Shown piece after piece: positions 1 through 64,000 of a stretch of 64,000 nt of DNA; the first letter of the stretch is position 1, and the number at the start of each line of letters is the position of its first letter. The position numbers and the translations under genes were made by a program. Origin of the DNA: a virus; the IMG/VR virus record IMGVR_UViG_3300035698_027665, positions 35,354-99,353 of that record; one strand, given 5' to 3'. Under the pieces are notes generated by a model, which worked only from the letters and a program-made list of their open reading frames with translations, was not told where the DNA came from and did no database searches.

Positions 1-135
1 CGGCCTTCCAGTTGCAGGATCAACATCCATGACTGGTTTAAATGCATTTTTCATTTCGTAATAGTCATCTTTTTCTGTCAAAAAACACACTACCTGATCG
101 CCATTGGTCAATTGTAAAACTTTAATATTATTCAT
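1..135 (-). CDS. Partial hypothetical protein (runs off window start), T4-like small beta-barrel type
   Basis: Hand translation MNNIKVLQLTNGDQVVCFLTEKDDYYEMKNAF..., AAGGAG RBS upstream. Confidence 0.6.
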   Translation of the reverse strand, partial: MNNIKVLQLTNGDQVVCFLTEKDDYYEMKNAFKPVMDVDPATGRP

Positions 136-155
136 AATATTTTCTCCTTTTCAAC

Positions 156-184
156 ATTATAAAAGTTATTTACTAAAAAATCAA
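156..184 (-). promoter_or_regulatory. sigma70-like promoter TTGATT-N17-TATAAT
   Basis: Motifs read on minus strand upstream of ORF 1..135. Confidence 0.5.
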
Positions 185-204
185 CTAAGTTTCTTTATTA
201 TTCC

Positions 205-459
205 GTGAAGCAGATAATAGAAAAGGTTCTTGAAGAAAACGATGAAGCAATTTTAGCAGATGGATTTGAATCTTCTGCAATTGGAGTTGGATATCGTTGT
301 GGACAAAAACCTGTCATCGTTTATGATTATAAAAAATGCATTGAAGAAATAATTAAAAGCAAAGGAGTTTCAAGACTTGAAGCTGTTGATTTTTTTCACT
401 ACAATGTTGTAAGATGTTGGATCGATGAAAACTCACCTATATTTTTAGAACTATGCTAA
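205..459 (+). CDS. Conserved phage hypothetical protein
   Basis: ILADGFESSAIG...VYDYKKC...EAVDFFHYN pattern common in phage ORFs. Confidence 0.6.
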   Translation: MKQIIEKVLEENDEAILADGFESSAIGVGYRCGQKPVIVYDYKKCIEEIIKSKGVSRLEAVDFFHYNVVRCWIDENSPIFLELC

Positions 460-728
460 TACTACTTATTATTTCAAATTTATTATTGCCTTTTGCAGTG
501 GTTTTGTATTTCGTTTATTATTCAAAAAAAGCAAAACAGAAAGATAAATCTATTTTGCTTTTGCTTGAATCTGTATTAAAAAAAATAGACTCTAACAAGA
601 ATGAGTTATATGAAATTTCTGACACTGTATATGAAATATTAGAATTGTTAGAAGATGATGGAGATGATGGGGATGATGACGGAGAACCTATTATTCTCAT
701 TGAATCATCATTGAAATTAACAGGTTAA
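453..728 (+). CDS. Small membrane-anchored protein
   Basis: N-terminal hydrophobic helix, acidic tail. Confidence 0.55.
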   Translation: MLILLIISNLLLPFAVVLYFVYYSKKAKQKDKSILLLLESVLKKIDSNKNELYEISDTVYEILELLEDDGDDGDDDGEPIILIESSLKLTG

Positions 729-1279
729 ATCTCGAACCAATGTGGCAATTGAGGTTTTATCAATTCTAAAAATTCTTTAGAAGAATCAATTCCTAATTTC
801 AATCTGAATCTTCCTCTTTCTTTAATTATCTCTGAATCAAAATAAGCATAATTAAAATATTTTTTAATATTTTCAGTACCTTCTTCTCCCCAAATATTTG
901 TATTTAAAATAATATTTTTGTTTTTTAATTTTCCACAGTCTCCGTACCAAACAGCAAACCCCACGTCTTTTAAAGAGCTAATATATTCTATATCAATTAC
1001 TCTTTTTCCATTGGAATAAAAGTTTTTTCTATATTCATTAAATATAGGATAGCATAAAGAGTGCCATCTGTTTGTTTTTTCGATAGTAAAAGGCTTGTCA
1101 GAAGATAAGTTGCTTAATTCAAAAGACTTGTGTTCAAGCCACTTGCCTTTTATACATCTCATAGATAAATAAGCTGTTTTGCTTTTTTCAGACTTTATTA
1201 AAGATGAACCTCCTAATATAGTCCCTAAAATATATTGTTTTTGAAGATCAGATATTTCTGGATTTTTATTGTGTGCCAT
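725..1279 (-). CDS. Free-standing LAGLIDADG_2-type homing endonuclease-like protein (degenerate motifs)
   Basis: QKQYILGTILGGSS and FAVWYGDCG motifs, FY.NGKR. Confidence 0.75.
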   Translation of the reverse strand: MAHNKNPEISDLQKQYILGTILGGSSLIKSEKSKTAYLSMRCIKGKWLEHKSFELSNLSSDKPFTIEKTNRWHSLCYPIFNEYRKNFYSNGKRVIDIEYISSLKDVGFAVWYGDCGKLKNKNIILNTNIWGEEGTENIKKYFNYAYFDSEIIKERGRFRLKLGIDSSKEFLELIKPQLPHWFEI

Positions 1280-1281
1280 TC

Positions 1282-1328
1282 AATTATTTATGCAATTGGA
1301 TAAATTTTATCCAATTGCATAAATAATT
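1282..1328. repeat. Perfect 23-bp inverted repeat with 1-nt centre
   Basis: aattatttatgcaattggataaa-t-tttatccaattgcataaataatt. Confidence 0.95.
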
Positions 1329-1386
1329 TGTTTCTAAATGTTTAGATATAATTGAGATCAAAACAAATTATTTAAGGAGGCATTTT

Positions 1387-1716
1387 ATGTCAGCAACAAG
1401 CGTAACAGGAAAAGGGGCAGGAGCAGCGGGGAATCTTAAAGGTCCGGGAAACGGTCGTAATCATTTCGTACCATCAGTAACTCCACATGTTGTAGCAGCC
1501 GATGAAATTGCTTTAGTAGCCGGTGCAGCTACTGTAGAAGTGCCGGGTTTATCTGGCGTGAACTATACGGTTCAAGCTCAAGATATTACTACTCCATCTA
1601 ACACAGTAGCAGTTACTAAAACTAACGTATCAAGTACACTTTCTAGATTGACTTTTGCAGGAACCGGCACTGACGTTGTTTCATACATCGTTGTGAAAAT
1701 GGGCCAAGCTGGTTAA
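1387..1716 (+). CDS. Probable virion structural/decoration protein
   Basis: A/G/T/V-rich beta-type sequence, strong AAGGAGG RBS, followed by terminator. Confidence 0.5.
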   Translation: MSATSVTGKGAGAAGNLKGPGNGRNHFVPSVTPHVVAADEIALVAGAATVEVPGLSGVNYTVQAQDITTPSNTVAVTKTNVSSTLSRLTFAGTGTDVVSYIVVKMGQAG

Positions 1717-1744
1717 TATTGTTAGACGATTCATCTTTCTAAAC

Positions 1745-1780
1745 AACGTTCTTTGGTTGAAAAATCAAAGAACGTTTTTT
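1745..1780. terminator. Intrinsic terminator hairpin between convergent genes
   Basis: aacgttctttggtt-gaaa-aatcaaagaacgtt followed by T run. Confidence 0.75.
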
Positions 1781-1781
1781 A

Positions 1782-2396
1782 TTATCCATTATAAGCTGGT
1801 TGTCCCATAAAGGTTTTGTTTTTGTTTCCACCGGGAGAATAAGCTGGTTGTCCCATAAAGGTGTGATTCTGATTACCTTGTTGATTCTGTTGATTCTGAT
1901 TACCTTGTTGATTCTGTTGATTTTGATTACCTTGTTGATTCTGTTGATTTTGATTACCTTGTTGATTCTGGCTTACTTGCTTGCCATATTCAATAACACT
2001 TTTCAATATGTCATCAAACACGTTTTTTAATTCTGGATCAATACTTTGAGACAATTGGCTCAATCTAGATAGAAGCTTTCCCATTTCTTCTATTTTTGCT
2101 TCTTTAGAAGGAGCGGGATTTACATTGCCATGATAATTTTTCGCAACATCGCCAGCAAAGTTTCGAACCCCTGCTGCTGCCTGTCCTATAGAATTCGCCA
2201 GATTTTCATTTAGCGAATTGTTGAAATTTAATATTTTAATTTTATCTTCGTTTTTTTCTGCATAAGCGATAAGATGATCAATATAATGCTCTGCCACTAC
2301 TTGCGTAGAAATGTCGTTTCCCACATAGTAGGATGCGGCTTTTGTTGTTGTATTAACTTCTTTTTCTTTATTGTAAAAATCTTTAAATGTTTTCAT
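1782..2396 (-). CDS. Gln/Asn-repeat protein with capsid-targeting-like N-terminus
   Basis: MKTFKDFY start; (QQGNQNQQN)n; TFMGQPAY twice. Confidence 0.7.
   Translation of the reverse strand: MKTFKDFYNKEKEVNTTTKAASYYVGNDISTQVVAEHYIDHLIAYAEKNEDKIKILNFNNSLNENLANSIGQAAAGVRNFAGDVAKNYHGNVNPAPSKEAKIEEMGKLLSRLSQLSQSIDPELKNVFDDILKSVIEYGKQVSQNQQGNQNQQNQQGNQNQQNQQGNQNQQNQQGNQNHTFMGQPAYSPGGNKNKTFMGQPAYNG
1871..1970. repeat. Coding tandem repeat, 27-nt unit, about 3.7 copies
   Basis: gattaccttgttgattctgttgatt(c/t)t repeated. Confidence 0.9.
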
Positions 2397-2399
2397 AGT

Positions 2400-3200
2400 T
2401 CACTCCCAATAGCTTTCTTTTAGATGTAATTCGTGTTCGTATATGGAATAATCTAATTTTAAAAATTTAGTCCATAACTCTAAAACAATACCTTCATTTT
2501 TATATATGAAATCAAGTTTAATATCTTTTTTATTTAATAATCCTGACATTGGCGTAAAATAAGATATCCCATTAAAAGACGCCATAGAATTGTAGTCAAA
2601 CAAAATAGAACTAATTACGCCTACTAATTCGTAATCAGTATTGTAAACTCCCCCTCCTGAATCTCCCTTGACCACGTACATAGAAGTTCTGTATCTTTTA
2701 TTATTTATGGATGTATCTGTTATTTTTCCGGGTATAAACCTTGGCGTGTCTTTATAGCCCACTCCATAAACATCATTCCCAATGTAAAGTTTGGGTGAAA
2801 AATTAATTTTAGCTGTGGGTAAAGGGAATGGTGTAAGAAAGACAATTACAGCCAAATCTAAACTTGGATATCTAGCATATGTTATGTATGGGAAAGAGTG
2901 ATTTGAGCGTTTTGCAAAAACGAACTTTTCATAATATGCTATTTCCAAAAAAGACTTAGTGTTGAGGGCAACAACATGGTCGCAAGTTATCGCTGTGTTT
3001 AGATAAACATTGCGACTTGTCCTTATACTTTTTACGACAACCCCACTCCCACTTCCAGTTATCCGTTTATCAGTTCCAACTAATATATGCACTGATGGAG
3101 ACAAGGATTGTTGATAAAGAACAATGTCTGCTTTTTGAGCATGCAATTTATTATTTGCGGCAAATAAAAACAGAAACAATACTATAATAATCTTGTACAT
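2400..3200 (-). CDS. Trypsin-like (S1) serine protease with signal peptide
   Basis: TCDHV, DLAV, GDSGGG catalytic triad motifs. Confidence 0.85.
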   Translation of the reverse strand: MYKIIIVLFLFLFAANNKLHAQKADIVLYQQSLSPSVHILVGTDKRITGSGSGVVVKSIRTSRNVYLNTAITCDHVVALNTKSFLEIAYYEKFVFAKRSNHSFPYITYARYPSLDLAVIVFLTPFPLPTAKINFSPKLYIGNDVYGVGYKDTPRFIPGKITDTSINNKRYRTSMYVVKGDSGGGVYNTDYELVGVISSILFDYNSMASFNGISYFTPMSGLLNKKDIKLDFIYKNEGIVLELWTKFLKLDYSIYEHELHLKESYWE

Positions 3201-3229
3201 AATTTTATATATTATTTAGGAGTAATAAC

Positions 3230-3478
3230 ATGAGTGGAGAAAATTGTTGCAAAAAAAACCCTGATCTTAAAAACGAATTGAATTCTTGCGAAAACGATTG
3301 CAAAAGCACAGGTTTTTTATGGGATTTGTTTGGCGAAAAAGAAAAGACATTTACCTTAAAAGAAGTAAATGTTTTAGTTGAAAAAATAAAGAAGTTTAAC
3401 GCAGGGGCCATTGATGAATACTTGGACAACCACGTAAACGAAGCTATTAAAGAATGGGTTGACACTTACAGTGAGTGA
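3230..3478 (+). CDS. Hypothetical protein
   Basis: ORF with AGGAG RBS. Confidence 0.6.
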   Translation: MSGENCCKKNPDLKNELNSCENDCKSTGFLWDLFGEKEKTFTLKEVNVLVEKIKKFNAGAIDEYLDNHVNEAIKEWVDTYSE

Positions 3479-3650
3479 AGATAGTTATTGGGATTTAGAT
3501 GAAGTGACAAAAGCCATATGTGTCACTTGCCATGAAAAAACACCAAAAGGGTATTTATGGAAAGGCACAGAGTATGGATATGGCGAACACAAAATAGAAT
3601 GTTCTATTTGCGGGAAAGTTATTAATGAAGAAACTAAGACCAGTAGTTAA
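3471..3650 (+). CDS. Small zinc-ribbon protein
   Basis: CVTC...CSIC pairs; GTG start overlapping upstream gene. Confidence 0.55.
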   Translation: MSEDSYWDLDEVTKAICVTCHEKTPKGYLWKGTEYGYGEHKIECSICGKVINEETKTSS

Positions 3651-4431
3651 AATACACGGTGGAAAATATTATTTATCAAAATGGATTATTGATGCTTTCC
3701 CTCAAGAATATGAAAAACTAAGTTATATAGAACCATATTGCGGCGGTGCAAGTGTTTTTATGAACAAAGTCCCGTCTAATAATATAGAAATAATTAACGA
3801 TATATCTGCATCATTGATGCAAATATATCGTGCATTAAGAGACGAACCAGAATTATTCATACAAAAAGTTAAAAGAACCACATATTCAGAACGTGTATTT
3901 ATTCGTGAGAAAAACAAACAAGGGAACGTGTTTGATGATTATCTCAAAGAAGCTTTAAATGAGTATGTCGTAAGAAGAATGAGCAGAGGTGGATTGAAAG
4001 AAGCTTTTGCTTGGTCTGATAGAGAAAGAGGCGGCAAGCCCGGAGATTTAAATGCGTGGATTACGATGGCTGACCATCTATCTCTTTTAGGGGATAGAAT
4101 TAAAAAATGCTATTTGCTAAACAAACCAGCTTTAGAAATTATAGAAGTTTTTGATTCGAAAAATAGTTTGATTTACGTTGACCCTCCATATGATCCAGAA
4201 GCTAGAGTTTCTAAAAACGTATATGAAAATGAAATGACTACAGAAGATCATCTAAAGTTAATAGAACTCATAAAAACATGTAAGTCTAAAGTAGTTATTA
4301 GTGGATATCCATCAGCTATTTATAGAAGCCACTTGAAAGAATGGAACTGTATTCAGAAAAAGATAGCTAATCATTCATCTCAGAAAAAAACAAAACCAAT
4401 TAAAACTGAATGTCTTTGGGTTAATTATTAA
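3625..4431 (+). CDS. dam: D12-class N6-adenine DNA methyltransferase (Dam-like)
   Basis: GGK, EPYCGGASV, IND, YVDPPY, VISGY motifs. Confidence 0.9.
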   Translation: MKKLRPVVKIHGGKYYLSKWIIDAFPQEYEKLSYIEPYCGGASVFMNKVPSNNIEIINDISASLMQIYRALRDEPELFIQKVKRTTYSERVFIREKNKQGNVFDDYLKEALNEYVVRRMSRGGLKEAFAWSDRERGGKPGDLNAWITMADHLSLLGDRIKKCYLLNKPALEIIEVFDSKNSLIYVDPPYDPEARVSKNVYENEMTTEDHLKLIELIKTCKSKVVISGYPSAIYRSHLKEWNCIQKKIANHSSQKKTKPIKTECLWVNY

Positions 4432-4482
4432 CTCAAAGACATTTTTATTTTAAAACAATATAATTACTTCATAGATAAATGC

Positions 4483-4674
4483 GTGAGGCTGTTATTTAAA
4501 CAATGGTTGGAAAACGCAGGTGTTGTTTACTCTAATGTAAACAACAGAAACTATACCAGCAGGTGTGTTGGCAGCAATATAGTCGCAGTTGACAAAGAAA
4601 ACTGCGACTCTCTTGTAAATGTTGAGAAAATATTTGGTAAAAGAAAAAAAAGACACAAAAAGGAGAAGCCATGA
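4483..4674 (+). CDS. Small protein with FKQWLE N-terminus
   Basis: MRLLFKQWLE; TAGATA motif 5 nt upstream. Confidence 0.6.
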   Translation: MRLLFKQWLENAGVVYSNVNNRNYTSRCVGSNIVAVDKENCDSLVNVEKIFGKRKKRHKKEKP

Positions 4675-4967
4675 ACCCTAGTCCAGCAATTACTTTCGAA
4701 GTCGATTTGACACTTGTAAAGAGTGAAAATATAGGACCAGTAACATCCCAAAAGTCAATAGGAATTAAAAGTGCAAATCAAGCGGATAACGCAACAGCAC
4801 CAAATAGAGTTTCTACGTGGCTTCCATCTTCATTAGGTTCATCTAACGTTAATCTTAAACACGGTGAAACATTCACACTTTATGGATTAGAAGCTATTAA
4901 GTTTAGAAATTTGTACGCCGAAGGCTATGCACCAGAAGAAAGAACTTGGGTGACAGTTTCATCATGA
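4671..4967 (+). CDS. Hypothetical protein
   Basis: AGGAG RBS, overlapping ATGA coupling. Confidence 0.65.
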   Translation: MNPSPAITFEVDLTLVKSENIGPVTSQKSIGIKSANQADNATAPNRVSTWLPSSLGSSNVNLKHGETFTLYGLEAIKFRNLYAEGYAPEERTWVTVSS

Positions 4968-5392
4968 TTTCTTTTCACAAACTATTAGAAAAAATGATGG
5001 AATCGGATCAATATGATGACGATTCTCAAGATTCCAACGCATTGCTTAAAAGTGGCGTTGAATCTAAAGCTATGGACATGATACGTTCAGGTAAAGATTT
5101 AGAAGGTTCTTTTTGGCAAAATTTTATTAATATGTGTTCTAATTCTGAATCCATGTCTGATTTGCTAGACGTTCCTAAACACAAAATTGCGGAATGGCCT
5201 TCTAAAATACAAGAGTTATTAGACGAAGTTGAAAATTTGGATTCAGAAGATGTAAAAGAAAAGAAAAAAGTGGTTTCTACTGGTGATAACACTTCGTTAG
5301 CTGATCCAAGCGGACCAGACGGTAGCCAACTAGACCAATCAGCCCCGAATAATGTAACAGGAGAAAAAAATGAGTTTAAGTTCAATACATGA
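4964..5392 (+). CDS. Hypothetical acidic protein (MISFHKLLE start)
   Basis: ATGA overlap with upstream gene. Confidence 0.65.
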   Translation: MISFHKLLEKMMESDQYDDDSQDSNALLKSGVESKAMDMIRSGKDLEGSFWQNFINMCSNSESMSDLLDVPKHKIAEWPSKIQELLDEVENLDSEDVKEKKKVVSTGDNTSLADPSGPDGSQLDQSAPNNVTGEKNEFKFNT

Positions 5393-5696
5393 TTTCAAAA
5401 AATCAAAACATGTTCTAAATGAAGAAGATGGAATAGACATGAGTCGTTTAGCAGGTGCAAACAGTCTTTTAGGCACTGGAAGCGAACAAGTCGACACAAG
5501 TTTGTATAATAGATTAAATAGCGCAATAGGAAATTATTTGGAACAAAAATATCCTAATAAACAAGACGCTATAAAAGCTGTAATTGTTGCCACATTGAAA
5601 ATTTTAAATACAGATTTGAATTCGATGATGTCTTCAACAGATTTGCAAAGAAGTTTGCCACAGCAAACAGACGACACACCTGACTCGGAAGTATAA
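5370..5696 (+). CDS. Hypothetical protein
   Basis: AGGAG RBS; in operon. Confidence 0.6.
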   Translation: MSLSSIHDFKKSKHVLNEEDGIDMSRLAGANSLLGTGSEQVDTSLYNRLNSAIGNYLEQKYPNKQDAIKAVIVATLKILNTDLNSMMSSTDLQRSLPQQTDDTPDSEV

Positions 5697-5698
5697 TT

Positions 5699-5980
5699 AT
5701 GAATTTTAATGATTGGGTGAAATTACACGAAAACGAGCCTTCTACTCCCGTAACTGACGGGAACGAACAGGCTGCACGTCCTACTGGTGTCCCTTTAGAT
5801 GAAATGCAGATTAAAAACATTCTAAAAATGAGACTAGAAGCTTTATTTAAAGAACTAGAGAACCAAAATTTTTCTCGTGACAAGTCTTTAGAATTGCTAA
5901 CTATAATATTGAAAGAATTTAGTCAAGAATTTAATTTAACTTCGGTCCAACAAAAGCAGGCAGTTGACAATATTCAATGA
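5699..5980 (+). CDS. Hypothetical protein (MNFNDWVKLHE start)
   Basis: ORF in operon. Confidence 0.6.
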   Translation: MNFNDWVKLHENEPSTPVTDGNEQAARPTGVPLDEMQIKNILKMRLEALFKELENQNFSRDKSLELLTIILKEFSQEFNLTSVQQKQAVDNIQ

Positions 5981-7947
5981 AAAGCAATATCACAAGAAAT
6001 CAAAGGCCATCCTTAGATGATAAAATAAAAAAAGCTTTGGCTAAAAAACCAACTGCTGATTATATCAATTCTAATGGGCTTACATCACTTCAGGTAAATA
6101 AAATGTTTGGCAACACAAAGGTTCCAAAGGCCACATTGATGAAAATCAATGGAAAAAAAGGAGGGTTGAAAAGACGCCTCACTGTAGAAAGAACCCCTAA
6201 AGTTTTAAGAAAAAGCAATAAGGGGCATTTGCCTGACCATAGTTCTAAAAAGTTAAAATTACCATTGTGGTTTGAATCTCAAGATAATATTGATGTTTCT
6301 ATTATTGTGCCTTGTTTTCGCAGTAAAAAAGTCATAGAAAAACAAATACAATCTTGGGATGTAATTAACGATAATTATAACGTGGAAATAATTTACGTTA
6401 ATGATGCGTGTCCAAACGATTCTTATCAAGAAGTAATTGCTTCTTGGCGAAAAAGAAAAGATGAAATTAAAAATAATGTTGGACAAATAATATTGAATGA
6501 TGCAAATTATGGATATTCCATATCTTGCAACATAGGGGCTTCTCAAGCAAAAGGCAAATATCTTATATTTTTAAATGCTGATTGTGAAGTTAAACCCAAT
6601 TGGATACGTCCTATGATAGAGTTATTGGACTCTGATGATGAAATAGGAATTGTGGGGAATTTACAAACAAAGAACGGAGAAATAGATTCTGCAGGATCGG
6701 AATGGTCTTGGAGGTCTAGTTCATTCGAACATATAGGTCGTAATGTTTATAATGGCGTTCCTATTGGACAAAGAATGAAAACAACCTCTTTGCCAGCGGA
6801 TTTAAAAAATCCAATAGAAAGACAAATGGTGACAGGCTGCTGTTTTGCAATCAAAAGAGATTTATTCGTAGAACTAGAAGGCTTTGACACAAATTTCAGA
6901 ATAGGATATTGGGAAGACTCTGATTTAAATATGAGAATAAGAGCAAAAGGGTTGAAGGTATATTTTCAACCCAAATCAGAAATAATACACATCGGTGGAC
7001 ATTCAGGAGGGGGCGGACATCCCTACATGGCAGACAACAAAAAACTGTTTCTGTCAAGATGGATAGATAATGGCAATTTTAATCCAAGAGCTAATACTGT
7101 TGTTGCTCCAACTATAAAATCAAATATTTTTGGCAAAGTCGTTGGTTGTGTAATAGCCTGTAATGAAGAAGAATTTTTACAGGTTTCTGTTGAAAGCGTA
7201 ACAAAAATAGTTGATGAATGGGTATTTGTAATTGGTGGCAATCAGCATGCCTACAAAAGTGGAATGTGTGACGAAAAAGGATATCCCAACGATGAAACAT
7301 TAGAGATAGCAAAAGAGTTGGCTGCAAAATATAACGGTACAGTTATTGAACCTCCTGATAGATTGTGGAAAGACAAGGTGGAAATGAGAAACGCCTATGT
7401 CCCATATTTAGACGATGGAGATTGGCTGTTTGTTCTAGATGGCGATGAAGTATACAAAGATGAACAATTGTGGCGAATATCAGAACTCATGCATACACAT
7501 GAAGCATTTATAATGCAATTTTGGCTATTTTGGAACAATATGTCTACTCTAGGAACAGGCGCTTGGGATTCTTATCCTCAAGAAAGAATAATTCGCTGGC
7601 GGAAAGGGTATGGATATACAGGGAAGAATCATCTTTTTGTGTCTGATTCTTCCGGCGCTGTCGCACACAATAAAGTTCCATGCTACAGAGGGCAAGACAA
7701 ATTATTTTATCATTATTCTTGGATTAGACCGATAGAAAAAATAAGACAAAAAAGAGAATATTATAAACATCAGTCTGGTAATCATAATGATACTTATGTT
7801 GATGAAGTGTTTCTCAAATGGCGTGAGAAACCAAAAGAAGTGGATGGCAAAACGCATCCTATGGGCGGTGGGAGTTATATAGATTTTATAGGAATGCACC
7901 CTAGAGGGGTCCAGAAACTTATAGAAGAAGGTAAGTTTGACTTCTAA
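5977..7947 (+). CDS. Two-domain GT2-family glycosyltransferase with basic N-terminal extension
   Basis: VSIIVPCF, VNDA, FLNAD, YWEDSD; second domain IACNEE, VLDGDE. Confidence 0.85.
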   Translation: MKSNITRNQRPSLDDKIKKALAKKPTADYINSNGLTSLQVNKMFGNTKVPKATLMKINGKKGGLKRRLTVERTPKVLRKSNKGHLPDHSSKKLKLPLWFESQDNIDVSIIVPCFRSKKVIEKQIQSWDVINDNYNVEIIYVNDACPNDSYQEVIASWRKRKDEIKNNVGQIILNDANYGYSISCNIGASQAKGKYLIFLNADCEVKPNWIRPMIELLDSDDEIGIVGNLQTKNGEIDSAGSEWSWRSSSFEHIGRNVYNGVPIGQRMKTTSLPADLKNPIERQMVTGCCFAIKRDLFVELEGFDTNFRIGYWEDSDLNMRIRAKGLKVYFQPKSEIIHIGGHSGGGGHPYMADNKKLFLSRWIDNGNFNPRANTVVAPTIKSNIFGKVVGCVIACNEEEFLQVSVESVTKIVDEWVFVIGGNQHAYKSGMCDEKGYPNDETLEIAKELAAKYNGTVIEPPDRLWKDKVEMRNAYVPYLDDGDWLFVLDGDEVYKDEQLWRISELMHTHEAFIMQFWLFWNNMSTLGTGAWDSYPQERIIRWRKGYGYTGKNHLFVSDSSGAVAHNKVPCYRGQDKLFYHYSWIRPIEKIRQKREYYKHQSGNHNDTYVDEVFLKWREKPKEVDGKTHPMGGGSYIDFIGMHPRGVQKLIEEGKFDF

Positions 7948-8518
7948 ATACAATAAAAGCTTTTTAATAACTGGAAGTGGGAGATCAGGCACGAAATTCT
8001 TGTCTAGTTTGATGAACAAGTCAGAAAAATGGACTGTTCTACATGAACCCAAACCAAAAAAAACAGATTACGAAAAAGCTTTTGTTGAAACAATTCAAAA
8101 CAGATTTAATAAAGACTATTACGGTGAAGTAAACTCCTATTGTAGAAAATATCTTTTTGACTTAAAAATAAAGAATAAAGCTGTTATTGTTAGAAATCCA
8201 TATGATATATGGGTTTCTATTGTTAATAGACGAAATAAAAATAAATTTTGGGAAAAAAGTTTGGAAGAATCTTTAAAAATAATCGACAAAGCGATAGATG
8301 ATAAAAATATTTTTCCTATTAGTTTTAAAAAAATGACAACTAACGTCTATTATTGTCAAAACATTTTGTATGAATTTGACATACACGATGTTACAATTAA
8401 AGAAAAAGATTTGAAGCAAAAAATAGGCGAAACTAAAGAATTTAATTTCAAACGTTCCAATTGTCAAGAGAATAGATATTTTGAATATTTTTGCAACAAA
8501 TATAAAAGTTTAATTTAG
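7937..8518 (+). CDS. Sulfotransferase-like protein
   Basis: ITGSGRSGT (5'-PSB), HEP, VRNP motifs. Confidence 0.7.
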   Translation: MTSKYNKSFLITGSGRSGTKFLSSLMNKSEKWTVLHEPKPKKTDYEKAFVETIQNRFNKDYYGEVNSYCRKYLFDLKIKNKAVIVRNPYDIWVSIVNRRNKNKFWEKSLEESLKIIDKAIDDKNIFPISFKKMTTNVYYCQNILYEFDIHDVTIKEKDLKQKIGETKEFNFKRSNCQENRYFEYFCNKYKSLI

Positions 8519-8556
8519 TTGAAAAAATCATACTAGTTTATTTTAAAATTGGAGTT

Positions 8557-9192
8557 TTGACAATGGATAAAAAAATACAAAGAGAAGAAGTAGTTAAAGA
8601 AATCAATAGCTGGACAAAAGCTATGAACTATCAATCAATCCCTTTTAGAAACTATGAAGGAATAAGACCTCATCGGGAAGACCACAAACATGTTTTTAAT
8701 TCTTGTGTTAATGCTATTAAAAAAGAAAATTATGACATTAAAGGTAAAAGCGTTTTAGACGTGGGTTCAAATATAGGTTATTTCGCCTTTTCCTTTAGAA
8801 AAGAAGGTGCTGGAGATTTGTTTTTATTGGAAAAAATAGGCAAAATCGCTGAAACAGCGAGAAAGATTGCCGAAATAGAAGAATTGGAAAATGTTGAAGT
8901 ATCAAAATCCACAATAAACAATTTAGAACAAGCAGAAAAAATAAAAAAATGCGATATCGTTGTTTATAAAAGCGTTCACCATTGGGTTAGAAAATTTTCT
9001 GACAATGAAATGGCAAAAAAAATATTTGGAGAACTAACAAAACAAGCTTCTATAGTTTTGTACGAGCCGGGCAATTTTGGCAACGCCAAAGTAAGTGAAG
9101 AAGATGATAACTTGCCTGAGATTTTTGGCTTCAAAACAGTTACTATATCAAAAAAGTTTAGAGGAAGAAAAGTTAAAGTCTGTTTTAAATGA
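8557..9192 (+). CDS. Class I SAM-dependent methyltransferase
   Basis: VLDVGSNIGYF, SVHHW. Confidence 0.8.
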   Translation: MTMDKKIQREEVVKEINSWTKAMNYQSIPFRNYEGIRPHREDHKHVFNSCVNAIKKENYDIKGKSVLDVGSNIGYFAFSFRKEGAGDLFLLEKIGKIAETARKIAEIEELENVEVSKSTINNLEQAEKIKKCDIVVYKSVHHWVRKFSDNEMAKKIFGELTKQASIVLYEPGNFGNAKVSEEDDNLPEIFGFKTVTISKKFRGRKVKVCFK

Positions 9193-9809
9193 TTTTAGAA
9201 GCTAATAAAAAATATAATATGTTTGATAAAGAATTAACTTTTGAATCCTTTTTTCATAGAGTGGGTTGCAAAAAGGATTCTATAGGCAAAATGGTTTCAG
9301 TTAGGTTTTTAGACTTAGACAAAAAACACCCTCCAAGAAAAGATTTGCATCAGCATTTGTATGCTGCGGCTTTAGATGAAAATAGAAGCAAATGGTTTGT
9401 CAAATTCTTAACAGAAGGGCATTATAGAAAATCAAAAAATGTTTATGATAGCTTAAAATCTTTCGACAAAGACAATGTTGTTTTAGAAACATTCTACGAC
9501 AGCGTGAATAACGCTCTTTGTCAACCAAAATTGCCTAAGACATTGCATGAAGGTATAAAGAATATAACCCTTCAACAAGCTTCTGAAAATGCTGATATAA
9601 TTGTTTCTTTTATAGAAAGAATTTATAAAAGCGAAGACGAAGATGCTAAAAAAAATATTTCTCATTTTGACATGTCATATGGGAATTTCATGTTCGATTC
9701 TAAAAAGAGAATTGCTATTATAGATTTTGGGTTGTGGCCTAGAGACACAACTATACAACACTGGTATGAACTAGCAGAAAAAATTAGAGGTATGGCAAAT
9801 GATTTATAG
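9189..9809 (+). CDS. Kinase-like (APH/Kdo kinase fold) protein
   Basis: HFDMSYGNFM...IIDFG. Confidence 0.6.
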   Translation: MILEANKKYNMFDKELTFESFFHRVGCKKDSIGKMVSVRFLDLDKKHPPRKDLHQHLYAAALDENRSKWFVKFLTEGHYRKSKNVYDSLKSFDKDNVVLETFYDSVNNALCQPKLPKTLHEGIKNITLQQASENADIIVSFIERIYKSEDEDAKKNISHFDMSYGNFMFDSKKRIAIIDFGLWPRDTTIQHWYELAEKIRGMANDL

Positions 9810-10560
9810 TTGTTCTATGTTTTTTAACGAATTTGATCTTCTGGACCTTAAAATAGCAGAAGAAATAAATATAGTAGATAAAATAATTTTAGTAGAATCT
9901 ACTAAAACACATTCAAATCAAAATAAAAATTTGTTACTAAAAAACAATCCAAAATATGTTCACCCCAAAATAGAAATTGTAGTCGTAGGAGAAGACTTTT
10001 CTAATTCTAAATTTGATAACGAAGCATCTCAAAGAAACGCCTCAATAAAAGCCATGCAACAGTTGAAAGATGACGATGTTATTATTTCTTGCGATTTAGA
10101 TGAAATATTATGTGAAGAAGATATTTCTAAAGTTGTAGAAAAAACTAAAGAAAAAAAATATATAAAAATCGGAATGAAATCTCATTTTTATAAAATAAAT
10201 CTTTTGTTTGGAACGTGGAAAAGCCCCATTGCAGTAACTGGAAAAGTTTTAAAAGAAAATAAAATGGATTTAACAAAATTGAGACATGATAGAGCAGGCG
10301 TATTAGTAAATACAAACGGTCATCATTTTAGTTATCTAGGCACACCCGAAAATATTAAACTCAAACTTGACAGTTTTAAACATAGCGATGTTTCTTCTAA
10401 AGTTAAAAAAATAGATTGGATAAAAGAAAGAATAGCCAACAAAGAAGACATATTAAAAAGAAAAGGTAGAGTAGGAACAATTGTCCCTATTGATCACACT
10501 TACCCAAAAACTATTTTAAACAATCTAGAACAATGGGAAAAACACATAGAAAAAGAATGA
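9799..10560 (+). CDS. GT17-like glycosyltransferase
   Basis: FFNEFDLL, VES..THS, QRN, CDLDEI, HFSY, SFKH. Confidence 0.8.
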   Translation: MIYSCSMFFNEFDLLDLKIAEEINIVDKIILVESTKTHSNQNKNLLLKNNPKYVHPKIEIVVVGEDFSNSKFDNEASQRNASIKAMQQLKDDDVIISCDLDEILCEEDISKVVEKTKEKKYIKIGMKSHFYKINLLFGTWKSPIAVTGKVLKENKMDLTKLRHDRAGVLVNTNGHHFSYLGTPENIKLKLDSFKHSDVSSKVKKIDWIKERIANKEDILKRKGRVGTIVPIDHTYPKTILNNLEQWEKHIEKE

Positions 10561-10563
10561 AAT

Positions 10564-11322
10564 CTATTTAAAATAGTTTGTATAATCTTCGCTTAATTTA
10601 GAAAAATATTGCTTTTGCCAAAGTCTACCATGCAAAATTTGAATTTCTGGCATGCGTTTCCACCATTCTAAATAAACCTTATCGGAATATTTTTTATCCC
10701 CTTTTGCGGGTTTTACTCTATGCGATTTAGGAGTTGGCATTGAAGGATGTTTCCAATTGTAAGCAAGAGGCAAACTCCCTATGTTCAATTTAGAAGCCCA
10801 TGCAGCCTTTCTAAACGAGTTTTGATCATGGCCTGTCATTTGCGGCGTGTAAACGCTTTGCCAGTCGGAGAACAGGGTACACGCTGTTTTTTTATATAAC
10901 ATTACCCCACAATTGAATTCAGGGAAACAAGCAGGAATAACATGGTCCCTTTTTGACTGTCCACCACTATGTGATAGTGCTATATCATATTTATCTAGTA
11001 GCTGGAACATGTCTTTTATTACAGGTTGAATCACTAATGTGTCATTGTCCAAATATAATGTATTTTCATAAGGAGTTTTTTGCAACGTCTTTATTCTATT
11101 AAGTTTGTATCCACGAGGTTGTGGATCAGGAATTATTTTTTGAACATCAACACCAGAAGGAACAGGCATTCCATTGGCATTTGTGAAAATTGTGATTGGT
11201 ACATCAGGATGAAAGAATTTTATTGATTTTGCTGATATTAAAGCTTCTTTTATATGCTTCCCTTGACCAGATGACACTTCTGCTATAAAAATTACGCCAT
11301 TCATAGGATTATATATTAACAT
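10564..11322 (-). CDS. GT8-like nucleotide-diphospho-sugar transferase
   Basis: TLYLDNDT, FNCGVM, DQ.SFR, YN. Confidence 0.75.
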   Translation of the reverse strand: MLIYNPMNGVIFIAEVSSGQGKHIKEALISAKSIKFFHPDVPITIFTNANGMPVPSGVDVQKIIPDPQPRGYKLNRIKTLQKTPYENTLYLDNDTLVIQPVIKDMFQLLDKYDIALSHSGGQSKRDHVIPACFPEFNCGVMLYKKTACTLFSDWQSVYTPQMTGHDQNSFRKAAWASKLNIGSLPLAYNWKHPSMPTPKSHRVKPAKGDKKYSDKVYLEWWKRMPEIQILHGRLWQKQYFSKLSEDYTNYFK

Positions 11323-12079
11323 GGAAATAGATTACAATACAAACTGTTTTGAGGGATCATGGAAGGTAATGTTACAAACTAACTACCTTGAAGAAACAAT
11401 AAAAAACAATAAAATAAATTTTGATAAGAAAAATTTGTGGATTAACAATGTAGAAGATTGGGATGAGGTTGCCCATTACGCACAGAAAGCTGTAGATAAA
11501 GGAGTATTGACAAACTTTTATAATTGTGAAGATTATATTGAAGAAGCAATGGCTCATTTCGATGTTAATCGATCCGATAAATCTTTAGGTAGAGGGTACC
11601 CATATTCAGTTGGGAGTTTATGTGCGATTTACAATTGTAAAAAAGAATGGATGTTGTACTTTACTGATGATGCATATGTCCCGTTTGAAGTAGATTGGAT
11701 ACCAGAAACTGTAAAATTCATAGAAGAAACTCCAAAGGTTAGATTTGGTAATTTGATGTGGGGTAGAGGAATAGAAAAGATAAGTTGGCCTACTGTCAAA
11801 AGAGAGGCATACTATGAAACATCTGATTATTTTGTAGGTTATGGATTTTCCGATCAATGTTATTTGGCGAAAACAGATTTGCTTAAAAATTTAGATTATA
11901 ATATGAGTCATAAACTATCAGATAGAAGATTTTCCAAACAAAGAAAACCGGGTACCTCTTTTGAAAAAAGGATAGAAGCTTGGAAGTTAAACAATGATGC
12001 TCATAGAGCGACGTTTAAAAATGGATTTTATGTACATGCTTCTGTTATGAACTCTAGAAAAAAAAGGATGGCAAAATGA
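11321..12079 (+). CDS. Putative GT-A fold glycosyltransferase
   Basis: YFTDD motif, FSDQCYL, context in glycan cluster. Confidence 0.5.
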   Translation: MEIDYNTNCFEGSWKVMLQTNYLEETIKNNKINFDKKNLWINNVEDWDEVAHYAQKAVDKGVLTNFYNCEDYIEEAMAHFDVNRSDKSLGRGYPYSVGSLCAIYNCKKEWMLYFTDDAYVPFEVDWIPETVKFIEETPKVRFGNLMWGRGIEKISWPTVKREAYYETSDYFVGYGFSDQCYLAKTDLLKNLDYNMSHKLSDRRFSKQRKPGTSFEKRIEAWKLNNDAHRATFKNGFYVHASVMNSRKKRMAK

Positions 12080-12633
12080 TTTTTGTACACGTACACAAAA
12101 CAGGTGGGCAAAGCATTCAGTCTGCCCTAAAAGGCAGAATAGAAAAAACAGGGCATACTATAGCTTCTGAAATAATTAAAGACATAGGAATTAATGGATG
12201 GAATTCAAATTTCACATTCTGTTTTGTTAGAAATCCTTGGGATAGAGTGGTATCTGTGTATCATTTTTACAAAAAGAAAAGAATTACAAAAGGGAAGCCA
12301 TATGAGGAAGACTTTGAAACATGGCTGAAAGACTGGATAAAAGTTTCAAAACCTTTGCATAAAAAACACCGTTTTATTAGAAATGCACCACAATGTCATT
12401 GGATGTTCGAAGGAGATAAACAATTAGTTAATTTCATAGGAAGATTTGAAAATCTTAACAAAGATTTTCAAAAAATATGCGAAATAAACAACTTTAAGTC
12501 TATGCCTAAACTTGAACATAAAAACAAAACCGAACACAAACATTATAGTGAATACTATAACGATAACACCAGAAAATTGATATATGAATACCATAAAGAA
12601 GATGTAGAAAGATTAAATTACAGTTTTGTATAA
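12076..12633 (+). CDS. Sulfotransferase family 2 protein
   Basis: FVHVHKTGGQSI, FVRNPWDRVVS, GRFENL..DF. Confidence 0.85.
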   Translation: MIFVHVHKTGGQSIQSALKGRIEKTGHTIASEIIKDIGINGWNSNFTFCFVRNPWDRVVSVYHFYKKKRITKGKPYEEDFETWLKDWIKVSKPLHKKHRFIRNAPQCHWMFEGDKQLVNFIGRFENLNKDFQKICEINNFKSMPKLEHKNKTEHKHYSEYYNDNTRKLIYEYHKEDVERLNYSFV

Positions 12634-12705
12634 AGTTTCATCTGATGCTTTTTAAATAAAAACCTTTCAATCTAGATTTTTCTATAAGCCAATGTTTAAA
12701 ACTTC

Positions 12706-12733
12706 TTGTTTTATGCATTTATGGAAGTATAAT
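12706..12733 (+). promoter_or_regulatory. sigma70-like promoter TTGTTT-N16-TATAAT
   Basis: Upstream of DUF262 gene. Confidence 0.55.
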
Positions 12734-12765
12734 GAAAAACATCGGCTGATATATCAGGATAATAA

Positions 12766-14118
12766 ATGAAAACTTTAAATCAAAAAATATTAAAAAAACA
12801 TGAAGTTAAAACCCGTTCTCTAGAAGAAGTTATTAAAAGATTCCCTTCATGGTATGATCCAAATGCGCCATATCAAAGAAACAAAGTTTGGTCAAAAAGA
12901 CTAAAAAAATCTTTAATAGAATCTATTTTAGCCGGGTTACCTATTGGTCCAGTACATCTAGTCCCTAAAGAAGAAAAGGGAGCTACTTCTTGGATCATAG
13001 ACGGAAAACAAAGATTGTCTTCTATTGATTCTTTTACAAAAAACGAATTCGATATCATGTGGGACGAAAAAAAATTAAATTGGAATATATTACAAAAGAA
13101 TGAAAATCAATATCTTTTAGAAAGATTTCAAACATATCAAATGAGTTTGATAATTTGGCCTTCAATGTCTCTTTTGACGCAAAAAGAAATTTTTGAAATG
13201 ATCAATACTTATGAAAAACTAAGCACTGCTGAAAAAATATATTGCCCTAATTTTCTTTCTCAATCTTTGTTTGAATATATTTATAAAAACTGTTTTTCGG
13301 GACTTGCAAAGCATGCAAGAGGCGAAATGAGATTAAACAAGAGGTTTTCTGGAATATATTGGACTCATAAAATTTCTGTAATTGCATGGGGAGCAATATT
13401 GAATGACAAATGGGCGACTAGAAAAATAGATTTTACAAACATTAAAAGATCAGCAGTTGAGATAAATGAATCTCTTTGTAAATACTTCACAGAAAAAGGC
13501 AATCTTGAAGAATTCAAAAGCGATTTGATAACAAAAAATGTAATAGAAGATTTAGGCTACAAAAGTCAAATCAACTTCATGAAAAAAATAAACGACGCTA
13601 TAGTTTATTGTATTGACTATAGAGGCGATTTGCCGAAACAAATTCCTTCTGTAGATTTAACTGATATAGCTGTTGGTTTTTACAAAAAAGCTCAAGATAT
13701 GGTAATAACCGCTTCTTTCATTAAAGAAAACGCAGAATTGTTTCATGATTTTATTATACGCTTCATATCTGAAAAGAAACAAGAAATAGAACTGTCACGC
13801 CATACTACAGATAAAAACAGTATTGAAATTAGAAACGGATTATTTAATAAACTTTTTGATCAATTGGAAATAGATAAAACAAAAAAAAATAAGCCTATTC
13901 CTCCTGTGAATAGGGCATTAGCTTTACTAAAAGCAGATACACAATGCCCTATTACTGGCGAGGAATTAACTCCCAAAAACACTCAAATAGATCATGTGCT
14001 TCCGAAATCAAAATATGGACATACAGATTACAAAGCTGTTTCATCAACTGGCAATAGGAATAAGTCTAATCATACAGAGAACTCTATTGAAAAAATAAGT
14101 TCTTACATGAAGTCTTAA
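12766..14118 (+). CDS. DUF262 (ParB/Srx-like) plus C-terminal HNH protein, GmrSD-like
   Basis: PYQRNKVW, LIESIL.G.PI, IIDGKQRL, FEMIN; C-term IDHVLPKS...N..K.N. Confidence 0.8.
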   Translation: MKTLNQKILKKHEVKTRSLEEVIKRFPSWYDPNAPYQRNKVWSKRLKKSLIESILAGLPIGPVHLVPKEEKGATSWIIDGKQRLSSIDSFTKNEFDIMWDEKKLNWNILQKNENQYLLERFQTYQMSLIIWPSMSLLTQKEIFEMINTYEKLSTAEKIYCPNFLSQSLFEYIYKNCFSGLAKHARGEMRLNKRFSGIYWTHKISVIAWGAILNDKWATRKIDFTNIKRSAVEINESLCKYFTEKGNLEEFKSDLITKNVIEDLGYKSQINFMKKINDAIVYCIDYRGDLPKQIPSVDLTDIAVGFYKKAQDMVITASFIKENAELFHDFIIRFISEKKQEIELSRHTTDKNSIEIRNGLFNKLFDQLEIDKTKKNKPIPPVNRALALLKADTQCPITGEELTPKNTQIDHVLPKSKYGHTDYKAVSSTGNRNKSNHTENSIEKISSYMKS

Positions 14119-14696
14119 ATTATTTTTATTTGATTGGAGAAATCCACTAAACCAGAACCAGACCAATGTCCTACATCTGTTAGATCGTATTTGGTTTCTT
14201 CTATAGACTCCCAAAATTTTTTCATGTTGCCAAGTCTCTTTAAATAGATATCGTCTAGTAATAGTACACCAGTCCATTTGAGATCGCACAGAGCTTTGTA
14301 GAACTTCATTTCGTCTTTGCCATTATGGGTAATGTCTAATAATATAAATTTAGATTTGCTTACTAATTCTTGAAATTTTTCATTTTCATCTAGACTGGTA
14401 GCGTCGTAAGCAATGGGGATTACAGGGTAGGGATGAAATTTTTTCGCTTTAAACTTTTGTTTGTAATCAATTGTATAAACCGTGTTTTTTTTATTCAAAG
14501 CTAGTGATAATGCACTTGCTCCCAAAAAAGTTCCTATGTCTAGTAGAGTTTCCCCTTCAAACCAATTAGATATATAATGTAACAATTTATAGTGTTCTCT
14601 ATCTTTATGTAAATATTTATTCGCCTTTACAGGGAGAAGGTTGAAAACTGGTGACAAATCTATTTTTTTTATATCTTTTTTATATAAGCTATACAT
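14115..14696 (-). CDS. Class I SAM methyltransferase (Methyltransf_24-like)
   Basis: LDIGTFLGASA, LDITH, LLDDI. Confidence 0.8.
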   Translation of the reverse strand: MYSLYKKDIKKIDLSPVFNLLPVKANKYLHKDREHYKLLHYISNWFEGETLLDIGTFLGASALSLALNKKNTVYTIDYKQKFKAKKFHPYPVIPIAYDATSLDENEKFQELVSKSKFILLDITHNGKDEMKFYKALCDLKWTGVLLLDDIYLKRLGNMKKFWESIEETKYDLTDVGHWSGSGLVDFSNQIKII

Positions 14697-14727
14697 GAAA
14701 ATATATAGTGTTTTATGTTTTCAACTA

Positions 14728-14735
14728 TATAAATA
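14728..14735 (+). promoter_or_regulatory. T4-type late promoter TATAAATA
   Basis: Exact motif 5 nt before ATG 14741. Confidence 0.6.
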
Positions 14736-14740
14736 AAATA

Positions 14741-15883
14741 ATGAATAATTTAGATTTGCAAAAAAGTATAGAAGATAGATTGTATAAATATATTGATTTA
14801 TTAGATTTAATGATATGCAAACGGTGTATATATTTCCGTTCAGGAGAAAGTAAAAAATGGACAAACCACCATCAAGGAAAACTTTCAATTGAGTTTTCAC
14901 AAAACAATAAAGTAGAAGAAAAATATATTGACAATTGGATAAAAGATACGGGGCATGGCCTTTTACATTGCTTTCTTACAGGATTTTTTGCCTATGGCGA
15001 ATTGCTCAAAAAAAAGAGTTATGACGACATCGTTAAAGATATATGCAAGGGGGCTTTTGAGGATAATGATTTCGAAAAGCTAACTGCAAGTTGTTTATTG
15101 CACGATTTGGTAAAATGCACAGATGGGCATGACGCCCATGATGTTAAATTAAAAAAATATTATCCAAATTTATTATCAGAGACATACACTCACACTAATC
15201 CATTAAGCGATTCTTTATTGACTATAGGAGACAGGATAGAATTAAGAAGATATTCAGACTGGAAAGAATGGTCTACTATTGACATAGAAAAATACAACTC
15301 TTTTAATGTTGAGGAAATAGAACATTTTTACAAAACAATTCGCCCTGCATTGTGCAATCTTTTTGCTCATCGTTATGATTTATGGATCAGGCACGGAGCA
15401 GAAGGTAAAACTAATTTTGGGAAAAACAATTTTTTCCCACAAGTTTTAGATCATGAAATAAAAAGACAAAATTTAAAACTAGTCAGTATGGAATCGTGTA
15501 AACTTTTTACTTTTACTTCTATAGATTTTCCTAATTCTAATTGTATTTTAGACCATTCTAAAACTTGGTGTCCTAGAGGGCTGCTACCATTGAAAACCGT
15601 CAAAAAATATGAATTTAAATGCATTCCATGTAAGACACATGCAGGTAGAGATAGAGATTTGACTGGTGGAATTGTAAAAGGTCGAGATCATATAGGAATA
15701 GATGATTTAAAAATACCTTTAAATGAATGGGTGTTCTTTTATGATTATAAAAATACACCTAAAACAAAAAATGCAGATTTAGAAGATTTAGTATCTAACA
15801 CAATGGGCCTAGAAGAAAAATTGGCAATAAGGATTTTAAATTGTACCGAAAAAATCATTGAAAGAATAAAGATTTTATTATGA
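14741..15883 (+). CDS. HD-domain-like metal-dependent hydrolase
   Basis: HG..H, LLHD, H, D pattern. Confidence 0.5.
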   Translation: MNNLDLQKSIEDRLYKYIDLLDLMICKRCIYFRSGESKKWTNHHQGKLSIEFSQNNKVEEKYIDNWIKDTGHGLLHCFLTGFFAYGELLKKKSYDDIVKDICKGAFEDNDFEKLTASCLLHDLVKCTDGHDAHDVKLKKYYPNLLSETYTHTNPLSDSLLTIGDRIELRRYSDWKEWSTIDIEKYNSFNVEEIEHFYKTIRPALCNLFAHRYDLWIRHGAEGKTNFGKNNFFPQVLDHEIKRQNLKLVSMESCKLFTFTSIDFPNSNCILDHSKTWCPRGLLPLKTVKKYEFKCIPCKTHAGRDRDLTGGIVKGRDHIGIDDLKIPLNEWVFFYDYKNTPKTKNADLEDLVSNTMGLEEKLAIRILNCTEKIIERIKILL

Positions 15884-16470
15884 ATATATTTAAATACGAA
15901 TCATATAAAGAATATAAAGAAAATCAAGTTAAAGCAAATAAAAGGAAATTAGATAGGATTTGGGCTTTAGAAGAACCAATAATTTTTATTTCAGACTATA
16001 TCAAAAAGAACATTCCAGATGCTGAACAGGGAATATGTCATGGCGTGCGAAATGGGTGGGAAGTGGAAAAATTTAAGAAATATTTGGATTTTAAGATAAC
16101 AGGAACTGAACTGTCTGATACTGCAAATTCTTTTGAAAATGTCATAGAATGGGATTTTCATCAAACAAAAGATGATTGGCTGGATTCTATAGACTTTATT
16201 TATTCAAACTCTTTAGATCACAGCTACAAGCCTGAATTTTGCGTGCAACAATGGCTTAAATGCTTGAAGCCTGAAATTGGCAGGTGTTTTATCGAATGGG
16301 GAAAAAGCCATAATAAAGGATTTGGAAAAGTAGATTGTTTTAGCGCAGACAAGAAGGACTATGAACAAATAATATCTTCTGTAGGAGAAATAGAAGACGT
16401 TATTAATATCACATCTAAATGCAGAACTCAAGGAACAAGAAAAACATGCATCTTCATTGTAAAGCGTTAA
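15880..16470 (+). CDS. Methyltransferase-like protein
   Basis: CHGVRNG.E, DF, FIYSNSLDH. Confidence 0.65.
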   Translation: MNIFKYESYKEYKENQVKANKRKLDRIWALEEPIIFISDYIKKNIPDAEQGICHGVRNGWEVEKFKKYLDFKITGTELSDTANSFENVIEWDFHQTKDDWLDSIDFIYSNSLDHSYKPEFCVQQWLKCLKPEIGRCFIEWGKSHNKGFGKVDCFSADKKDYEQIISSVGEIEDVINITSKCRTQGTRKTCIFIVKR

Positions 16471-17353
16471 TTTGCCTTATTACTTCGTCAACCGTTAACT
16501 CTTTCATGCATTTCATGTCGTATGGACATCCTGATCTGTTACCGTCAAAAACCGTTTTTCCGTCAATTTTTTTGAATTGACATGGTTTGCATGGAAGGCT
16601 AAGACCGATAGCATGTGCGTTTGGAGAAATAGGTTTATTTTTAACAATTGACGATGGGCCGAAAATAATATAAGTAGGAACGCCAGTTGCAGCAGCAACA
16701 TGCGATAATCCTCCGTCATTTCCTATGAACATTTTGCAATTAGATATATAAGACGCCATTTCCATTAAACTTCCGGTACGAAAACGAACGTTTTCTGGCC
16801 AACTCCAAGGTTTCTTAATCCATGTAGGATCACCATGAGATTTTATATCTTCTTCTTTTCCAACTATTGTTACTTTTTCAAATCTTTCTGCTAGCGAATC
16901 GTACTTATCCCATCTTTTCATTGCCCAATTTGGTTTCGAACCGGGATAAAGAACAACCGCATTATTCAGATTGTCTTTTTTTGTTGATACATTTATTTCA
17001 GGGTTAGGCAGTAATGGAGTTGGGTATATCCCCATTTGTAATGCTAAATCATAATATACTTCTGTTTCTGGTATATGTTGAGCGTAGTTTATTTGATAAG
17101 AATAATATTTATCTACATTGTATTTTTTATTAGGAGTGAACGGTCCTCTTAATTGTATGTCGTATTTTGTGTCTGGAGCTTTATTTATAAAAACCTCCCC
17201 TACGCAAGACAAATTCAATATTTCTGCAAGATCAGATGAGCTATTACAAAACAATAATAAATCAACGTGATGGCTCTCTGCAACTAGTTTTATAGTTGGT
17301 GTAGCTTGGATGATGTTCCCGATTCCGCCGCCTAATGTAAATAAAATTTTCAT
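16454..17353 (-). CDS. GT9 (heptosyltransferase-like) glycosyltransferase
   Basis: GGIGN, PGS...KRW, GNDGGLSHVAAA, FGPS, CKPC. Confidence 0.85.
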   Translation of the reverse strand: MKILFTLGGGIGNIIQATPTIKLVAESHHVDLLLFCNSSSDLAEILNLSCVGEVFINKAPDTKYDIQLRGPFTPNKKYNVDKYYSYQINYAQHIPETEVYYDLALQMGIYPTPLLPNPEINVSTKKDNLNNAVVLYPGSKPNWAMKRWDKYDSLAERFEKVTIVGKEEDIKSHGDPTWIKKPWSWPENVRFRTGSLMEMASYISNCKMFIGNDGGLSHVAAATGVPTYIIFGPSSIVKNKPISPNAHAIGLSLPCKPCQFKKIDGKTVFDGNRSGCPYDMKCMKELTVDEVIRQINALQ

Positions 17354-17390
17354 TTTATTTATAGTAGTAACGACAGGGATAAATAAAATT

Positions 17391-17582
17391 ATGGATTACG
17401 AAGGATCGGGACAGTTAGGCATTACAGGTGGAGCATCGTATTGTTACGATGATTCTAATTCTTCAACTATCAGTGTTGTAACAACATTCGAATCTATTGA
17501 TCTGCATCACGTTCAAGAAAGTATTGCATATAAACTAATTTTGCTTAAAAACAAAGTTAAAACAGGCAGGTGTGTTGTATGA
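17391..17582 (+). CDS. Hypothetical protein
   Basis: TAAATA motif just upstream of ATG. Confidence 0.5.
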   Translation: MDYEGSGQLGITGGASYCYDDSNSSTISVVTTFESIDLHHVQESIAYKLILLKNKVKTGRCVV

Positions 17583-17929
17583 ACTTTTCCTACATATCTT
17601 CTGGTGCTTTTTCTTTAGGAGGATGCAGTTCTCCAATTGTGTTAACTCAAAATTTTTATATAAAATTTGCTGTAGGATCAATGGTGTACATAAAAGCAAA
17701 AGCCGAAATTGGAAAATTGGAAAAAATAATAATAAAAAAAGTTAATAGAAACACGTTAAACAATACGCAATATTCAGGAGTATCCCCAACAATTGTTTAT
17801 ATAGATTCTTTAAATGGAGCTTGGCTAGAGAATGAGTTGTGTTGGGAAGCTATGGCATTAAGTTTGAGCATAGATTATTACGAAGAATTAGCACAATATA
17901 ATACGAATTTAGTAATGCAGTGTAAATAG
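17579..17929 (+). CDS. Hypothetical protein
   Basis: ATGA-coupled ORF. Confidence 0.55.
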   Translation: MNFSYISSGAFSLGGCSSPIVLTQNFYIKFAVGSMVYIKAKAEIGKLEKIIIKKVNRNTLNNTQYSGVSPTIVYIDSLNGAWLENELCWEAMALSLSIDYYEELAQYNTNLVMQCK

Positions 17930-17943
17930 AATATAGAGGTTAT

Positions 17944-19335
17944 ATGAAAAAAGAAATAAATCCAGTTGGCAAAGTAGCCGAAAATGAAAAAATAGAATTA
18001 ATAGTGCAAAACTTAAAAGAAGTTTGGGACAATGATTCTAAAATAAGCACAAAAGAAAAAAAAATAAAGGCGACACACTATATGCTTGCCTCTACTGATG
18101 AGTTGATAAAAGAGGCAGAATCATTAGAAGTAGAAGGACAAGATAAAAAAGCTACTGTTCTAAATGCTTTAGACACAATTTATGATTATGTCGCTAAAGG
18201 GCTTGTGCCTTTTTTGATGAAACCTTTTTCTAAAGTTATTAAAAATTTCTTTTTAAATGTCGTGATTTCTTATGCTATTGATTGGTTTGTCGAGAAATAC
18301 AATGTCAATGAATGGGGAGAACCCAATGTTAAAGAAAGCGAAAACGTTATAACTATAGAGAACCCCGATGTCGAGATACAATCTTCGAATAAACCAAAAG
18401 ACTTTTGCAGTTTGTTCCCATTTGAAGTCAAAGAAGTTGTGACATTACAATCAGCAAAACAACAATCTGGTTGGGGTATTAGTGCCTTCGAACTTCCTAA
18501 AGCTTGGGAGTTTTCCGAAGGCGAAGGGGTGACTATAGCAGTTATAGATACGGGATGTGATTTGGATCATCCTGATTTGAAAAATAATTTGTTACCCGGA
18601 AGAAACTTTATAAATGCTAGAAAACAACCTCAAGATGACAATGGTCATGGTACGCATGTTGCAGGTATAATAGCTGCCATAAATAATACCATTGGAATGG
18701 TAGGAGTTGCACCAAAAGCTAAAATAATTCCTATAAAAGTATTAGATAAAGACGGCAATGGGAGCATGTCAAATGTAGCTAAAGCAATTAATTGGGCGGT
18801 AGACAGGAATGTAGACATTATTTCCATGTCTTTAGGTTCTCCAAGACCGCTAAGAAACGTTAGAATAGCCATTAAAGAAGCTGCAAAAAAAGGAATTCCT
18901 GTTTTTTGCGCTGCTGGAAATGCTGGTCGTACAAAAGAAGTTTATTATCCTGCGGCATATCCAGAGACAATAGCAATTGGCAGTATTGATAAAGATTATA
19001 AACGTTCAGATTTTTCTAATACTGGAAAAAATTTGGATTTCATGGCCCCCGGTGGCGATGTATTTTCAACAGTTCCAGATGATTGGTACGCAATCATGTC
19101 AGGAACATCTATGGCTGCACCTTTTGCTGTTGGTGTATCTGCATTGTTGCTTTCATATTCAAAGAACAACAATAATAAATATTCTTTGAAAAATGTAGAC
19201 GATTACAGAAGAATATTGAGAAAATACTGTACTCCTATTAGTGATCCAAAATTTGCAGGCGATCATTTCTTTGAAGGATATGGAATTATTGATCCAAGAA
19301 AAATTAAACAATGGGCCGAAAAAAACATGTTATAA
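17944..19335 (+). CDS. Subtilisin-family (S8) serine protease with N-terminal helical domain
   Basis: VIDTG, HGTHVAG, AAGN, SGTSMAAP. Confidence 0.92.
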   Translation: MKKEINPVGKVAENEKIELIVQNLKEVWDNDSKISTKEKKIKATHYMLASTDELIKEAESLEVEGQDKKATVLNALDTIYDYVAKGLVPFLMKPFSKVIKNFFLNVVISYAIDWFVEKYNVNEWGEPNVKESENVITIENPDVEIQSSNKPKDFCSLFPFEVKEVVTLQSAKQQSGWGISAFELPKAWEFSEGEGVTIAVIDTGCDLDHPDLKNNLLPGRNFINARKQPQDDNGHGTHVAGIIAAINNTIGMVGVAPKAKIIPIKVLDKDGNGSMSNVAKAINWAVDRNVDIISMSLGSPRPLRNVRIAIKEAAKKGIPVFCAAGNAGRTKEVYYPAAYPETIAIGSIDKDYKRSDFSNTGKNLDFMAPGGDVFSTVPDDWYAIMSGTSMAAPFAVGVSALLLSYSKNNNNKYSLKNVDDYRRILRKYCTPISDPKFAGDHFFEGYGIIDPRKIKQWAEKNML

Positions 19336-19368
19336 AAAAAGTCCGCCATTGGCGGACTTTTTTTATAA
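19330..19368. terminator. Bidirectional terminator, perfect 19-bp inverted repeat
   Basis: ttataaaaaaagtccgcca-t-tggcggactttttttataa between convergent genes. Confidence 0.9.
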
Positions 19369-19803
19369 ATTATCCATGAAATCTTCAAACACTTTTTTCA
19401 ACTTTTCTTTTATTTCTAGAGCGTCTTCCACAGAAGAATTGTTTAATTGCAACTCTAATTCTTTTTTGTCTTTGTTTATATTTTCTATTTTGCGTATCTT
19501 GTCGTCTATTTCTTTTGCTTTTTCGTATTTTTCTTCATGTAATATTTTTTCAAGCTTGTTTTTCAAAAAACTCAAATATGAATCTATCCCCTTTTCAGCA
19601 AAAGATTTAGGATATTCGTCTTCTCCATTTAAAAAAGAAAATCCATCAATGCTAACTTCATTCATTTTTTCTGTAAGAAAATAATTTTCCGCACATAATT
19701 TGCAACATTTTACGTTTTTTACTACTTCTCCGTTTATGAAATCGTAAATAGGGATGTTTTTGCTTTCACTACATGGTTTGTTTTTTATTGGACAATCACT
19801 CAT
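19363..19803 (-). CDS. McsA-like protein (Cys-rich N-terminus plus UVR coiled-coil motifs)
   Basis: C..C, CKLCA, L...L..EKYEKAKEI.D.I. Confidence 0.6.
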   Translation of the reverse strand: MSDCPIKNKPCSESKNIPIYDFINGEVVKNVKCCKLCAENYFLTEKMNEVSIDGFSFLNGEDEYPKSFAEKGIDSYLSFLKNKLEKILHEEKYEKAKEIDDKIRKIENINKDKKELELQLNNSSVEDALEIKEKLKKVFEDFMDNL

Positions 19804-20342
19804 TGCTCCCCTAACATATCTAAATAAGCTTTTAACTCTACTTCATTTAGAATAGTTCCCTTAGCCAGTAATTCCAAATCGTGTTTGAAGTTTTTAATTT
19901 CTATATCCAAAAGTTTTATGTAAGGCACAGAGTTTGGTTCTTTTTCCCATTCTTTCTTGTACCGTTTTAATTTTCTCAATATTGTGAATCCTATCCACAA
20001 ATAAAAATCGTTATCAATTTCCATTTTAAAGTTATCGGCTTTTTCTAGTTCTAAATAAAATTCTTTATCATCAAAATTGTCTATCCAATTTGTGTAGTGT
20101 GTTAAAACTTTTAAATAGTCGTCTTCTGTAGGAACTTTTTCTTCGTCGAAATAAAAGACAGGTGGTTCTATTTCGACTATGGTTGGCGGTTTTACTTCGA
20201 CTATGGGAGAGGGGTCTATTATAATAGGTTTTTCAATAGACTCTGCTTTTTTGTAACTGTAAATAGAAATTATAGTTGTCGCTATAATTAAAAAAGGCAA
20301 TATTAATTTTATTATATTTTTTTTCATTTTGTTAGCAATCAC
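19800..20342 (-). CDS. Membrane-anchored hypothetical protein
   Basis: N-terminal TM, Pro-rich linker. Confidence 0.55.
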   Translation of the reverse strand: MIANKMKKNIIKLILPFLIIATTIISIYSYKKAESIEKPIIIDPSPIVEVKPPTIVEIEPPVFYFDEEKVPTEDDYLKVLTHYTNWIDNFDDKEFYLELEKADNFKMEIDNDFYLWIGFTILRKLKRYKKEWEKEPNSVPYIKLLDIEIKNFKHDLELLAKGTILNEVELKAYLDMLGEQ

Positions 20343-21166
20343 AAGAAAGGCGTTCCCGTTATTCTTAATGAAACGCCATCGTTTTCCAATGCGTTTATCC
20401 CTTCACTTGTAACACGTTTAAACCATATAGCTGCTATATCTCCGGGTTTTAAAGTTCCAAAAAGAAGTGGAGAACTCTCACTGGTATCTATAAAAGTTAC
20501 TTCAAAAGGTTCGATATTGTCAGCAGTTAACAAAGAAGCAGAAAGATTTATCGGACCTCCATTTATTGTTTTTGTAATTTCCACACTAGGGGCAGAATTT
20601 AAATTGTTCTCACTTAACTCCAATAATTGATGGTACCTATTGTTAGAATCTCCTTTAAAGGCAATAGTAAAAGTAGTTTTAGGGCCGACTGTCTCCACGG
20701 CGGTTACCTCCACGTCTGAAAGTTCAGAAAGTGAATTTATTGCATTTTTGAAATTCGAAGCCCATGTTGACAAATTAGAATTGTGGTTTACCGTAAATGA
20801 ATTTGTCGTATTACCGATATAATTAAAAACCATGTTGCCGCCTGTAGCAACGCCATCTACAACCACTTTTTGCGTGTCTGTAGCAAAAGTGGTTCCGATT
20901 TGCACACTGCTTCCGTTTTCCACTTGTGTCAAAATAAATATTTTGGTATTGTACAAATAGTCAGATTCACTAATGTTTGAAACATAAATACAACGATAGT
21001 CTATATTTCCTATTAAAGATTCATCAGGTAATACATCATCAAACAAATTGTTGGTTGAACCAACTACAGGCTCTACAGATGGATCGCCGCCTATAGACGC
21101 ATTGGGGGCAGAATTTGTTGTGCCGCCTGAAAGAAACAAGGCTATATCAGATGCGTTTATTGTCAT
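20339..21166 (-). CDS. Putative virion (tail/baseplate) structural protein
   Basis: SIGG, NNLFDDV, DYRCIYV, IWFKR motifs typical of phage structural proteins. Confidence 0.6.
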   Translation of the reverse strand: MTINASDIALFLSGGTTNSAPNASIGGDPSVEPVVGSTNNLFDDVLPDESLIGNIDYRCIYVSNISESDYLYNTKIFILTQVENGSSVQIGTTFATDTQKVVVDGVATGGNMVFNYIGNTTNSFTVNHNSNLSTWASNFKNAINSLSELSDVEVTAVETVGPKTTFTIAFKGDSNNRYHQLLELSENNLNSAPSVEITKTINGGPINLSASLLTADNIEPFEVTFIDTSESSPLLFGTLKPGDIAAIWFKRVTSEGINALENDGVSLRITGTPFL

Positions 21167-21456
21167 TTTTCCTCTTTTTTAAGAATGTATCTTATATTTC
21201 TCGGCGTATACCCTGTTAATTTAGCTACAGAATTCAAATTTAATCCTGAATCCGATAAAATTCTAACATTTTCATGATTTTTAATTTGTCTATTAGGGTT
21301 GACCCCAAAATTTTCTAATGTTCTATAAATTTCCCCTATAGATTTACCAGTTTGTGTTGATATTTCTTTTACACTTACAGCAGGGGATTTCGAATAAAGG
21401 GATACGATATTGTAATCCAAATTTGCATTTTCAACGAATTCTCTAAATTGTGCCAT
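21163..21456 (-). CDS. Double-HTH DNA-binding protein with capsid-targeting-like N-terminus
   Basis: MAQFREFVE; SVKEIS..TG.S..EIYR; VAKLTGYT.RNIRYIL. Confidence 0.65.
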   Translation of the reverse strand: MAQFREFVENANLDYNIVSLYSKSPAVSVKEISTQTGKSIGEIYRTLENFGVNPNRQIKNHENVRILSDSGLNLNSVAKLTGYTPRNIRYILKKEEK

Positions 21457-21487
21457 ACTTTATTTATTGAAGAAAACCAATATTCTC

Positions 21488-21515
21488 TTGAAATCAGAAA
21501 TAAGTTTATTAGACT
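21488..21515 (+). promoter_or_regulatory. sigma70-like promoter TTGAAA-N16-TAGACT
   Basis: Upstream of 21550 operon. Confidence 0.45.
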
Positions 21516-21549
21516 TAACAAATCAGCACTTCGGTGAACACATTACAGG

Positions 21550-22323
21550 ATGATTTTTGTGATAAGAAAAAAGAACATTAATTGGCGAAAACAAACAGGT
21601 TATTTATCTCAAGCTGTTAATTCGGGAATAGAATTTGCATTCGTTTCTGATGACATGCATCAATGTACTCCATTTGTTTATTGCAGGGATTATTTGCAAG
21701 ACGCCATTCAAGGCGTTCTTACAAATAAGAAGAAAACCATTTATGGTTTTAAATTTAACCCTCAAGATGAACACTTGCCTTCTGTTAAAAAAACTCAATT
21801 GATCGTTTGTAATTCAATTGATAAGTCATTCCATAAAAAGATGGCTAATTGTTTGGATTTTTTAAATCAAATTGAAACAAAGTTAAAAATCAAAAAAACA
21901 AAAATGTGTTTGTGCAATACGCCTCCTTTGAAATATAAAGCTGGTGGAGTTATTTTTATAAGCGGGAGCAAACGATGGATAAATAGTCCGCCTATGATTT
22001 CTTTTTACACTTTGCTAATTCGAATTGGGTTCGGATATAATCCTAAAAAACATGGGGATTACAAAAAATTTATAAATGGGATAGTATCCAATAAAATAAA
22101 TCCTTACATGTCCGTCGACCACTCCAGACTAAAAAATGCGTCTGCTGCCATTGATAGAATTTTCAACAACGGGGATCGTTGTATATTTCATAAAGCAATG
22201 GAAGATAATTATTGTGACAAAATAGCATTGTCAGTCATGCATAATTCTTGTGGGATTGTCGGTTTGTCTTTAGGAAATTGCAGAACACAAATGCCTAGAT
22301 GGTATAAAGGAGAAGATAAATGA
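21550..22323 (+). CDS. Hypothetical protein associated with phiEco32-type ligase
   Basis: CRDYLQD, WI.SP.MISFYTLLIR; coupled to ligase gene. Confidence 0.55.
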   Translation: MIFVIRKKNINWRKQTGYLSQAVNSGIEFAFVSDDMHQCTPFVYCRDYLQDAIQGVLTNKKKTIYGFKFNPQDEHLPSVKKTQLIVCNSIDKSFHKKMANCLDFLNQIETKLKIKKTKMCLCNTPPLKYKAGGVIFISGSKRWINSPPMISFYTLLIRIGFGYNPKKHGDYKKFINGIVSNKINPYMSVDHSRLKNASAAIDRIFNNGDRCIFHKAMEDNYCDKIALSVMHNSCGIVGLSLGNCRTQMPRWYKGEDK

Positions 22324-23258
22324 AGTTTTCATTTGGCAGTGATCCAGAATTTGTAATAGTAGATGAACATGATAATATTTGTAGTGCTATAGATGTTTTA
22401 AAAGGCTCAAAGGACGAGCCAGTTTTAAATGGCAAAAACAAGTTTTTTTACGACAATGTACTAGCGGAATGTACCATTACCCCTTCTAAAACTAACAAAG
22501 AAGCTGTAGAAAGTTTTCGAAATTCTTTGCTAATATTGTCAGACATGGCGAAACCATACAAAATCAAACCTTTAGCTTCTGCAAAATACAACAAAAAACA
22601 AATGCTTCATCCGATGGCGCAGAAAATAAATTGCGACAAAGAAATCTGTGCATATGAATTGAAAACAATTGAAGTAGATGAAGAAGTATTCAAAAAAAGC
22701 AATTTGAGAACCGCTGGCGGGCATATTCACATAGGTGGAAATATAGACGGTATTGAAATACTTTCTATAGTTAGAATGTTGGATTTGTTTTTGGGTATCC
22801 CTACTCTTTTTCTAGATAAAGACCCCACTAGCAAACCTAGAAAAGAATTTTATGGACAAGCAGGAAGATTCAGAACTCCAGAACATGGTTTGGAATATCG
22901 ATCTTTAAGCAACTACTGGACTGCATCTCCTGAATTGGTTTCTTTGATATTTGACATATCTAAATTCACATATGAATATGTTAAAAGTAAAAAGCACGAA
23001 AAATTCTGGTTTATAGATTTAGAAAAACTAGAAGACGAAAACGTATGGGCAGAAGAAGATTTTAATATAGCGGACTATCACATTTGTACTGGATATGATG
23101 CAAAATTATTAATAAAAACTATTGGCAATGCCGATAAAAGTGCGGCTGCTATTTTTATGAAAATGGTAGAATCTGAATTGCCAGATTCTATTTTTAGTAA
23201 AATCAAAAAGCTTTCTAATAAAAGAAAACCTTTTGATCTCTACAAATCTTGGTTTTAA
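22320..23258 (+). CDS. phiEco32-like COOH-NH2 ligase type 2
   Basis: GSDPEF, DNVLAE, AGGHIHIG, YGQAG.FR, EYRSLSNYW. Confidence 0.85.
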   Translation: MKFSFGSDPEFVIVDEHDNICSAIDVLKGSKDEPVLNGKNKFFYDNVLAECTITPSKTNKEAVESFRNSLLILSDMAKPYKIKPLASAKYNKKQMLHPMAQKINCDKEICAYELKTIEVDEEVFKKSNLRTAGGHIHIGGNIDGIEILSIVRMLDLFLGIPTLFLDKDPTSKPRKEFYGQAGRFRTPEHGLEYRSLSNYWTASPELVSLIFDISKFTYEYVKSKKHEKFWFIDLEKLEDENVWAEEDFNIADYHICTGYDAKLLIKTIGNADKSAAAIFMKMVESELPDSIFSKIKKLSNKRKPFDLYKSWF

Positions 23259-23267
23259 AGGACGAAA

Positions 23268-24023
23268 ATGAAAAAGATAAATAACGAATGGTCTATTTTT
23301 AGAGATGAAAATTCTGAAAATGTGGATTCTTGCGTTCTGGCTTTGCCGGGACGTTTTCAGTCAGGCAATGATTTTGCTTTAAGGCATTATGAATTAGGAA
23401 ATTTCAAAGATACTGTCGTCATAGGGATAACGCCAGAACATCTTGAGTGGTATCCTATGCCCAATGGTGCTTATGATCAGAGTAACGCCATAGACGGAAT
23501 CCCCTGCGCAGTAGACACAATTGTCAATGTGATGCATAAGATAGAGCAATACTATGGGGTTCCATCTGAAAGGATCATACTTTCGGGATACTCGGCGGGT
23601 GCTGTAATGGCTATTCAAACACTGGCATTACATAAAAAAGTTGCAGGAGTTGTCAGTTATTCGGGGGCTATATTAGACCCCGACAACCTGCCTTTAAGCG
23701 AAACTGATTCTCCGCTTCTTCTGCTTCACAATGAAGATGATGTTGTCTTTTCTTGGGAAGAAAGATTTCTCCCAATGGAAAAATCTTTGTTAAACAAAGG
23801 GTATAATCTTTTTACGAGAACGTTTGATGAAGGCAATCATCAATTGTGTTTCGACGATTACCTTATAGGAAACGCTTTCGCTTCTTATATATTAGGAAAA
23901 TATGATGAAAAAGAATATTTTTCGCCATATTTCAACTTCGATACGAGGTTGCTTAGATTGGTTGTAAAGAATTTAATAACAGAGTTGGAATCTAATTTGG
24001 GATCGCCTTCAATTGTCTATTAA
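23268..24023 (+). CDS. Alpha/beta hydrolase (phospholipase/carboxylesterase)
   Basis: GYSAG nucleophile elbow, D and H downstream. Confidence 0.8.
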   Translation: MKKINNEWSIFRDENSENVDSCVLALPGRFQSGNDFALRHYELGNFKDTVVIGITPEHLEWYPMPNGAYDQSNAIDGIPCAVDTIVNVMHKIEQYYGVPSERIILSGYSAGAVMAIQTLALHKKVAGVVSYSGAILDPDNLPLSETDSPLLLLHNEDDVVFSWEERFLPMEKSLLNKGYNLFTRTFDEGNHQLCFDDYLIGNAFASYILGKYDEKEYFSPYFNFDTRLLRLVVKNLITELESNLGSPSIVY

Positions 24024-24774
24024 TAGTTTTTCTCAAATGTGATATATCGTATTCTCTGCATTTTCCACAAGCCCATTCCCTTCCTATTGATGAAAATGCT
24101 TTTATTTCTGATATGTGATATCTTTTTTTGTAAAAATGAATATGATTGCAAACCGGGCATATGGTTTTAACATTACCCGGTTTGCAATCATAATTCCATT
24201 TATATCGTTTAGATTCTAGTTGTTCAAAAGCATCAACAGAAGATTTGTGATTAACAGAAAAAATCTTTTTCGAATCTCTATTTTTCTTTTTCTTTGTTTT
24301 TGAATTCAATTTATTAAACAAAGAAATTAAGCTATCAGGAAGCGGAGGGATTACAAAACTATTATTGTTAATCCATTCATATTTAACGTGCTTTTCGTGC
24401 ATGCTTGGCGGCATAACAGAAATGTGTCTATTTGCTCTGAATTCAATATTGTCACAGCTAACCCTTGTCAGGTTTTCAAATGGGTTAAGAAACAAATGAT
24501 GCTTGGATTTAAAGCTTAAATAGACAGGATGTGCATATCCATTTACCGCTTCATCTATTATTGCATTAGCGTTTGCATCATCCCCTTCTACATCAATTAT
24601 AGTTCCTAATAATATAGCAATATTGAATTGTTTATATCTTTTCATTTCACTTATAACAAATTCTTTATTCCAATTTTTCCAAGGAACTAAAGGCGATTTA
24701 GTACCCCAAGCAGTTGGGACAACTTGAAACCCCATTTCTAAATATTTTTTCGCCCAATCATGATTGTTAAACAT
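23992..24774 (-). CDS. Prim-Pol (bifunctional primase/polymerase N-terminal) domain protein with C-terminal Zn finger
   Basis: GFQVVP...K.P..W, NIAILLG, DVEGD, H, PPSMH; CPVC/CGKC. Confidence 0.7.
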   Translation of the reverse strand: MFNNHDWAKKYLEMGFQVVPTAWGTKSPLVPWKNWNKEFVISEMKRYKQFNIAILLGTIIDVEGDDANANAIIDEAVNGYAHPVYLSFKSKHHLFLNPFENLTRVSCDNIEFRANRHISVMPPSMHEKHVKYEWINNNSFVIPPLPDSLISLFNKLNSKTKKKKNRDSKKIFSVNHKSSVDAFEQLESKRYKWNYDCKPGNVKTICPVCNHIHFYKKRYHISEIKAFSSIGREWACGKCREYDISHLRKTINRQLKAIPN

Positions 24775-24917
24775 TAGTTTTTGCTTTTAATAGCTGCAAG
24801 TACTTCTTCTTCTTTTAAATCTCTAGGATGCTTGTTTTGCTTTTGTGCATATGAAACTATTTTAAGGAGAATTTTTTCTTCTTTTTTAGATGTCCAAAAG
24901 AAATTGTCAGTTGTCAT
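24774..24917 (-). CDS. 47-aa hypothetical protein (not in ORF track)
   Basis: MTTDNFFWTSKKEEKILL..., AAGGA RBS, TAATG coupling to Prim-Pol gene. Confidence 0.5.
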   Translation of the reverse strand: MTTDNFFWTSKKEEKILLKIVSYAQKQNKHPRDLKEEEVLAAIKSKN

Positions 24918-24966
24918 AATAAAAATCCTTTTATTGTTGGTGTTAGACAGCTAGAATATAGCGGAG

Positions 24967-26679
24967 TTGTTGAAAAAGTCAAGCAGCATAATTGCAAAAG
25001 GGTTGATGGAGAACGTCCTGTTCCCTTGTTTGTTAATTAAAAGCGATGAAAAAGGTTCAGGAGGTGGTCGTAGTAGCAAATTAAATGCTTTTAGCCTTTT
25101 GGTTGATGATCCTCAGACGCAGCAAGATATTGAATCTGATATTGTTATGCGTTGTCTAAAAGAGGAAGAATACTCTGGTGCAGTTACTCGTGATTCTTTT
25201 GATGGTTTCGTAGAAGAAATATTAGATCAGTATGGTTTTGATAAAATTGATAATTTAGAAGATGTAACAAATGCCCTTTGGGTTTCGTTGTGTAATAGGA
25301 CTAAGAAATTCATCGATGGTCTTGATGTTTCAGAGATTGACATTGATTTAATTCGTAGCGGCGATCCTATTGGTTGGCTTAAATATTATTTTACAAGTGA
25401 TTTGTGTGGTACAAAAACGTTTGCTGATATTCGAGAAGCTATTGGCAATTTGAATAGTGCTGACGAAAATAAACGTGTTCTTCTTCAAATGGCGATGGAT
25501 GGTAACGGTAAACCACATGTGAAAAGTAATTTAGGAATAGCGTTAAATAATTACAAAAGAAGATTAAGCGGTTCTTATGATCCTGTTTTCGATGCGGAAA
25601 TAACAAAAGAAAGACCTGATTGGTTTGAAAACAGTTCTGTTGTTGCTAAGAATAAATTGATCGAAATGGCAGAAAATGGAGAGAATAAACCTCACAGTAA
25701 AACTAAACTAGGAAGTTGTTTTGCAGAGTATATAAATGTAAATAGAAATACTTATGACTCTGTTTTTGTCGATAATATAAAAAAACTTTGCAACTGGTTA
25801 GTAAAATCCACTGACGTTAAAAAATCAGAGTTGTTAAAAATGGCTAAAAATGGTGACAAACGACCAAGTGGTAAAAATACTAAATTGGGAGTGGCTTTGC
25901 TTCATTACACAAGTAGTAATTGCACTGATAAAAAATTTAATGCTGAACTACGTAAGTGCCGTCCTGATTGGTTTGATAACACGGCCAGTGTTAAAAAAGA
26001 AGAATTTCTCAAAATGGCCAAAAATGGGGAATCTAGACCTGCCCAGAATTCAGCTTTATGTTCTTATACAAATAAAAAAAACGGTTCTTACGATCCTGAT
26101 TTTGACGCTAAAATAAGAAAAATAAGTCCTGATTGGTTTAAAAACAGTGCTGATGCAAAAAGAGAAAATATCTTGGAAATAGCTAGGGCTGGCGGATATA
26201 GACCTAACAGTAAAACCAATATAGGTATCGCCTTGAACAATTATACAAATAGTCGTAAGGGCAATAGAGGGTTTAGTAAAAAATTTAATGATAAAATAAG
26301 AAAACTGCGTCCTGATTGGTTTGAAAATAGTGCTAATGTTTCAAAAGAAAAATTGCTTAAAATGGCTAAAAATGGAGAAGCAAAGCCAAGTCAAAAAACA
26401 AAATTAGGACAGAGTTTATGTAATTATGTAAATTCAAATAGGGGTTGTTATGATCCTGCTTTTGATGCTAAGATACGAAAGCTCCGATCTGATTGGTTTG
26501 TGAGGTATTCAAATAGAAAAGAAGAATTGTTTATGGTGGCAAAAACTGGAGAAAAGAAGCCTCATTATAAAACAAAATTAGGATCAGCTTTGAAAAATTA
26601 TTTAACCAAATCATCAAGTTCTTACGATCCTGCTTTCGACGCCAAAATACGCAAACTCCGTCCTGATTGGTTTAAATAA
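24967..26679 (+). CDS. Protein with seven 55-61-aa helicase-associated-like repeats
   Basis: Repeats K..LL.MA..G..(K/R)P....LG..L..Y......D..F...IRK.RPDWF. Confidence 0.75.
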   Translation: MLKKSSSIIAKGLMENVLFPCLLIKSDEKGSGGGRSSKLNAFSLLVDDPQTQQDIESDIVMRCLKEEEYSGAVTRDSFDGFVEEILDQYGFDKIDNLEDVTNALWVSLCNRTKKFIDGLDVSEIDIDLIRSGDPIGWLKYYFTSDLCGTKTFADIREAIGNLNSADENKRVLLQMAMDGNGKPHVKSNLGIALNNYKRRLSGSYDPVFDAEITKERPDWFENSSVVAKNKLIEMAENGENKPHSKTKLGSCFAEYINVNRNTYDSVFVDNIKKLCNWLVKSTDVKKSELLKMAKNGDKRPSGKNTKLGVALLHYTSSNCTDKKFNAELRKCRPDWFDNTASVKKEEFLKMAKNGESRPAQNSALCSYTNKKNGSYDPDFDAKIRKISPDWFKNSADAKRENILEIARAGGYRPNSKTNIGIALNNYTNSRKGNRGFSKKFNDKIRKLRPDWFENSANVSKEKLLKMAKNGEAKPSQKTKLGQSLCNYVNSNRGCYDPAFDAKIRKLRSDWFVRYSNRKEELFMVAKTGEKKPHYKTKLGSALKNYLTKSSSSYDPAFDAKIRKLRPDWFK

Positions 26680-27344
26680 TGGCTATAGCTTTAAACCAAA
26701 AAAACTGGAACGATCCCAATAAGATTCTAGCAAGGACTGAGACAATCATCAGTCCTTACAAGAGGCTGTTCGGACACAACCTTCCAGAAGATAAACACTA
26801 CTGGTCAATGTGTGAACAATGCTCGACTCCAAATGGCACATTCCAAGAAGGATGCGAATTAGATCAAATCCTAAAAGAAGATATAATCTCTGTAAATCAG
26901 TTTCACGGAGTTGATTGGAATGAAGAAATAACAGAAGCCAATAGAAATGCAAACCCTGATGCCAATTGGTATCATGGCGATTTCCAAAGGACAATGAGTG
27001 AACAAAGAGCAAAAGGAAACTTTGATCCAGCAGTCATTAATGCAGACTTTACAAGTATGCAGGGCAAAGCTATGCCTTACATCGCTTCTATATTGAATCT
27101 TGCCTCATATTACGATGGAGAGTTAATGGTTATTTGCAATATGGTGTTAGGTTATCAGAGATTCCCTGATAGGATGGGCAATATTGATTTGGCAATTGAA
27201 AAATTAAATGAGTTGCCAATGTTTCGTCGTGCTAAAAGAAAGTGTAATTGGGAAGCAATGGATAATTCTTTTTATGAGTATGGTGGCACTGGCGATAAAC
27301 ACTCTACAAAAATGGCATCTATTATATTTTACAAAGAGGCATAA
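26679..27344 (+). CDS. Hypothetical, possible Rossmann/methyltransferase-like fold
   Basis: FHGVD, WYHGDF, INADF motifs; TAATG coupling. Confidence 0.5.
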   Translation: MAIALNQKNWNDPNKILARTETIISPYKRLFGHNLPEDKHYWSMCEQCSTPNGTFQEGCELDQILKEDIISVNQFHGVDWNEEITEANRNANPDANWYHGDFQRTMSEQRAKGNFDPAVINADFTSMQGKAMPYIASILNLASYYDGELMVICNMVLGYQRFPDRMGNIDLAIEKLNELPMFRRAKRKCNWEAMDNSFYEYGGTGDKHSTKMASIIFYKEA

Positions 27345-27346
27345 AC

Positions 27347-27637
27347 ATGGCAACAGGAGAAACAGCGTTAAAATTTTTATTGACGTTAATAAATAGAAGT
27401 TTTGTACCTTTTATTATAACTATTTTTTTAGTTGGTGGATTTGATATTATTCGCTTTTTTTACAATCCTAATTGGTTTGATAAAATAACTACGGCTGATT
27501 TTTGTTTTTTCTTATTCGTTTTTTCTACAATTGCTATTTTTAAAGAATGGATAGATTATAGAAAAAGAAAAAATACTGTGTATGAATTCCGTCTTATTGA
27601 AGGCAAAGACCTTTTGCCTCCATTGGATAAATATTAA
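27347..27637 (+). CDS. Two-TM membrane protein
   Basis: Two hydrophobic segments, GAGG RBS. Confidence 0.6.
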   Translation: MATGETALKFLLTLINRSFVPFIITIFLVGGFDIIRFFYNPNWFDKITTADFCFFLFVFSTIAIFKEWIDYRKRKNTVYEFRLIEGKDLLPPLDKY

Positions 27638-27669
27638 ACAGATTTCTATATTAGAAAAAGGAGCTTAAC

Positions 27670-27810
27670 ATGGCAACTAGAGAAGCAGCATTAAAGGCGT
27701 GGGATACACGCAGAGCCAATCAAAGAAGCGAGTCAGCACATAAAGCATGGAAAACCAGACGACGAAAGGCGGCTGCTAAGAAAGCGTGGGAAACACGCAG
27801 AGGAAATTAA
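27670..27810 (+). CDS. 46-aa basic peptide with three KAWxTRR repeats (not in ORF track)
   Basis: MATREAALKAWDTRRANQRSESAHKAWKTRRRKAAAKKAWETRRGN; AAAGGAG RBS. Confidence 0.8.
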   Translation: MATREAALKAWDTRRANQRSESAHKAWKTRRRKAAAKKAWETRRGN

Positions 27811-29037
27811 ATGAAAGTGATTCGGGGTTACAAAACTGAATTAAAACCAAATAACAAACAACGTTCTGCACTACTGCAACACGCAGGAACAGCCCGTTAT
27901 GTCTGGAATTGGGCATTAAATAGGATTGAGAGCAAAGTCTCTAAACCAAACGCTATCCAACTTCATAAAGAATGGAACGTATGGAAAAGAGATAATGCTG
28001 TCTGGTACAAAGAAGTGTCAAAATGCTCGCCTCAAGAAAGTTTAAGAAACCTAGAAAATGCTTTCAAACACTTTTTTAGAAAGTGTAAAGATAAGAAGAA
28101 AGGAAAGTTTAAAGGAAAAGCAGGTTTCCCAAGATATAAGAATAAACATAAAGGCATTGGTTCAAGTAGATTTACAGGAACAATAAAAGTTGCAGAAAAT
28201 ACTATTCAACTTCCAAGACTAGGAAAGTTAAGATTAAAAGAAAACAGTTATTTGCCAATTAATGCCAAGATACTGTCTTTGACAATAAGCGAAAAAGCAG
28301 GAAAATGGTTTGTGTCGATTCAAGTTGAGGAAAATATTCCAGAGCCAAAGGCTAAGAAAGAAAATGTAGTTGGAATTGATTTAGGAATTAAAACATTAGC
28401 GGTTTGTAGCGATGGAAAAGAATATCAAAACCCCAAAGCATTAAAAACTAGACTCAGAAAATTAAAGATGCTACAATGTTCAGCTAGTAAAAAAGTCAAA
28501 GGTTCTCAAAATAGGAAGAAAGCAAATCGTAAAGTAGCGAGATTGCATTATAAGATAGGAAACATTAGGAAAGATACATTACATAAAATCACTACAGAAT
28601 TGACGAAAACCAAGTCAATTGTTGTGATTGAAGATTTATGTGTATCTGGAATGATGAAAAATCATAAACTAGCTCAAGCGATTTCAGATGTTGGATTGTA
28701 TGAGTTTAGGAGACAATTAGAATATAAAGGAAAATTATATGGCTGCGAAATTCAAGTGGCTGATCGGTTCTTTCCAAGTTCTAAGTTATGTCGTTTTTGT
28801 GGTTGTTTGAATGACGAGTTAACATTAGCAGATCGAGAATGGACTTGTGCTTGTGGTGCTGTCCATGATCGAGATTTGAACGCTGCTAAGAATTTAGAAA
28901 GTCTCGCTGTCAGTTCGACAGAGAGTTTAAACGCTTGTGGAGAAGAAAGCTCTGGTAATAAGAATGTTATTATTGCGAAACTATCTTCTATGAAGCAAGA
29001 AGAAAACGTTAAATCTGCTACTTGTAGATTTTTGTAA
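27811..29037 (+). CDS. tnpB: TnpB RNA-guided endonuclease (IS200/IS605/IS607 superfamily)
   Basis: ARYVWNW HTH, GIDLG, VIEDL, CRFC...CAC, HDRDLNAAKNL. Confidence 0.95.
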   Translation: MKVIRGYKTELKPNNKQRSALLQHAGTARYVWNWALNRIESKVSKPNAIQLHKEWNVWKRDNAVWYKEVSKCSPQESLRNLENAFKHFFRKCKDKKKGKFKGKAGFPRYKNKHKGIGSSRFTGTIKVAENTIQLPRLGKLRLKENSYLPINAKILSLTISEKAGKWFVSIQVEENIPEPKAKKENVVGIDLGIKTLAVCSDGKEYQNPKALKTRLRKLKMLQCSASKKVKGSQNRKKANRKVARLHYKIGNIRKDTLHKITTELTKTKSIVVIEDLCVSGMMKNHKLAQAISDVGLYEFRRQLEYKGKLYGCEIQVADRFFPSSKLCRFCGCLNDELTLADREWTCACGAVHDRDLNAAKNLESLAVSSTESLNACGEESSGNKNVIIAKLSSMKQEENVKSATCRFL

Positions 29038-29051
29038 TTTTTTTGGAACGG
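27811..29051 (+). mobile_element. Non-autonomous IS607-like TnpB element lacking TnpA
   Basis: tnpB plus right end; no serine recombinase or Y1 transposase adjacent; left end not located. Confidence 0.6.
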
Positions 29052-29070
29052 TATAGACATGAATGTTTTA
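28900..29070 (+). ncRNA. Predicted TnpB omegaRNA (scaffold to AACGG right end at 29051, guide from 29052)
   Basis: ctgtc/gacag hairpin, tgaagcaagaa element and terminal ttttggaacgg resemble IS607-type right ends; 5' boundary approximate. Confidence 0.6.
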
Positions 29071-29982
29071 GTTACGGGAGCCACAGGATTTGTTGGAATT
29101 AATTTGATCCGAGAATTGGTGAAAAGGAATGTAGATAACATAGACAAATATAACATTACAGCAATAGGATCAAGTGACTCATCGCAGTTGCCCGGTATAT
29201 CTAAATTTCTAATTAGACATGCAAATGGTGTGGATTACACACAGCTTGACAAAAAATATGATTTAGTGTTTCATCAAGCTGGATATAACGACACTCAATG
29301 TGACAACAAAAAAGAAATGATGCTGGCTAATTACGAAGCACCCAAAGAACTTTTTGAACGTTTGGCTGACGGGGGATGCACTCGTTTTGTTTATGCTTCA
29401 TCCACTTCTATTTATGGCGATATAAATCCCCCTTATAAAGAAACTGACATCCCTTGTCCTTTGACATATTACGCAGAATCGAAACTATCTTTTGAAAACT
29501 TTGCAACTCAATTTTCAAAAGATAGAGAAAACATTACATGTGGATTAAGATATTGTAATGTGTACGGACCAAAAGAAGATCATAAAAGAAATAGAATGAG
29601 CATGATTGGACAAATAATAAACAGGATTATTTTGGATAAAACACCTGTTCTATTTGAAAACGGGGATCAAAAAAGGGATTGGATATATGTTCATGATGTA
29701 GCATTGGCGAACATTGGTGCTTCTACTGCTGCTAAAAGCGGAATTTACAATTGTGCTACTGGTGTCGCCACCACTTTTAACGAAATTGTAAATATAGTCA
29801 ACGAACATTTAAATAAAAATTTGAGTCCATCTTACATTACCAATCCCTACGAAGAAGCATATCAAGAATACACCAAATGCGATATTTCTTTAATTAAAAA
29901 AGATTTAGATTTTACTCCAAAAACTGATTTGAAAACAGGAATTTTTAAATATATTCAATATTTAAAAAACAAAACGTTCTAA
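29059..29982 (+). CDS. hldD: ADP-L-glycero-D-manno-heptose 6-epimerase-like NAD-dependent epimerase
   Basis: TGATGFVG, YASS, YAESK, LRYCNVYGPKEDHK, RDWIYV.D. Confidence 0.75.
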   Translation: MNVLVTGATGFVGINLIRELVKRNVDNIDKYNITAIGSSDSSQLPGISKFLIRHANGVDYTQLDKKYDLVFHQAGYNDTQCDNKKEMMLANYEAPKELFERLADGGCTRFVYASSTSIYGDINPPYKETDIPCPLTYYAESKLSFENFATQFSKDRENITCGLRYCNVYGPKEDHKRNRMSMIGQIINRIILDKTPVLFENGDQKRDWIYVHDVALANIGASTAAKSGIYNCATGVATTFNEIVNIVNEHLNKNLSPSYITNPYEEAYQEYTKCDISLIKKDLDFTPKTDLKTGIFKYIQYLKNKTF

Positions 29983-30005
29983 TTAGAACGTTTTGTTTTT
30001 TAAAT
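29960..30005. terminator. Perfect 46-bp palindrome between convergent genes
   Basis: atttaaaaaacaaaacgttctaa|ttagaacgttttgttttttaaat. Confidence 0.85.
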
Positions 30006-30025
30006 CTGTTTTTAGTAAATTTTTA

Positions 30026-30742
30026 TTACCAACCAATTCTTGGTATAGGAGCATATCCTAACTGTCCCGGACCAACATTGTCGTCACTGTCTACAAGGTC
30101 TTCATTGCCATCTCGTGGAGCAACGATAAAATCTTCATCAACTAGTTTGTTTACGCTTGCTTCCCAAGCTTTAACAGCAGCATCATTGTCATAAACATCG
30201 ACGCTTTCTTTTTTCATTTTTTTATTCATTTTCTTTTTCATGCTTTTCTTCATGCTCTTTTTCATTTTGTTGCTGCATCTTTTGCACATGAATTCACCAT
30301 CATCTGAATCGTCATCAAATTCTGAATCATCATCGTCACCTTCGACTTCATCTCCTGTTTCATCATCTGAATCATCGTCATCATCTGAATCATCGTCAAC
30401 TTCTGAATCATCGTCAACTTCTGAATCATCGTCAACTTCGACTTCATCTCCTGCTTCAATTTCTTCATCATCTGAATCATCATCTGCATCTATGTCTGCA
30501 TCTTTAGCAGTAGCAGGTTTTACAAGTTCATCCCCTGCATCCATTTTCTTTTTCATTTTCTTTTTAGCTGTTTTTTTGGCTTCTTCTAGTTCTGAAAAAC
30601 CAGTACTATCAGTAAACTCATCTTCTTCTAATTCTTGTGTGAGTGAGCCTACAACACCACGTAACGCATTTTTGCTAGATAATCCAATAGGATATGAAAA
30701 GGATTCGTTTAGCTCTTTAAATTTTTTATATGTAAGTAACAT
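30026..30742 (-). CDS. Acidic low-complexity protein with Lys/Met blocks and capsid-targeting-like N-terminus (possible prohead core protein)
   Basis: MLLTYKKFKELNE; (VDDDSE)n; KKSMKKSMKKKM. Confidence 0.65.
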   Translation of the reverse strand: MLLTYKKFKELNESFSYPIGLSSKNALRGVVGSLTQELEEDEFTDSTGFSELEEAKKTAKKKMKKKMDAGDELVKPATAKDADIDADDDSDDEEIEAGDEVEVDDDSEVDDDSEVDDDSDDDDDSDDETGDEVEGDDDDSEFDDDSDDGEFMCKRCSNKMKKSMKKSMKKKMNKKMKKESVDVYDNDAAVKAWEASVNKLVDEDFIVAPRDGNEDLVDSDDNVGPGQLGYAPIPRIGW

Positions 30743-30823
30743 TATATAATATACTCCGGTAATTGGTTTTAAATATACTAGTATATATATGATTCTACAA
30801 TGTATTTTTAATAATAAGAAAAA

Positions 30824-31543
30824 ATGTCAACAAAAATTTTATTAATATTTTTTTTACTTTTGTCTATATTTTACATCAGCAGTGCAAAATACAATTTTGA
30901 AGAAAGCATTGATTACCCCTCGATAACAAATATAAAAACCGATGGTCTTGAAAAATCCAATGAAAATATAGATGAAATCGTATCTGACATTAATAAAAAC
31001 ACAAAATCGTTAAAAAGCATAATATCAAATAATACTGAAATCACAATACACGGAAAAAAAGATATCGTCTTGACTGGAAATTTTGCATATGAAACTCCCG
31101 ATAAATTTAAAATAAAAGCAGATTTTTTTGGAAACACAGTCTCTTTAAGACATTTAGAATACAATTTGTCGATTAAAATAAACGATAAAGAACGTGTTTT
31201 AAACATTCCTCATATAAAACAAAACATGGGTTTGTTATTGATTCCAAAAGAAAGAACCGTTTATATTATTGGGCAAAAGATAATATTGAGCTTTAAAATT
31301 GAAGATTATACTTATATTTTAGTTTTGAGGAAAGATACACGAAGCATAATTTCATGTTATACTTATGATTTAAACCATGAATCTTTACTAGGAATAGACG
31401 TTATAGAGTATTATTCAGAAGCAGGTTTCACCATTCCTAAAAAAATGATTATTTCCATAAACAATGAAAACATTTTACTAACATTAACAATAAATGATCC
31501 TAAAATAAATATGGATGTTCAAGATGATTACTTTGAACATTAA
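30824..31543 (+). CDS. Exported/membrane protein, possibly LolA-like beta sheet
   Basis: Signal peptide; GNFAYETPDKF, FTIPKK. Confidence 0.45.
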   Translation: MSTKILLIFFLLLSIFYISSAKYNFEESIDYPSITNIKTDGLEKSNENIDEIVSDINKNTKSLKSIISNNTEITIHGKKDIVLTGNFAYETPDKFKIKADFFGNTVSLRHLEYNLSIKINDKERVLNIPHIKQNMGLLLIPKERTVYIIGQKIILSFKIEDYTYILVLRKDTRSIISCYTYDLNHESLLGIDVIEYYSEAGFTIPKKMIISINNENILLTLTINDPKINMDVQDDYFEH

Positions 31544-31764
31544 CGTCCAAGTTTTCTTAAAATAGCTTGTCTTCTTTTTCTTTCTACTTCTCTCCTTTTT
31601 GCCGTAATTCCAGAGGTATTACTTAAAGCAGAAACTTGTATGTATTTGCTTTTCTTGACTGTAGGCTGGTTTTTCATAGCTCTTAAAGCCTCTACAGAAG
31701 GATTGTTTTTAGGAGTAACCACAGGTCTTTTAGCACTTTTTTTTCCGCCACAGCCACATCCCAT
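31540..31764 (-). CDS. Small basic protein starting MGCGCGGKK
   Basis: GGAGG RBS before ATG 31764. Confidence 0.65.
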   Translation of the reverse strand: MGCGCGGKKSAKRPVVTPKNNPSVEALRAMKNQPTVKKSKYIQVSALSNTSGITAKRREVERKRRQAILRKLGR

Positions 31765-31808
31765 TTTTTTTCCTCCAAAATAAATAAAAGCTACTTTTAT
31801 AAGTATAT

Positions 31809-33293
31809 ATGAATAAACAAAAATTAATATCTGACGCAGTTGATAGAATCGAAACTTTGTTTGCAAACCAAGAATATGAAGCTGCACATATGGTTTCGTC
31901 TCAAATTTTAAATATTGAAAAAGAAAACTTGCCTGCTCAACAATTGGCTGGACTTTCTGCTTATAAATTAGGAAAATTAGAACTTGCCTTAAAAACTATT
32001 AATGAATCTATAAAAAGCTATCCGGGCAATCATGAAAATTATAACAATTTAGCTTTATGTTATTTTGCATTAGACGACTACAAAAACGCTCATGCGAGTA
32101 TAGATAAAGCCATTTCTATAGAAAATAAAGTTTCTTATTTAAGCAACAAAGCTTTGTTTTTTAAAGGAGAGGGAGAATATGAAAAATCTTTAGATATATT
32201 GAAAAAAGTTGTGGATTTATATCCAGAAAAAGCTTCTTATTGGGACGAGCTAGGTCTTTACTATGGGTTGAATAATGATTTGGAAAATTGTATAAAATGT
32301 TTCCAAAAATCAATTGAATTAGACAAAGACAGATATGTCACTCATGTCAATTTAGCTTGTGCTTACTTTTTAAAAGGGCTTTACAAAGAAGGATGGAAAG
32401 AATATGAATATAGATTGTCTACGTATCAGCAAATGAATCATATTAATAAAATATATGAAAAAGAAAAGACTTGGAAAGGTGAAGACCTAAAAGACAAAAC
32501 CATAGTAGTTTATTGTGAACAAGGGGCTGGAGACATTATCAACTTCATCAGATTTGTAACAAAATTAAATGCAAAAAAAATAAAACTACACGTTCCTTCA
32601 TATATGAAGGAACTTCTTTTAGCAAGCGGCTTTAATGATATTATTACCGAAAAAGACGAACCAGAAGAATATAACTATCATTGTTCAATGATGAGTTTGC
32701 CTTATCTATTGAATCTAGACAACAAAGATTTGATTTGCGAACCATACATTAAATCTTCTAAAAATGTTAATATAAAAGAAATAGAAAAATATAAAAATAC
32801 ATTTAACATAGGAATTGTATGGGGAGGTAGTCCTTTTCATCCTAATGACAAATTGAGATCAATTTATTTGAAACAATTTAAAACTATACAAGATATTCCT
32901 AATGTTAAGTTGTTTAGTCTTCAAAAAGACACTAGAAAAAGAGCTTATTTGTCAAACCCAAATAAACAAATAGATTTAACAGAAAACACAAACGATATGT
33001 CAGTAGTCGATCTGCAATCTTATATACAAAATTTTAACGACACCGCTGGATTTATAGAAGCGTTAGATTTGGTAATAAGTGTAGACACTGCTGTTCTACA
33101 TTTAGCTGGTGCTATGGGAGAAGAAGCATGGGGTTTGTTGCCTTTGACACCTGATTGGCGATGGGGATTAAAAGAAAATAATACTTTTTGGTATGATTCA
33201 ATAAAATTATATCGTCAATCCAAGCACGAAGATTGGGAAAGTGTTTTTGTACAATTGAAAAAAGATATCATTCAAAAGATTCAACAAAAGTAA
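31809..33293 (+). CDS. TPR-repeat plus GT9-like glycosyltransferase
   Basis: TPR helices; EQGAGD, SLP, GIVWGG, DLVISVDTAVLHLAGA, DWRW. Confidence 0.88.
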   Translation: MNKQKLISDAVDRIETLFANQEYEAAHMVSSQILNIEKENLPAQQLAGLSAYKLGKLELALKTINESIKSYPGNHENYNNLALCYFALDDYKNAHASIDKAISIENKVSYLSNKALFFKGEGEYEKSLDILKKVVDLYPEKASYWDELGLYYGLNNDLENCIKCFQKSIELDKDRYVTHVNLACAYFLKGLYKEGWKEYEYRLSTYQQMNHINKIYEKEKTWKGEDLKDKTIVVYCEQGAGDIINFIRFVTKLNAKKIKLHVPSYMKELLLASGFNDIITEKDEPEEYNYHCSMMSLPYLLNLDNKDLICEPYIKSSKNVNIKEIEKYKNTFNIGIVWGGSPFHPNDKLRSIYLKQFKTIQDIPNVKLFSLQKDTRKRAYLSNPNKQIDLTENTNDMSVVDLQSYIQNFNDTAGFIEALDLVISVDTAVLHLAGAMGEEAWGLLPLTPDWRWGLKENNTFWYDSIKLYRQSKHEDWESVFVQLKKDIIQKIQQK

Positions 33294-33972
33294 AGTTTTT
33301 TGTTTTTTCCATAGAATAAGCTGGTTTATGGAACTTATTAAAGCGTATTTCTGCGTTTGTATTTGCAAAAGTAGGCATCAAAATGAATTTTTCTTTAGGT
33401 CTGCATCTGGTTTTATAAAATGACATGATGGCATTTGTGTATTTGCTTAATATTTTAACATGGGCAGATTCTGAAACTATTCTTTTTAATTCAAATGCGT
33501 TCAAAATGTCTTCTGATGTTTGTAAAGCGTTTGATACATTGAGTTTGTGCTTTCCACGCCCAATTCTGTTAAAGTCAACAAACCAAACCATCGATTTTTC
33601 ATCATATTTAAATAAAGGATTTTCAATGCCTATTTTGCAATGTGCTTCTTCGAAGTCTTTTAATTGAGACATAAACATTTTATTATTGTTTTTGTAATAT
33701 TCGAAATAGTAATAACCCAATATCCCTCTATAAGACATTAAAAGATAGTTTCTACTGTCTTTTTTATTTAAATTATTGCTTAAACAAAAAGAGCAATAGA
33801 AATTATTCGGGCCAGAAAGTTTGTGATGCAACTTTCTGGTTTTTGGTGAAAGGGTCACTAATTTTTCACAAAAACTACATTGGCAATGAATTTTGTCAGA
33901 CAACTCATCGTCAAAATTGTATTTGGATTTTAATTTTACATTACCAGCTTTGATTTTTTTAATTTCAGTCAT
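33268..33972 (-). CDS. Hypothetical protein with N-terminal Zn finger
   Basis: CSFC...CSFC. Confidence 0.6.
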   Translation of the reverse strand: MTEIKKIKAGNVKLKSKYNFDDELSDKIHCQCSFCEKLVTLSPKTRKLHHKLSGPNNFYCSFCLSNNLNKKDSRNYLLMSYRGILGYYYFEYYKNNNKMFMSQLKDFEEAHCKIGIENPLFKYDEKSMVWFVDFNRIGRGKHKLNVSNALQTSEDILNAFELKRIVSESAHVKILSKYTNAIMSFYKTRCRPKEKFILMPTFANTNAEIRFNKFHKPAYSMEKTKNFTFVESFE

Positions 33973-34004
33973 AAATAACCTATATAATCATAGAAAGAGT
34001 TCTA

Positions 34005-34012
34005 TATAAATA
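34005..34012 (+). promoter_or_regulatory. T4-type late promoter TATAAATA
   Basis: Exact motif upstream of 34042 gene. Confidence 0.6.
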
Positions 34013-34041
34013 GAAGCTTTATTTAAAAGAAGGATACGAAT

Positions 34042-34290
34042 ATGAAAACTTTTATTCAATGGGCAAAGGTCAATAAAAAAAACTTATCTGTAGTGGAAGA
34101 TGTTGTTTCCAAAGGGGATGTTGCAACTGACAGCGAAGATTCAGAAAAAGCGACTTCTGAAAACAGAGCAAGAACAGGATGGTCAGGAAATTACCCACCT
34201 GCGTATTTCAGCGGCCAATACCCACAAAAATACGTCAATCCTAAAAAATCCACAGCAGATTTAGACGCAGAACATATGAAGAAAAAATAA
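34042..34290 (+). CDS. Small protein with capsid-targeting-like N-terminus
   Basis: MKTFIQWAK; YPPAYF..QYP. Confidence 0.65.
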   Translation: MKTFIQWAKVNKKNLSVVEDVVSKGDVATDSEDSEKATSENRARTGWSGNYPPAYFSGQYPQKYVNPKKSTADLDAEHMKKK

Positions 34291-34308
34291 AATAAGTTTT
34301 TTATATTC

Positions 34309-34350
34309 TTTTATCAAAAAGCCCCTTTTAAAAGGGGCTTTTTGATAAAA
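34309..34350. terminator. Perfect 42-bp palindrome, bidirectional terminator
   Basis: ttttatcaaaaagcccctttt|aaaaggggctttttgataaaa. Confidence 0.9.
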
Positions 34351-34704
34351 TCAATCGTCATCATCGTCTTCCATGTCCCAACTTTTGGACATTCTATCCT
34401 TTTTATCTTTTTTAGATAAAGAATCTTCGTTTTTTGGCAACATTTTTGGGACTCTTTCCCAATACCCCCAATTGCTCGAATTTTCACTGCTTTGAAAGAC
34501 CATACCTTTTTTGTGATATTTAGATAATATTTCTTCCACTCTTTGTTCAGAAAGAGATGTTTCTTTTGCTAATTGAGAAATGCTACGCCATTTCCATTTT
34601 TTATTACGGGCCAACGCTATAAAGAGTTTTTGTTCTTCATCACCTTTTTTTGTGCCTACTGGATAAACGTCTGTCCACTTTGACGGGGTGTTTTTTTTAC
34701 TCAT
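34351..34704 (-). CDS. Winged-HTH-like protein
   Basis: WRSISQLAKETSLSEQRVEEIL. Confidence 0.6.
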   Translation of the reverse strand: MSKKNTPSKWTDVYPVGTKKGDEEQKLFIALARNKKWKWRSISQLAKETSLSEQRVEEILSKYHKKGMVFQSSENSSNWGYWERVPKMLPKNEDSLSKKDKKDRMSKSWDMEDDDDD

Positions 34705-34802
34705 AATTTGATTCCCTTACAAAAATACTAAATAATCATGCTATTATATAATAGCACTGTAGTTTTATTGTACGTTAAAAAGTTTAGAAAGAAAAGTGAA
34801 AA

Positions 34803-35240
34803 ATGGCAAAATACAAACACATAAAGTTAAATCGTTTTGAAAAATTAGCTGCTAATAAAGAAAAATTAGCAAAAGCTCTTTTTGGAGAAGGGGTGTACTT
34901 ATACAGAAACAACGCTGGTGGTGATCTTAAATTGCCAAAGCCTAATTTGGAAGGCACAACGTTCGTTCCAAAAGGTGGAACGTTTAAAGGCGATAGTTAT
35001 TTTATGAGCATGGTGAAAAATAATGAGCTTAGGCTAGTGGAAGTTTTAGAAAAACCAAAGGAAATAAAAATGGAAGAAAAATTAATTTTAGACCAACCAG
35101 ATATTGTTACCACAGAGGGAACTGTTGAACATGTGTTAACAGATGAAGAAAAGAAAAAGCTAGAGGAAAACGAAGAAGAAGGACGTGAAACCCTCATTAC
35201 AGAAGACCCAATGGATGGCATTCAAATTCTTACCGACTAA
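34803..35240 (+). CDS. Hypothetical protein
   Basis: ORF track. Confidence 0.6.
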   Translation: MAKYKHIKLNRFEKLAANKEKLAKALFGEGVYLYRNNAGGDLKLPKPNLEGTTFVPKGGTFKGDSYFMSMVKNNELRLVEVLEKPKEIKMEEKLILDQPDIVTTEGTVEHVLTDEEKKKLEENEEEGRETLITEDPMDGIQILTD

Positions 35241-35264
35241 TTTGCTTTAAAAACCGATTCAAAG

Positions 35265-35273
35265 TGATATAAT
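35265..35273 (+). promoter_or_regulatory. Extended -10 promoter TGaTATAAT
   Basis: Upstream of 35323 gene. Confidence 0.5.
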
Positions 35274-35322
35274 GAAGGCAGCTTTTTAAGACTGGCTTGT
35301 TATATCATTGGAGTTTAATTAA

Positions 35323-36201
35323 ATGTCAAATGATGCTTTTGATGGAAAAGATTTTCTGTATGCGGTTTTCAAAAATGATGTTTTTGTCGGATTAGCCGAA
35401 AATAAAATTTCTGATTTAGTTGCACTTATCGACAATAGAAATGCTGCTTTAAAAGAAGTGACTTTATATAAAGTTGCTTCTTTTAAAGAGTTATCAGACG
35501 TTATGGAGAATAAGAAAAAAAAGAACGCACCTGCTGCACCTGCGTTGGAATCAGAATTAAACCGCATTAGTGATGTCTTTTCTAAACTGCTTGGCAGCAT
35601 GTCGATTGGAAATTTTAGCAATTCTAGAATTAAACAATATGGAAAAAGCGGGTATACAACAAAAAAGGGTAAAAAAATGAATGCTGCATTTGAAAACTAT
35701 TATGATCCTGACGATTTAGTTTGCCCTTATTCCTTTACTGGTTGGAAAGCGGTAAGTAAGACAAAAGGCATAAAAGCCAAACCAATGGGGCAGATAATTA
35801 TTGATAAAAAAATAATGGAAATGTTGAAGCTGCAAACATTAGAAGGGGATCAGGCTTTAAAAGACAATTCTATGGTTTGTTTGGGAGTTGATTCGGAACC
35901 TTGGCAGCAAGACGTTTCTAATTTATTTAAAAAATACAATGTGGTTAATGTAGATCAAGATGGATGGTTGATTTGTGAACCTAAAACCGAAAATAAATCA
36001 GAAGCTTTGAGAATTACAGAAGAAATGTGTGACGACAAGCACAAACTCACCATCTATGCTAATTGGGGAACGAAATTGGAAAATGGTAAATTTTCACAAA
36101 AGGGAAAAGTTGGTGATTATTTTTTACGTAATACAGAAGACAAAAGAGATACTTATATAGTTGAAAAAGAAGTTTACGAAAGAACGTATTCGGACATTTA
36201 A
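35323..36201 (+). CDS. Hypothetical protein with C-terminal PGDYG-like domain
   Basis: GKVGDYFL...YIVEKEVYERTY. Confidence 0.55.
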   Translation: MSNDAFDGKDFLYAVFKNDVFVGLAENKISDLVALIDNRNAALKEVTLYKVASFKELSDVMENKKKKNAPAAPALESELNRISDVFSKLLGSMSIGNFSNSRIKQYGKSGYTTKKGKKMNAAFENYYDPDDLVCPYSFTGWKAVSKTKGIKAKPMGQIIIDKKIMEMLKLQTLEGDQALKDNSMVCLGVDSEPWQQDVSNLFKKYNVVNVDQDGWLICEPKTENKSEALRITEEMCDDKHKLTIYANWGTKLENGKFSQKGKVGDYFLRNTEDKRDTYIVEKEVYERTYSDI

Positions 36202-36428
36202 CAATCCCCATATGGTTCGTCTTTTTCATAGGGTCCAGAAAAACGTTTTATATTTTTTTTATATTTTTTGGCAAGAAGTTTCCAACGCCAATCTGTTAAA
36301 TCTATTCCATAAAAAGAGTTTTTGAAAAATTTTTGTTCTTTCCAATTGTGTCCGCATGAATTGCATGAGCATATATTAGAATAATGCATGCTCGTCAAAC
36401 ACGACAAGCACATTGGGCATAAAATCAT
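36198..36428 (-). CDS. Small Zn-ribbon protein
   Basis: MILCPMC...CNSCGHNW. Confidence 0.45.
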   Translation of the reverse strand: MILCPMCLSCLTSMHYSNICSCNSCGHNWKEQKFFKNSFYGIDLTDWRWKLLAKKYKKNIKRFSGPYEKDEPYGDC

Positions 36429-36473
36429 ATTTATATTTATGTCCAACAAAAAGAGTTTTAATGTCAACCAAGC

Positions 36474-36501
36474 TTTACAACAATCAAGTTCCTAGTATAA
36501 T
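36474..36501 (+). promoter_or_regulatory. sigma70-like early promoter TTTACA-N16-TATAAT driving pncA operon
   Basis: Motifs read directly. Confidence 0.65.
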
Positions 36502-36550
36502 GCTGATGTTGACCAAATGATGTTTTATTTGTAATTTTAAGGGGATCAAA

Positions 36551-37447
36551 ATGTTAGATGTTAGATTGCTTATCATTGATCCACAAGGATCATTCTGCAA
36601 CGACGTGCCACAAGACCAACAGCAATCGCTTCACGACGGCGAGCTTTGCGTTCCCGGTGCTTTAGACGATATGAACAGACTTGCAAAAATGGTTGATCGT
36701 ATTGGACATAAGATCAAAGACATTACTGTAACTATGGATTCACACCCGTTAGGCGGACTGCATATTGCACATGGATGTTTCTTTAAAAACATTAATACAG
36801 GCGATAGACCATCGCCATTTACCATTATGACCTTGGACAAATCTGGTTCCGAGCCAAAAATTATAGGGACTATTGGTAGCGATACTGCTGAATATGTTAC
36901 TGCTCATCCCTCTTTTAGAGTTTGGACTTTAGAATATCTTGATAATTTGGAAACAAGTGGCCGATACCCACACTGCATTTGGCCTGAACACTGCATCATA
37001 GGAACGCCGGGGCATTTAATTGTCCCTGAATTAAGAAGTGCTTTGCACAATTGGGGGCAATTAAATAATGGTTTCGTGAATGTTGTTACCAAAGGTTCTA
37101 ATTTTAGGACTGAACACTTTTCTGCTGTTAGAGCAGAAGTGCCTGTTCCAAACGACCCAACAACACAGTTAAATACTGATGTCATTGAAACATTTTTAGA
37201 TGCTGATCTTATTGGCCTTTCAGGAGAAGCTAGATCACATTGTTTGGCAAATACTGTACGAGACATCGCTAATGAATTTGTAAGCGGCGGTCAATTTGGC
37301 ACCAATGATGAATTCATAAAAAAGTGTGTTCTTTTAACAGATGCTTCTTCAGATGTTCCTACATTTGAAAAATTAGGGAATGACTTTGTAGATGAAATGA
37401 CTTCTCGTGGAATGAAAACGGCTACTACAACCGACTGGCTTTCTTAA
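36551..37447 (+). CDS. pncA: Nicotinamidase/pyrazinamidase (isochorismatase family)
   Basis: IIDPQ.SF, L.VPGA, DSH, WPEHC, KG, GEARSHC. Confidence 0.88.
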   Translation: MLDVRLLIIDPQGSFCNDVPQDQQQSLHDGELCVPGALDDMNRLAKMVDRIGHKIKDITVTMDSHPLGGLHIAHGCFFKNINTGDRPSPFTIMTLDKSGSEPKIIGTIGSDTAEYVTAHPSFRVWTLEYLDNLETSGRYPHCIWPEHCIIGTPGHLIVPELRSALHNWGQLNNGFVNVVTKGSNFRTEHFSAVRAEVPVPNDPTTQLNTDVIETFLDADLIGLSGEARSHCLANTVRDIANEFVSGGQFGTNDEFIKKCVLLTDASSDVPTFEKLGNDFVDEMTSRGMKTATTTDWLS

Positions 37448-37460
37448 AAGGAGATTAAAA

Positions 37461-38213
37461 ATGCCTGTTTTTAATGAAAATAATAATTCTAAATCTTTAG
37501 ATAAATACAATAATCAAAAGTTTACATATTCTGCCGAGAAAATAGACTTGTTAGGTGCCTCTGAATATACATTGGTTACAATTGTAGCTGATCGCTCTGG
37601 CAGCACGTCAGGATTTGATAAAGACATGGAAAGAACTGTAAAAGAAATTGTAAGGGCTTGCAGTGACAGTCCTAGAGCAGAAAATCTTTTAATTAGATTT
37701 GTTTCTTTTTCAAATCAAACATATGAGGTTCATGGATTTGAACAATTGGCAGGAATCGACTTGAATAGATATGATGGCACTTTGTCGCCAAAAGGTTCTA
37801 CAGCACTTTATGATGCAACTATTAATGGCGTGGAAAACCTTGCCGATTTTGGCTCTAATTTGATTAAAAATGATTATGAGGCGAATGGAATAGTTTTTGT
37901 GATAACCGATGGTGGTGAAAACGCTTCTACTTATAGTATTAACGATGTGAAAAAAGCATTCGCTAGTGCTATAAAAAGCGAAAGCTTGGAAAGCATTACT
38001 ACAATTTTAATTGGAGTTAATGAAGCATCTAATGACCAATCTATTCAAGCTTTTGCTAAAGATGTAAATTTTACGAAATTTATTGGCATGCCAAATGTAG
38101 ACAAAAAGTCATTAGCTATATTGGCACAATTCGTTAGTCAAAGTATTTCAAGTACGTCACAATCTTTAGGTTCTGGAAGTGCTTCGCAATCTATTCAGCC
38201 TCCTACATTTTAA
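37461..38213 (+). CDS. vWA domain protein (TerY-like)
   Basis: MIDAS DRSGS, T(ALYDA), ITDG. Confidence 0.85.
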   Translation: MPVFNENNNSKSLDKYNNQKFTYSAEKIDLLGASEYTLVTIVADRSGSTSGFDKDMERTVKEIVRACSDSPRAENLLIRFVSFSNQTYEVHGFEQLAGIDLNRYDGTLSPKGSTALYDATINGVENLADFGSNLIKNDYEANGIVFVITDGGENASTYSINDVKKAFASAIKSESLESITTILIGVNEASNDQSIQAFAKDVNFTKFIGMPNVDKKSLAILAQFVSQSISSTSQSLGSGSASQSIQPPTF

Positions 38214-38237
38214 AACTATCCCCTTTTAACAAATTTA

Positions 38238-38275
38238 TTAAAAAACCCATAAGAAATTTCTTATGGGTTTTTTAA
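38238..38275. terminator. Perfect 38-bp palindrome between vWA and pncB
   Basis: ttaaaaaacccataagaaa|tttcttatgggttttttaa. Confidence 0.8.
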
Positions 38276-38285
38276 AAGGGAAAAA

Positions 38286-39452
38286 ATGAATATTCCATCT
38301 ATTTTAGACAACGATTTATATAAATTCACTCAACAACAAGCGGTTCTTTCTCTTTATCCTTTTGAAAATGTTGAATACAACTTCATCAACAGAAGGATGA
38401 CGGATAAATTTACAGATGAATGTGTAGATGCCATTAAAGCAGATATTGCGTCAATGTCACAATTGAAGCTGACGGAAGAAGAAAAAAAATGGTTGCCAAA
38501 TCACATTTTTACTCCTGCGTATAAAGAATTTCTTTCCGCTTACAGGTACAATCCCAATGAAATAATTGTCGACAATGAAGGCGGCAATCTATCTATAAAA
38601 GTAGTAGGTACTTGGATACGCACCATTCTGTGGGAAGTCCCTTTAATGTTTATAGTTAGTGAAAATTGGTACAAATACATAGACGTGAATTGGGATATGA
38701 TTGGACAAGGCTATAAAATAAGAAATAAAAACAATAGACTAAGCGAAGCTAATTGTTTATATGGAGATTTTGGGACACGTCGTAGACGTAATTTTGAAAC
38801 CCAAGATTTAATTGTGGCAGAATCCAAATCGTATAAAGATTCTGGTTTCGTGGGAACTAGCAATGTTTACTTGGCTAAAAAGCATAACGTTAATTTTTTA
38901 GGAACCCAAGCACATGAGTGGTTTATGGCACATTCTGTTTTATCTGGGATGAGACACGCTAATCGCAATGCGTTAGACGCATGGGCAAAGGTTTACCGTG
39001 GAAATTTAGGCATTGCATTAACAGATACTTTTGGGTCGCAACCGTTTTGGGATGACTTTGATCTTTATCTGGCGAAATTGTTTGATGGAGTCAGGCAAGA
39101 TTCAGGCAATCCTTTTGATTTTGCAGATGATGCTATAAAACATTATAAATCATTAAACATTGATCCTGCCACAAAAACTATTGTTTTTAGTGACTCGCTA
39201 AATGTCGACACTGCGATTAGCCTTAACAATCATTGTGCAAAAAGAGGAATAAAATGTTCTTTTGGAATAGGAACTCATTTAACCAATGATTTTAACAATT
39301 CTAAATCTTTAAATATTGTTGTCAAAATGACAAAAATAAACAATGTTCCTGTTGTAAAATTGAGTGATGATCCTTCGAAAGCAACAGGAGATGTAGAAGC
39401 AATTGCAGTGGCCAATTGGGTGTTTTATAACAAACCTTTATTTGGGAATTAA
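38286..39452 (+). CDS. pncB: Nicotinate phosphoribosyltransferase
   Basis: DNDLYK, DFGTRRR, GTSN, GTQAHEW, RQDSG, FSDSL, FGIGT, KLSD. Confidence 0.95.
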   Translation: MNIPSILDNDLYKFTQQQAVLSLYPFENVEYNFINRRMTDKFTDECVDAIKADIASMSQLKLTEEEKKWLPNHIFTPAYKEFLSAYRYNPNEIIVDNEGGNLSIKVVGTWIRTILWEVPLMFIVSENWYKYIDVNWDMIGQGYKIRNKNNRLSEANCLYGDFGTRRRRNFETQDLIVAESKSYKDSGFVGTSNVYLAKKHNVNFLGTQAHEWFMAHSVLSGMRHANRNALDAWAKVYRGNLGIALTDTFGSQPFWDDFDLYLAKLFDGVRQDSGNPFDFADDAIKHYKSLNIDPATKTIVFSDSLNVDTAISLNNHCAKRGIKCSFGIGTHLTNDFNNSKSLNIVVKMTKINNVPVVKLSDDPSKATGDVEAIAVANWVFYNKPLFGN

Positions 39453-39456
39453 TATT

Positions 39457-41223
39457 ATGGAAGAAATGAAAATAGTTTTAGGACAAATTAATACTACGCC
39501 TAGAGATTTTGAAGGCAACATGAAGCAAATTACAGATTGCATCGAAGAATCTCCAGACGATACGGATTTAATTGTCTTTCCAGAGGCTTCTATCCCCGGA
39601 TATCTTTGTCAAGACATGTTGTATGATTTAGATTTCATTAATCAAAATTTAAATTGCTTGTCTCGCTTGGTTGCAAAATCAACTTCTTGTAAAGCCACAA
39701 TTGTTGTGGGATATTATGATAAGAATACCAAGCACACTGGAAAGCCATTTAAAAACATGGCTGCTATAATTAAAGAAGGCAAAATAATTGCTCAATATCA
39801 AAAACAATTATTGCCTTTTTACGATGTGTTTGATGAAGGCAGATATTTCGAAGCTGGTAGTGATCTTTGTGTAGTACCCATAAAAGGTGAAAATTGGGGC
39901 ATAGCAATTTGTGAAGACATTTGGAATGATAAAAATTCTGATGACTATTACTACAAAAACAATCCTATTAAAAGATATGCAGAATTAGGCATAAAAAACA
40001 TTATTAGTATCAACAGTTCGCCTTATGTGAGAGACAAGCCTGAAAAAAGATATAAAACAATTATGAATTCTTGTGAAAAAAATGAATTCGATATATTTGT
40101 TTATGTTAATCAAATTGGTGGTCAAGACGAATTGGTTTTTGATGGTAATAGTTTTGTAATTAGTATGCAAGACGAGTACGTAGACAAAGCAGAACTAAAA
40201 ATAGGTGGATATTTAGTAGAATTAAAAGAAAGGTTGATGCAAACAAATCCCGACAAAAATACAGAAACCTATCATTCATATTTCTATTATGATGAAAACA
40301 TAATGTATAATCTTTTAGTTCTTTCTCTAAAAGATTACATTGTGAAAAACGGATTTAAAAAGGTCGTATTTGGCAGTTCGGGGGGCATAGACAGTGCTGT
40401 TGTCGCAGCAATAGCTTGTGATGCTATAGGTGCTGACAATGTGTATGCAATCATGATGCCTAGCGTAAACAGTAGCGAAGGATCAGTTAAGGATGCTAAA
40501 AAGCTGCATGAAAATCTAGGATGCCATGAATTGTCAATACCAATAAATCATCAACAAATGTTGGAGTCTATAAGTAATACTAATGAAAAACTAGATTTTC
40601 CAGAACAAAATCCTGTTGCAATAGAAAATCTGCAAGCGAGACTTCGAGGGATGATCGTTATGCACTATTCCAATAGCTATAATTTACTCCCGCTCACTAC
40701 AGGTAACAAAAGTGAATTGAGTGTTGGGTACTGTACTTTGTATGGGGATATGTGTGGTGGACGGGCAGTTATATGTGACCTTTACAAGACGGAAGTTTAT
40801 AGTATTGCTAGGTATATCAATACTATGAAAAAATGTATTCCTGCAAATATTATAAATAAAGAACCGAGTGCAGAACTGTCCCCTGATCAAAAAGACAAAG
40901 ATTCTTTACCGCCTTATTCTGTCTTGGACCCATTATTAGAAGGATATATTGAACATTATGCGACAACTTGGACAGAGTATAAAGCATATGTTGAAAAATC
41001 AAAAAAACGCAAAGGATATACAGAAGATGCAGACATGGAAACGGTCACGCCAGAAGTTTTTGCAAACATAGTTAAAAAAATAGACATTTCTGAATTCAAG
41101 CGTAGGCAAGCGACACCGGGTACAAAAGTACATGAAGTTGCTTTTGGAATTGGACGAAGGTTGCCTATTACTAAAGGCACAAGAAATTCTAAAGAATTAT
41201 TTAAGGAAAATGAAAATGCATAG
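39457..41223 (+). CDS. nadE: Glutamine-dependent NAD+ synthetase
   Basis: Nitrilase triad (FPE, K, ICEDIW); SGGIDS, ENLQARLR, GNKSE..VGY.TLYGD, PSAEL, EFKRRQ. Confidence 0.95.
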   Translation: MEEMKIVLGQINTTPRDFEGNMKQITDCIEESPDDTDLIVFPEASIPGYLCQDMLYDLDFINQNLNCLSRLVAKSTSCKATIVVGYYDKNTKHTGKPFKNMAAIIKEGKIIAQYQKQLLPFYDVFDEGRYFEAGSDLCVVPIKGENWGIAICEDIWNDKNSDDYYYKNNPIKRYAELGIKNIISINSSPYVRDKPEKRYKTIMNSCEKNEFDIFVYVNQIGGQDELVFDGNSFVISMQDEYVDKAELKIGGYLVELKERLMQTNPDKNTETYHSYFYYDENIMYNLLVLSLKDYIVKNGFKKVVFGSSGGIDSAVVAAIACDAIGADNVYAIMMPSVNSSEGSVKDAKKLHENLGCHELSIPINHQQMLESISNTNEKLDFPEQNPVAIENLQARLRGMIVMHYSNSYNLLPLTTGNKSELSVGYCTLYGDMCGGRAVICDLYKTEVYSIARYINTMKKCIPANIINKEPSAELSPDQKDKDSLPPYSVLDPLLEGYIEHYATTWTEYKAYVEKSKKRKGYTEDADMETVTPEVFANIVKKIDISEFKRRQATPGTKVHEVAFGIGRRLPITKGTRNSKELFKENENA

Positions 41224-42037
41224 TGATGTTGTTTTTATAACGGGTTCTCAACATAAAATTTGTCAAGATTATGCGAGAGCTAATCGGAACATTGACAACC
41301 CTTATGTCATAATTTCAGATGGATGCTCGTCAGCACCAAATACAGATTTTGGTTCTAGATTGTTAGTTAATTCTGCTGATAGTGTTTTAAGTTTAGATAA
41401 TTCTAACGCAGAATCAGTTTTGGAAACTATTGCAATTAAATCTTTTTTATATACTAAAATTTTGGAACTTCATCCAGATTCTCTTTGTGCCACATTGATT
41501 TATTTAAAAATAGAAGGCAATGCTTATAAATCAGTAATGTGCGGGGATGGCGTAATCGCTGGAAAAAGACATAATGGGAGCTTTTTTTTGAAAGAATATG
41601 CTTTTGATTCAAATGCTCCATATTATTTACGATACTCCGAGACAGAGAGTATGAAAAAAGATTTTTCCGAAAAATGTGGGTTGGATATGACTGTTACCAC
41701 ATGGGACATAGACGACAACAACATGGAAACAACAATAAAGAAAACACAATTTGACTTAGATCATCCTTATCAAATAGATGTTTTTCCAATAGAGGAATAT
41801 GAATTTGCTGCCATTTTCAGCGATGGGTTGTCTAGTTTTCGTAAATGGGATTCCGCAGAAACATATAAACAACAAATTCCAATAGATGTGCCTAATGTGT
41901 TTATGCCGTTATTGTCTTTTAAAAGCTGGTCAGGTGACTTTGTACACAGACGTGTGAATAGAGCGTTAAAAGAGTTGAAAAACGAAGGCAGTATGCATTT
42001 AGATGATTTGTCGATTGGTGTTATCAAAAAGGATTAA
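41216..42037 (+). CDS. PP2C-type phosphatase (TerY-P triad type)
   Basis: H..CQD, SDGCSSA, GDG, SDGL, DDLSI. Confidence 0.85.
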   Translation: MHSDVVFITGSQHKICQDYARANRNIDNPYVIISDGCSSAPNTDFGSRLLVNSADSVLSLDNSNAESVLETIAIKSFLYTKILELHPDSLCATLIYLKIEGNAYKSVMCGDGVIAGKRHNGSFFLKEYAFDSNAPYYLRYSETESMKKDFSEKCGLDMTVTTWDIDDNNMETTIKKTQFDLDHPYQIDVFPIEEYEFAAIFSDGLSSFRKWDSAETYKQQIPIDVPNVFMPLLSFKSWSGDFVHRRVNRALKELKNEGSMHLDDLSIGVIKKD

Positions 42038-42041
42038 TAAT

Positions 42042-43745
42042 ATGAAGGTTAAAGAACAAGGCGTAGGAGTTGTTCAATTAAATCCTCAAAGAGATTTTGT
42101 AACAAAAGGCGGCGAAAAAAGCATTTACCGTTTAGGGAATAAGACTTATGCAATATATCATGATAGAAAAGATGTAATACCAGCAGGAAAAGTAGCCGAA
42201 TTATCTGTTTTAACAGATGAACATGTTATTATTCCTGAACATTCACTTTTAGATTCTAAAGATAGGATAATCGGATACAGCATGCCTTTTGTCGATAACG
42301 CTATCCCATTGTGTAAGCTTTTCACTAAGACATATAGACAAAATAATAATATCTCTCAAAAACAAATTATAAATTTAGTAAAAAAACTGCAACTTCTTGT
42401 TTCTTATGTTCATAGCAAAAAAATATTAATTGTTGATTTGAACGAACTTAATTTTTTAATTAAAGATTTTAAGAACGTTTATGCCATTGACACAAACAGT
42501 TATCAAACTCCAAGTTTTCCTGCAACTGCAATAATGGAACAAATAAAAGATCGCCACAATAAAACTTTTTCACAAGAAACTGATTGGTTTTCTTGGGGGA
42601 TTATTTCTTTTCAAATGATAATAGGAATACATCCATACAAAGGGAATCATCCAGAATTCGAAGGGACGCCTGTTGAAAAACTAAATGCACGGATGTTGAA
42701 AAATGTTTCTATTTTAAATAAAAAAGTAAGTACGCCCGGCTCTGCTTATCCTTTAGACAACATTCCTAAAACTCTTAGAAAATGGTATGAAGCTGTTTTT
42801 GACAAAGGAATGAGATTATCACCACCTATTAATTATGAAAACGACATAATTGTCATAACTCCAATTAAAACAATTATCAATAATGGATCAAGGCTTGTTA
42901 TAGACGAATTGTTTTCTTTTAATGATGAAGTGTTAAATGTTTTGTTTAGTTGCGGCAAGGCCATAGTCAAAACTAATAAAAACGTTTATATTAATGGACT
43001 AAAGTACGATCTACCCAATTCCAAGTTGTGTTTAGGCTCAACTCCGACAAAAGGCATACCTGTAGCTGCTTGGATAGAAAATGGTATGGTTGAACTATAC
43101 GATGTACTAAATGCCACTCATGTGCCATGTAGCATGAGTGGGAGTAGCGTTTTCACAGTTGAAAATAGAATTTATGTGCAAAGCAATAACAGCATTGTAG
43201 AAATGAAATTTTTCGAAATGCCAAATAAAATAGCAGCAGCAACTAAAGTTGTGGGCAATGTATTGGACCTACCAAACGCCACACATGTCTTTGATGGTTG
43301 CGTATTGCAGAATCTCATGGGGAGATGGTCTGCTTCCCTGTTTCCAGAAAGTGAAGCGGGTTATCAGTTGTTCTTAGATGACTTGTCGTCTTATACAAAA
43401 ATATTTAATGCTAAATATGAAAATAAGGTTTTAGTGGTGACTGGCATCGATTCTAAAGGAAAATACGACAGACTTGTCTTTAGAATTGATTCATCATATA
43501 AAAAATATGATTGTCGAAAAATAGAAGATGTTGGCCCAACAGATATCAATTTCACAGTCGGCGAACAAGGGGTTTGTGTTTTGATAAACGAAGATGGGAA
43601 ACTAGAAATATTTCGCAATAAAATAGGCGAAATTGTTAGCGAAGTGCCAGATTCTGTTATTGATAAAGATATGAAGCTTTTTCACAATGGAGCGAATATA
43701 TTGTTTGCTAAAAACGAAAAGATTTTCAATATTAAAATGAAATGA
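42042..43745 (+). CDS. Ser/Thr protein kinase (TerY-P triad type) with beta-rich C-terminal region
   Basis: GGE..IY, VDLNELNFL, IDTNSY, TDWFS, G.HPYKG. Confidence 0.8.
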   Translation: MKVKEQGVGVVQLNPQRDFVTKGGEKSIYRLGNKTYAIYHDRKDVIPAGKVAELSVLTDEHVIIPEHSLLDSKDRIIGYSMPFVDNAIPLCKLFTKTYRQNNNISQKQIINLVKKLQLLVSYVHSKKILIVDLNELNFLIKDFKNVYAIDTNSYQTPSFPATAIMEQIKDRHNKTFSQETDWFSWGIISFQMIIGIHPYKGNHPEFEGTPVEKLNARMLKNVSILNKKVSTPGSAYPLDNIPKTLRKWYEAVFDKGMRLSPPINYENDIIVITPIKTIINNGSRLVIDELFSFNDEVLNVLFSCGKAIVKTNKNVYINGLKYDLPNSKLCLGSTPTKGIPVAAWIENGMVELYDVLNATHVPCSMSGSSVFTVENRIYVQSNNSIVEMKFFEMPNKIAAATKVVGNVLDLPNATHVFDGCVLQNLMGRWSASLFPESEAGYQLFLDDLSSYTKIFNAKYENKVLVVTGIDSKGKYDRLVFRIDSSYKKYDCRKIEDVGPTDINFTVGEQGVCVLINEDGKLEIFRNKIGEIVSEVPDSVIDKDMKLFHNGANILFAKNEKIFNIKMK

Positions 43746-43747
43746 GT

Positions 43748-44374
43748 TCACTGTTGACGGGCAAAATGTTGGCCAATTTCTTTTGGATCAGCCGTTGGTT
43801 GCCCTTTGCGAGTAGATTTTTTATTTTTCTTCCCGAATAGTTTTCTAGCTTTTTTTGAAGGCGGGGTTCTTGTATTGAAGACCAAAGTTCTATTATCAGG
43901 GGCAGAAGGTTCAAATGGGGATGCCCAAAAAGTATCTAAATCCGATTCGTTTTTTTTAATATATTTTTTAATTTTGTCGATGTGTTCTTGCAAGCTTTGC
44001 TTTACAAAAGGATGGAAATCCAACTCTTTCCAGTTATCTAAATCCACCCATTTGCTGTTTGTGTGTTCTTTACTTAACTTGGCTTTAAAAGGCTTGTCTA
44101 TAATACAAAGAAAAGAAGTCCATCTTCCACCGTCTTCAATTATTTTATCAAATACTTTTCCATGATTGTATCCACATTCCTCTTTAGTCTCTCTTTTTGC
44201 CCCTTCCAAAGCGGTTTCGCCACTTTTCAAATGTCCTCCCGGTGTAGTCCATTTTCCTGAATGTGAATTAGGCTCATATTGAATTGCTAAAAATTGCTTA
44301 CCATCAGTTAGAAACAATCCTGCACTTTTTTTTATATCTTTTTCAGTTGATTCTAACCAAAGTTTGAAACTCAT
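43748..44374 (-). CDS. Nudix hydrolase with capsid-targeting-like N-terminus
   Basis: Nudix box GGHLKSGETALEGAKRETKEECG; MSFKLWLES. Confidence 0.88.
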   Translation of the reverse strand: MSFKLWLESTEKDIKKSAGLFLTDGKQFLAIQYEPNSHSGKWTTPGGHLKSGETALEGAKRETKEECGYNHGKVFDKIIEDGGRWTSFLCIIDKPFKAKLSKEHTNSKWVDLDNWKELDFHPFVKQSLQEHIDKIKKYIKKNESDLDTFWASPFEPSAPDNRTLVFNTRTPPSKKARKLFGKKNKKSTRKGQPTADPKEIGQHFARQQ

Positions 44375-44883
44375 CTTTTCGGTCCTCTTTTCATCAATGC
44401 AGGTTTCAATTTTTCAAGATGTTTATCTGCCGTATGTTTTAACTGATGCATTATATTTCTCACTTCTTTAGTGATGTCAGCAGCAGAAGAACCAGAACAT
44501 CTATTATTCGATTGAATGCTTACAGTTCTTTTGTCTTTATTGTAAAATCCTTTAGAAATCACAAAGCATTCATTTTCTTTATTGAAAGAAACTACGCAAA
44601 CCCATTCCCCATCATCCCAATTTCTAGTAGAAATCAATATTCTAATAGGGAAATCTTCAAATACGTGTTTAATGTGATATTGATCTTGTTTTAAAGCCGC
44701 ACTGACATAACCTAAACTTATTTTAGCAAAAGCCTCTAAAACTTCTTCTTTTCTACTTCTGAAATTGATTTCAACGCTATATCTGCTGGTATTTACAGCT
44801 TCTTCAATAGTAGTATTTTGATCAAAATAATATACTATTTCATTTATTTGGGGAGTGTACAACCATTTTTTAAAACTTGCCAT
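44371..44883 (-). CDS. Hypothetical protein with MASFKKWL N-terminus
   Basis: TATATA motif 5 nt upstream. Confidence 0.65.
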   Translation of the reverse strand: MASFKKWLYTPQINEIVYYFDQNTTIEEAVNTSRYSVEINFRSRKEEVLEAFAKISLGYVSAALKQDQYHIKHVFEDFPIRILISTRNWDDGEWVCVVSFNKENECFVISKGFYNKDKRTVSIQSNNRCSGSSAADITKEVRNIMHQLKHTADKHLEKLKPALMKRGPKR

Positions 44884-44956
44884 ATTATTATATACTATTT
44901 GTCACTCCATAACGTTTTTATCATTTATATTTATTTTAAAAAATACTTTTATCTAT

Positions 44957-46648
44957 TTATATACTAAATTTCCAACGTTTTTTCCCACAATCCCAAATAC
45001 GTGCCAATCCATTTTGTAAAGCCCATTCTCTTTCAGTTATGTTTTCAGGACATCCAGTTGCTGATTTTTGCTGTGATTGTTTTGAAATTCTTTTTTGCGG
45101 GTTGCCGTATTTGACATACGAATAATCTGGTGGTAAATCTTTTTCTAACTTGAATCCTAACATTTTATATAAATCACCTGTAGACCATCTGTTATCGCTC
45201 CAAGAAATGATGTTATCAACATTTTCTTTTTGCAACCATGCAATACATCGCTTCCACAATTTGGATGCACCGCCGATAATTTGCGTGTTTTGTTTAAAAC
45301 AAAAACGATCTAGTACTAGTTTTTTAGAATCTCTATGGTGCCTTCCAATGGACATAATGCTTACTAATTCTTTTTCGTATTCTAATCCAAAAGATTTAAT
45401 TATTCCCCTCGAAGTGCCTTGTAGATGATTCAGTTCGTAAAAATCTCTAGTTTGTTCTAGTTTTGGCTCTACCAAATTACATTTTCTTGCATATATTTTT
45501 TTTTCAAATTGCCCTAATTTAGATTTTAATACAGAAAACATTTGCTCTTTTTTGTATTTGTATTCATCTTCAAATATTGTTATTAAAAATATGTTTTGTT
45601 CTTTACATTTTTTATATTTTTCAAAATGATAAGAACGCTCTCTAGGTTCAGGGGATTTTTCATTATGCCAGTATAGTCCACAATACTCTATTGCTATTTG
45701 TTTTTCTTTATCGTATAAATCTATTTCTTTACCATTAAGAACAGTGACATTGGATTTAAAGTTAAAACCTAATTTATTTAGGTTTTCCTTCAACGACAAC
45801 TCTGTTTTCCCCAAATTATGATACAAATGTCCATATTTGTCCAATCTGGTTTGCATTGATTTAGTTTTCACTAAATCAGTTTTCATAGGATGCCCGCCAT
45901 ACTTCTCAACACATGTTTTATTATATTTTTTTAAATACTCTGATGTCTTTGCATAGTTATCAACTCCGTATCTCTCAATACAAGTTTGTTTTTGTTTTTC
46001 ATTTATTTTTTCATTTTGCAACGGGTGTTTAACACCATATTTTTGTTCTAAAGAACTTTGTTGTTTTTCAACATATTTCTTGTTTTTCATAACGTTTTTT
46101 TGTTTATATTTGTCTACATTTGTTTTTTCTGTTTTGCTTTTCCAGTCTTTAGTTTGAGAGAAATATTCTTTGCCATATTTTTTGATGTTTGTTTCTTTAA
46201 TTTTTTCTTTGATGTCATCAGATTGCGAAAAATGTTCAACCCCGTACCTTTCCAGTGCAGACTCTTGTCTTTTTAATTTCGCTTCTTCTGTAGATAAAAA
46301 ACTGTTTGCACCATATTTCTTGATGTTTGTTTTTTTAATCTTGTTTTTAATTACATCTAATTTAGCAGGATTGGTTACGCCATATTTTTTAACGTTAGAC
46401 TCTTTAGCTTTATCTAAAAATTCATTTTTAAAACAATTCACACCATGTTTTTCAATAATGGTTTCGCTTCTTTTTTTAACACTGCATTCTTTTGATCCAC
46501 AACTATGCTTTTCTTCTTTTATGCAATGCCTTTTTGCTCTTTCAAATTCTTTTGAGCAATAATCGCATTTAGAAAATATTTTATGGGTTTGCTTAATATC
46601 AGCAAACGTACAATTATATTTTTCTTCATTTTTTTGATATAATATCAT
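44957..46648 (-). CDS. Hef-like homing endonuclease: KYG repeats, PD-(D/E)XK/Vsr-like domain, GNAT-like C-terminus
   Basis: About 8 K..T...KYG repeats; EIDLY...AIEYCGLYWH, IFEDE; IYARKC, NHLQG, GGASKL, SDNRW, IWDCG. Confidence 0.8.
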   Translation of the reverse strand: MILYQKNEEKYNCTFADIKQTHKIFSKCDYCSKEFERAKRHCIKEEKHSCGSKECSVKKRSETIIEKHGVNCFKNEFLDKAKESNVKKYGVTNPAKLDVIKNKIKKTNIKKYGANSFLSTEEAKLKRQESALERYGVEHFSQSDDIKEKIKETNIKKYGKEYFSQTKDWKSKTEKTNVDKYKQKNVMKNKKYVEKQQSSLEQKYGVKHPLQNEKINEKQKQTCIERYGVDNYAKTSEYLKKYNKTCVEKYGGHPMKTDLVKTKSMQTRLDKYGHLYHNLGKTELSLKENLNKLGFNFKSNVTVLNGKEIDLYDKEKQIAIEYCGLYWHNEKSPEPRERSYHFEKYKKCKEQNIFLITIFEDEYKYKKEQMFSVLKSKLGQFEKKIYARKCNLVEPKLEQTRDFYELNHLQGTSRGIIKSFGLEYEKELVSIMSIGRHHRDSKKLVLDRFCFKQNTQIIGGASKLWKRCIAWLQKENVDNIISWSDNRWSTGDLYKMLGFKLEKDLPPDYSYVKYGNPQKRISKQSQQKSATGCPENITEREWALQNGLARIWDCGKKRWKFSI

Positions 46649-46654
46649 TAAAAC

Positions 46655-46682
46655 ATTATATTTAAAAATTTTTGTTAGTCAA
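46655..46682 (-). promoter_or_regulatory. sigma70-like promoter TTGACT-N16-TATAAT for the endonuclease gene
   Basis: Minus-strand motifs, 6 nt before ATG. Confidence 0.65.
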
Positions 46683-46694
46683 GATTTTTAAAAT

Positions 46695-47576
46695 TTAGTC
46701 AAGCGTAATAGGGGCGATATCACCAAATTTGTTAAGCAAATCTTCAAACCATTTTTGTCGTTCTTCTTTTGCTTCTGCTAGTAGTGCTTGCCCATCTAAT
46801 TGAATACCGCCACCGGGACCGGGAGGATTAGCATATCTGCTTCTAATACGCCCGAGTATTTCTTTTGCATAGGTCAACGCCCCTTCCTGCATGGCTTGTG
46901 TTACTTCTGGCCAATCTTTCATTTCTTGAAGATAATTTACAACTGCAATTTGAGATTTGTAAGGTATCGGATATAGTTTTATGTGTTTATATCCACCAAT
47001 CCATTCCCATCCACCTAAGTTGGAGCTAACTCTACTGTACATTTGTTCATATTGTTTGTACAGAACCCATTCCCCCATACGTCCCCAAATAGGCTGTATA
47101 GGGTCAATCATCCCGCCTTGAATAGAAGAATATGCACCACCGGGATAAAAATATTCTACTGGTATTGAACCATCTAAGTCACTTGATTGAAAAGCAAACG
47201 AACCTTCTTCTTTATAGAATATATTTCTAACCTTGCCTACATCTGGAGGAAGTTCATATACGCTTTGGCCGGGAGTTGTGTGTATGGTGTAATATTGAAA
47301 ATACTCTCTTGGAGCATAATCTTCAAAAATCTTCCACGCTTGATCAATACAAAAATCTATATTCTGCTCATCCAGTTCTATTTTGATTACTGGCGCTCCT
47401 AGCATATGCAAAATATAGTCTCTTAACTGCCCTCTGATTTTTTCTCTATTTGGCCTACTTGTTAATTGTGATTTGTTTAATGGATCGACATGTCCTAATT
47501 CAGAACAACTTGAGCTACACGACATGCTTCTCATTGAATCCTTAGTAGGCCGACTTATTTTTAAAGTATTTCCCAT
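46695..47576 (-). CDS. gp13: Neck protein (T4 gp13-like)
   Basis: YIL.MLGAPVIKIEL...I...ID.A; PGGGIQLDGQ.L..EA..E. Confidence 0.8.
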   Translation of the reverse strand: MGNTLKISRPTKDSMRSMSCSSSCSELGHVDPLNKSQLTSRPNREKIRGQLRDYILHMLGAPVIKIELDEQNIDFCIDQAWKIFEDYAPREYFQYYTIHTTPGQSVYELPPDVGKVRNIFYKEEGSFAFQSSDLDGSIPVEYFYPGGAYSSIQGGMIDPIQPIWGRMGEWVLYKQYEQMYSRVSSNLGGWEWIGGYKHIKLYPIPYKSQIAVVNYLQEMKDWPEVTQAMQEGALTYAKEILGRIRSRYANPPGPGGGIQLDGQALLAEAKEERQKWFEDLLNKFGDIAPITLD

Positions 47577-47593
47577 AAAACTATATATTATAA

Positions 47594-47770
47594 ATGAATA
47601 TTAATTTCAAATTATGGTTGGAAATGTGTGGTACAGGGGCGATATACGATCCCAAGGCGAAGGGGGATTTTAATTGGTGGGGGTCGCCCGGATCAACAGG
47701 AACAACTATTAAAGGCAATGATCCCATTAAAAGAAGCAAAAATAAAAGTAAAAAGAAGAAGAAAAAATGA
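47594..47770 (+). CDS. 58-aa basic protein MNINFKLWLE... (not in ORF track)
   Basis: Hand translation; TATATA motif upstream; ATGA overlap with next gene; poly-Lys tail. Confidence 0.7.
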   Translation: MNINFKLWLEMCGTGAIYDPKAKGDFNWWGSPGSTGTTIKGNDPIKRSKNKSKKKKKK

Positions 47771-48084
47771 GTTCTTTCCAACAAATGTCGAACCCTTATC
47801 GTCACAATGCACATAAAACATTAAAAGAATTAATGGGGGATAAATACAAATTTCATTTTGAAATTGCTGATAGAATAGGCGAACGTCTTGTTACGGAAAA
47901 AGACTATAGAGAATTCATGAAATTTGTTCTCGAATTGTACGAATTGGGATATGTAAAAGCCGTTCACGAACATAAAAACATTCTTGAATCGCAAGGGTAT
48001 AAAGTTAAAATTAAAGGTTCTACGGTTGAAACACAAAGTGTTCCTAAAATATTCCCTAATCAGAAAAATCAGGATGATGGCTAG
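47767..48084 (+). CDS. Hypothetical protein
   Basis: ORF track. Confidence 0.6.
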   Translation: MSSFQQMSNPYRHNAHKTLKELMGDKYKFHFEIADRIGERLVTEKDYREFMKFVLELYELGYVKAVHEHKNILESQGYKVKIKGSTVETQSVPKIFPNQKNQDDG

Positions 48085-48691
48085 ACATATTTGTTTTAAT
48101 TAAATATCCATTTTCTATTTCGGAAAATTCTGCTACTTTCCACCATCTATAATCTCCAAAAGAGCTTCCGTCTTTATATTTTATTGGATATACAATTGAC
48201 CCCTTTAACAGCTTTTTATTAGTCCAAAATGTAAATTGTAAATCTTCTCTCTCTACAACAACTGCTTCAAAAATAAATTTCTTCCCATATTGTACAGTCC
48301 CCCAAGAATCACCATATAAATTGTCTTTTTTAATTTTTAGTTCTGCTGGCAAACAGTGCAGCATTAGCATGTTTTTAAATTCTGTTTTTTGCATTTCTTC
48401 GGCATTTGCAACAGGCGTATTTTCCTCTGGTACAACTTCTTCGATGTTTGGAACAGATTCGATTTCTTGTATGATATCATTCGATGCAAAAACAGGTTTT
48501 TCCTCTATTACAGCAACAGAATTGAGAGGGGGAGATTTTTCAATTGCTTTTTCTGAAATCTGTTCATCCCAATTGAAATTATGAAGTATTAGGTTGCCAT
48601 CAAAAAAATCAGCCCACATTTTTTGTTTCTTTACTAATGGATTAGGCTTTTTCAAAGTATAAACTGAACCGTCTTTTTTTCTTATAGACAT
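48056..48691 (-). CDS. Hypothetical late protein, possibly gp14 paralogue
   Basis: MSIRKKDGSVY resembles start of 55050 gene; DNLYGD. Confidence 0.5.
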   Translation of the reverse strand: MSIRKKDGSVYTLKKPNPLVKKQKMWADFFDGNLILHNFNWDEQISEKAIEKSPPLNSVAVIEEKPVFASNDIIQEIESVPNIEEVVPEENTPVANAEEMQKTEFKNMLMLHCLPAELKIKKDNLYGDSWGTVQYGKKFIFEAVVVEREDLQFTFWTNKKLLKGSIVYPIKYKDGSSFGDYRWWKVAEFSEIENGYLIKTNMSSHHPDFSD

Positions 48692-48703
48692 GCTGTTATC
48701 TAG

Positions 48704-48731
48704 TTTACATCTTCAAAATTTAGCTTATAAT
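48704..48731 (+). promoter_or_regulatory. sigma70-like promoter TTTACA-N16-TATAAT
   Basis: Upstream of membrane module. Confidence 0.65.
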
Positions 48732-48772
48732 GGGCGAGACAACGATCAATTTTTTTGCATAAGGAATTTATT

Positions 48773-49714
48773 TTGAAAAATAAAACAACTATCTGTTTCG
48801 CCTTCGTCGCTTTGTTTATGTTTATTGGAGATGGATTTGTCCAAACAAATTCCATATTTGATAATTGCCTAACGCCAGAACTTCTTGCAAAATCTCGTAG
48901 TAGTGGAGGTTTTAGAAGTAGTAGTCCAAGCAGAAGCAGAAGCAGTAAACCTAGTTCGTCTTCTAAGCCATCATATTCAGCCCCGCCGTCAAAGAAGGCA
49001 ACTCCAACAAAAAACGCTAAGCCTAGTTCCCCCTCTAAACCTTCATATTCAGCACCGCCGTCAAAGAAACCAGTTCCAAGAAAAAATGTTGCCGCTGATG
49101 CACAAAAAAGAGTAACCAGTAAAAAGACTTTTGAAAAGTCAAATATTCCTAAATCCACTTATGTTTCAAAAAGCGGGAAAGAGATAAAAATAAGTTCCAA
49201 AGCGACAAATACTCAAAGAGTTAGAAGTTTATCGCCTACTGAATATAAAAACAGATCAGTAAGAAGTGAAACCCATTATGTTGATACTTTTGGCTCAAAT
49301 AGATACGGATACTACAGATCGCAACCGTCCATATATATAGGTGGTGGATATTCGTCCCCTTTTTGGTATTCGACATTTGATTTACCGCTGACTATTCAAG
49401 CACTTTGGCTCTGGAATAATCAAAGAACAATTCAATCAGAATTATATCAACAAAGAATGCAAAATGCAGCATTGGCAGCAGAAGTGGCCAAATTGCAAAA
49501 TGGCAATGTTCCTATAAATGAAAACTATGTTCCTCCACAGTTTGAAAAGAATCCTGATTTGATGTACAGTCAAGAATTTGTTGATGCAGCTTACAATCCC
49601 AAACCAGAAAGCCGTGCAAAAACTTTTCTTTGTTGGGGTGTTAGTATTTTCATCGTGTGCATTTTAGTCATAGTGTTGATAAGGTTAGTGTTCACAGTTA
49701 ATGTTACAAAATAA
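48773..49714 (+). CDS. Membrane protein with SGGFRSSS Ser/Pro/Lys-rich region
   Basis: N-terminal signal, low-complexity linker, C-terminal TM. Confidence 0.7.
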   Translation: MKNKTTICFAFVALFMFIGDGFVQTNSIFDNCLTPELLAKSRSSGGFRSSSPSRSRSSKPSSSSKPSYSAPPSKKATPTKNAKPSSPSKPSYSAPPSKKPVPRKNVAADAQKRVTSKKTFEKSNIPKSTYVSKSGKEIKISSKATNTQRVRSLSPTEYKNRSVRSETHYVDTFGSNRYGYYRSQPSIYIGGGYSSPFWYSTFDLPLTIQALWLWNNQRTIQSELYQQRMQNAALAAEVAKLQNGNVPINENYVPPQFEKNPDLMYSQEFVDAAYNPKPESRAKTFLCWGVSIFIVCILVIVLIRLVFTVNVTK

Positions 49715-49726
49715 ACGTTTCACTAT

Positions 49727-49837
49727 TCTCCGATTGAACTGGCATGTGTGTCACCGCATGAGTTGGCCTAGTTAGGGATTGCACAAACATTGGTGACGAT
49801 GAGCAGTCTTCGGTGGTTCGAATCCACCCTTCGGGAT
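49727..49837 (+). ncRNA. tRNA-like structured RNA (canonical T-arm, non-canonical remainder)
   Basis: GGTGG-TTCGAAT-CCACC at 49812-49828 plus two additional hairpins in GC-richer intergenic region. Confidence 0.55.
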
Positions 49838-49854
49838 TTTTTAAGGATTTTTTA

Positions 49855-50661
49855 ATGGCTACATTAGCACAATTGATGCATAGGACGTTCTCTAAAAAAG
49901 AAAGAGAAAGACTAAACAATGAAAAAAACGCAAAGTCCCAAGCTGAAAAAGAAGCAGCAATTGAGGAATCCAAGCCTTTTGAATTAAAATATTTTAATCC
50001 ATTTGGGGTGAAAATAAATTCAATTGCTAAATTGAATCACCCTTTATGGGAAGGCATCCTCTTTAAACTAAGAGGGATTAGAGAAGTTAATAGGATGGTA
50101 GGAAATCAAAAATTCCCACTAGCAGATTATGACTTCATTGGACACACTCTAGATGAGGAAGATGAATCGTCTTTGAGGATAAGATTGATACCTATAGACA
50201 ATCCAGATGGGGATTTTGATCATAAGGCCATTCTTTTGAGACAGGTAAACGCTTTTGGATACGATGCAGATTTTCATAAAAGATTGTCAGCGGATTCCCT
50301 AAGAGATAATTCTGATGAAAGAGAATTGATTTACTACGAACAAGTCACTGATGATGACGGCAATCCTATTGTTGACGAAAACGGCGATGAAGTTTTTGAT
50401 TCTTTCTATCGGGTTGATGACGTTGAAGAATTTTGGGGTTGTGAAACCAATCTTTTAATTGATAAAGATAATAATGGAAAAGTAGACGAAAACGAAATTA
50501 CACATGGTAACGTAGCCATTTGGGATTTTTGGCGACAAACAGAAGATGATTCTGGTGAATTTATTGAATATTTCATAATAGAAATGGACAATGAAACAGG
50601 ATATTTTGAAATTTGGCGTGGGGAAGAAATCGACGATCCCTCTAGAATAGAAATCAATTAG
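49855..50661 (+). CDS. DUF4178/DUF2491-like acidic protein
   Basis: Acidic beta-rich sequence ending FEIWRGEEI; adjacent to PspA-like gene. Confidence 0.5.
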   Translation: MATLAQLMHRTFSKKERERLNNEKNAKSQAEKEAAIEESKPFELKYFNPFGVKINSIAKLNHPLWEGILFKLRGIREVNRMVGNQKFPLADYDFIGHTLDEEDESSLRIRLIPIDNPDGDFDHKAILLRQVNAFGYDADFHKRLSADSLRDNSDERELIYYEQVTDDDGNPIVDENGDEVFDSFYRVDDVEEFWGCETNLLIDKDNNGKVDENEITHGNVAIWDFWRQTEDDSGEFIEYFIIEMDNETGYFEIWRGEEIDDPSRIEIN

Positions 50662-50670
50662 GATAAATCC

Positions 50671-51219
50671 ATGTTTAAATTGTTGAAAAAAATCTTTGGA
50701 CATTCTTCAAGTACTGTAGAAGAAAAATCAGAAACTCCTTTGGAAAGATATCAATTACTGATATCTTCTGAAAATGAAAAACTTATCAAGGCCCGCAAGG
50801 CTCTAAGCGACAAAAGTGAATTCATTAGGCAACAAAAAAGAATTTGCAAAAGAATTGAAAATGATGCAAATTTACTTTTGTCTATTTATAAAAAAGACGA
50901 ATTCAACAAAGAAATTAAAGAGAAATATGATTTCAAATTGTTGGATTTAGAGTCTATTAAAACAAAAATAAAAGAATTGTCTAATGAATTCAAAGAAGAC
51001 GAAAAAAACATTGAAGATTATACTTTAAAAATAGAAGAATTTAAAACACAAGCCAAACGTCTAAACATAGACTTGAAAATGGCAGGCGTTGAAAACGACG
51101 TGTCGCAGCTTGACACTTTTAACGGTTCGGGCGAGAAAATGAATGATGCCAAAAACCAAATTACGGATGATATATCAGAATTAAAAGCAAAAGCAAAAGC
51201 AAACAACATGTTTAAATAA
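50671..51219 (+). CDS. PspA/IM30-like coiled-coil protein
   Basis: MFKLLKKIFG amphipathic start, E...P, long coiled coil. Confidence 0.55.
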   Translation: MFKLLKKIFGHSSSTVEEKSETPLERYQLLISSENEKLIKARKALSDKSEFIRQQKRICKRIENDANLLLSIYKKDEFNKEIKEKYDFKLLDLESIKTKIKELSNEFKEDEKNIEDYTLKIEEFKTQAKRLNIDLKMAGVENDVSQLDTFNGSGEKMNDAKNQITDDISELKAKAKANNMFK

Positions 51220-51230
51220 GGTAAATTAAT

Positions 51231-52004
51231 ATGCAATTATTAAAAAAAATTATGAATTCTTCAATCCAACCGTTGATTTGGATTAGCGTAATTTTATATT
51301 TCGTTGAGCTTTCTACAGGAAGCGAAAATGGTCGATCAGGATGGTTGGGGTTTCTTTGGATAGAACGATTTATAGCATGTTTTTTTACGATAGAATACTT
51401 AGTTAGATTACACAAAGACAAAACCAAATATGCAATTTCAGCTTTAGGAATTATTGATTTAATTGCTATCATTCCTTTTTGGATTGGTTTTTTCATCCCT
51501 GTCTCAATGTTGCCTTTGATTAGAACCCTACGTATTTTACGACTTTTAAAATTGTTTAGATACAATAGATCGCTTCAACTAATAGCTTTGGCTTATTATA
51601 AATCATTTCATCAATTAAGATTTATAGCATTTGCCACGCTCGTTGTAGGGTTGTTTTGTCTAGCTGGAATATATGAAGTAGAACATAAAGCACAACCAGA
51701 TGTTTACGATGGATTTTTTAATACTTTTTGGTATTTTGTTGTTACCATAACGACAGTAGGTTATGGCGACATGTTTCCGATCACTGTAATAGGAAAGTCG
51801 TTGGCAATGATGCTGTTGTTCATCGGCATAATGACCTTTTCTGGAATAGTTGGTATTGTTGGGACTTCTTTAAATGATGTTTTAAATGATGAAATAAACC
51901 CCGACATTGATCCAATAAAAATGTTCAAAGAAGAAAAAGAAAGACAAAAAGAAATTAAGAAAATAGATAGCAATTGGCAGGATGATCAAGAAACCAAAGT
52001 GTAG
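51231..52004 (+). CDS. Voltage-gated-type potassium channel (6TM)
   Basis: S4 IRTLRILRLLKLFR; selectivity filter TTVGYGD. Confidence 0.92.
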   Translation: MQLLKKIMNSSIQPLIWISVILYFVELSTGSENGRSGWLGFLWIERFIACFFTIEYLVRLHKDKTKYAISALGIIDLIAIIPFWIGFFIPVSMLPLIRTLRILRLLKLFRYNRSLQLIALAYYKSFHQLRFIAFATLVVGLFCLAGIYEVEHKAQPDVYDGFFNTFWYFVVTITTVGYGDMFPITVIGKSLAMMLLFIGIMTFSGIVGIVGTSLNDVLNDEINPDIDPIKMFKEEKERQKEIKKIDSNWQDDQETKV

Positions 52005-52024
52005 TCATCTTTGCGAAAAACTCC

Positions 52025-52052
52025 TTTACACAAGCTTGCTTTGTACTAGAAT
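52025..52052 (+). promoter_or_regulatory. sigma70-like promoter TTTACA-N16-TAGAAT
   Basis: Upstream of 52099 gene. Confidence 0.55.
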
Positions 52053-52098
52053 GATAGGTGACGGATGTTGTGAAAGGATTTTTTGAAAGGGATTTAAC

Positions 52099-52458
52099 AT
52101 GGGACCAGAAGATTTTAAAAAAGGCAATGTAGTTCCTCGTGGACGTTATGACCGTTGCCCTGTATCTTTACAGATAGAATCTATTGCAATAGCAGGCGAT
52201 CAAGAAGCTGCTGATCGTATTGCAAATCACATTTCTACATGTGAAGAATGTAAAAAAGAGGCAGTTCGAGTTTACGAAGAAATAAAATCAAATAACAAAA
52301 TATTCACAAAGAAAAATTTCTTTACGGGTATGGGGATTTTTGGAGCAATAGGGTTAGCATTGGCAGCAAATGGAGTTAGCGAAGCTATACAACATAGAAA
52401 TGTTGCAACAGGCGGCGACCTGCCTTTTTGGCGAAAATATTTGAAAAAAGATGACTAA
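52099..52458 (+). CDS. Zinc-binding anti-sigma-like (HxxxCxxC) membrane protein
   Basis: HISTCEEC followed by TM segment. Confidence 0.5.
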   Translation: MGPEDFKKGNVVPRGRYDRCPVSLQIESIAIAGDQEAADRIANHISTCEECKKEAVRVYEEIKSNNKIFTKKNFFTGMGIFGAIGLALAANGVSEAIQHRNVATGGDLPFWRKYLKKDD

Positions 52459-52461
52459 TTT

Positions 52462-52842
52462 ATGTTTTTTAAAATAATTTTAAATACAAAAACTAATTGT
52501 TTTAAATGGCAATTAGACGATTTTACATTTGAAGTTCCTATAACTGTTTTTACGGAAATGGTCCACTATATTGAAAAAACACAATTAGGAGACAGCCCCA
52601 TCTCTCTCCCGCAAATAGAAATATATAAGAAAAATGAAAAATATAAAATTTGTTTGACAGACGTATTACAAATGGACGATGGGCAGAACAGGACTAACGT
52701 TGTTTTTAGAAACAAAAACAACACAAAAGCATTTGTAATTGACAAAAACGGTTGCTATAATTGGGCTAATTACATACGTGCTGTTAGGTACAATCAGCCC
52801 GAATTGACAAAAGAGAATGAAAGATTAGAAGAAAATGATTAA
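52462..52842 (+). CDS. Hypothetical protein
   Basis: ORF track. Confidence 0.55.
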   Translation: MFFKIILNTKTNCFKWQLDDFTFEVPITVFTEMVHYIEKTQLGDSPISLPQIEIYKKNEKYKICLTDVLQMDDGQNRTNVVFRNKNNTKAFVIDKNGCYNWANYIRAVRYNQPELTKENERLEEND

Positions 52843-53662
52843 TAAAGTAGTAGTCCATGATGGATCAGCACACGCAGACGATTTTTTGTCGTGTTGTATT
52901 CTTTTAAAAAAATTTAATAATGAAATTCTTATTTTAAGAAGAAGCCCTACAGAAGAAGACTTTCTTGATGAAAACACTTGGGTTGTTGACCAAGGCAGGA
53001 AATTCGATCCAAATCTTAGAAATTTTGATCATCACCAAATGAAGGGGCCACCATGTGCTTGCACTATGATAATGGATTATTTATTTGATCCTATTTATAG
53101 AACGGTGCTGTCTTGGCCTTCATATGTCGAAGAATATGACACTGGTGGTCCTTTAGGCGTTGCTACGCTGTTGAAGACAAGCAGTTTGAATATACCAGAG
53201 TATGCAGCGAATCCTGCTACAACAGCACTTGTAACGGCCTTTTCTAAAGTCGAGTTTTTAGATGATGGCTGGTTAAGAGAAGCGATGTATTGTATTGGCG
53301 AATTTATATTTTCTACTTTAGACGACATAATAAAAGGGATAGAATGTTTAGATAAATTTTCTAAAATAGAAGAATATAGAGGATTGAAAGTTTTAATAAT
53401 AACGGGCATCGAGTTACCAGAATCATCTGAACATGTTTCTATTACTAAATCTTGGTCAAAATTAAGAAACCTCTCTTTTGATGTTATTTTGAATGATGAT
53501 AAAAGAACTCCCGATTCATATCGATTGATACGAACAAAAGAAAAATCAATAAAATTCAAAGACAATGATCTTTGCCTATTCACACATTCTAGTGGCTTTT
53601 TGACATCTTTTAAAAACATAGATGATTGGAAAACCATTATAGATTTTTCTTTAGAAAAATAA
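52835..53662 (+). CDS. MYG1-family (DHH-like) exonuclease
   Basis: HDG.AHADD, VVD.G, FDHHQ, FTH.SGF. Confidence 0.8.
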   Translation: MINKVVVHDGSAHADDFLSCCILLKKFNNEILILRRSPTEEDFLDENTWVVDQGRKFDPNLRNFDHHQMKGPPCACTMIMDYLFDPIYRTVLSWPSYVEEYDTGGPLGVATLLKTSSLNIPEYAANPATTALVTAFSKVEFLDDGWLREAMYCIGEFIFSTLDDIIKGIECLDKFSKIEEYRGLKVLIITGIELPESSEHVSITKSWSKLRNLSFDVILNDDKRTPDSYRLIRTKEKSIKFKDNDLCLFTHSSGFLTSFKNIDDWKTIIDFSLEK

Positions 53663-53760
53663 TCACTAATAAAAGAATTAAATTAACCAAGAATCTATAT
53701 TTTACTATATGGGTTCTTTTCCCATAAATATATTAAATTGATAATTACAAGGCGTAACAA

Positions 53761-53994
53761 ATGGAAACTTTAGAGGCTGCTAGAATAATAAAAAACAAAA
53801 TAAAGGAGAAATCTTTAAGAGATGAAAGAACATTGGATTTTGCTTGGGGAATAATTGAAGGGCTGCATTTGTCAAAACAAATAGATTTGGATCAAAAAAG
53901 AGAATTGATTTCCAATTTTGCAGTGCTGAATTCTAATACAAATGAAAGCTCATATTTGAATCCCTTGAAAAAGCGATATGGCAGAATATTGTAA
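53761..53994 (+). CDS. Hypothetical protein
   Basis: ORF track. Confidence 0.5.
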   Translation: METLEAARIIKNKIKEKSLRDERTLDFAWGIIEGLHLSKQIDLDQKRELISNFAVLNSNTNESSYLNPLKKRYGRIL

Positions 53995-54090
53995 ATAATA
54001 AAAATTTTTCTTTCTTAAAGAACTATCATATATAATATATGAATAATCGTTTGCTAGATGTTTATTTAATCTAGCAAGAAGGAAGGAAAT

Positions 54091-54498
54091 ATGGCATTAA
54101 ATACACCAGTCGAAGGCGAAATTTTGCTTTTGCAATACATGTTAGGGGTTACCGCTCAATCTAATGTTAGGTTACATCTTTATAGTAGTCCTACAAGTGC
54201 GCCAGATGATACTTGGAGCATTGGAATGGCGGGATTGACAGAAAGCAGTGCAGCAGGATATGCTTCTGTAACTCTCACGTCTAGTGGGTGGACGGTTTCT
54301 GTTTCAGGAAACGATGTGACTGCTGCGTTTTCACAGATTACATTTGCATTCACCACTTCTGCGACTCTTTATGGTTATTATGTTACTTCTAATGATAATG
54401 GCACTATGCTTTGGGCAGAAAAGTTTTCAGGTGCGCCGTTTACCATTCCTACGACTGGTGGCAACATCGCAGTGACGCCTAAAATTTCTGCTGATTAA
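54091..54498 (+). CDS. Virion structural protein (tail-fibre/baseplate-associated type)
   Basis: LHLY, GYASVTL, ITFAFT, YGYYV, LWAEKF motif pattern. Confidence 0.6.
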   Translation: MALNTPVEGEILLLQYMLGVTAQSNVRLHLYSSPTSAPDDTWSIGMAGLTESSAAGYASVTLTSSGWTVSVSGNDVTAAFSQITFAFTTSATLYGYYVTSNDNGTMLWAEKFSGAPFTIPTTGGNIAVTPKISAD

Positions 54499-55028
54499 GT
54501 CATCAAAGGCAATTCTCTTAATACATTTCTTTTGACTTCACTAGCATATTCGGTTGGTGAAGCTGCTGCATGTGCTTTATTAAAAGCATATTCTAATCCA
54601 TTTTTAAGTTTGCCTAAAACTGATGTTTGTGTATTGTGAACTGCATTGTTTATTCTATCTATAAAGAATATAAGATCAGCAGTTTTGGTTGATTTATTTA
54701 ATCTAACCAAATTCTCTAATAAATTTTCCCATACTACATTTCGTCTATTCATATCTGATCTGTAAGTAGACTTCATAGCTGCATGTAATTCTTCCCAATT
54801 CTCTCCCCCATTCAGATGAGAGAAATCTGCATCTATTCTACCCTTATTTATATATTTTTTAATTTGTTGTTCAATTAAATATTTAAATGTGAACAAATAT
54901 TTTTGTTTTATTTCATCTAATTCTTCCAAAATCAAAAATCTTTCTTCAATGTCAAGCGTTCTTCTTGACGTTTGGAAAAAATAAGTTATGTAATAAAAGG
55001 TAAAGATATCTTTTGCTGTTAATTCCAT
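54495..55028 (-). CDS. Hypothetical protein
   Basis: ORF track; TATAAATA on minus strand at 55043-55050. Confidence 0.6.
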   Translation of the reverse strand: MELTAKDIFTFYYITYFFQTSRRTLDIEERFLILEELDEIKQKYLFTFKYLIEQQIKKYINKGRIDADFSHLNGGENWEELHAAMKSTYRSDMNRRNVVWENLLENLVRLNKSTKTADLIFFIDRINNAVHNTQTSVLGKLKNGLEYAFNKAHAAASPTEYASEVKRNVLRELPLMT

Positions 55029-55049
55029 TTTTATTCTCTATATATTTAT

Positions 55050-55586
55050 ATGATTAGAAACCAAAACGGCACGCCTTATACAACGGCAGGAAGTATTCAG
55101 CAATTTGATCCTGAAAATCCTGAACATTGTTTATTTAATGATTGGGATTCAGAAATCATTCGTCAAGCCGGTTCCCCTATTTATTATTACGAAGTCTTGA
55201 TACAAGATCAAACCATTGATCCAGTTTATTTAGAGGATCGGGGAAAAATGTTTTCTAACTTCCCTATTGAATTATACGCCATTTACGAACCAATACCATC
55301 ACAAAACAGTCAAGGATTATTCGGCATTGACGGGTCTATGGATGAACAAATGTTTGAATTAAATTATAAAGAAGTTTTAGGAATTTTAGGACACCCCCCA
55401 AAAATAGGCTCACGTCTTTATACACCGCACTTAAAAGAAAATTGGGTGATTGTACAAAGAAATACTGGTGAATACAAATTATGGGGAACATTAAGGCTTC
55501 AATTATTCGCCAAAAAATTCCAAGAAAGCACTACTACTGGCGACGGCAAAGTTACTCAACCTAAACAAGATTTTGACATAATATGA
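55050..55586 (+). CDS. gp14: Neck/head-closure protein (T4 gp14-like)
   Basis: E.I...G..IYY, DPVYLED, FGID, P..G; context with gp15/gp18. Confidence 0.6.
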   Translation: MIRNQNGTPYTTAGSIQQFDPENPEHCLFNDWDSEIIRQAGSPIYYYEVLIQDQTIDPVYLEDRGKMFSNFPIELYAIYEPIPSQNSQGLFGIDGSMDEQMFELNYKEVLGILGHPPKIGSRLYTPHLKENWVIVQRNTGEYKLWGTLRLQLFAKKFQESTTTGDGKVTQPKQDFDII

Positions 55587-55741
55587 AAAAAGACGAAATA
55601 AAAAACAAAATATTAAAAATGCTAAAAGATAAAGAAGAAAAAAAAGAAGCTAATGAAGAATTGAAAAGCTTCATTAGATTTCAGGATTGGCTTGAGCATA
55701 AAGACATTTCTACTAACCAATCGAGTCAATTTTCAGAGTGA
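55583..55741 (+). CDS. 52-aa hypothetical protein (not in ORF track)
   Basis: MKKDEIKNKIL...IRFQDWLEH; ATGA overlap. Confidence 0.45.
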   Translation: MKKDEIKNKILKMLKDKEEKKEANEELKSFIRFQDWLEHKDISTNQSSQFSE

Positions 55742-55919
55742 TTTTGGATTTATTGTTTTTAAACTTAAAATTTTTATTAACAAAGCGTAATGGAATAGTA
55801 GGTTTTATAAAACTTCCTTGTACTTCCCAAACAAAAACAGGTTTATTTTTCTTTTTAGTTATTTTATAAGGCGATATTTTCATTTATTAATCATATGTAT
55901 TTTATATAAAAGAGTATTA

Positions 55920-56897
55920 ATGAATAAAATAATAAATCTAACTAATCAAAATGAACGTGGCTTAATGGATTGCCAAGATAAAGGCAAGCAAGCCAGTATT
56001 TTGGAATTGCCTACTGGCCCTCATTGTTCTGATGATGGACATGATGGAGAAAAATCAAGTTGGTTAGAAGACGTTTCAAATAAAAAAATAGGTCTAGGAA
56101 GGTCTGCTTTATGCGACCCTATGCAATCTGGTCAAATTGTTAATGACGTAGAGAACCCACAAAGAAATGTAATTTATAGGTATTCCAAAGCGATTCGTGG
56201 TGCTGACGAAGCTATGTTGGATTTGTTTAGAAATCTTGTGGTTTTAGATGTTGATAGCAAAGCTCATCCAGTTCCTATTATTTGGGGGACTCAAGAAAAA
56301 GCAGTGGCCGCTATCATCCAAGAGAACGTCAGAAAAGACAATACTTTGGTGGTAGACAGTATTAGACTTCCTATGTTAGCCATACATTCTACAGACATTC
56401 AATTCAATCAACAGAGATACATATATCACAAAGCTTTAAATTATAAAAGGGGATTAAGAGAAGATAGAAAACCCGGATTTACAGAAAGTGAAAAATATGA
56501 AAGGGATACCGTATTTGGCTTAGCAAGAGGAATTCCTATCGACATATCTTACACTATGGTAGCGTGGACTTTATACGTCGAAGATATGAATCAAATTATT
56601 GAACAGTTAATATTAAAATTCAGTCCTGTAGCATACATAAGTGTAAAAGGAGTGCCACATGAAATTATAGTTAAATTGGAATCAATAGCCAACAATATTG
56701 ATCACGAACCCGGAGATCAAAATTTAAGGGTAATAAAATACCAATTTAACTTTACAGTAGAAACGTATATACCACAACCAGTGGTTCGAAACAAAGCTGT
56801 ATTGAAAACTAAAATAGATATGTTCAATAGTATTGAACCAGAGAAAATAACAGAAGTAATCTCTAGAATTGAAGAAGCAGTTGAGGAATTAAAATGA
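55920..56897 (+). CDS. gp15: Tail terminator/sheath stabilizer (T4 gp15-like)
   Basis: LF.NL, VPI.WG..EK, RLP, P.DI.Y, EDMNQI.EQ....F.P, F.F.VE.YI. Confidence 0.75.
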   Translation: MNKIINLTNQNERGLMDCQDKGKQASILELPTGPHCSDDGHDGEKSSWLEDVSNKKIGLGRSALCDPMQSGQIVNDVENPQRNVIYRYSKAIRGADEAMLDLFRNLVVLDVDSKAHPVPIIWGTQEKAVAAIIQENVRKDNTLVVDSIRLPMLAIHSTDIQFNQQRYIYHKALNYKRGLREDRKPGFTESEKYERDTVFGLARGIPIDISYTMVAWTLYVEDMNQIIEQLILKFSPVAYISVKGVPHEIIVKLESIANNIDHEPGDQNLRVIKYQFNFTVETYIPQPVVRNKAVLKTKIDMFNSIEPEKITEVISRIEEAVEELK

Positions 56898-57130
56898 TCG
56901 AAATAACGAATAGAAAAAAACACCCCGTACAGTTAGTAGTAAGATCAAGGAAAACTCCCCGCTCTTTTACCACTTTAAACATACCGGGAATAGGCAGTGG
57001 TAATAACGTGTATCTTCTAGAAGAAGAATTAATGACCGATATTGTTGAAAGAGTAGAAAAAATGAAATTTATTTCAACAAAAATAATATCCGACCAAGAA
57101 TTAAAAGAAAAAAACAATAAGGGAGAATAA
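56894..57130 (+). CDS. Small hypothetical protein
   Basis: Coupled between gp15 and sheath. Confidence 0.6.
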   Translation: MIEITNRKKHPVQLVVRSRKTPRSFTTLNIPGIGSGNNVYLLEEELMTDIVERVEKMKFISTKIISDQELKEKNNKGE

Positions 57131-57132
57131 AT

Positions 57133-59556
57133 ATGGCAATTTCAAATGGCTTTCCAGCCGGTAACACAATAAGTCCAAGTGTCCGTATTCTCGAAAAGGA
57201 TTTGAGCTTTATTGCAGCGGCTCAAACCTTACACAGAGCAGGCTTAGTTGGTTTCGCAAGTAAGGGACCGTTCAACACTCCAACCAGAGTGTCGACAAAC
57301 AGACAGCTTCACGGCACTTTTGGGAATCCTCATCCAGCTAGCGGCGATCCATATTTGATCTATGCTGCTGAACAATATTTGTTAGTAGCAAACGAACTAT
57401 ATGTTGTTCGAGTTGGCGATGAGAACAATGCTAGTCCTGATAAAGCAGAAATAGCAGATGTTAATGTTCCTGTCGCTGGTGAGAAAATCACAATACAATC
57501 TGACACTGCTGGCTCTTACGTCTTTGCAGAAGATGGTTTTTTCCGTTGGGCTTTAAATGGCGTTGAATCAACTAAGACACTAGTCGTAGAAGCTGGTACA
57601 TACACAGCTACTGAACTAGCTGCCGAACTAAATGATCAATTGGATTCGGTAAGCTCAACAGGTGCTGTTGTCCTTGCTGGATTTGATGGTATAAGATTTG
57701 TTGTCAATAGCAGTAAAATTGCTGTTGAAACCACCTTTGCTTATGGTCCTGATTCATCATTAGAATTACTATCTGTGCAAGATGCAATTTACGGTCCTTT
57801 GACCAATATAAGCGTCGGAACTTATCACCCTGTTACTAACACTACTAGAAAAACTGGTATAGGTACTGGAATGACTGGTGCTGCTGTTACAGGTACTAAA
57901 GCAAGCTATGGTTCAGGATATGAAATTCCCGGTACATTTAATTTTACTGGACTTGAAGATTTAAACCTCCAAATCGTTGTTGATGGAACAGATAATGTTT
58001 TAGTCGACAATGTGGTTCAGATTGTTGATCTTGCTGACCTTGAAGATATGAGTAATACAATTGAAGAAGTTATTGACGAAATAAATAGTCAATTAACTGC
58101 TTTGACTATTCCCGGTGGCTTCCACGCTACTAGATCAGGTAATAACCTAAAATTGGAAACTCTCCATCAAGGTTCTGATGCAAGAATAAGAATAAAATCT
58201 ACTAGTACAGCCGCAGCAATATTTGGATTTAGCGATGTTGATGATGCCTCTATTACAGGTGCTGCATCTGGAACAAGTCCATCTGGAACAAGTGGTGATG
58301 CTTCCATTGAAACATATGGTTTAGCTATTGGAGAAAACGCTACTGGTTCTACTTATTCCTTCACAATGACAGCCGAAAGTGCTGGCATTGAAGGAAATGC
58401 AACAAGCATACAAGTCATCAATGATGATCGTGAAAACACTTTCCAATTAAGCATTGTCAACAACGGTGTCCAAGTGGAAAGTTGGGGAAATTTAGTTAAA
58501 GATTCTAATAGCAGATTTTATGTAGAAACCTTCTTGACTTTATTCTCTGAATACGTTCGTGTAGAAGACAATTTGTCAACGTCTGCACCACCCAAAGATG
58601 GAACTTATGTTTTATCTGGTGGCACTGATGGACTACCATCTGATCCAGATGATCAGGACACCCTTTTAATGGGCAGCATAGGTGCATTCACAGGAATGCA
58701 AGCCTTGTCTGAACCTGAACAAATTGATATTGACTTAATAGCTGTTCCGGGCCATTCCTCGACAGCAGTCGTATCCGCATTGTTAAATGTGGCTGCTGCT
58801 AGAGGCGATTGTTTGGCGATTATTGATCCGCCATTTGGCTTGACTGTTAATGAAATAACTTCTTGGCAAAACGGTACTCATCCTCTTAACTCCGTAAGGT
58901 TTGACAGCAACTTTGGTTCGCTTTACTGGCCTTGGGTTAAAATTAGAGACAATTACAATGACATAGATGTTTGGGTACCACCATCTGGTTCTGCCATGTC
59001 TGTTATTGCAAGAAGTGACTCTTTATCTGAGCCTTGGTTTGCACCAGCAGGAACAATTAGAGGTCTTGTGCCAAATATTACAGACGTGTTCTCACGTCCA
59101 AGTCTTGGCGAAAGAGATTTAATGTATGGTAATAGAAATGCTATCAACCCAATAGTTCAATTCTCTGGCGATGAAGGCTTCTTAGTTTGGGGTCAAAAGA
59201 CTCTACAAAGAACTCCTACTGCCCTTGACAGAATCAATGTAAGAAGATTGATGTTCTACATTGAAAAAAGAATTAGAGCAAAATCTCGTGAATTGTTGTT
59301 CAATCCTCACGATGAAGCTTTCCGTTCAAGATTTATCGACATTGCAACTGTGATATTGCAAGAAGTTCAAATTGGTAGAGGCATCTTGGCTTACCAAATT
59401 CAAGCAGATGAAGAACTTAATACACCAGATGTTATTGATCGTAATGAGTTTCGTGCAAGAATCGGAATCCAACCTATTCGTGCTGCTGAATTTATCTATA
59501 TTGAATTCAGTGTACACAGAACAGGAAACTTTGGAGAAACTTCCGAAACGTTCTAA
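57133..59556 (+). CDS. gp18: Contractile tail sheath protein (gp18-like)
   Basis: SPSV...E.D, VGFA.KGP, YWPW, WVPPSG, PWFAPAG..RG, INPI, WGQKTL, DRINVRRL, EFIYIEF. Confidence 0.95.
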   Translation: MAISNGFPAGNTISPSVRILEKDLSFIAAAQTLHRAGLVGFASKGPFNTPTRVSTNRQLHGTFGNPHPASGDPYLIYAAEQYLLVANELYVVRVGDENNASPDKAEIADVNVPVAGEKITIQSDTAGSYVFAEDGFFRWALNGVESTKTLVVEAGTYTATELAAELNDQLDSVSSTGAVVLAGFDGIRFVVNSSKIAVETTFAYGPDSSLELLSVQDAIYGPLTNISVGTYHPVTNTTRKTGIGTGMTGAAVTGTKASYGSGYEIPGTFNFTGLEDLNLQIVVDGTDNVLVDNVVQIVDLADLEDMSNTIEEVIDEINSQLTALTIPGGFHATRSGNNLKLETLHQGSDARIRIKSTSTAAAIFGFSDVDDASITGAASGTSPSGTSGDASIETYGLAIGENATGSTYSFTMTAESAGIEGNATSIQVINDDRENTFQLSIVNNGVQVESWGNLVKDSNSRFYVETFLTLFSEYVRVEDNLSTSAPPKDGTYVLSGGTDGLPSDPDDQDTLLMGSIGAFTGMQALSEPEQIDIDLIAVPGHSSTAVVSALLNVAAARGDCLAIIDPPFGLTVNEITSWQNGTHPLNSVRFDSNFGSLYWPWVKIRDNYNDIDVWVPPSGSAMSVIARSDSLSEPWFAPAGTIRGLVPNITDVFSRPSLGERDLMYGNRNAINPIVQFSGDEGFLVWGQKTLQRTPTALDRINVRRLMFYIEKRIRAKSRELLFNPHDEAFRSRFIDIATVILQEVQIGRGILAYQIQADEELNTPDVIDRNEFRARIGIQPIRAAEFIYIEFSVHRTGNFGETSETF

Positions 59557-59568
59557 AAACAAAAACAA

Positions 59569-59599
59569 TTTTCACCCCCGCTTAATAGCGGGGTGAAAA
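59569..59599 (+). promoter_or_regulatory. Hairpin between sheath and tube genes (terminator or mRNA stabilizer)
   Basis: tttcacccccgct-taat-agcggggtgaaa. Confidence 0.6.
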
Positions 59600-59619
59600 C
59601 ATTTAATAAAGGAGATGAT

Positions 59620-60186
59620 ATGGCTGAACAAGCAATGGGTATTGGAAAACTAGGTGGAGCTAATTTAGTATATAAAAGAAAATTTCGTTGGACATTTAGG
59701 ATTACTGATCTTTGTAATGGCGGAAGTGTCGACGAACACTTTGTAAAATTAGCAGCCCGCCCAAACCTAACAATAGAAGAAACAGAAATTAACTTTTTGA
59801 ATGCCAAAAAGTGGATTCCGGGCAAAGGTGCTTGGGAAACTATTACTGTAACTTACTATGATGTTGCTACCAATGACAATAAAGACCTATGGAACTGGCT
59901 TGCATCTGTGTATGACTACACGGACAATGTAGGACTTAAAATGGGTTCTCGTCAAGGTGACTATGCTGGCAATGCAGAATTAGTTTTGTATGATGGCTGT
60001 GGAACTAGACTTGAAAAATGGAATCTTTATGATGTGTGGCCACAAGCTATGAACTTTGGGGAATTAGACTATAGTACTTCGGAAGAATCTACTATTGAAC
60101 TCACATTAAGATATTCTTCTGTGAAATATGAAAGTCTATGTCCACAGTTTGTTCCACAAGCATGCTGTACTGGTTGCAATATATAA
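59620..60186 (+). CDS. gp19: Tail tube protein (gp19-like) 1
   Basis: KRKFRW, RP, WE.ITVTYYD, YDG.G..LE.W.L..VWP..MNFGELDYS, IELTLRY. Confidence 0.9.
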   Translation: MAEQAMGIGKLGGANLVYKRKFRWTFRITDLCNGGSVDEHFVKLAARPNLTIEETEINFLNAKKWIPGKGAWETITVTYYDVATNDNKDLWNWLASVYDYTDNVGLKMGSRQGDYAGNAELVLYDGCGTRLEKWNLYDVWPQAMNFGELDYSTSEESTIELTLRYSSVKYESLCPQFVPQACCTGCNI

Positions 60187-60243
60187 TTAAAATTATATAT
60201 TTTAATTGTTTCTTGTTCTGGAAACAATATCCGTCTATATCAC

Positions 60244-60300
60244 AATTATATACTATTATGGAAGGCTCTTAAAAGAGTCCTTCTATAATAGTATATAATT
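60244..60300. repeat. Long imperfect inverted repeat between tube genes
   Basis: aattatatactattatggaaggctctt-aa-aagagtccttctataatagtatataatt. Confidence 0.8.
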
Positions 60301-60317
60301 TTTAAAGGAGTTATAAT

Positions 60318-60851
60318 ATGTCTAGAAGTATGGGTTTAGATTTTGGGTTAGAGAATACAGGTTCGTGCATAAAAAGAAAATTTAGATGGTTGCTTAAAAT
60401 AGATGGCATTTCTGCTTTAAATAGCAACACACAAAGTGTAAACGCTTTACCTCCATCTAAAGCAAGCCGTCCTTCTTTGACATTTAAAGAAATGGAAGTG
60501 CAACATTTGATTGAAACGGTTTACTATCCTTCAAAGCCTGAATGGAAACCTATTACTTTAACATTGTTCGATCTCAAAAAGAACAGAAATCCTGTCTTTG
60601 ATTGGATAAAACAAGTTTATGATACTTGCGGTACAGGAAGTTGGAACGTTTCTGTAGGCAATGGATTTAAAAAGAAAGCCACATTGGAAATGTATGACGG
60701 ATGCGGGAATACCATTGAAAGTTGGGAATTCCAAAATGCATGGCCACAATCTATAGACTTCGGAGATTTAGACATGGGTAGTTCAGAATACTCCACGATA
60801 GAAATAACTTTACGTTATGATAGGGCTGTTCTTTTAGAAAATTGTGTTTAA
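60318..60851 (+). CDS. gp19: Tail tube protein (gp19-like) 2
   Basis: KRKFRW, RPSL, WKPITLTLFD, YDGCG..IESW...AWP..IDFGDLD, IEITLRYD. Confidence 0.85.
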   Translation: MSRSMGLDFGLENTGSCIKRKFRWLLKIDGISALNSNTQSVNALPPSKASRPSLTFKEMEVQHLIETVYYPSKPEWKPITLTLFDLKKNRNPVFDWIKQVYDTCGTGSWNVSVGNGFKKKATLEMYDGCGNTIESWEFQNAWPQSIDFGDLDMGSSEYSTIEITLRYDRAVLLENCV

Positions 60852-61082
60852 TTAATCAAATTCATTTTGTAAAACCTTTTTGCAATCCTCTAAGGCGTCT
60901 TCAAGTTGTTTTGGTTTCCATCCTAGAACTCTGCATGCCCCACTTTTATTAAGTCTACCTTTTTTAGTGTATACTTTATCTTCGTGTTCCATTAAAATTT
61001 CAATCAATTTTCCATGACCGTTTGTTTTTAATTTGTCTATAAGTTCTTGATGCTCTAATAATTCTAATAAGTTACTTTCCAT
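60852..61082 (-). CDS. Small HTH-like protein
   Basis: YTKKGRLNKSGACRVLGW; TTGAAA-N17-TATAAT upstream. Confidence 0.6.
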   Translation of the reverse strand: MESNLLELLEHQELIDKLKTNGHGKLIEILMEHEDKVYTKKGRLNKSGACRVLGWKPKQLEDALEDCKKVLQNEFD

Positions 61083-61224
61083 AATGTAATTATAATAACA
61101 TTGTTATTTGATTTCAATAAATTATTTTAATTTTTTTTAATTGAAATATCAATGTATCAAATTGGAGTTTACAAGCGGAGAATGAGTGCTATAATGGCTT
61201 TCATCGATCAACAGGATACAATCC

Positions 61225-61800
61225 ATGAAAACAATTTGCACTCCTTTTCCGTGGCAATGTATTATTGGGGAAAATAGAATTGGAACTTTCGTCAATGAAG
61301 ACATTGTTTTAACAGCTTCCCATGTATGCCCTAAAGATGTAGATTCTATATCTTGTTTAGAGAATAAAGGCATGGCTACTGTATTTTACAGGTCTAAAAC
61401 TTATGACATGGTTTTGATGAAAACAGATTTTAAAGTTAGTATGTTCATCAAATGCGATCAAATCATATTGAAAAATTTTGATACTGTTGAATGCGTTTCA
61501 ATTAAAACCCTCCAAGAGTCTTTAAACAGAAATGTACAAGTAGAATTTTATAAACAAATTGATTTAGAATCTTATTATGATAGTATAGGATTGAAATCTC
61601 ATTACTTAGGACTAAAGGATAAGCCTTTTATATACAAATTTGATAAAATGGAGGGCGACTTTTCTTGTAGCGGCTCGCCTTATTTGAAAAACGATAAATT
61701 AGTCGCTCTATTGATGGCGTCATTGCCATCTACAAATAAAAACGAAAAAAAGTCTTATGGGTTTCCTATACCAAAAGAAATTTTGGAAAAAATAAAATGA
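61225..61800 (+). CDS. Trypsin-like protease domain protein
   Basis: LTASHV, DMVL, CSGSPY; start uncertain. Confidence 0.55.
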   Translation: MKTICTPFPWQCIIGENRIGTFVNEDIVLTASHVCPKDVDSISCLENKGMATVFYRSKTYDMVLMKTDFKVSMFIKCDQIILKNFDTVECVSIKTLQESLNRNVQVEFYKQIDLESYYDSIGLKSHYLGLKDKPFIYKFDKMEGDFSCSGSPYLKNDKLVALLMASLPSTNKNEKKSYGFPIPKEILEKIK

Positions 61801-62448
61801 AATCATATAAAACAATTCCCGGTCCTAAAAAATCCCCGAAAGAACATTGTATTGCTTTTGACAAATTAGATGGCTCTAATATAAGAGCAGAATGGTCGAA
61901 AAAACAAGGATGGCATAAGTTTGGCACTAGAAAGCAAATGATTGATAAAAATCATAAAGATTTTGGGCAAGCTATAACTGTCTTCATGAATAGCTTATCC
62001 GAAGGAATTGTCAAATCTGTTTTAGATTGCAAGGATTATAAGCAAGTTACGCAAATTACTGCTTTTAGTGAATATCATGGCGAAAACTCCTTTGCAGGAT
62101 ACCATGATCCAGATGACAAAATGCGAACCACTTTAATAGATGTTAATATTTACAAAAAAGGCTTTGTACTTCCTAGAACCTTCATCAGAATTTTTGAAGG
62201 ATTAGACTACCAGAGGTCGTTTACGAAGGCGTTTATAATGATTCTTTTATAAAAGACGTGTATAATGGATGTTACAACGTAAAAGAAGGAGTTGTAGCAA
62301 AAGGTCTATTGCCCGGAAGAAAGCCCCACATAGTCTTTGGTTGTCGAAATGTAAAACCAAATCTTGGTTGGAAAAATTGAAATTAAAATCTGAACAAGAT
62401 GAAAAATATAAAAACATATTAGAAGACAATGTTAGAGAACAACTGTGA
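61797..62448 (+). pseudogene. RNA-ligase-like nucleotidyltransferase split by two frameshifts
   Basis: FDKLDGSN, FGTR; continues PEVVYEG...KEGVVAKG after shift near 62207 and LW..KCKTKSWLEKL after shift near 62325. Confidence 0.7.
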
Positions 62449-62454
62449 AATTTA

Positions 62455-62979
62455 TTATATTTTTAAAAATTTATAAATGTCTTTTGGGGAATTTGATGCT
62501 TTAATGACATTGATAGGGATTCCCACATAATACTTTTGTGGATTTATAGTTTCAATGTTGATGTGCTGATGCTCTCCCCATTGAGGATAAATTTTTCCTA
62601 ATCCAATTGCTATTTCCTTAATGGATTTGGGAGATAGCGAAGCTGTTTCGATTTCGTTTCCAAATACTCTATGCCATTTGAAATTAAAGAATCCTATTTT
62701 ACGTGCAGTTTGAAGGTCTTCGAATGCATCTACTTCTTCTTGAGAAAAGCCATAATCAGATTTTAGAACTTCGTCCCAAACATGATATTTTTTATTAACA
62801 ATATCGCTTATGTCTTTTTGTGTTAAATTATGGTTTTTTATTATTTGATGTATGACAGGTTCTTCATGTTGCCCTGAACCATCAAATTCACGTACAATTT
62901 CTATTGCCCCATTGTCTTTTATCCAATAACCAAATGGTATTGTGGGGGAGTTTTCTTGTAACCATCCTTTAAAGTCCAT
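62455..62979 (-). CDS. Hypothetical protein with MDFKGWLQE N-terminus
   Basis: PFGYWI...G motif; TAAATA upstream. Confidence 0.65.
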   Translation of the reverse strand: MDFKGWLQENSPTIPFGYWIKDNGAIEIVREFDGSGQHEEPVIHQIIKNHNLTQKDISDIVNKKYHVWDEVLKSDYGFSQEEVDAFEDLQTARKIGFFNFKWHRVFGNEIETASLSPKSIKEIAIGLGKIYPQWGEHQHINIETINPQKYYVGIPINVIKASNSPKDIYKFLKI

Positions 62980-62982
62980 ATT

Positions 62983-63483
62983 TTATTTATCAACGTTTAG
63001 ATCGTTTTTAGAAATGTCTAAAGAAATCAATCTTCTAACTTCCATTAGTATTTGACCAAGCCAATTATTGCCTTCATTTGTTTTGTAATGAACGCCCCAA
63101 CATGTGTCTTTCCAATGATTGGTTTCTTCTAAATACCTATCGCCAGTATCAATTAGTTTTTGTTTTAAATCTTCATTTCTAGTAAATTTATCGTATACAA
63201 TAATATCCATAACTCTGTATTTGTGCATGTCCCAATTTGGGATGATGGCGATGGGAGGATTGTTTCTCCAAGCTTTTTTACTGTCTGACTCACTCATTTG
63301 CGTAAAAGGCTCTCGATAGTCTCTTAGAAGCTTCGCAGCTTGATAGGCTGTTTCTGACGACGGATACATTAAGCCATCAAAGTAAACTTTTGCTGGATAA
63401 AAATTAGATAAAAATCTATAGTATCCAAAAAAAACTTTAATGTTTTCATCACTGTGTTCTGTATATTCTTGCCAGTTTGCCAT
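62983..63483 (-). CDS. NADAR (YbiA-like) family protein
   Basis: FLSNFY, SE.AYQAAK, W...K..VM, KF..N..L, TG...L.E, D..WG, G.N.LG.ILM.VR. Confidence 0.9.
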   Translation of the reverse strand: MANWQEYTEHSDENIKVFFGYYRFLSNFYPAKVYFDGLMYPSSETAYQAAKLLRDYREPFTQMSESDSKKAWRNNPPIAIIPNWDMHKYRVMDIIVYDKFTRNEDLKQKLIDTGDRYLEETNHWKDTCWGVHYKTNEGNNWLGQILMEVRRLISLDISKNDLNVDK

Positions 63484-63555
63484 TTTAAAACCTTTTCGTA
63501 AATTTTAATTCATTATACAAAAACAGTTTTGTCTAAGCCATTAAAAATATGGTTT

Positions 63556-63999
63556 TTAGTTTATGTTCGATTTTCTTTTTAAATGGAAATCGTCACGACC
63601 TATTTTAATATCCCAATCATCTGAAAAATATCTATTAACTATTTTTTCGTAGATGTTTTTTCTTCTATTCCTTCTTCTATGCCATCCGTATTCTGTATTT
63701 GATAAATAATAATCATGCAATTTTTTCAATTCTTCATAGAAAACATGGGCTTTATTATAATTTAATGGTTTGAATTCTTGTTGTTCTTCTGATCTTAGCA
63801 AATTTGAAAAATCTAAATTGGTGTTGTTTAAGCTTTCTGGACCTTTTAAAAATTCTGCAACACTAGCACACCATCGCAGCCATTTGTTTTTATCAAAGTC
63901 TTCCGTTGATTCTGGTGGGCTTCCAAGGTTTAAAATATCATACAATGATTTTTCATGACTTGATAAAGGAACTTCTTTTGCATTGTGATTCTTTACAAT
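63556..63999 (-). CDS. Partial hypothetical protein (start lies beyond window end)
   Basis: Frame stays open from 63999 (IVKNHNAKEVPLSSHEKS) into the listed ORF. Confidence 0.6.
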   Translation of the reverse strand: MVKNHNAKEVPLSSHEKSLYDILNLGSPPESTEDFDKNKWLRWCASVAEFLKGPESLNNTNLDFSNLLRSEEQQEFKPLNYNKAHVFYEELKKLHDYYLSNTEYGWHRRRNRRKNIYEKIVNRYFSDDWDIKIGRDDFHLKRKSNIN

Positions 64000-64000
64000 T

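Follow-up and report, generated by a model that had tools for sequence, protein, structure and literature searches.

NAD+ depletion is a major bacterial strategy against phages, and experiments have established three routes by which phages rebuild NAD+ (NARP1, NARP2, and NARP3); the deamidating route of giant phages is so far a matter of annotation only. Why does a salt-lake giant phage carry enzymes of this route interleaved, in a single block, with a vWA protein, a PP2C-type phosphatase, and a Ser/Thr kinase? We examined a stretch of 64,000 nucleotides (the window) of its DNA, part of a ~99-kb record that covers ~20% of the genome.

Layout of the block

Six co-oriented genes occupy 36551-43745 in the order nicotinamidase, vWA, pncB, nadE, PP2C, and kinase (Table 1); all six open reading frames listed in the initial annotation were confirmed on the + strand. 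The promoter that it had placed ahead of them also held up: it is the top promoter-like site within 34500-45500 (11 kb scanned), and the exact TTTACA-N16-TATAAT motif occurs three times in the window, always on the + strand, versus 0.18 occurrences expected. Judged by its sequence, this promoter looks early. Three of the frames open upstream of the starts given in Table 1, which are probably the ATG codons at those positions: the nadE frame opens at a TTG (39403), the PP2C frame at 41132 (the choice here follows the sequence and the N-terminus of the family), and the kinase frame at 42003.

Table 1. Features of the block and its flank, in window coordinates.
Feature	Coordinates	Strand	Basis
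Sigma-70-like promoter, TTTACA-N16-TATAAT	36474..36501	+	11/12 matches
Divergent PncA-type nicotinamidase (predicted activity), 298 aa, ~100 aa insertion	36551..37447	+	family profile, AF2/Foldseek, active-site residues
vWA protein, intact MIDAS, conserved C-terminal tail rich in Ser/Gln with Phe as last residue	37461..38213	+	MIDAS residues, profile
Hairpin, 17-bp palindrome with A/T runs on either side	38238..38275		between vWA and pncB
PncB, nicotinate phosphoribosyltransferase, 388 aa	38286..39452	+	TIGR01514, NF003704, Pfam NAPRTase and NAPRTase_N
NadE, glutamine-dependent NAD+ synthase (probable start)	39457..41223	+	NF010588, CN_hydrolase and NAD_synthase
PP2C-type Ser/Thr phosphatase (probable start)	41210..42037	+	PP2C_2, metal-binding Asp motifs
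Ser/Thr protein kinase with C-terminal beta-propeller (probable start)	42042..43745	+	Pkinase, AF2, Foldseek
Nudix hydrolase, intact Nudix box, convergent to the block	43748..44374	-	NUDIX 2.4e-13

The hairpin, which is terminator- or attenuator-like in sequence, marks the upstream edge of a pncB-nadE insertion that separates vWA from PP2C and the kinase; no significant repeats were found flanking the insertion. Mosaic junction signals appeared at 36246 and 39469 in salt-lake contigs (from four DNA runs, which gave short contigs only and no joints), and among 50,697 phage records megablast found nothing that matches the block. The hairpin and the junction signals would suit a block in which chance has interleaved two unrelated gene sets within a mosaic phage genome, with no functional coupling; we find this scarcely credible, and it is already contradicted by the synteny of the nicotinamidase with the vWA-PP2C-kinase triad, which is kept in 34 distinct loci (32-58% identity) and across bacterial phyla (see below).

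The Nudix gene that follows the kinase was tried as a candidate NrtR and rejected, since it is not NrtR-like; its membership in the unit is uncertain, and it was not found beside the cassette in related loci.

Enzymes of the deamidating route

The product of the first gene has no Pfam (PF00857) or NCBIfam nicotinamidase match, even at E = 10, and none in PHROGs; just a few of its homologues carry a precomputed PF00857 match. The vWA protein likewise matched nothing in Pfam and NCBIfam, so both had to be approached by profile and fold methods (single-sequence PDB searches were uninformative). Searched against the PDB, the family profile of the first protein matches nicotinamidases only (yeast Pnc1 at 4.6e-8), and with its AF2 model (pLDDT 95) Foldseek places nicotinamidases at all ranks from 1 to 11 (2wta at 1.9e-13, TM-score on target 0.78). 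The catalytic triad D10/K181/C231 is invariant in 30 family members and aligns to the catalytic positions of Pnc1 and PncA; the metal site (D63, H65, H71, and H147) is invariant as well, and the WPxHCxxGT motif (W144-P145-x-H147-C148-x-x-G151-T152) is conserved, with W144 invariant or nearly so. Such a metal site, of Asp and His residues that include the His of WPxHC, separates nicotinamidases from other isochorismatase-fold hydrolases. Profile, model, and active site together confirm the pncA assignment of the initial annotation, which the PF00857 search suggested there did not recover; the protein is predicted to convert nicotinamide to nicotinate. Because PF00857 failed and the protein has an insertion of ~100 aa, its substrate could differ.

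The failed PF00857 search and the large family-specific insertion would also fit a system of another kind, one of TerY-P-like signalling or exclusion, in which the protein with the isochorismatase fold serves as effector or sensor and its target is not free nicotinamide but, for example, a signal molecule or the amide of a protein or peptide, and pncB and nadE merely occupy an insertion hot spot. We regard this as improbable: every part of the nicotinamidase active site is invariant, metal ligands and WPxHCxxGT included, and nicotinamidases rank first among the fold matches.

PncB exceeds its equivalog cut-offs (TIGR01514, 402.8 bits versus 269.55; NF003704, 436.9 versus 379), and NadE scores 550 bits for NF010588 (cut-off 479), with matches to both PF00795 (CN_hydrolase) and PF02540 (NAD_synthase); the nicotinate phosphoribosyltransferase and glutamine-dependent synthase first read from the sequence are thus borne out by NCBIfam cut-offs and Pfam domains alike. 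These assignments support a block that encodes three of the four enzymes of the deamidating route from nicotinamide to NAD+. The phage would itself supply step 1 (nicotinamide to nicotinate, by the PncA-like enzyme), step 2 (nicotinate, PRPP, and ATP to NaMN, by PncB), and step 4 (NaAD, ATP, and Gln to NAD+, by NadE), and the conversion of NaMN to NaAD by NadD would be provided by the host or by the ~80% of the genome outside the record. NadD had been noted as absent from the window, and the search of the rest of the 99-kb record (~20% of the genome) likewise gave none. The sole cytidylyltransferase-like gene of the record (G000:C1:25747-26238) was rejected as NadD, being nearest to RfaE domain II at a score below the cut-off; biochemically, it could still act as one.

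A Preiss-Handler route had been reported for jumbo phages before. “NAD-jumbo phages” with Preiss-Handler clusters, such as pncB-nadD-nadE, have been described computationally (Microbiome 2024, PMC11662467), and annotations of cultured jumbo phages list pncB and nadE. The block shares with the NAD-jumbo phages the clustering of deamidating-route genes in huge phages, salt-water habitats included; it differs in that NadD is missing and the nicotinamidase and the triad are the conserved core, whereas kinase and vWA have no occurrence in that paper. The proposal that the block is a third, deamidating phage route to NAD+ thus holds for the enzymes of steps 1, 2, and 4, but the route itself had been published. 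The block likely resembles NARP1 (Adps and Namat), NARP2 (Nampt and Nmnat), and NARP3 (PnuC and NadR; PMC13464706, so this name is already in use) in rebuilding NAD+ from breakdown or precursor molecules during infection, but it would run through nicotinate, NaMN, and NaAD with other enzymes: its phosphoribosyltransferase is a NAPRTase by NCBIfam, the enzyme pairs that define the NARPs are not those found here, and searches of the 99-kb record (~20% of the genome) gave no PRPS-like, PnuC, or NadD/Nmnat gene, no NAD-dependent DNA ligase, and no NrtR winged-helix domain. With the NrtR-regulated salvage operons, such as nrtR-nadD<>pncA-pncB-nadE in Pseudomonas (Rodionov et al., 2008, PMC2330246), the block shares the enzyme order pncA, pncB, nadE, and NrtR and NadD adjoin the cassette in its relatives; unlike those operons, the phage copy is accompanied by neither in the 99-kb record, its PncA belongs to a long, divergent subfamily, and its enzyme genes are interspersed with those of a signalling triad.

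The vWA protein, phosphatase, and kinase

The vWA protein has a full MIDAS (DxSxS...T...D), in which D44, S48, T114, and D150 are invariant and S46 nearly so, and the tail FVSxSISSQSQALGTGGPSQSxxF is conserved across the family. The family profile matches integrin I/vWA domains, and in PHROGs the protein matches phrog_7371 alone (unknown function, 1.3e-12); the vWA assignment made at the outset is upheld by the MIDAS and this profile, but not by HMM searches of the Pfam type. For the phosphatase and the kinase, Pfam agreed with the first reading (PP2C_2 at 6e-12; Pkinase at 5.5e-8). The metal-binding pairs D63-G64, D139-G140, D231-G232, and D291-D292 of the phosphatase are invariant in 24 homologues. 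In the kinase family, the catalytic and Mg-binding residues D145, N150, and D163 are invariant. In the AF2 model of the kinase (pLDDT 89), residues ~290-580 are all-beta, and the best Foldseek matches are the LRRK2 kinase-WD40 structure and beta-propellers.

Triads of vWA, PP2C, and kinase are known as TerY-P (Anantharaman, Iyer and Aravind 2012, as summarised in PMC11090510), with YegL-PphC-YegI as the E. coli example (bioRxiv 10.1101/819920, 10.1101/303594). The phage genes resemble TerY-P in that genes for a MIDAS vWA protein, a PP2C, and a eukaryote-like Ser/Thr kinase occur together, and in many relatives contiguously; in the window, pncB and nadE interrupt the trio. The three proteins named as a TerY-P triad in the initial annotation are therefore present, but the phage set departs from TerY-P on two counts. 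The kinase ends in a beta-propeller, and neither in the zinc ribbon (Ter-type) nor in the OB fold (defence-type) summarised for TerY-P kinases in PMC11090510; and with the PADLOC TerY-P models vWA and PP2C gave no match, the kinase matching PD-T4-6 and mad6 only, weakly. A nicotinamidase is moreover the constant fourth partner in the phage cassette, and the context is NAD metabolism, whereas that of TerY-P is tellurite resistance or restriction. For the signalling or exclusion system considered above, it counts in favour that TerY-P-like triads function as anti-phage systems (Gao et al. 2020, as summarised in PMC11090510), and the PADLOC result counts against it.

Conservation of the cassette and recruitment of NAD genes

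What is conserved across the 34 related loci of huge phages is the unit nicotinamidase-vWA-PP2C-kinase: vWA is present in 30, the kinase in 29, and PP2C in ~28, always in the order pncA-vWA-PP2C-kinase, with the genes adjoining one another directly in L006, L011, L025, L026, L030, L038, L039, and L043. We found no paper on this four-gene cassette in the literature searched. By comparison, pncB occurs in 3/34 loci and nadE in 5/34, which points to lineage-specific insertions between vWA and PP2C. The co-conservation of triad and NAD genes on which the initial annotation had staked its reading thus holds for the nicotinamidase and fails for the sporadic pncB and nadE, so that half of what it had named as contrary evidence was found. 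Many unrelated ORFs lie in the gaps between cassette genes; Pfam gave no match for any of the ten largest that are inserted in other cassettes, so the insertions elsewhere are not recognisably NAD-related.

At least one NAD gene lies within 10 kb of the cassette in 15 of the 34 loci, and no other recognisable one in the remaining 19. Within this distance, NrtR was found in nine loci and NadD in eight; for example, in L004 a NadD above the cut-off (TIGR00482, 126 bits) lies between PP2C and the kinase. Two non-orthologous types of NadE occupy the same position in related cassettes, and altogether four kinds of NAD gene have joined the cassette repeatedly, with positions and subfamilies that vary. 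The family also occurs in bacteria (19 of 201 sampled Myxococcota genomes): a 9.4-Mb Myxococcota chromosome carries pncA-like-vWA-kinase-NrtR, the Myxococcota versions being without PP2C, and in Desulfatibacillum a pncA-like gene adjoins NrtR. The repeated, independent gathering of NadD, NrtR, and two NadE types, together with the Myxococcota arrangement, ties the cassette to NAD salvage. For the signalling or exclusion system the 19 loci and the unrelated ORFs are points in favour, and the repeated recruitment of four kinds of NAD gene is a further point against.

Starting from these gene identities, this synteny, and this recruitment, the reading that we prefer, and hold to be somewhat probable, is that of an early block of a huge phage in which the cassette took up pncB and nadE between vWA and PP2C, and in which NAD salvage is tuned by phosphorylation; the recurrence of a nicotinamidase in one unit with a vWA protein, a phosphatase, and a kinase suggests such control over NAD recycling. 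The propeller kinase and PP2C would add phosphate groups to the vWA tail (or to the nicotinamidase) and remove them again; the MIDAS of the vWA protein would then bind or release the nicotinamidase, thereby tuning the entry of nicotinamide into salvage; the purpose may be to keep up NAD+ during infection, possibly against NAD-depleting defences. Counting against this reading, PF00857 failed on the nicotinamidase, the hairpin parts pncA-vWA from pncB, the 19 loci have no further recognisable NAD gene within 10 kb, the largest ORFs inserted in other cassettes match nothing in Pfam, NadD is missing from the 99-kb record, and the Myxococcota versions lack PP2C.

A pathway dedicated to counter-defence, in function another NARP, would recycle the nicotinamide released by the NADases of Thoeris, DSR, or SIR2-HerA, with the triad sensing or gating the flow. 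NARP1, NARP2, and NARP3 do overcome NADase defences, nicotinamide, the direct product of NADases, enters the route through PncA, the promoter has the look of an early one, and NrtR, which accompanies the cassette in nine phage loci, responds to ADP-ribose, the other NADase product. We consider this possible but on the unlikely side, since bacterial chromosomes hold the cassette beside NrtR, where housekeeping salvage is simpler; the route costs three ATP and PRPP and needs the NadD of the host; and the published reading of jumbo-phage clusters is that they supply NAD in general to the phage enzymes that consume it (PMC11662467).

The enzyme by which nicotinamide enters the deamidating route thus moves in a fixed set together with a phosphatase, a sensor kinase, and a metal-binding adaptor. 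This set recurs in many giant phages and in several bacterial lineages, and NrtR, the regulator that senses ADP-ribose, is often its neighbour. Should the triad control the nicotinamidase, this would represent an unstudied post-translational layer of NAD homeostasis and give a TerY-P-like triad a concrete metabolic function. A bolder idea, to which we give little weight, is that the cassette is a sensor of NAD breakdown, with the vWA MIDAS and the propeller kinase reading out the turnover or occupancy of nicotinamide at the nicotinamidase; if true, the phage or cell would detect immune activation of the NADase type and switch its programme by Ser/Thr phosphorylation, a first metabolite-to-kinase link from NAD depletion to phage decision-making. 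Any such switch may be impaired in the present phage, since the beta3 “AxK” lysine, which is present in 24 of 29 members of the kinase family, is an alanine in its kinase.

The six-gene block and its products

CheckV puts the completeness of the 99,353-bp IMG/VR virus record, whose right-hand 64 kb form the window, at about 20%, so the window is part of a much larger huge-phage genome. DNA near-identical to it is also present in four metagenome runs of 2017 from a salt lake. ORF listing recovered the co-oriented block of six genes described in the initial annotation, all on the plus strand within 36551-43745 (see table), and profiles, motifs and fold searches agreed with the identities assigned there (pncA, vWA, pncB, nadE, PP2C, and kinase). 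GC content is about 33% across the window and does not shift at the block. The promoter proposed ahead of the block also stands; its exact sequence occurs three times in the window (0.18 copies expected), the other two copies being at 48704-48731 and 61168-61195 (both plus strand), which would fit an early-promoter class used at several places in the phage. The hairpin within the block may act as a terminator in both directions, or as an attenuator.

Coordinates of the genes and other features (window positions unless stated)
Feature	Position	Strand	Remark
Promoter, sigma-70-like, TTTACA-N16-TATAAT	36474-36501	+	top-scoring such site in 11 kb
pncA (ORF 1)	36551-37447	+	
vWA (ORF 2)	37461-38213	+	
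Hairpin, 17-bp perfect palindrome	38238-38275		A/T runs on both sides; between vWA stop and pncB start
pncB	38286-39452	+	
nadE	39457-41223	+	start probable
PP2C	from 41210	+	start probable
Kinase	42042-43745	+	start probable
Nudix hydrolase	43748-44374	-	intact Nudix box; convergent with kinase gene
563-aa protein	44957-46648	-	DUF7487 (3e-40), weak GNAT match; just past Nudix pair
145-aa ORF	34803-35240	+	no family match
163-aa cytidylyltransferase-like ORF	G000:C1:25747-26238 (whole record) = L001:1405-1896		outside window; HYLH replaces HxGH

The pncA product had no match in Pfam, NCBIfam, or PHROG searches, and was tested by family profile and fold search. Over 1,500 proteins of some 290 aa are homologous to it, and a few of these are named nicotinamidase by JGI. 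A profile built from 30 homologues had nicotinamidases as its sole PDB matches (yeast Pnc1, 4.6e-8), and the 11 top-ranked Foldseek matches of its AF2 model (pLDDT 95) were all nicotinamidases. The catalytic triad (D10/K181/C231), the metal ligands (D63/H65/H147, in a WPxHCxxGT motif), and F15 are all invariant in the family alignment; ORF 1 encodes a divergent, long nicotinamidase that carries an insertion of about 100 aa. The vWA protein, tested by family profile, had no match in Pfam or NCBIfam, and in PHROG matched an unnamed family of unknown function. In the PDB its profile matched vWA domains, including integrin I domains, its MIDAS (DxSxS...T...D) is complete and invariant, and its Ser/Gln-rich C-terminal tail is strongly conserved, with Phe as the final residue.

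The identities of PncB and NadE are secure: PncB scored above the cut-off of two NCBIfam nicotinate phosphoribosyltransferase models, and NadE above that of the equivalog for glutamine-dependent NAD+ synthase; its CN-hydrolase and synthetase domains are both present. The PP2C protein matched PP2C_2 (6e-12) and kept all metal-binding Asp motifs in an alignment of 24 homologues. The last protein matched Pkinase, and in its AF2 model (pLDDT 89) a kinase at the N-terminus is followed by a beta-propeller at the C-terminus, with LRRK2 kinase-WD40 and other propellers as top Foldseek matches. Its catalytic residues Asp, Asn, and Asp are retained. The family has the beta3 "AxK" lysine in 24 of its 29 members, but at that site (encoded within 42003-42200) the window's phage has Ala (and locus L003 Asn), so this kinase may be atypical or weakened.

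A four-gene cassette in huge phages

We sought homologues of all six proteins in 43 huge-phage loci that encode a nicotinamidase homologue (34 of them distinct, on contigs of at most 619 kb). A vWA gene follows the nicotinamidase gene in 30 of the 34 distinct loci; 29 have the kinase and about 28 have PP2C. Gene order is invariably pncA-vWA-PP2C-kinase, the four genes often being directly adjacent, with protein identity to the window of just 32-58%. Since pncB (3/34) and nadE (5/34) are rare, the core is the four-gene cassette. The suggested unit of triad and NAD genes thus stands for the nicotinamidase with the triad but not for pncB and nadE, which in the window are an insertion between cassette genes 2 and 3. 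Gaps of other cassettes are filled by many unrelated ORFs, the ten largest of which had no Pfam match.

In the four salt-lake runs, word depth rises 10-fold over 36094-36387 and 39328-39621. Loose ends occur at positions 36246 and 39469, the latter 12 nt into nadE, and other abundant contigs have only these two pieces in common with the window; together these suggest that the NAD genes are bordered by mosaic or recombination junctions.

The TerY reading of the triad was right as to vWA, PP2C, and kinase all being present. However, TerY-P is defined by a kinase with a zinc ribbon or OB fold (PMC11090510), whereas the window's kinase carries a propeller, and no PADLOC TerY-P model matched the triad. 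By analogy the triad would work like TerY-P, yet it lies outside TerY-P by the kinase-tail and PADLOC criteria.

NAD genes around the cassette

At least one further NAD gene lies within 10 kb in 15 of the 34 phage loci, and NadD-like genes do so in eight; for example, in locus L004 the PP2C and kinase genes enclose a NadD that exceeds the TIGR00482 cut-off. In L050 (= L007/L008), a NadD-like gene between PP2C and kinase (1471-2097) contains two in-frame TAG codons, where the intact NadD of L051 has Trp at both sites; either the gene became a pseudogene through TGG>TAG changes, or that phage decodes TAG in an unusual way. The window's NadE is of the PRK13981 type, whereas those at the same cassette position in L004 (12466-14595) and L007 (12986-14992) are PRK02628-type proteins of ∼680-710 aa, a non-orthologous replacement by separate recruitment. 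Homologues of NrtR, a Nudix and winged-helix repressor of NAD genes that ADP-ribose frees from DNA (PMC2330246), flank the cassette in nine of the 34 loci. In bacteria, a 9.4-Mb Myxococcota chromosome and its relatives have pncA-like-vWA-kinase-NrtR without PP2C, a pncA-like gene adjoins NrtR in Desulfatibacillum alkenivorans, and the nicotinamidase family is found, in single copy, in 19 of 201 genomes sampled from Myxococcota. The cassette thus draws in NAD genes repeatedly and independently. Their distribution supports ORF 1 as a real nicotinamidase acting in NAD salvage and points to a functional link of this enzyme with the triad.

The deamidating route had been put forward as a possible third route of phage NAD reconstitution, but in jumbo phages it is not new: Preiss-Handler clusters (pncB-nadD-nadE) and pncA have been reported computationally in jumbo phages (PMC11662467), and cultured ones such as Atu_ph07 have annotated pncB and nadE. 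As phage auxiliary metabolism, the window's Preiss-Handler genes are ordinary and of a kind already in print. The enzymes differ from those of NARP1 and NARP2 (bioRxiv 10.1101/2024.02.11.579819) and NARP3 (PnuC and NadR; PMC13464706). The jumbo-phage paper (PMC11662467) mentions neither kinase nor vWA, both of which the window's cassette has, and a full-text search on vWA/PP2C with nicotinamidase or isochorismatase yielded no description of the cassette. The point of interest is this conserved cassette, a TerY-P-like system of a new form that is tied to NAD salvage.

In the proposed mechanism, the phage would convert nicotinamide to nicotinate and NaMN, and then NaAD to NAD+, with host NadD performing the middle step (NaMN to NaAD). 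The triad would serve as a phospho-switch at the step catalysed by the nicotinamidase, the Ser-rich, conserved tail of vWA being the obvious candidate phospho-acceptor, the MIDAS a proposed phospho- or acid-dependent clamp, and the propeller a putative input domain. Sequence alone is compatible with both counter-defence and general NAD supply as its purpose.

The NadD step and neighbouring genes

The absence of NadD from the window was confirmed and extends to the whole 99-kb record (∼20% of the genome), where Nmnat, PnuC, a PRPS-like gene, and NrtR were not found either; as the record leaves out about 80% of the genome, these absences count for little. Almost all bacteria have NadD, so supply by the host is plausible. 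The cytidylyltransferase-like ORF, the only one in the record, was rejected as NadD on its sequence matches, being closest to RfaE domain II and below the cut-off. The Nudix hydrolase was ruled out as NrtR, and was not found beside the cassette in related loci. In the closest relatives (L002-L004, L007, and L054), the 145-aa ORF is conserved at 42-52% identity and lies 3-8 kb ahead of the cassette.
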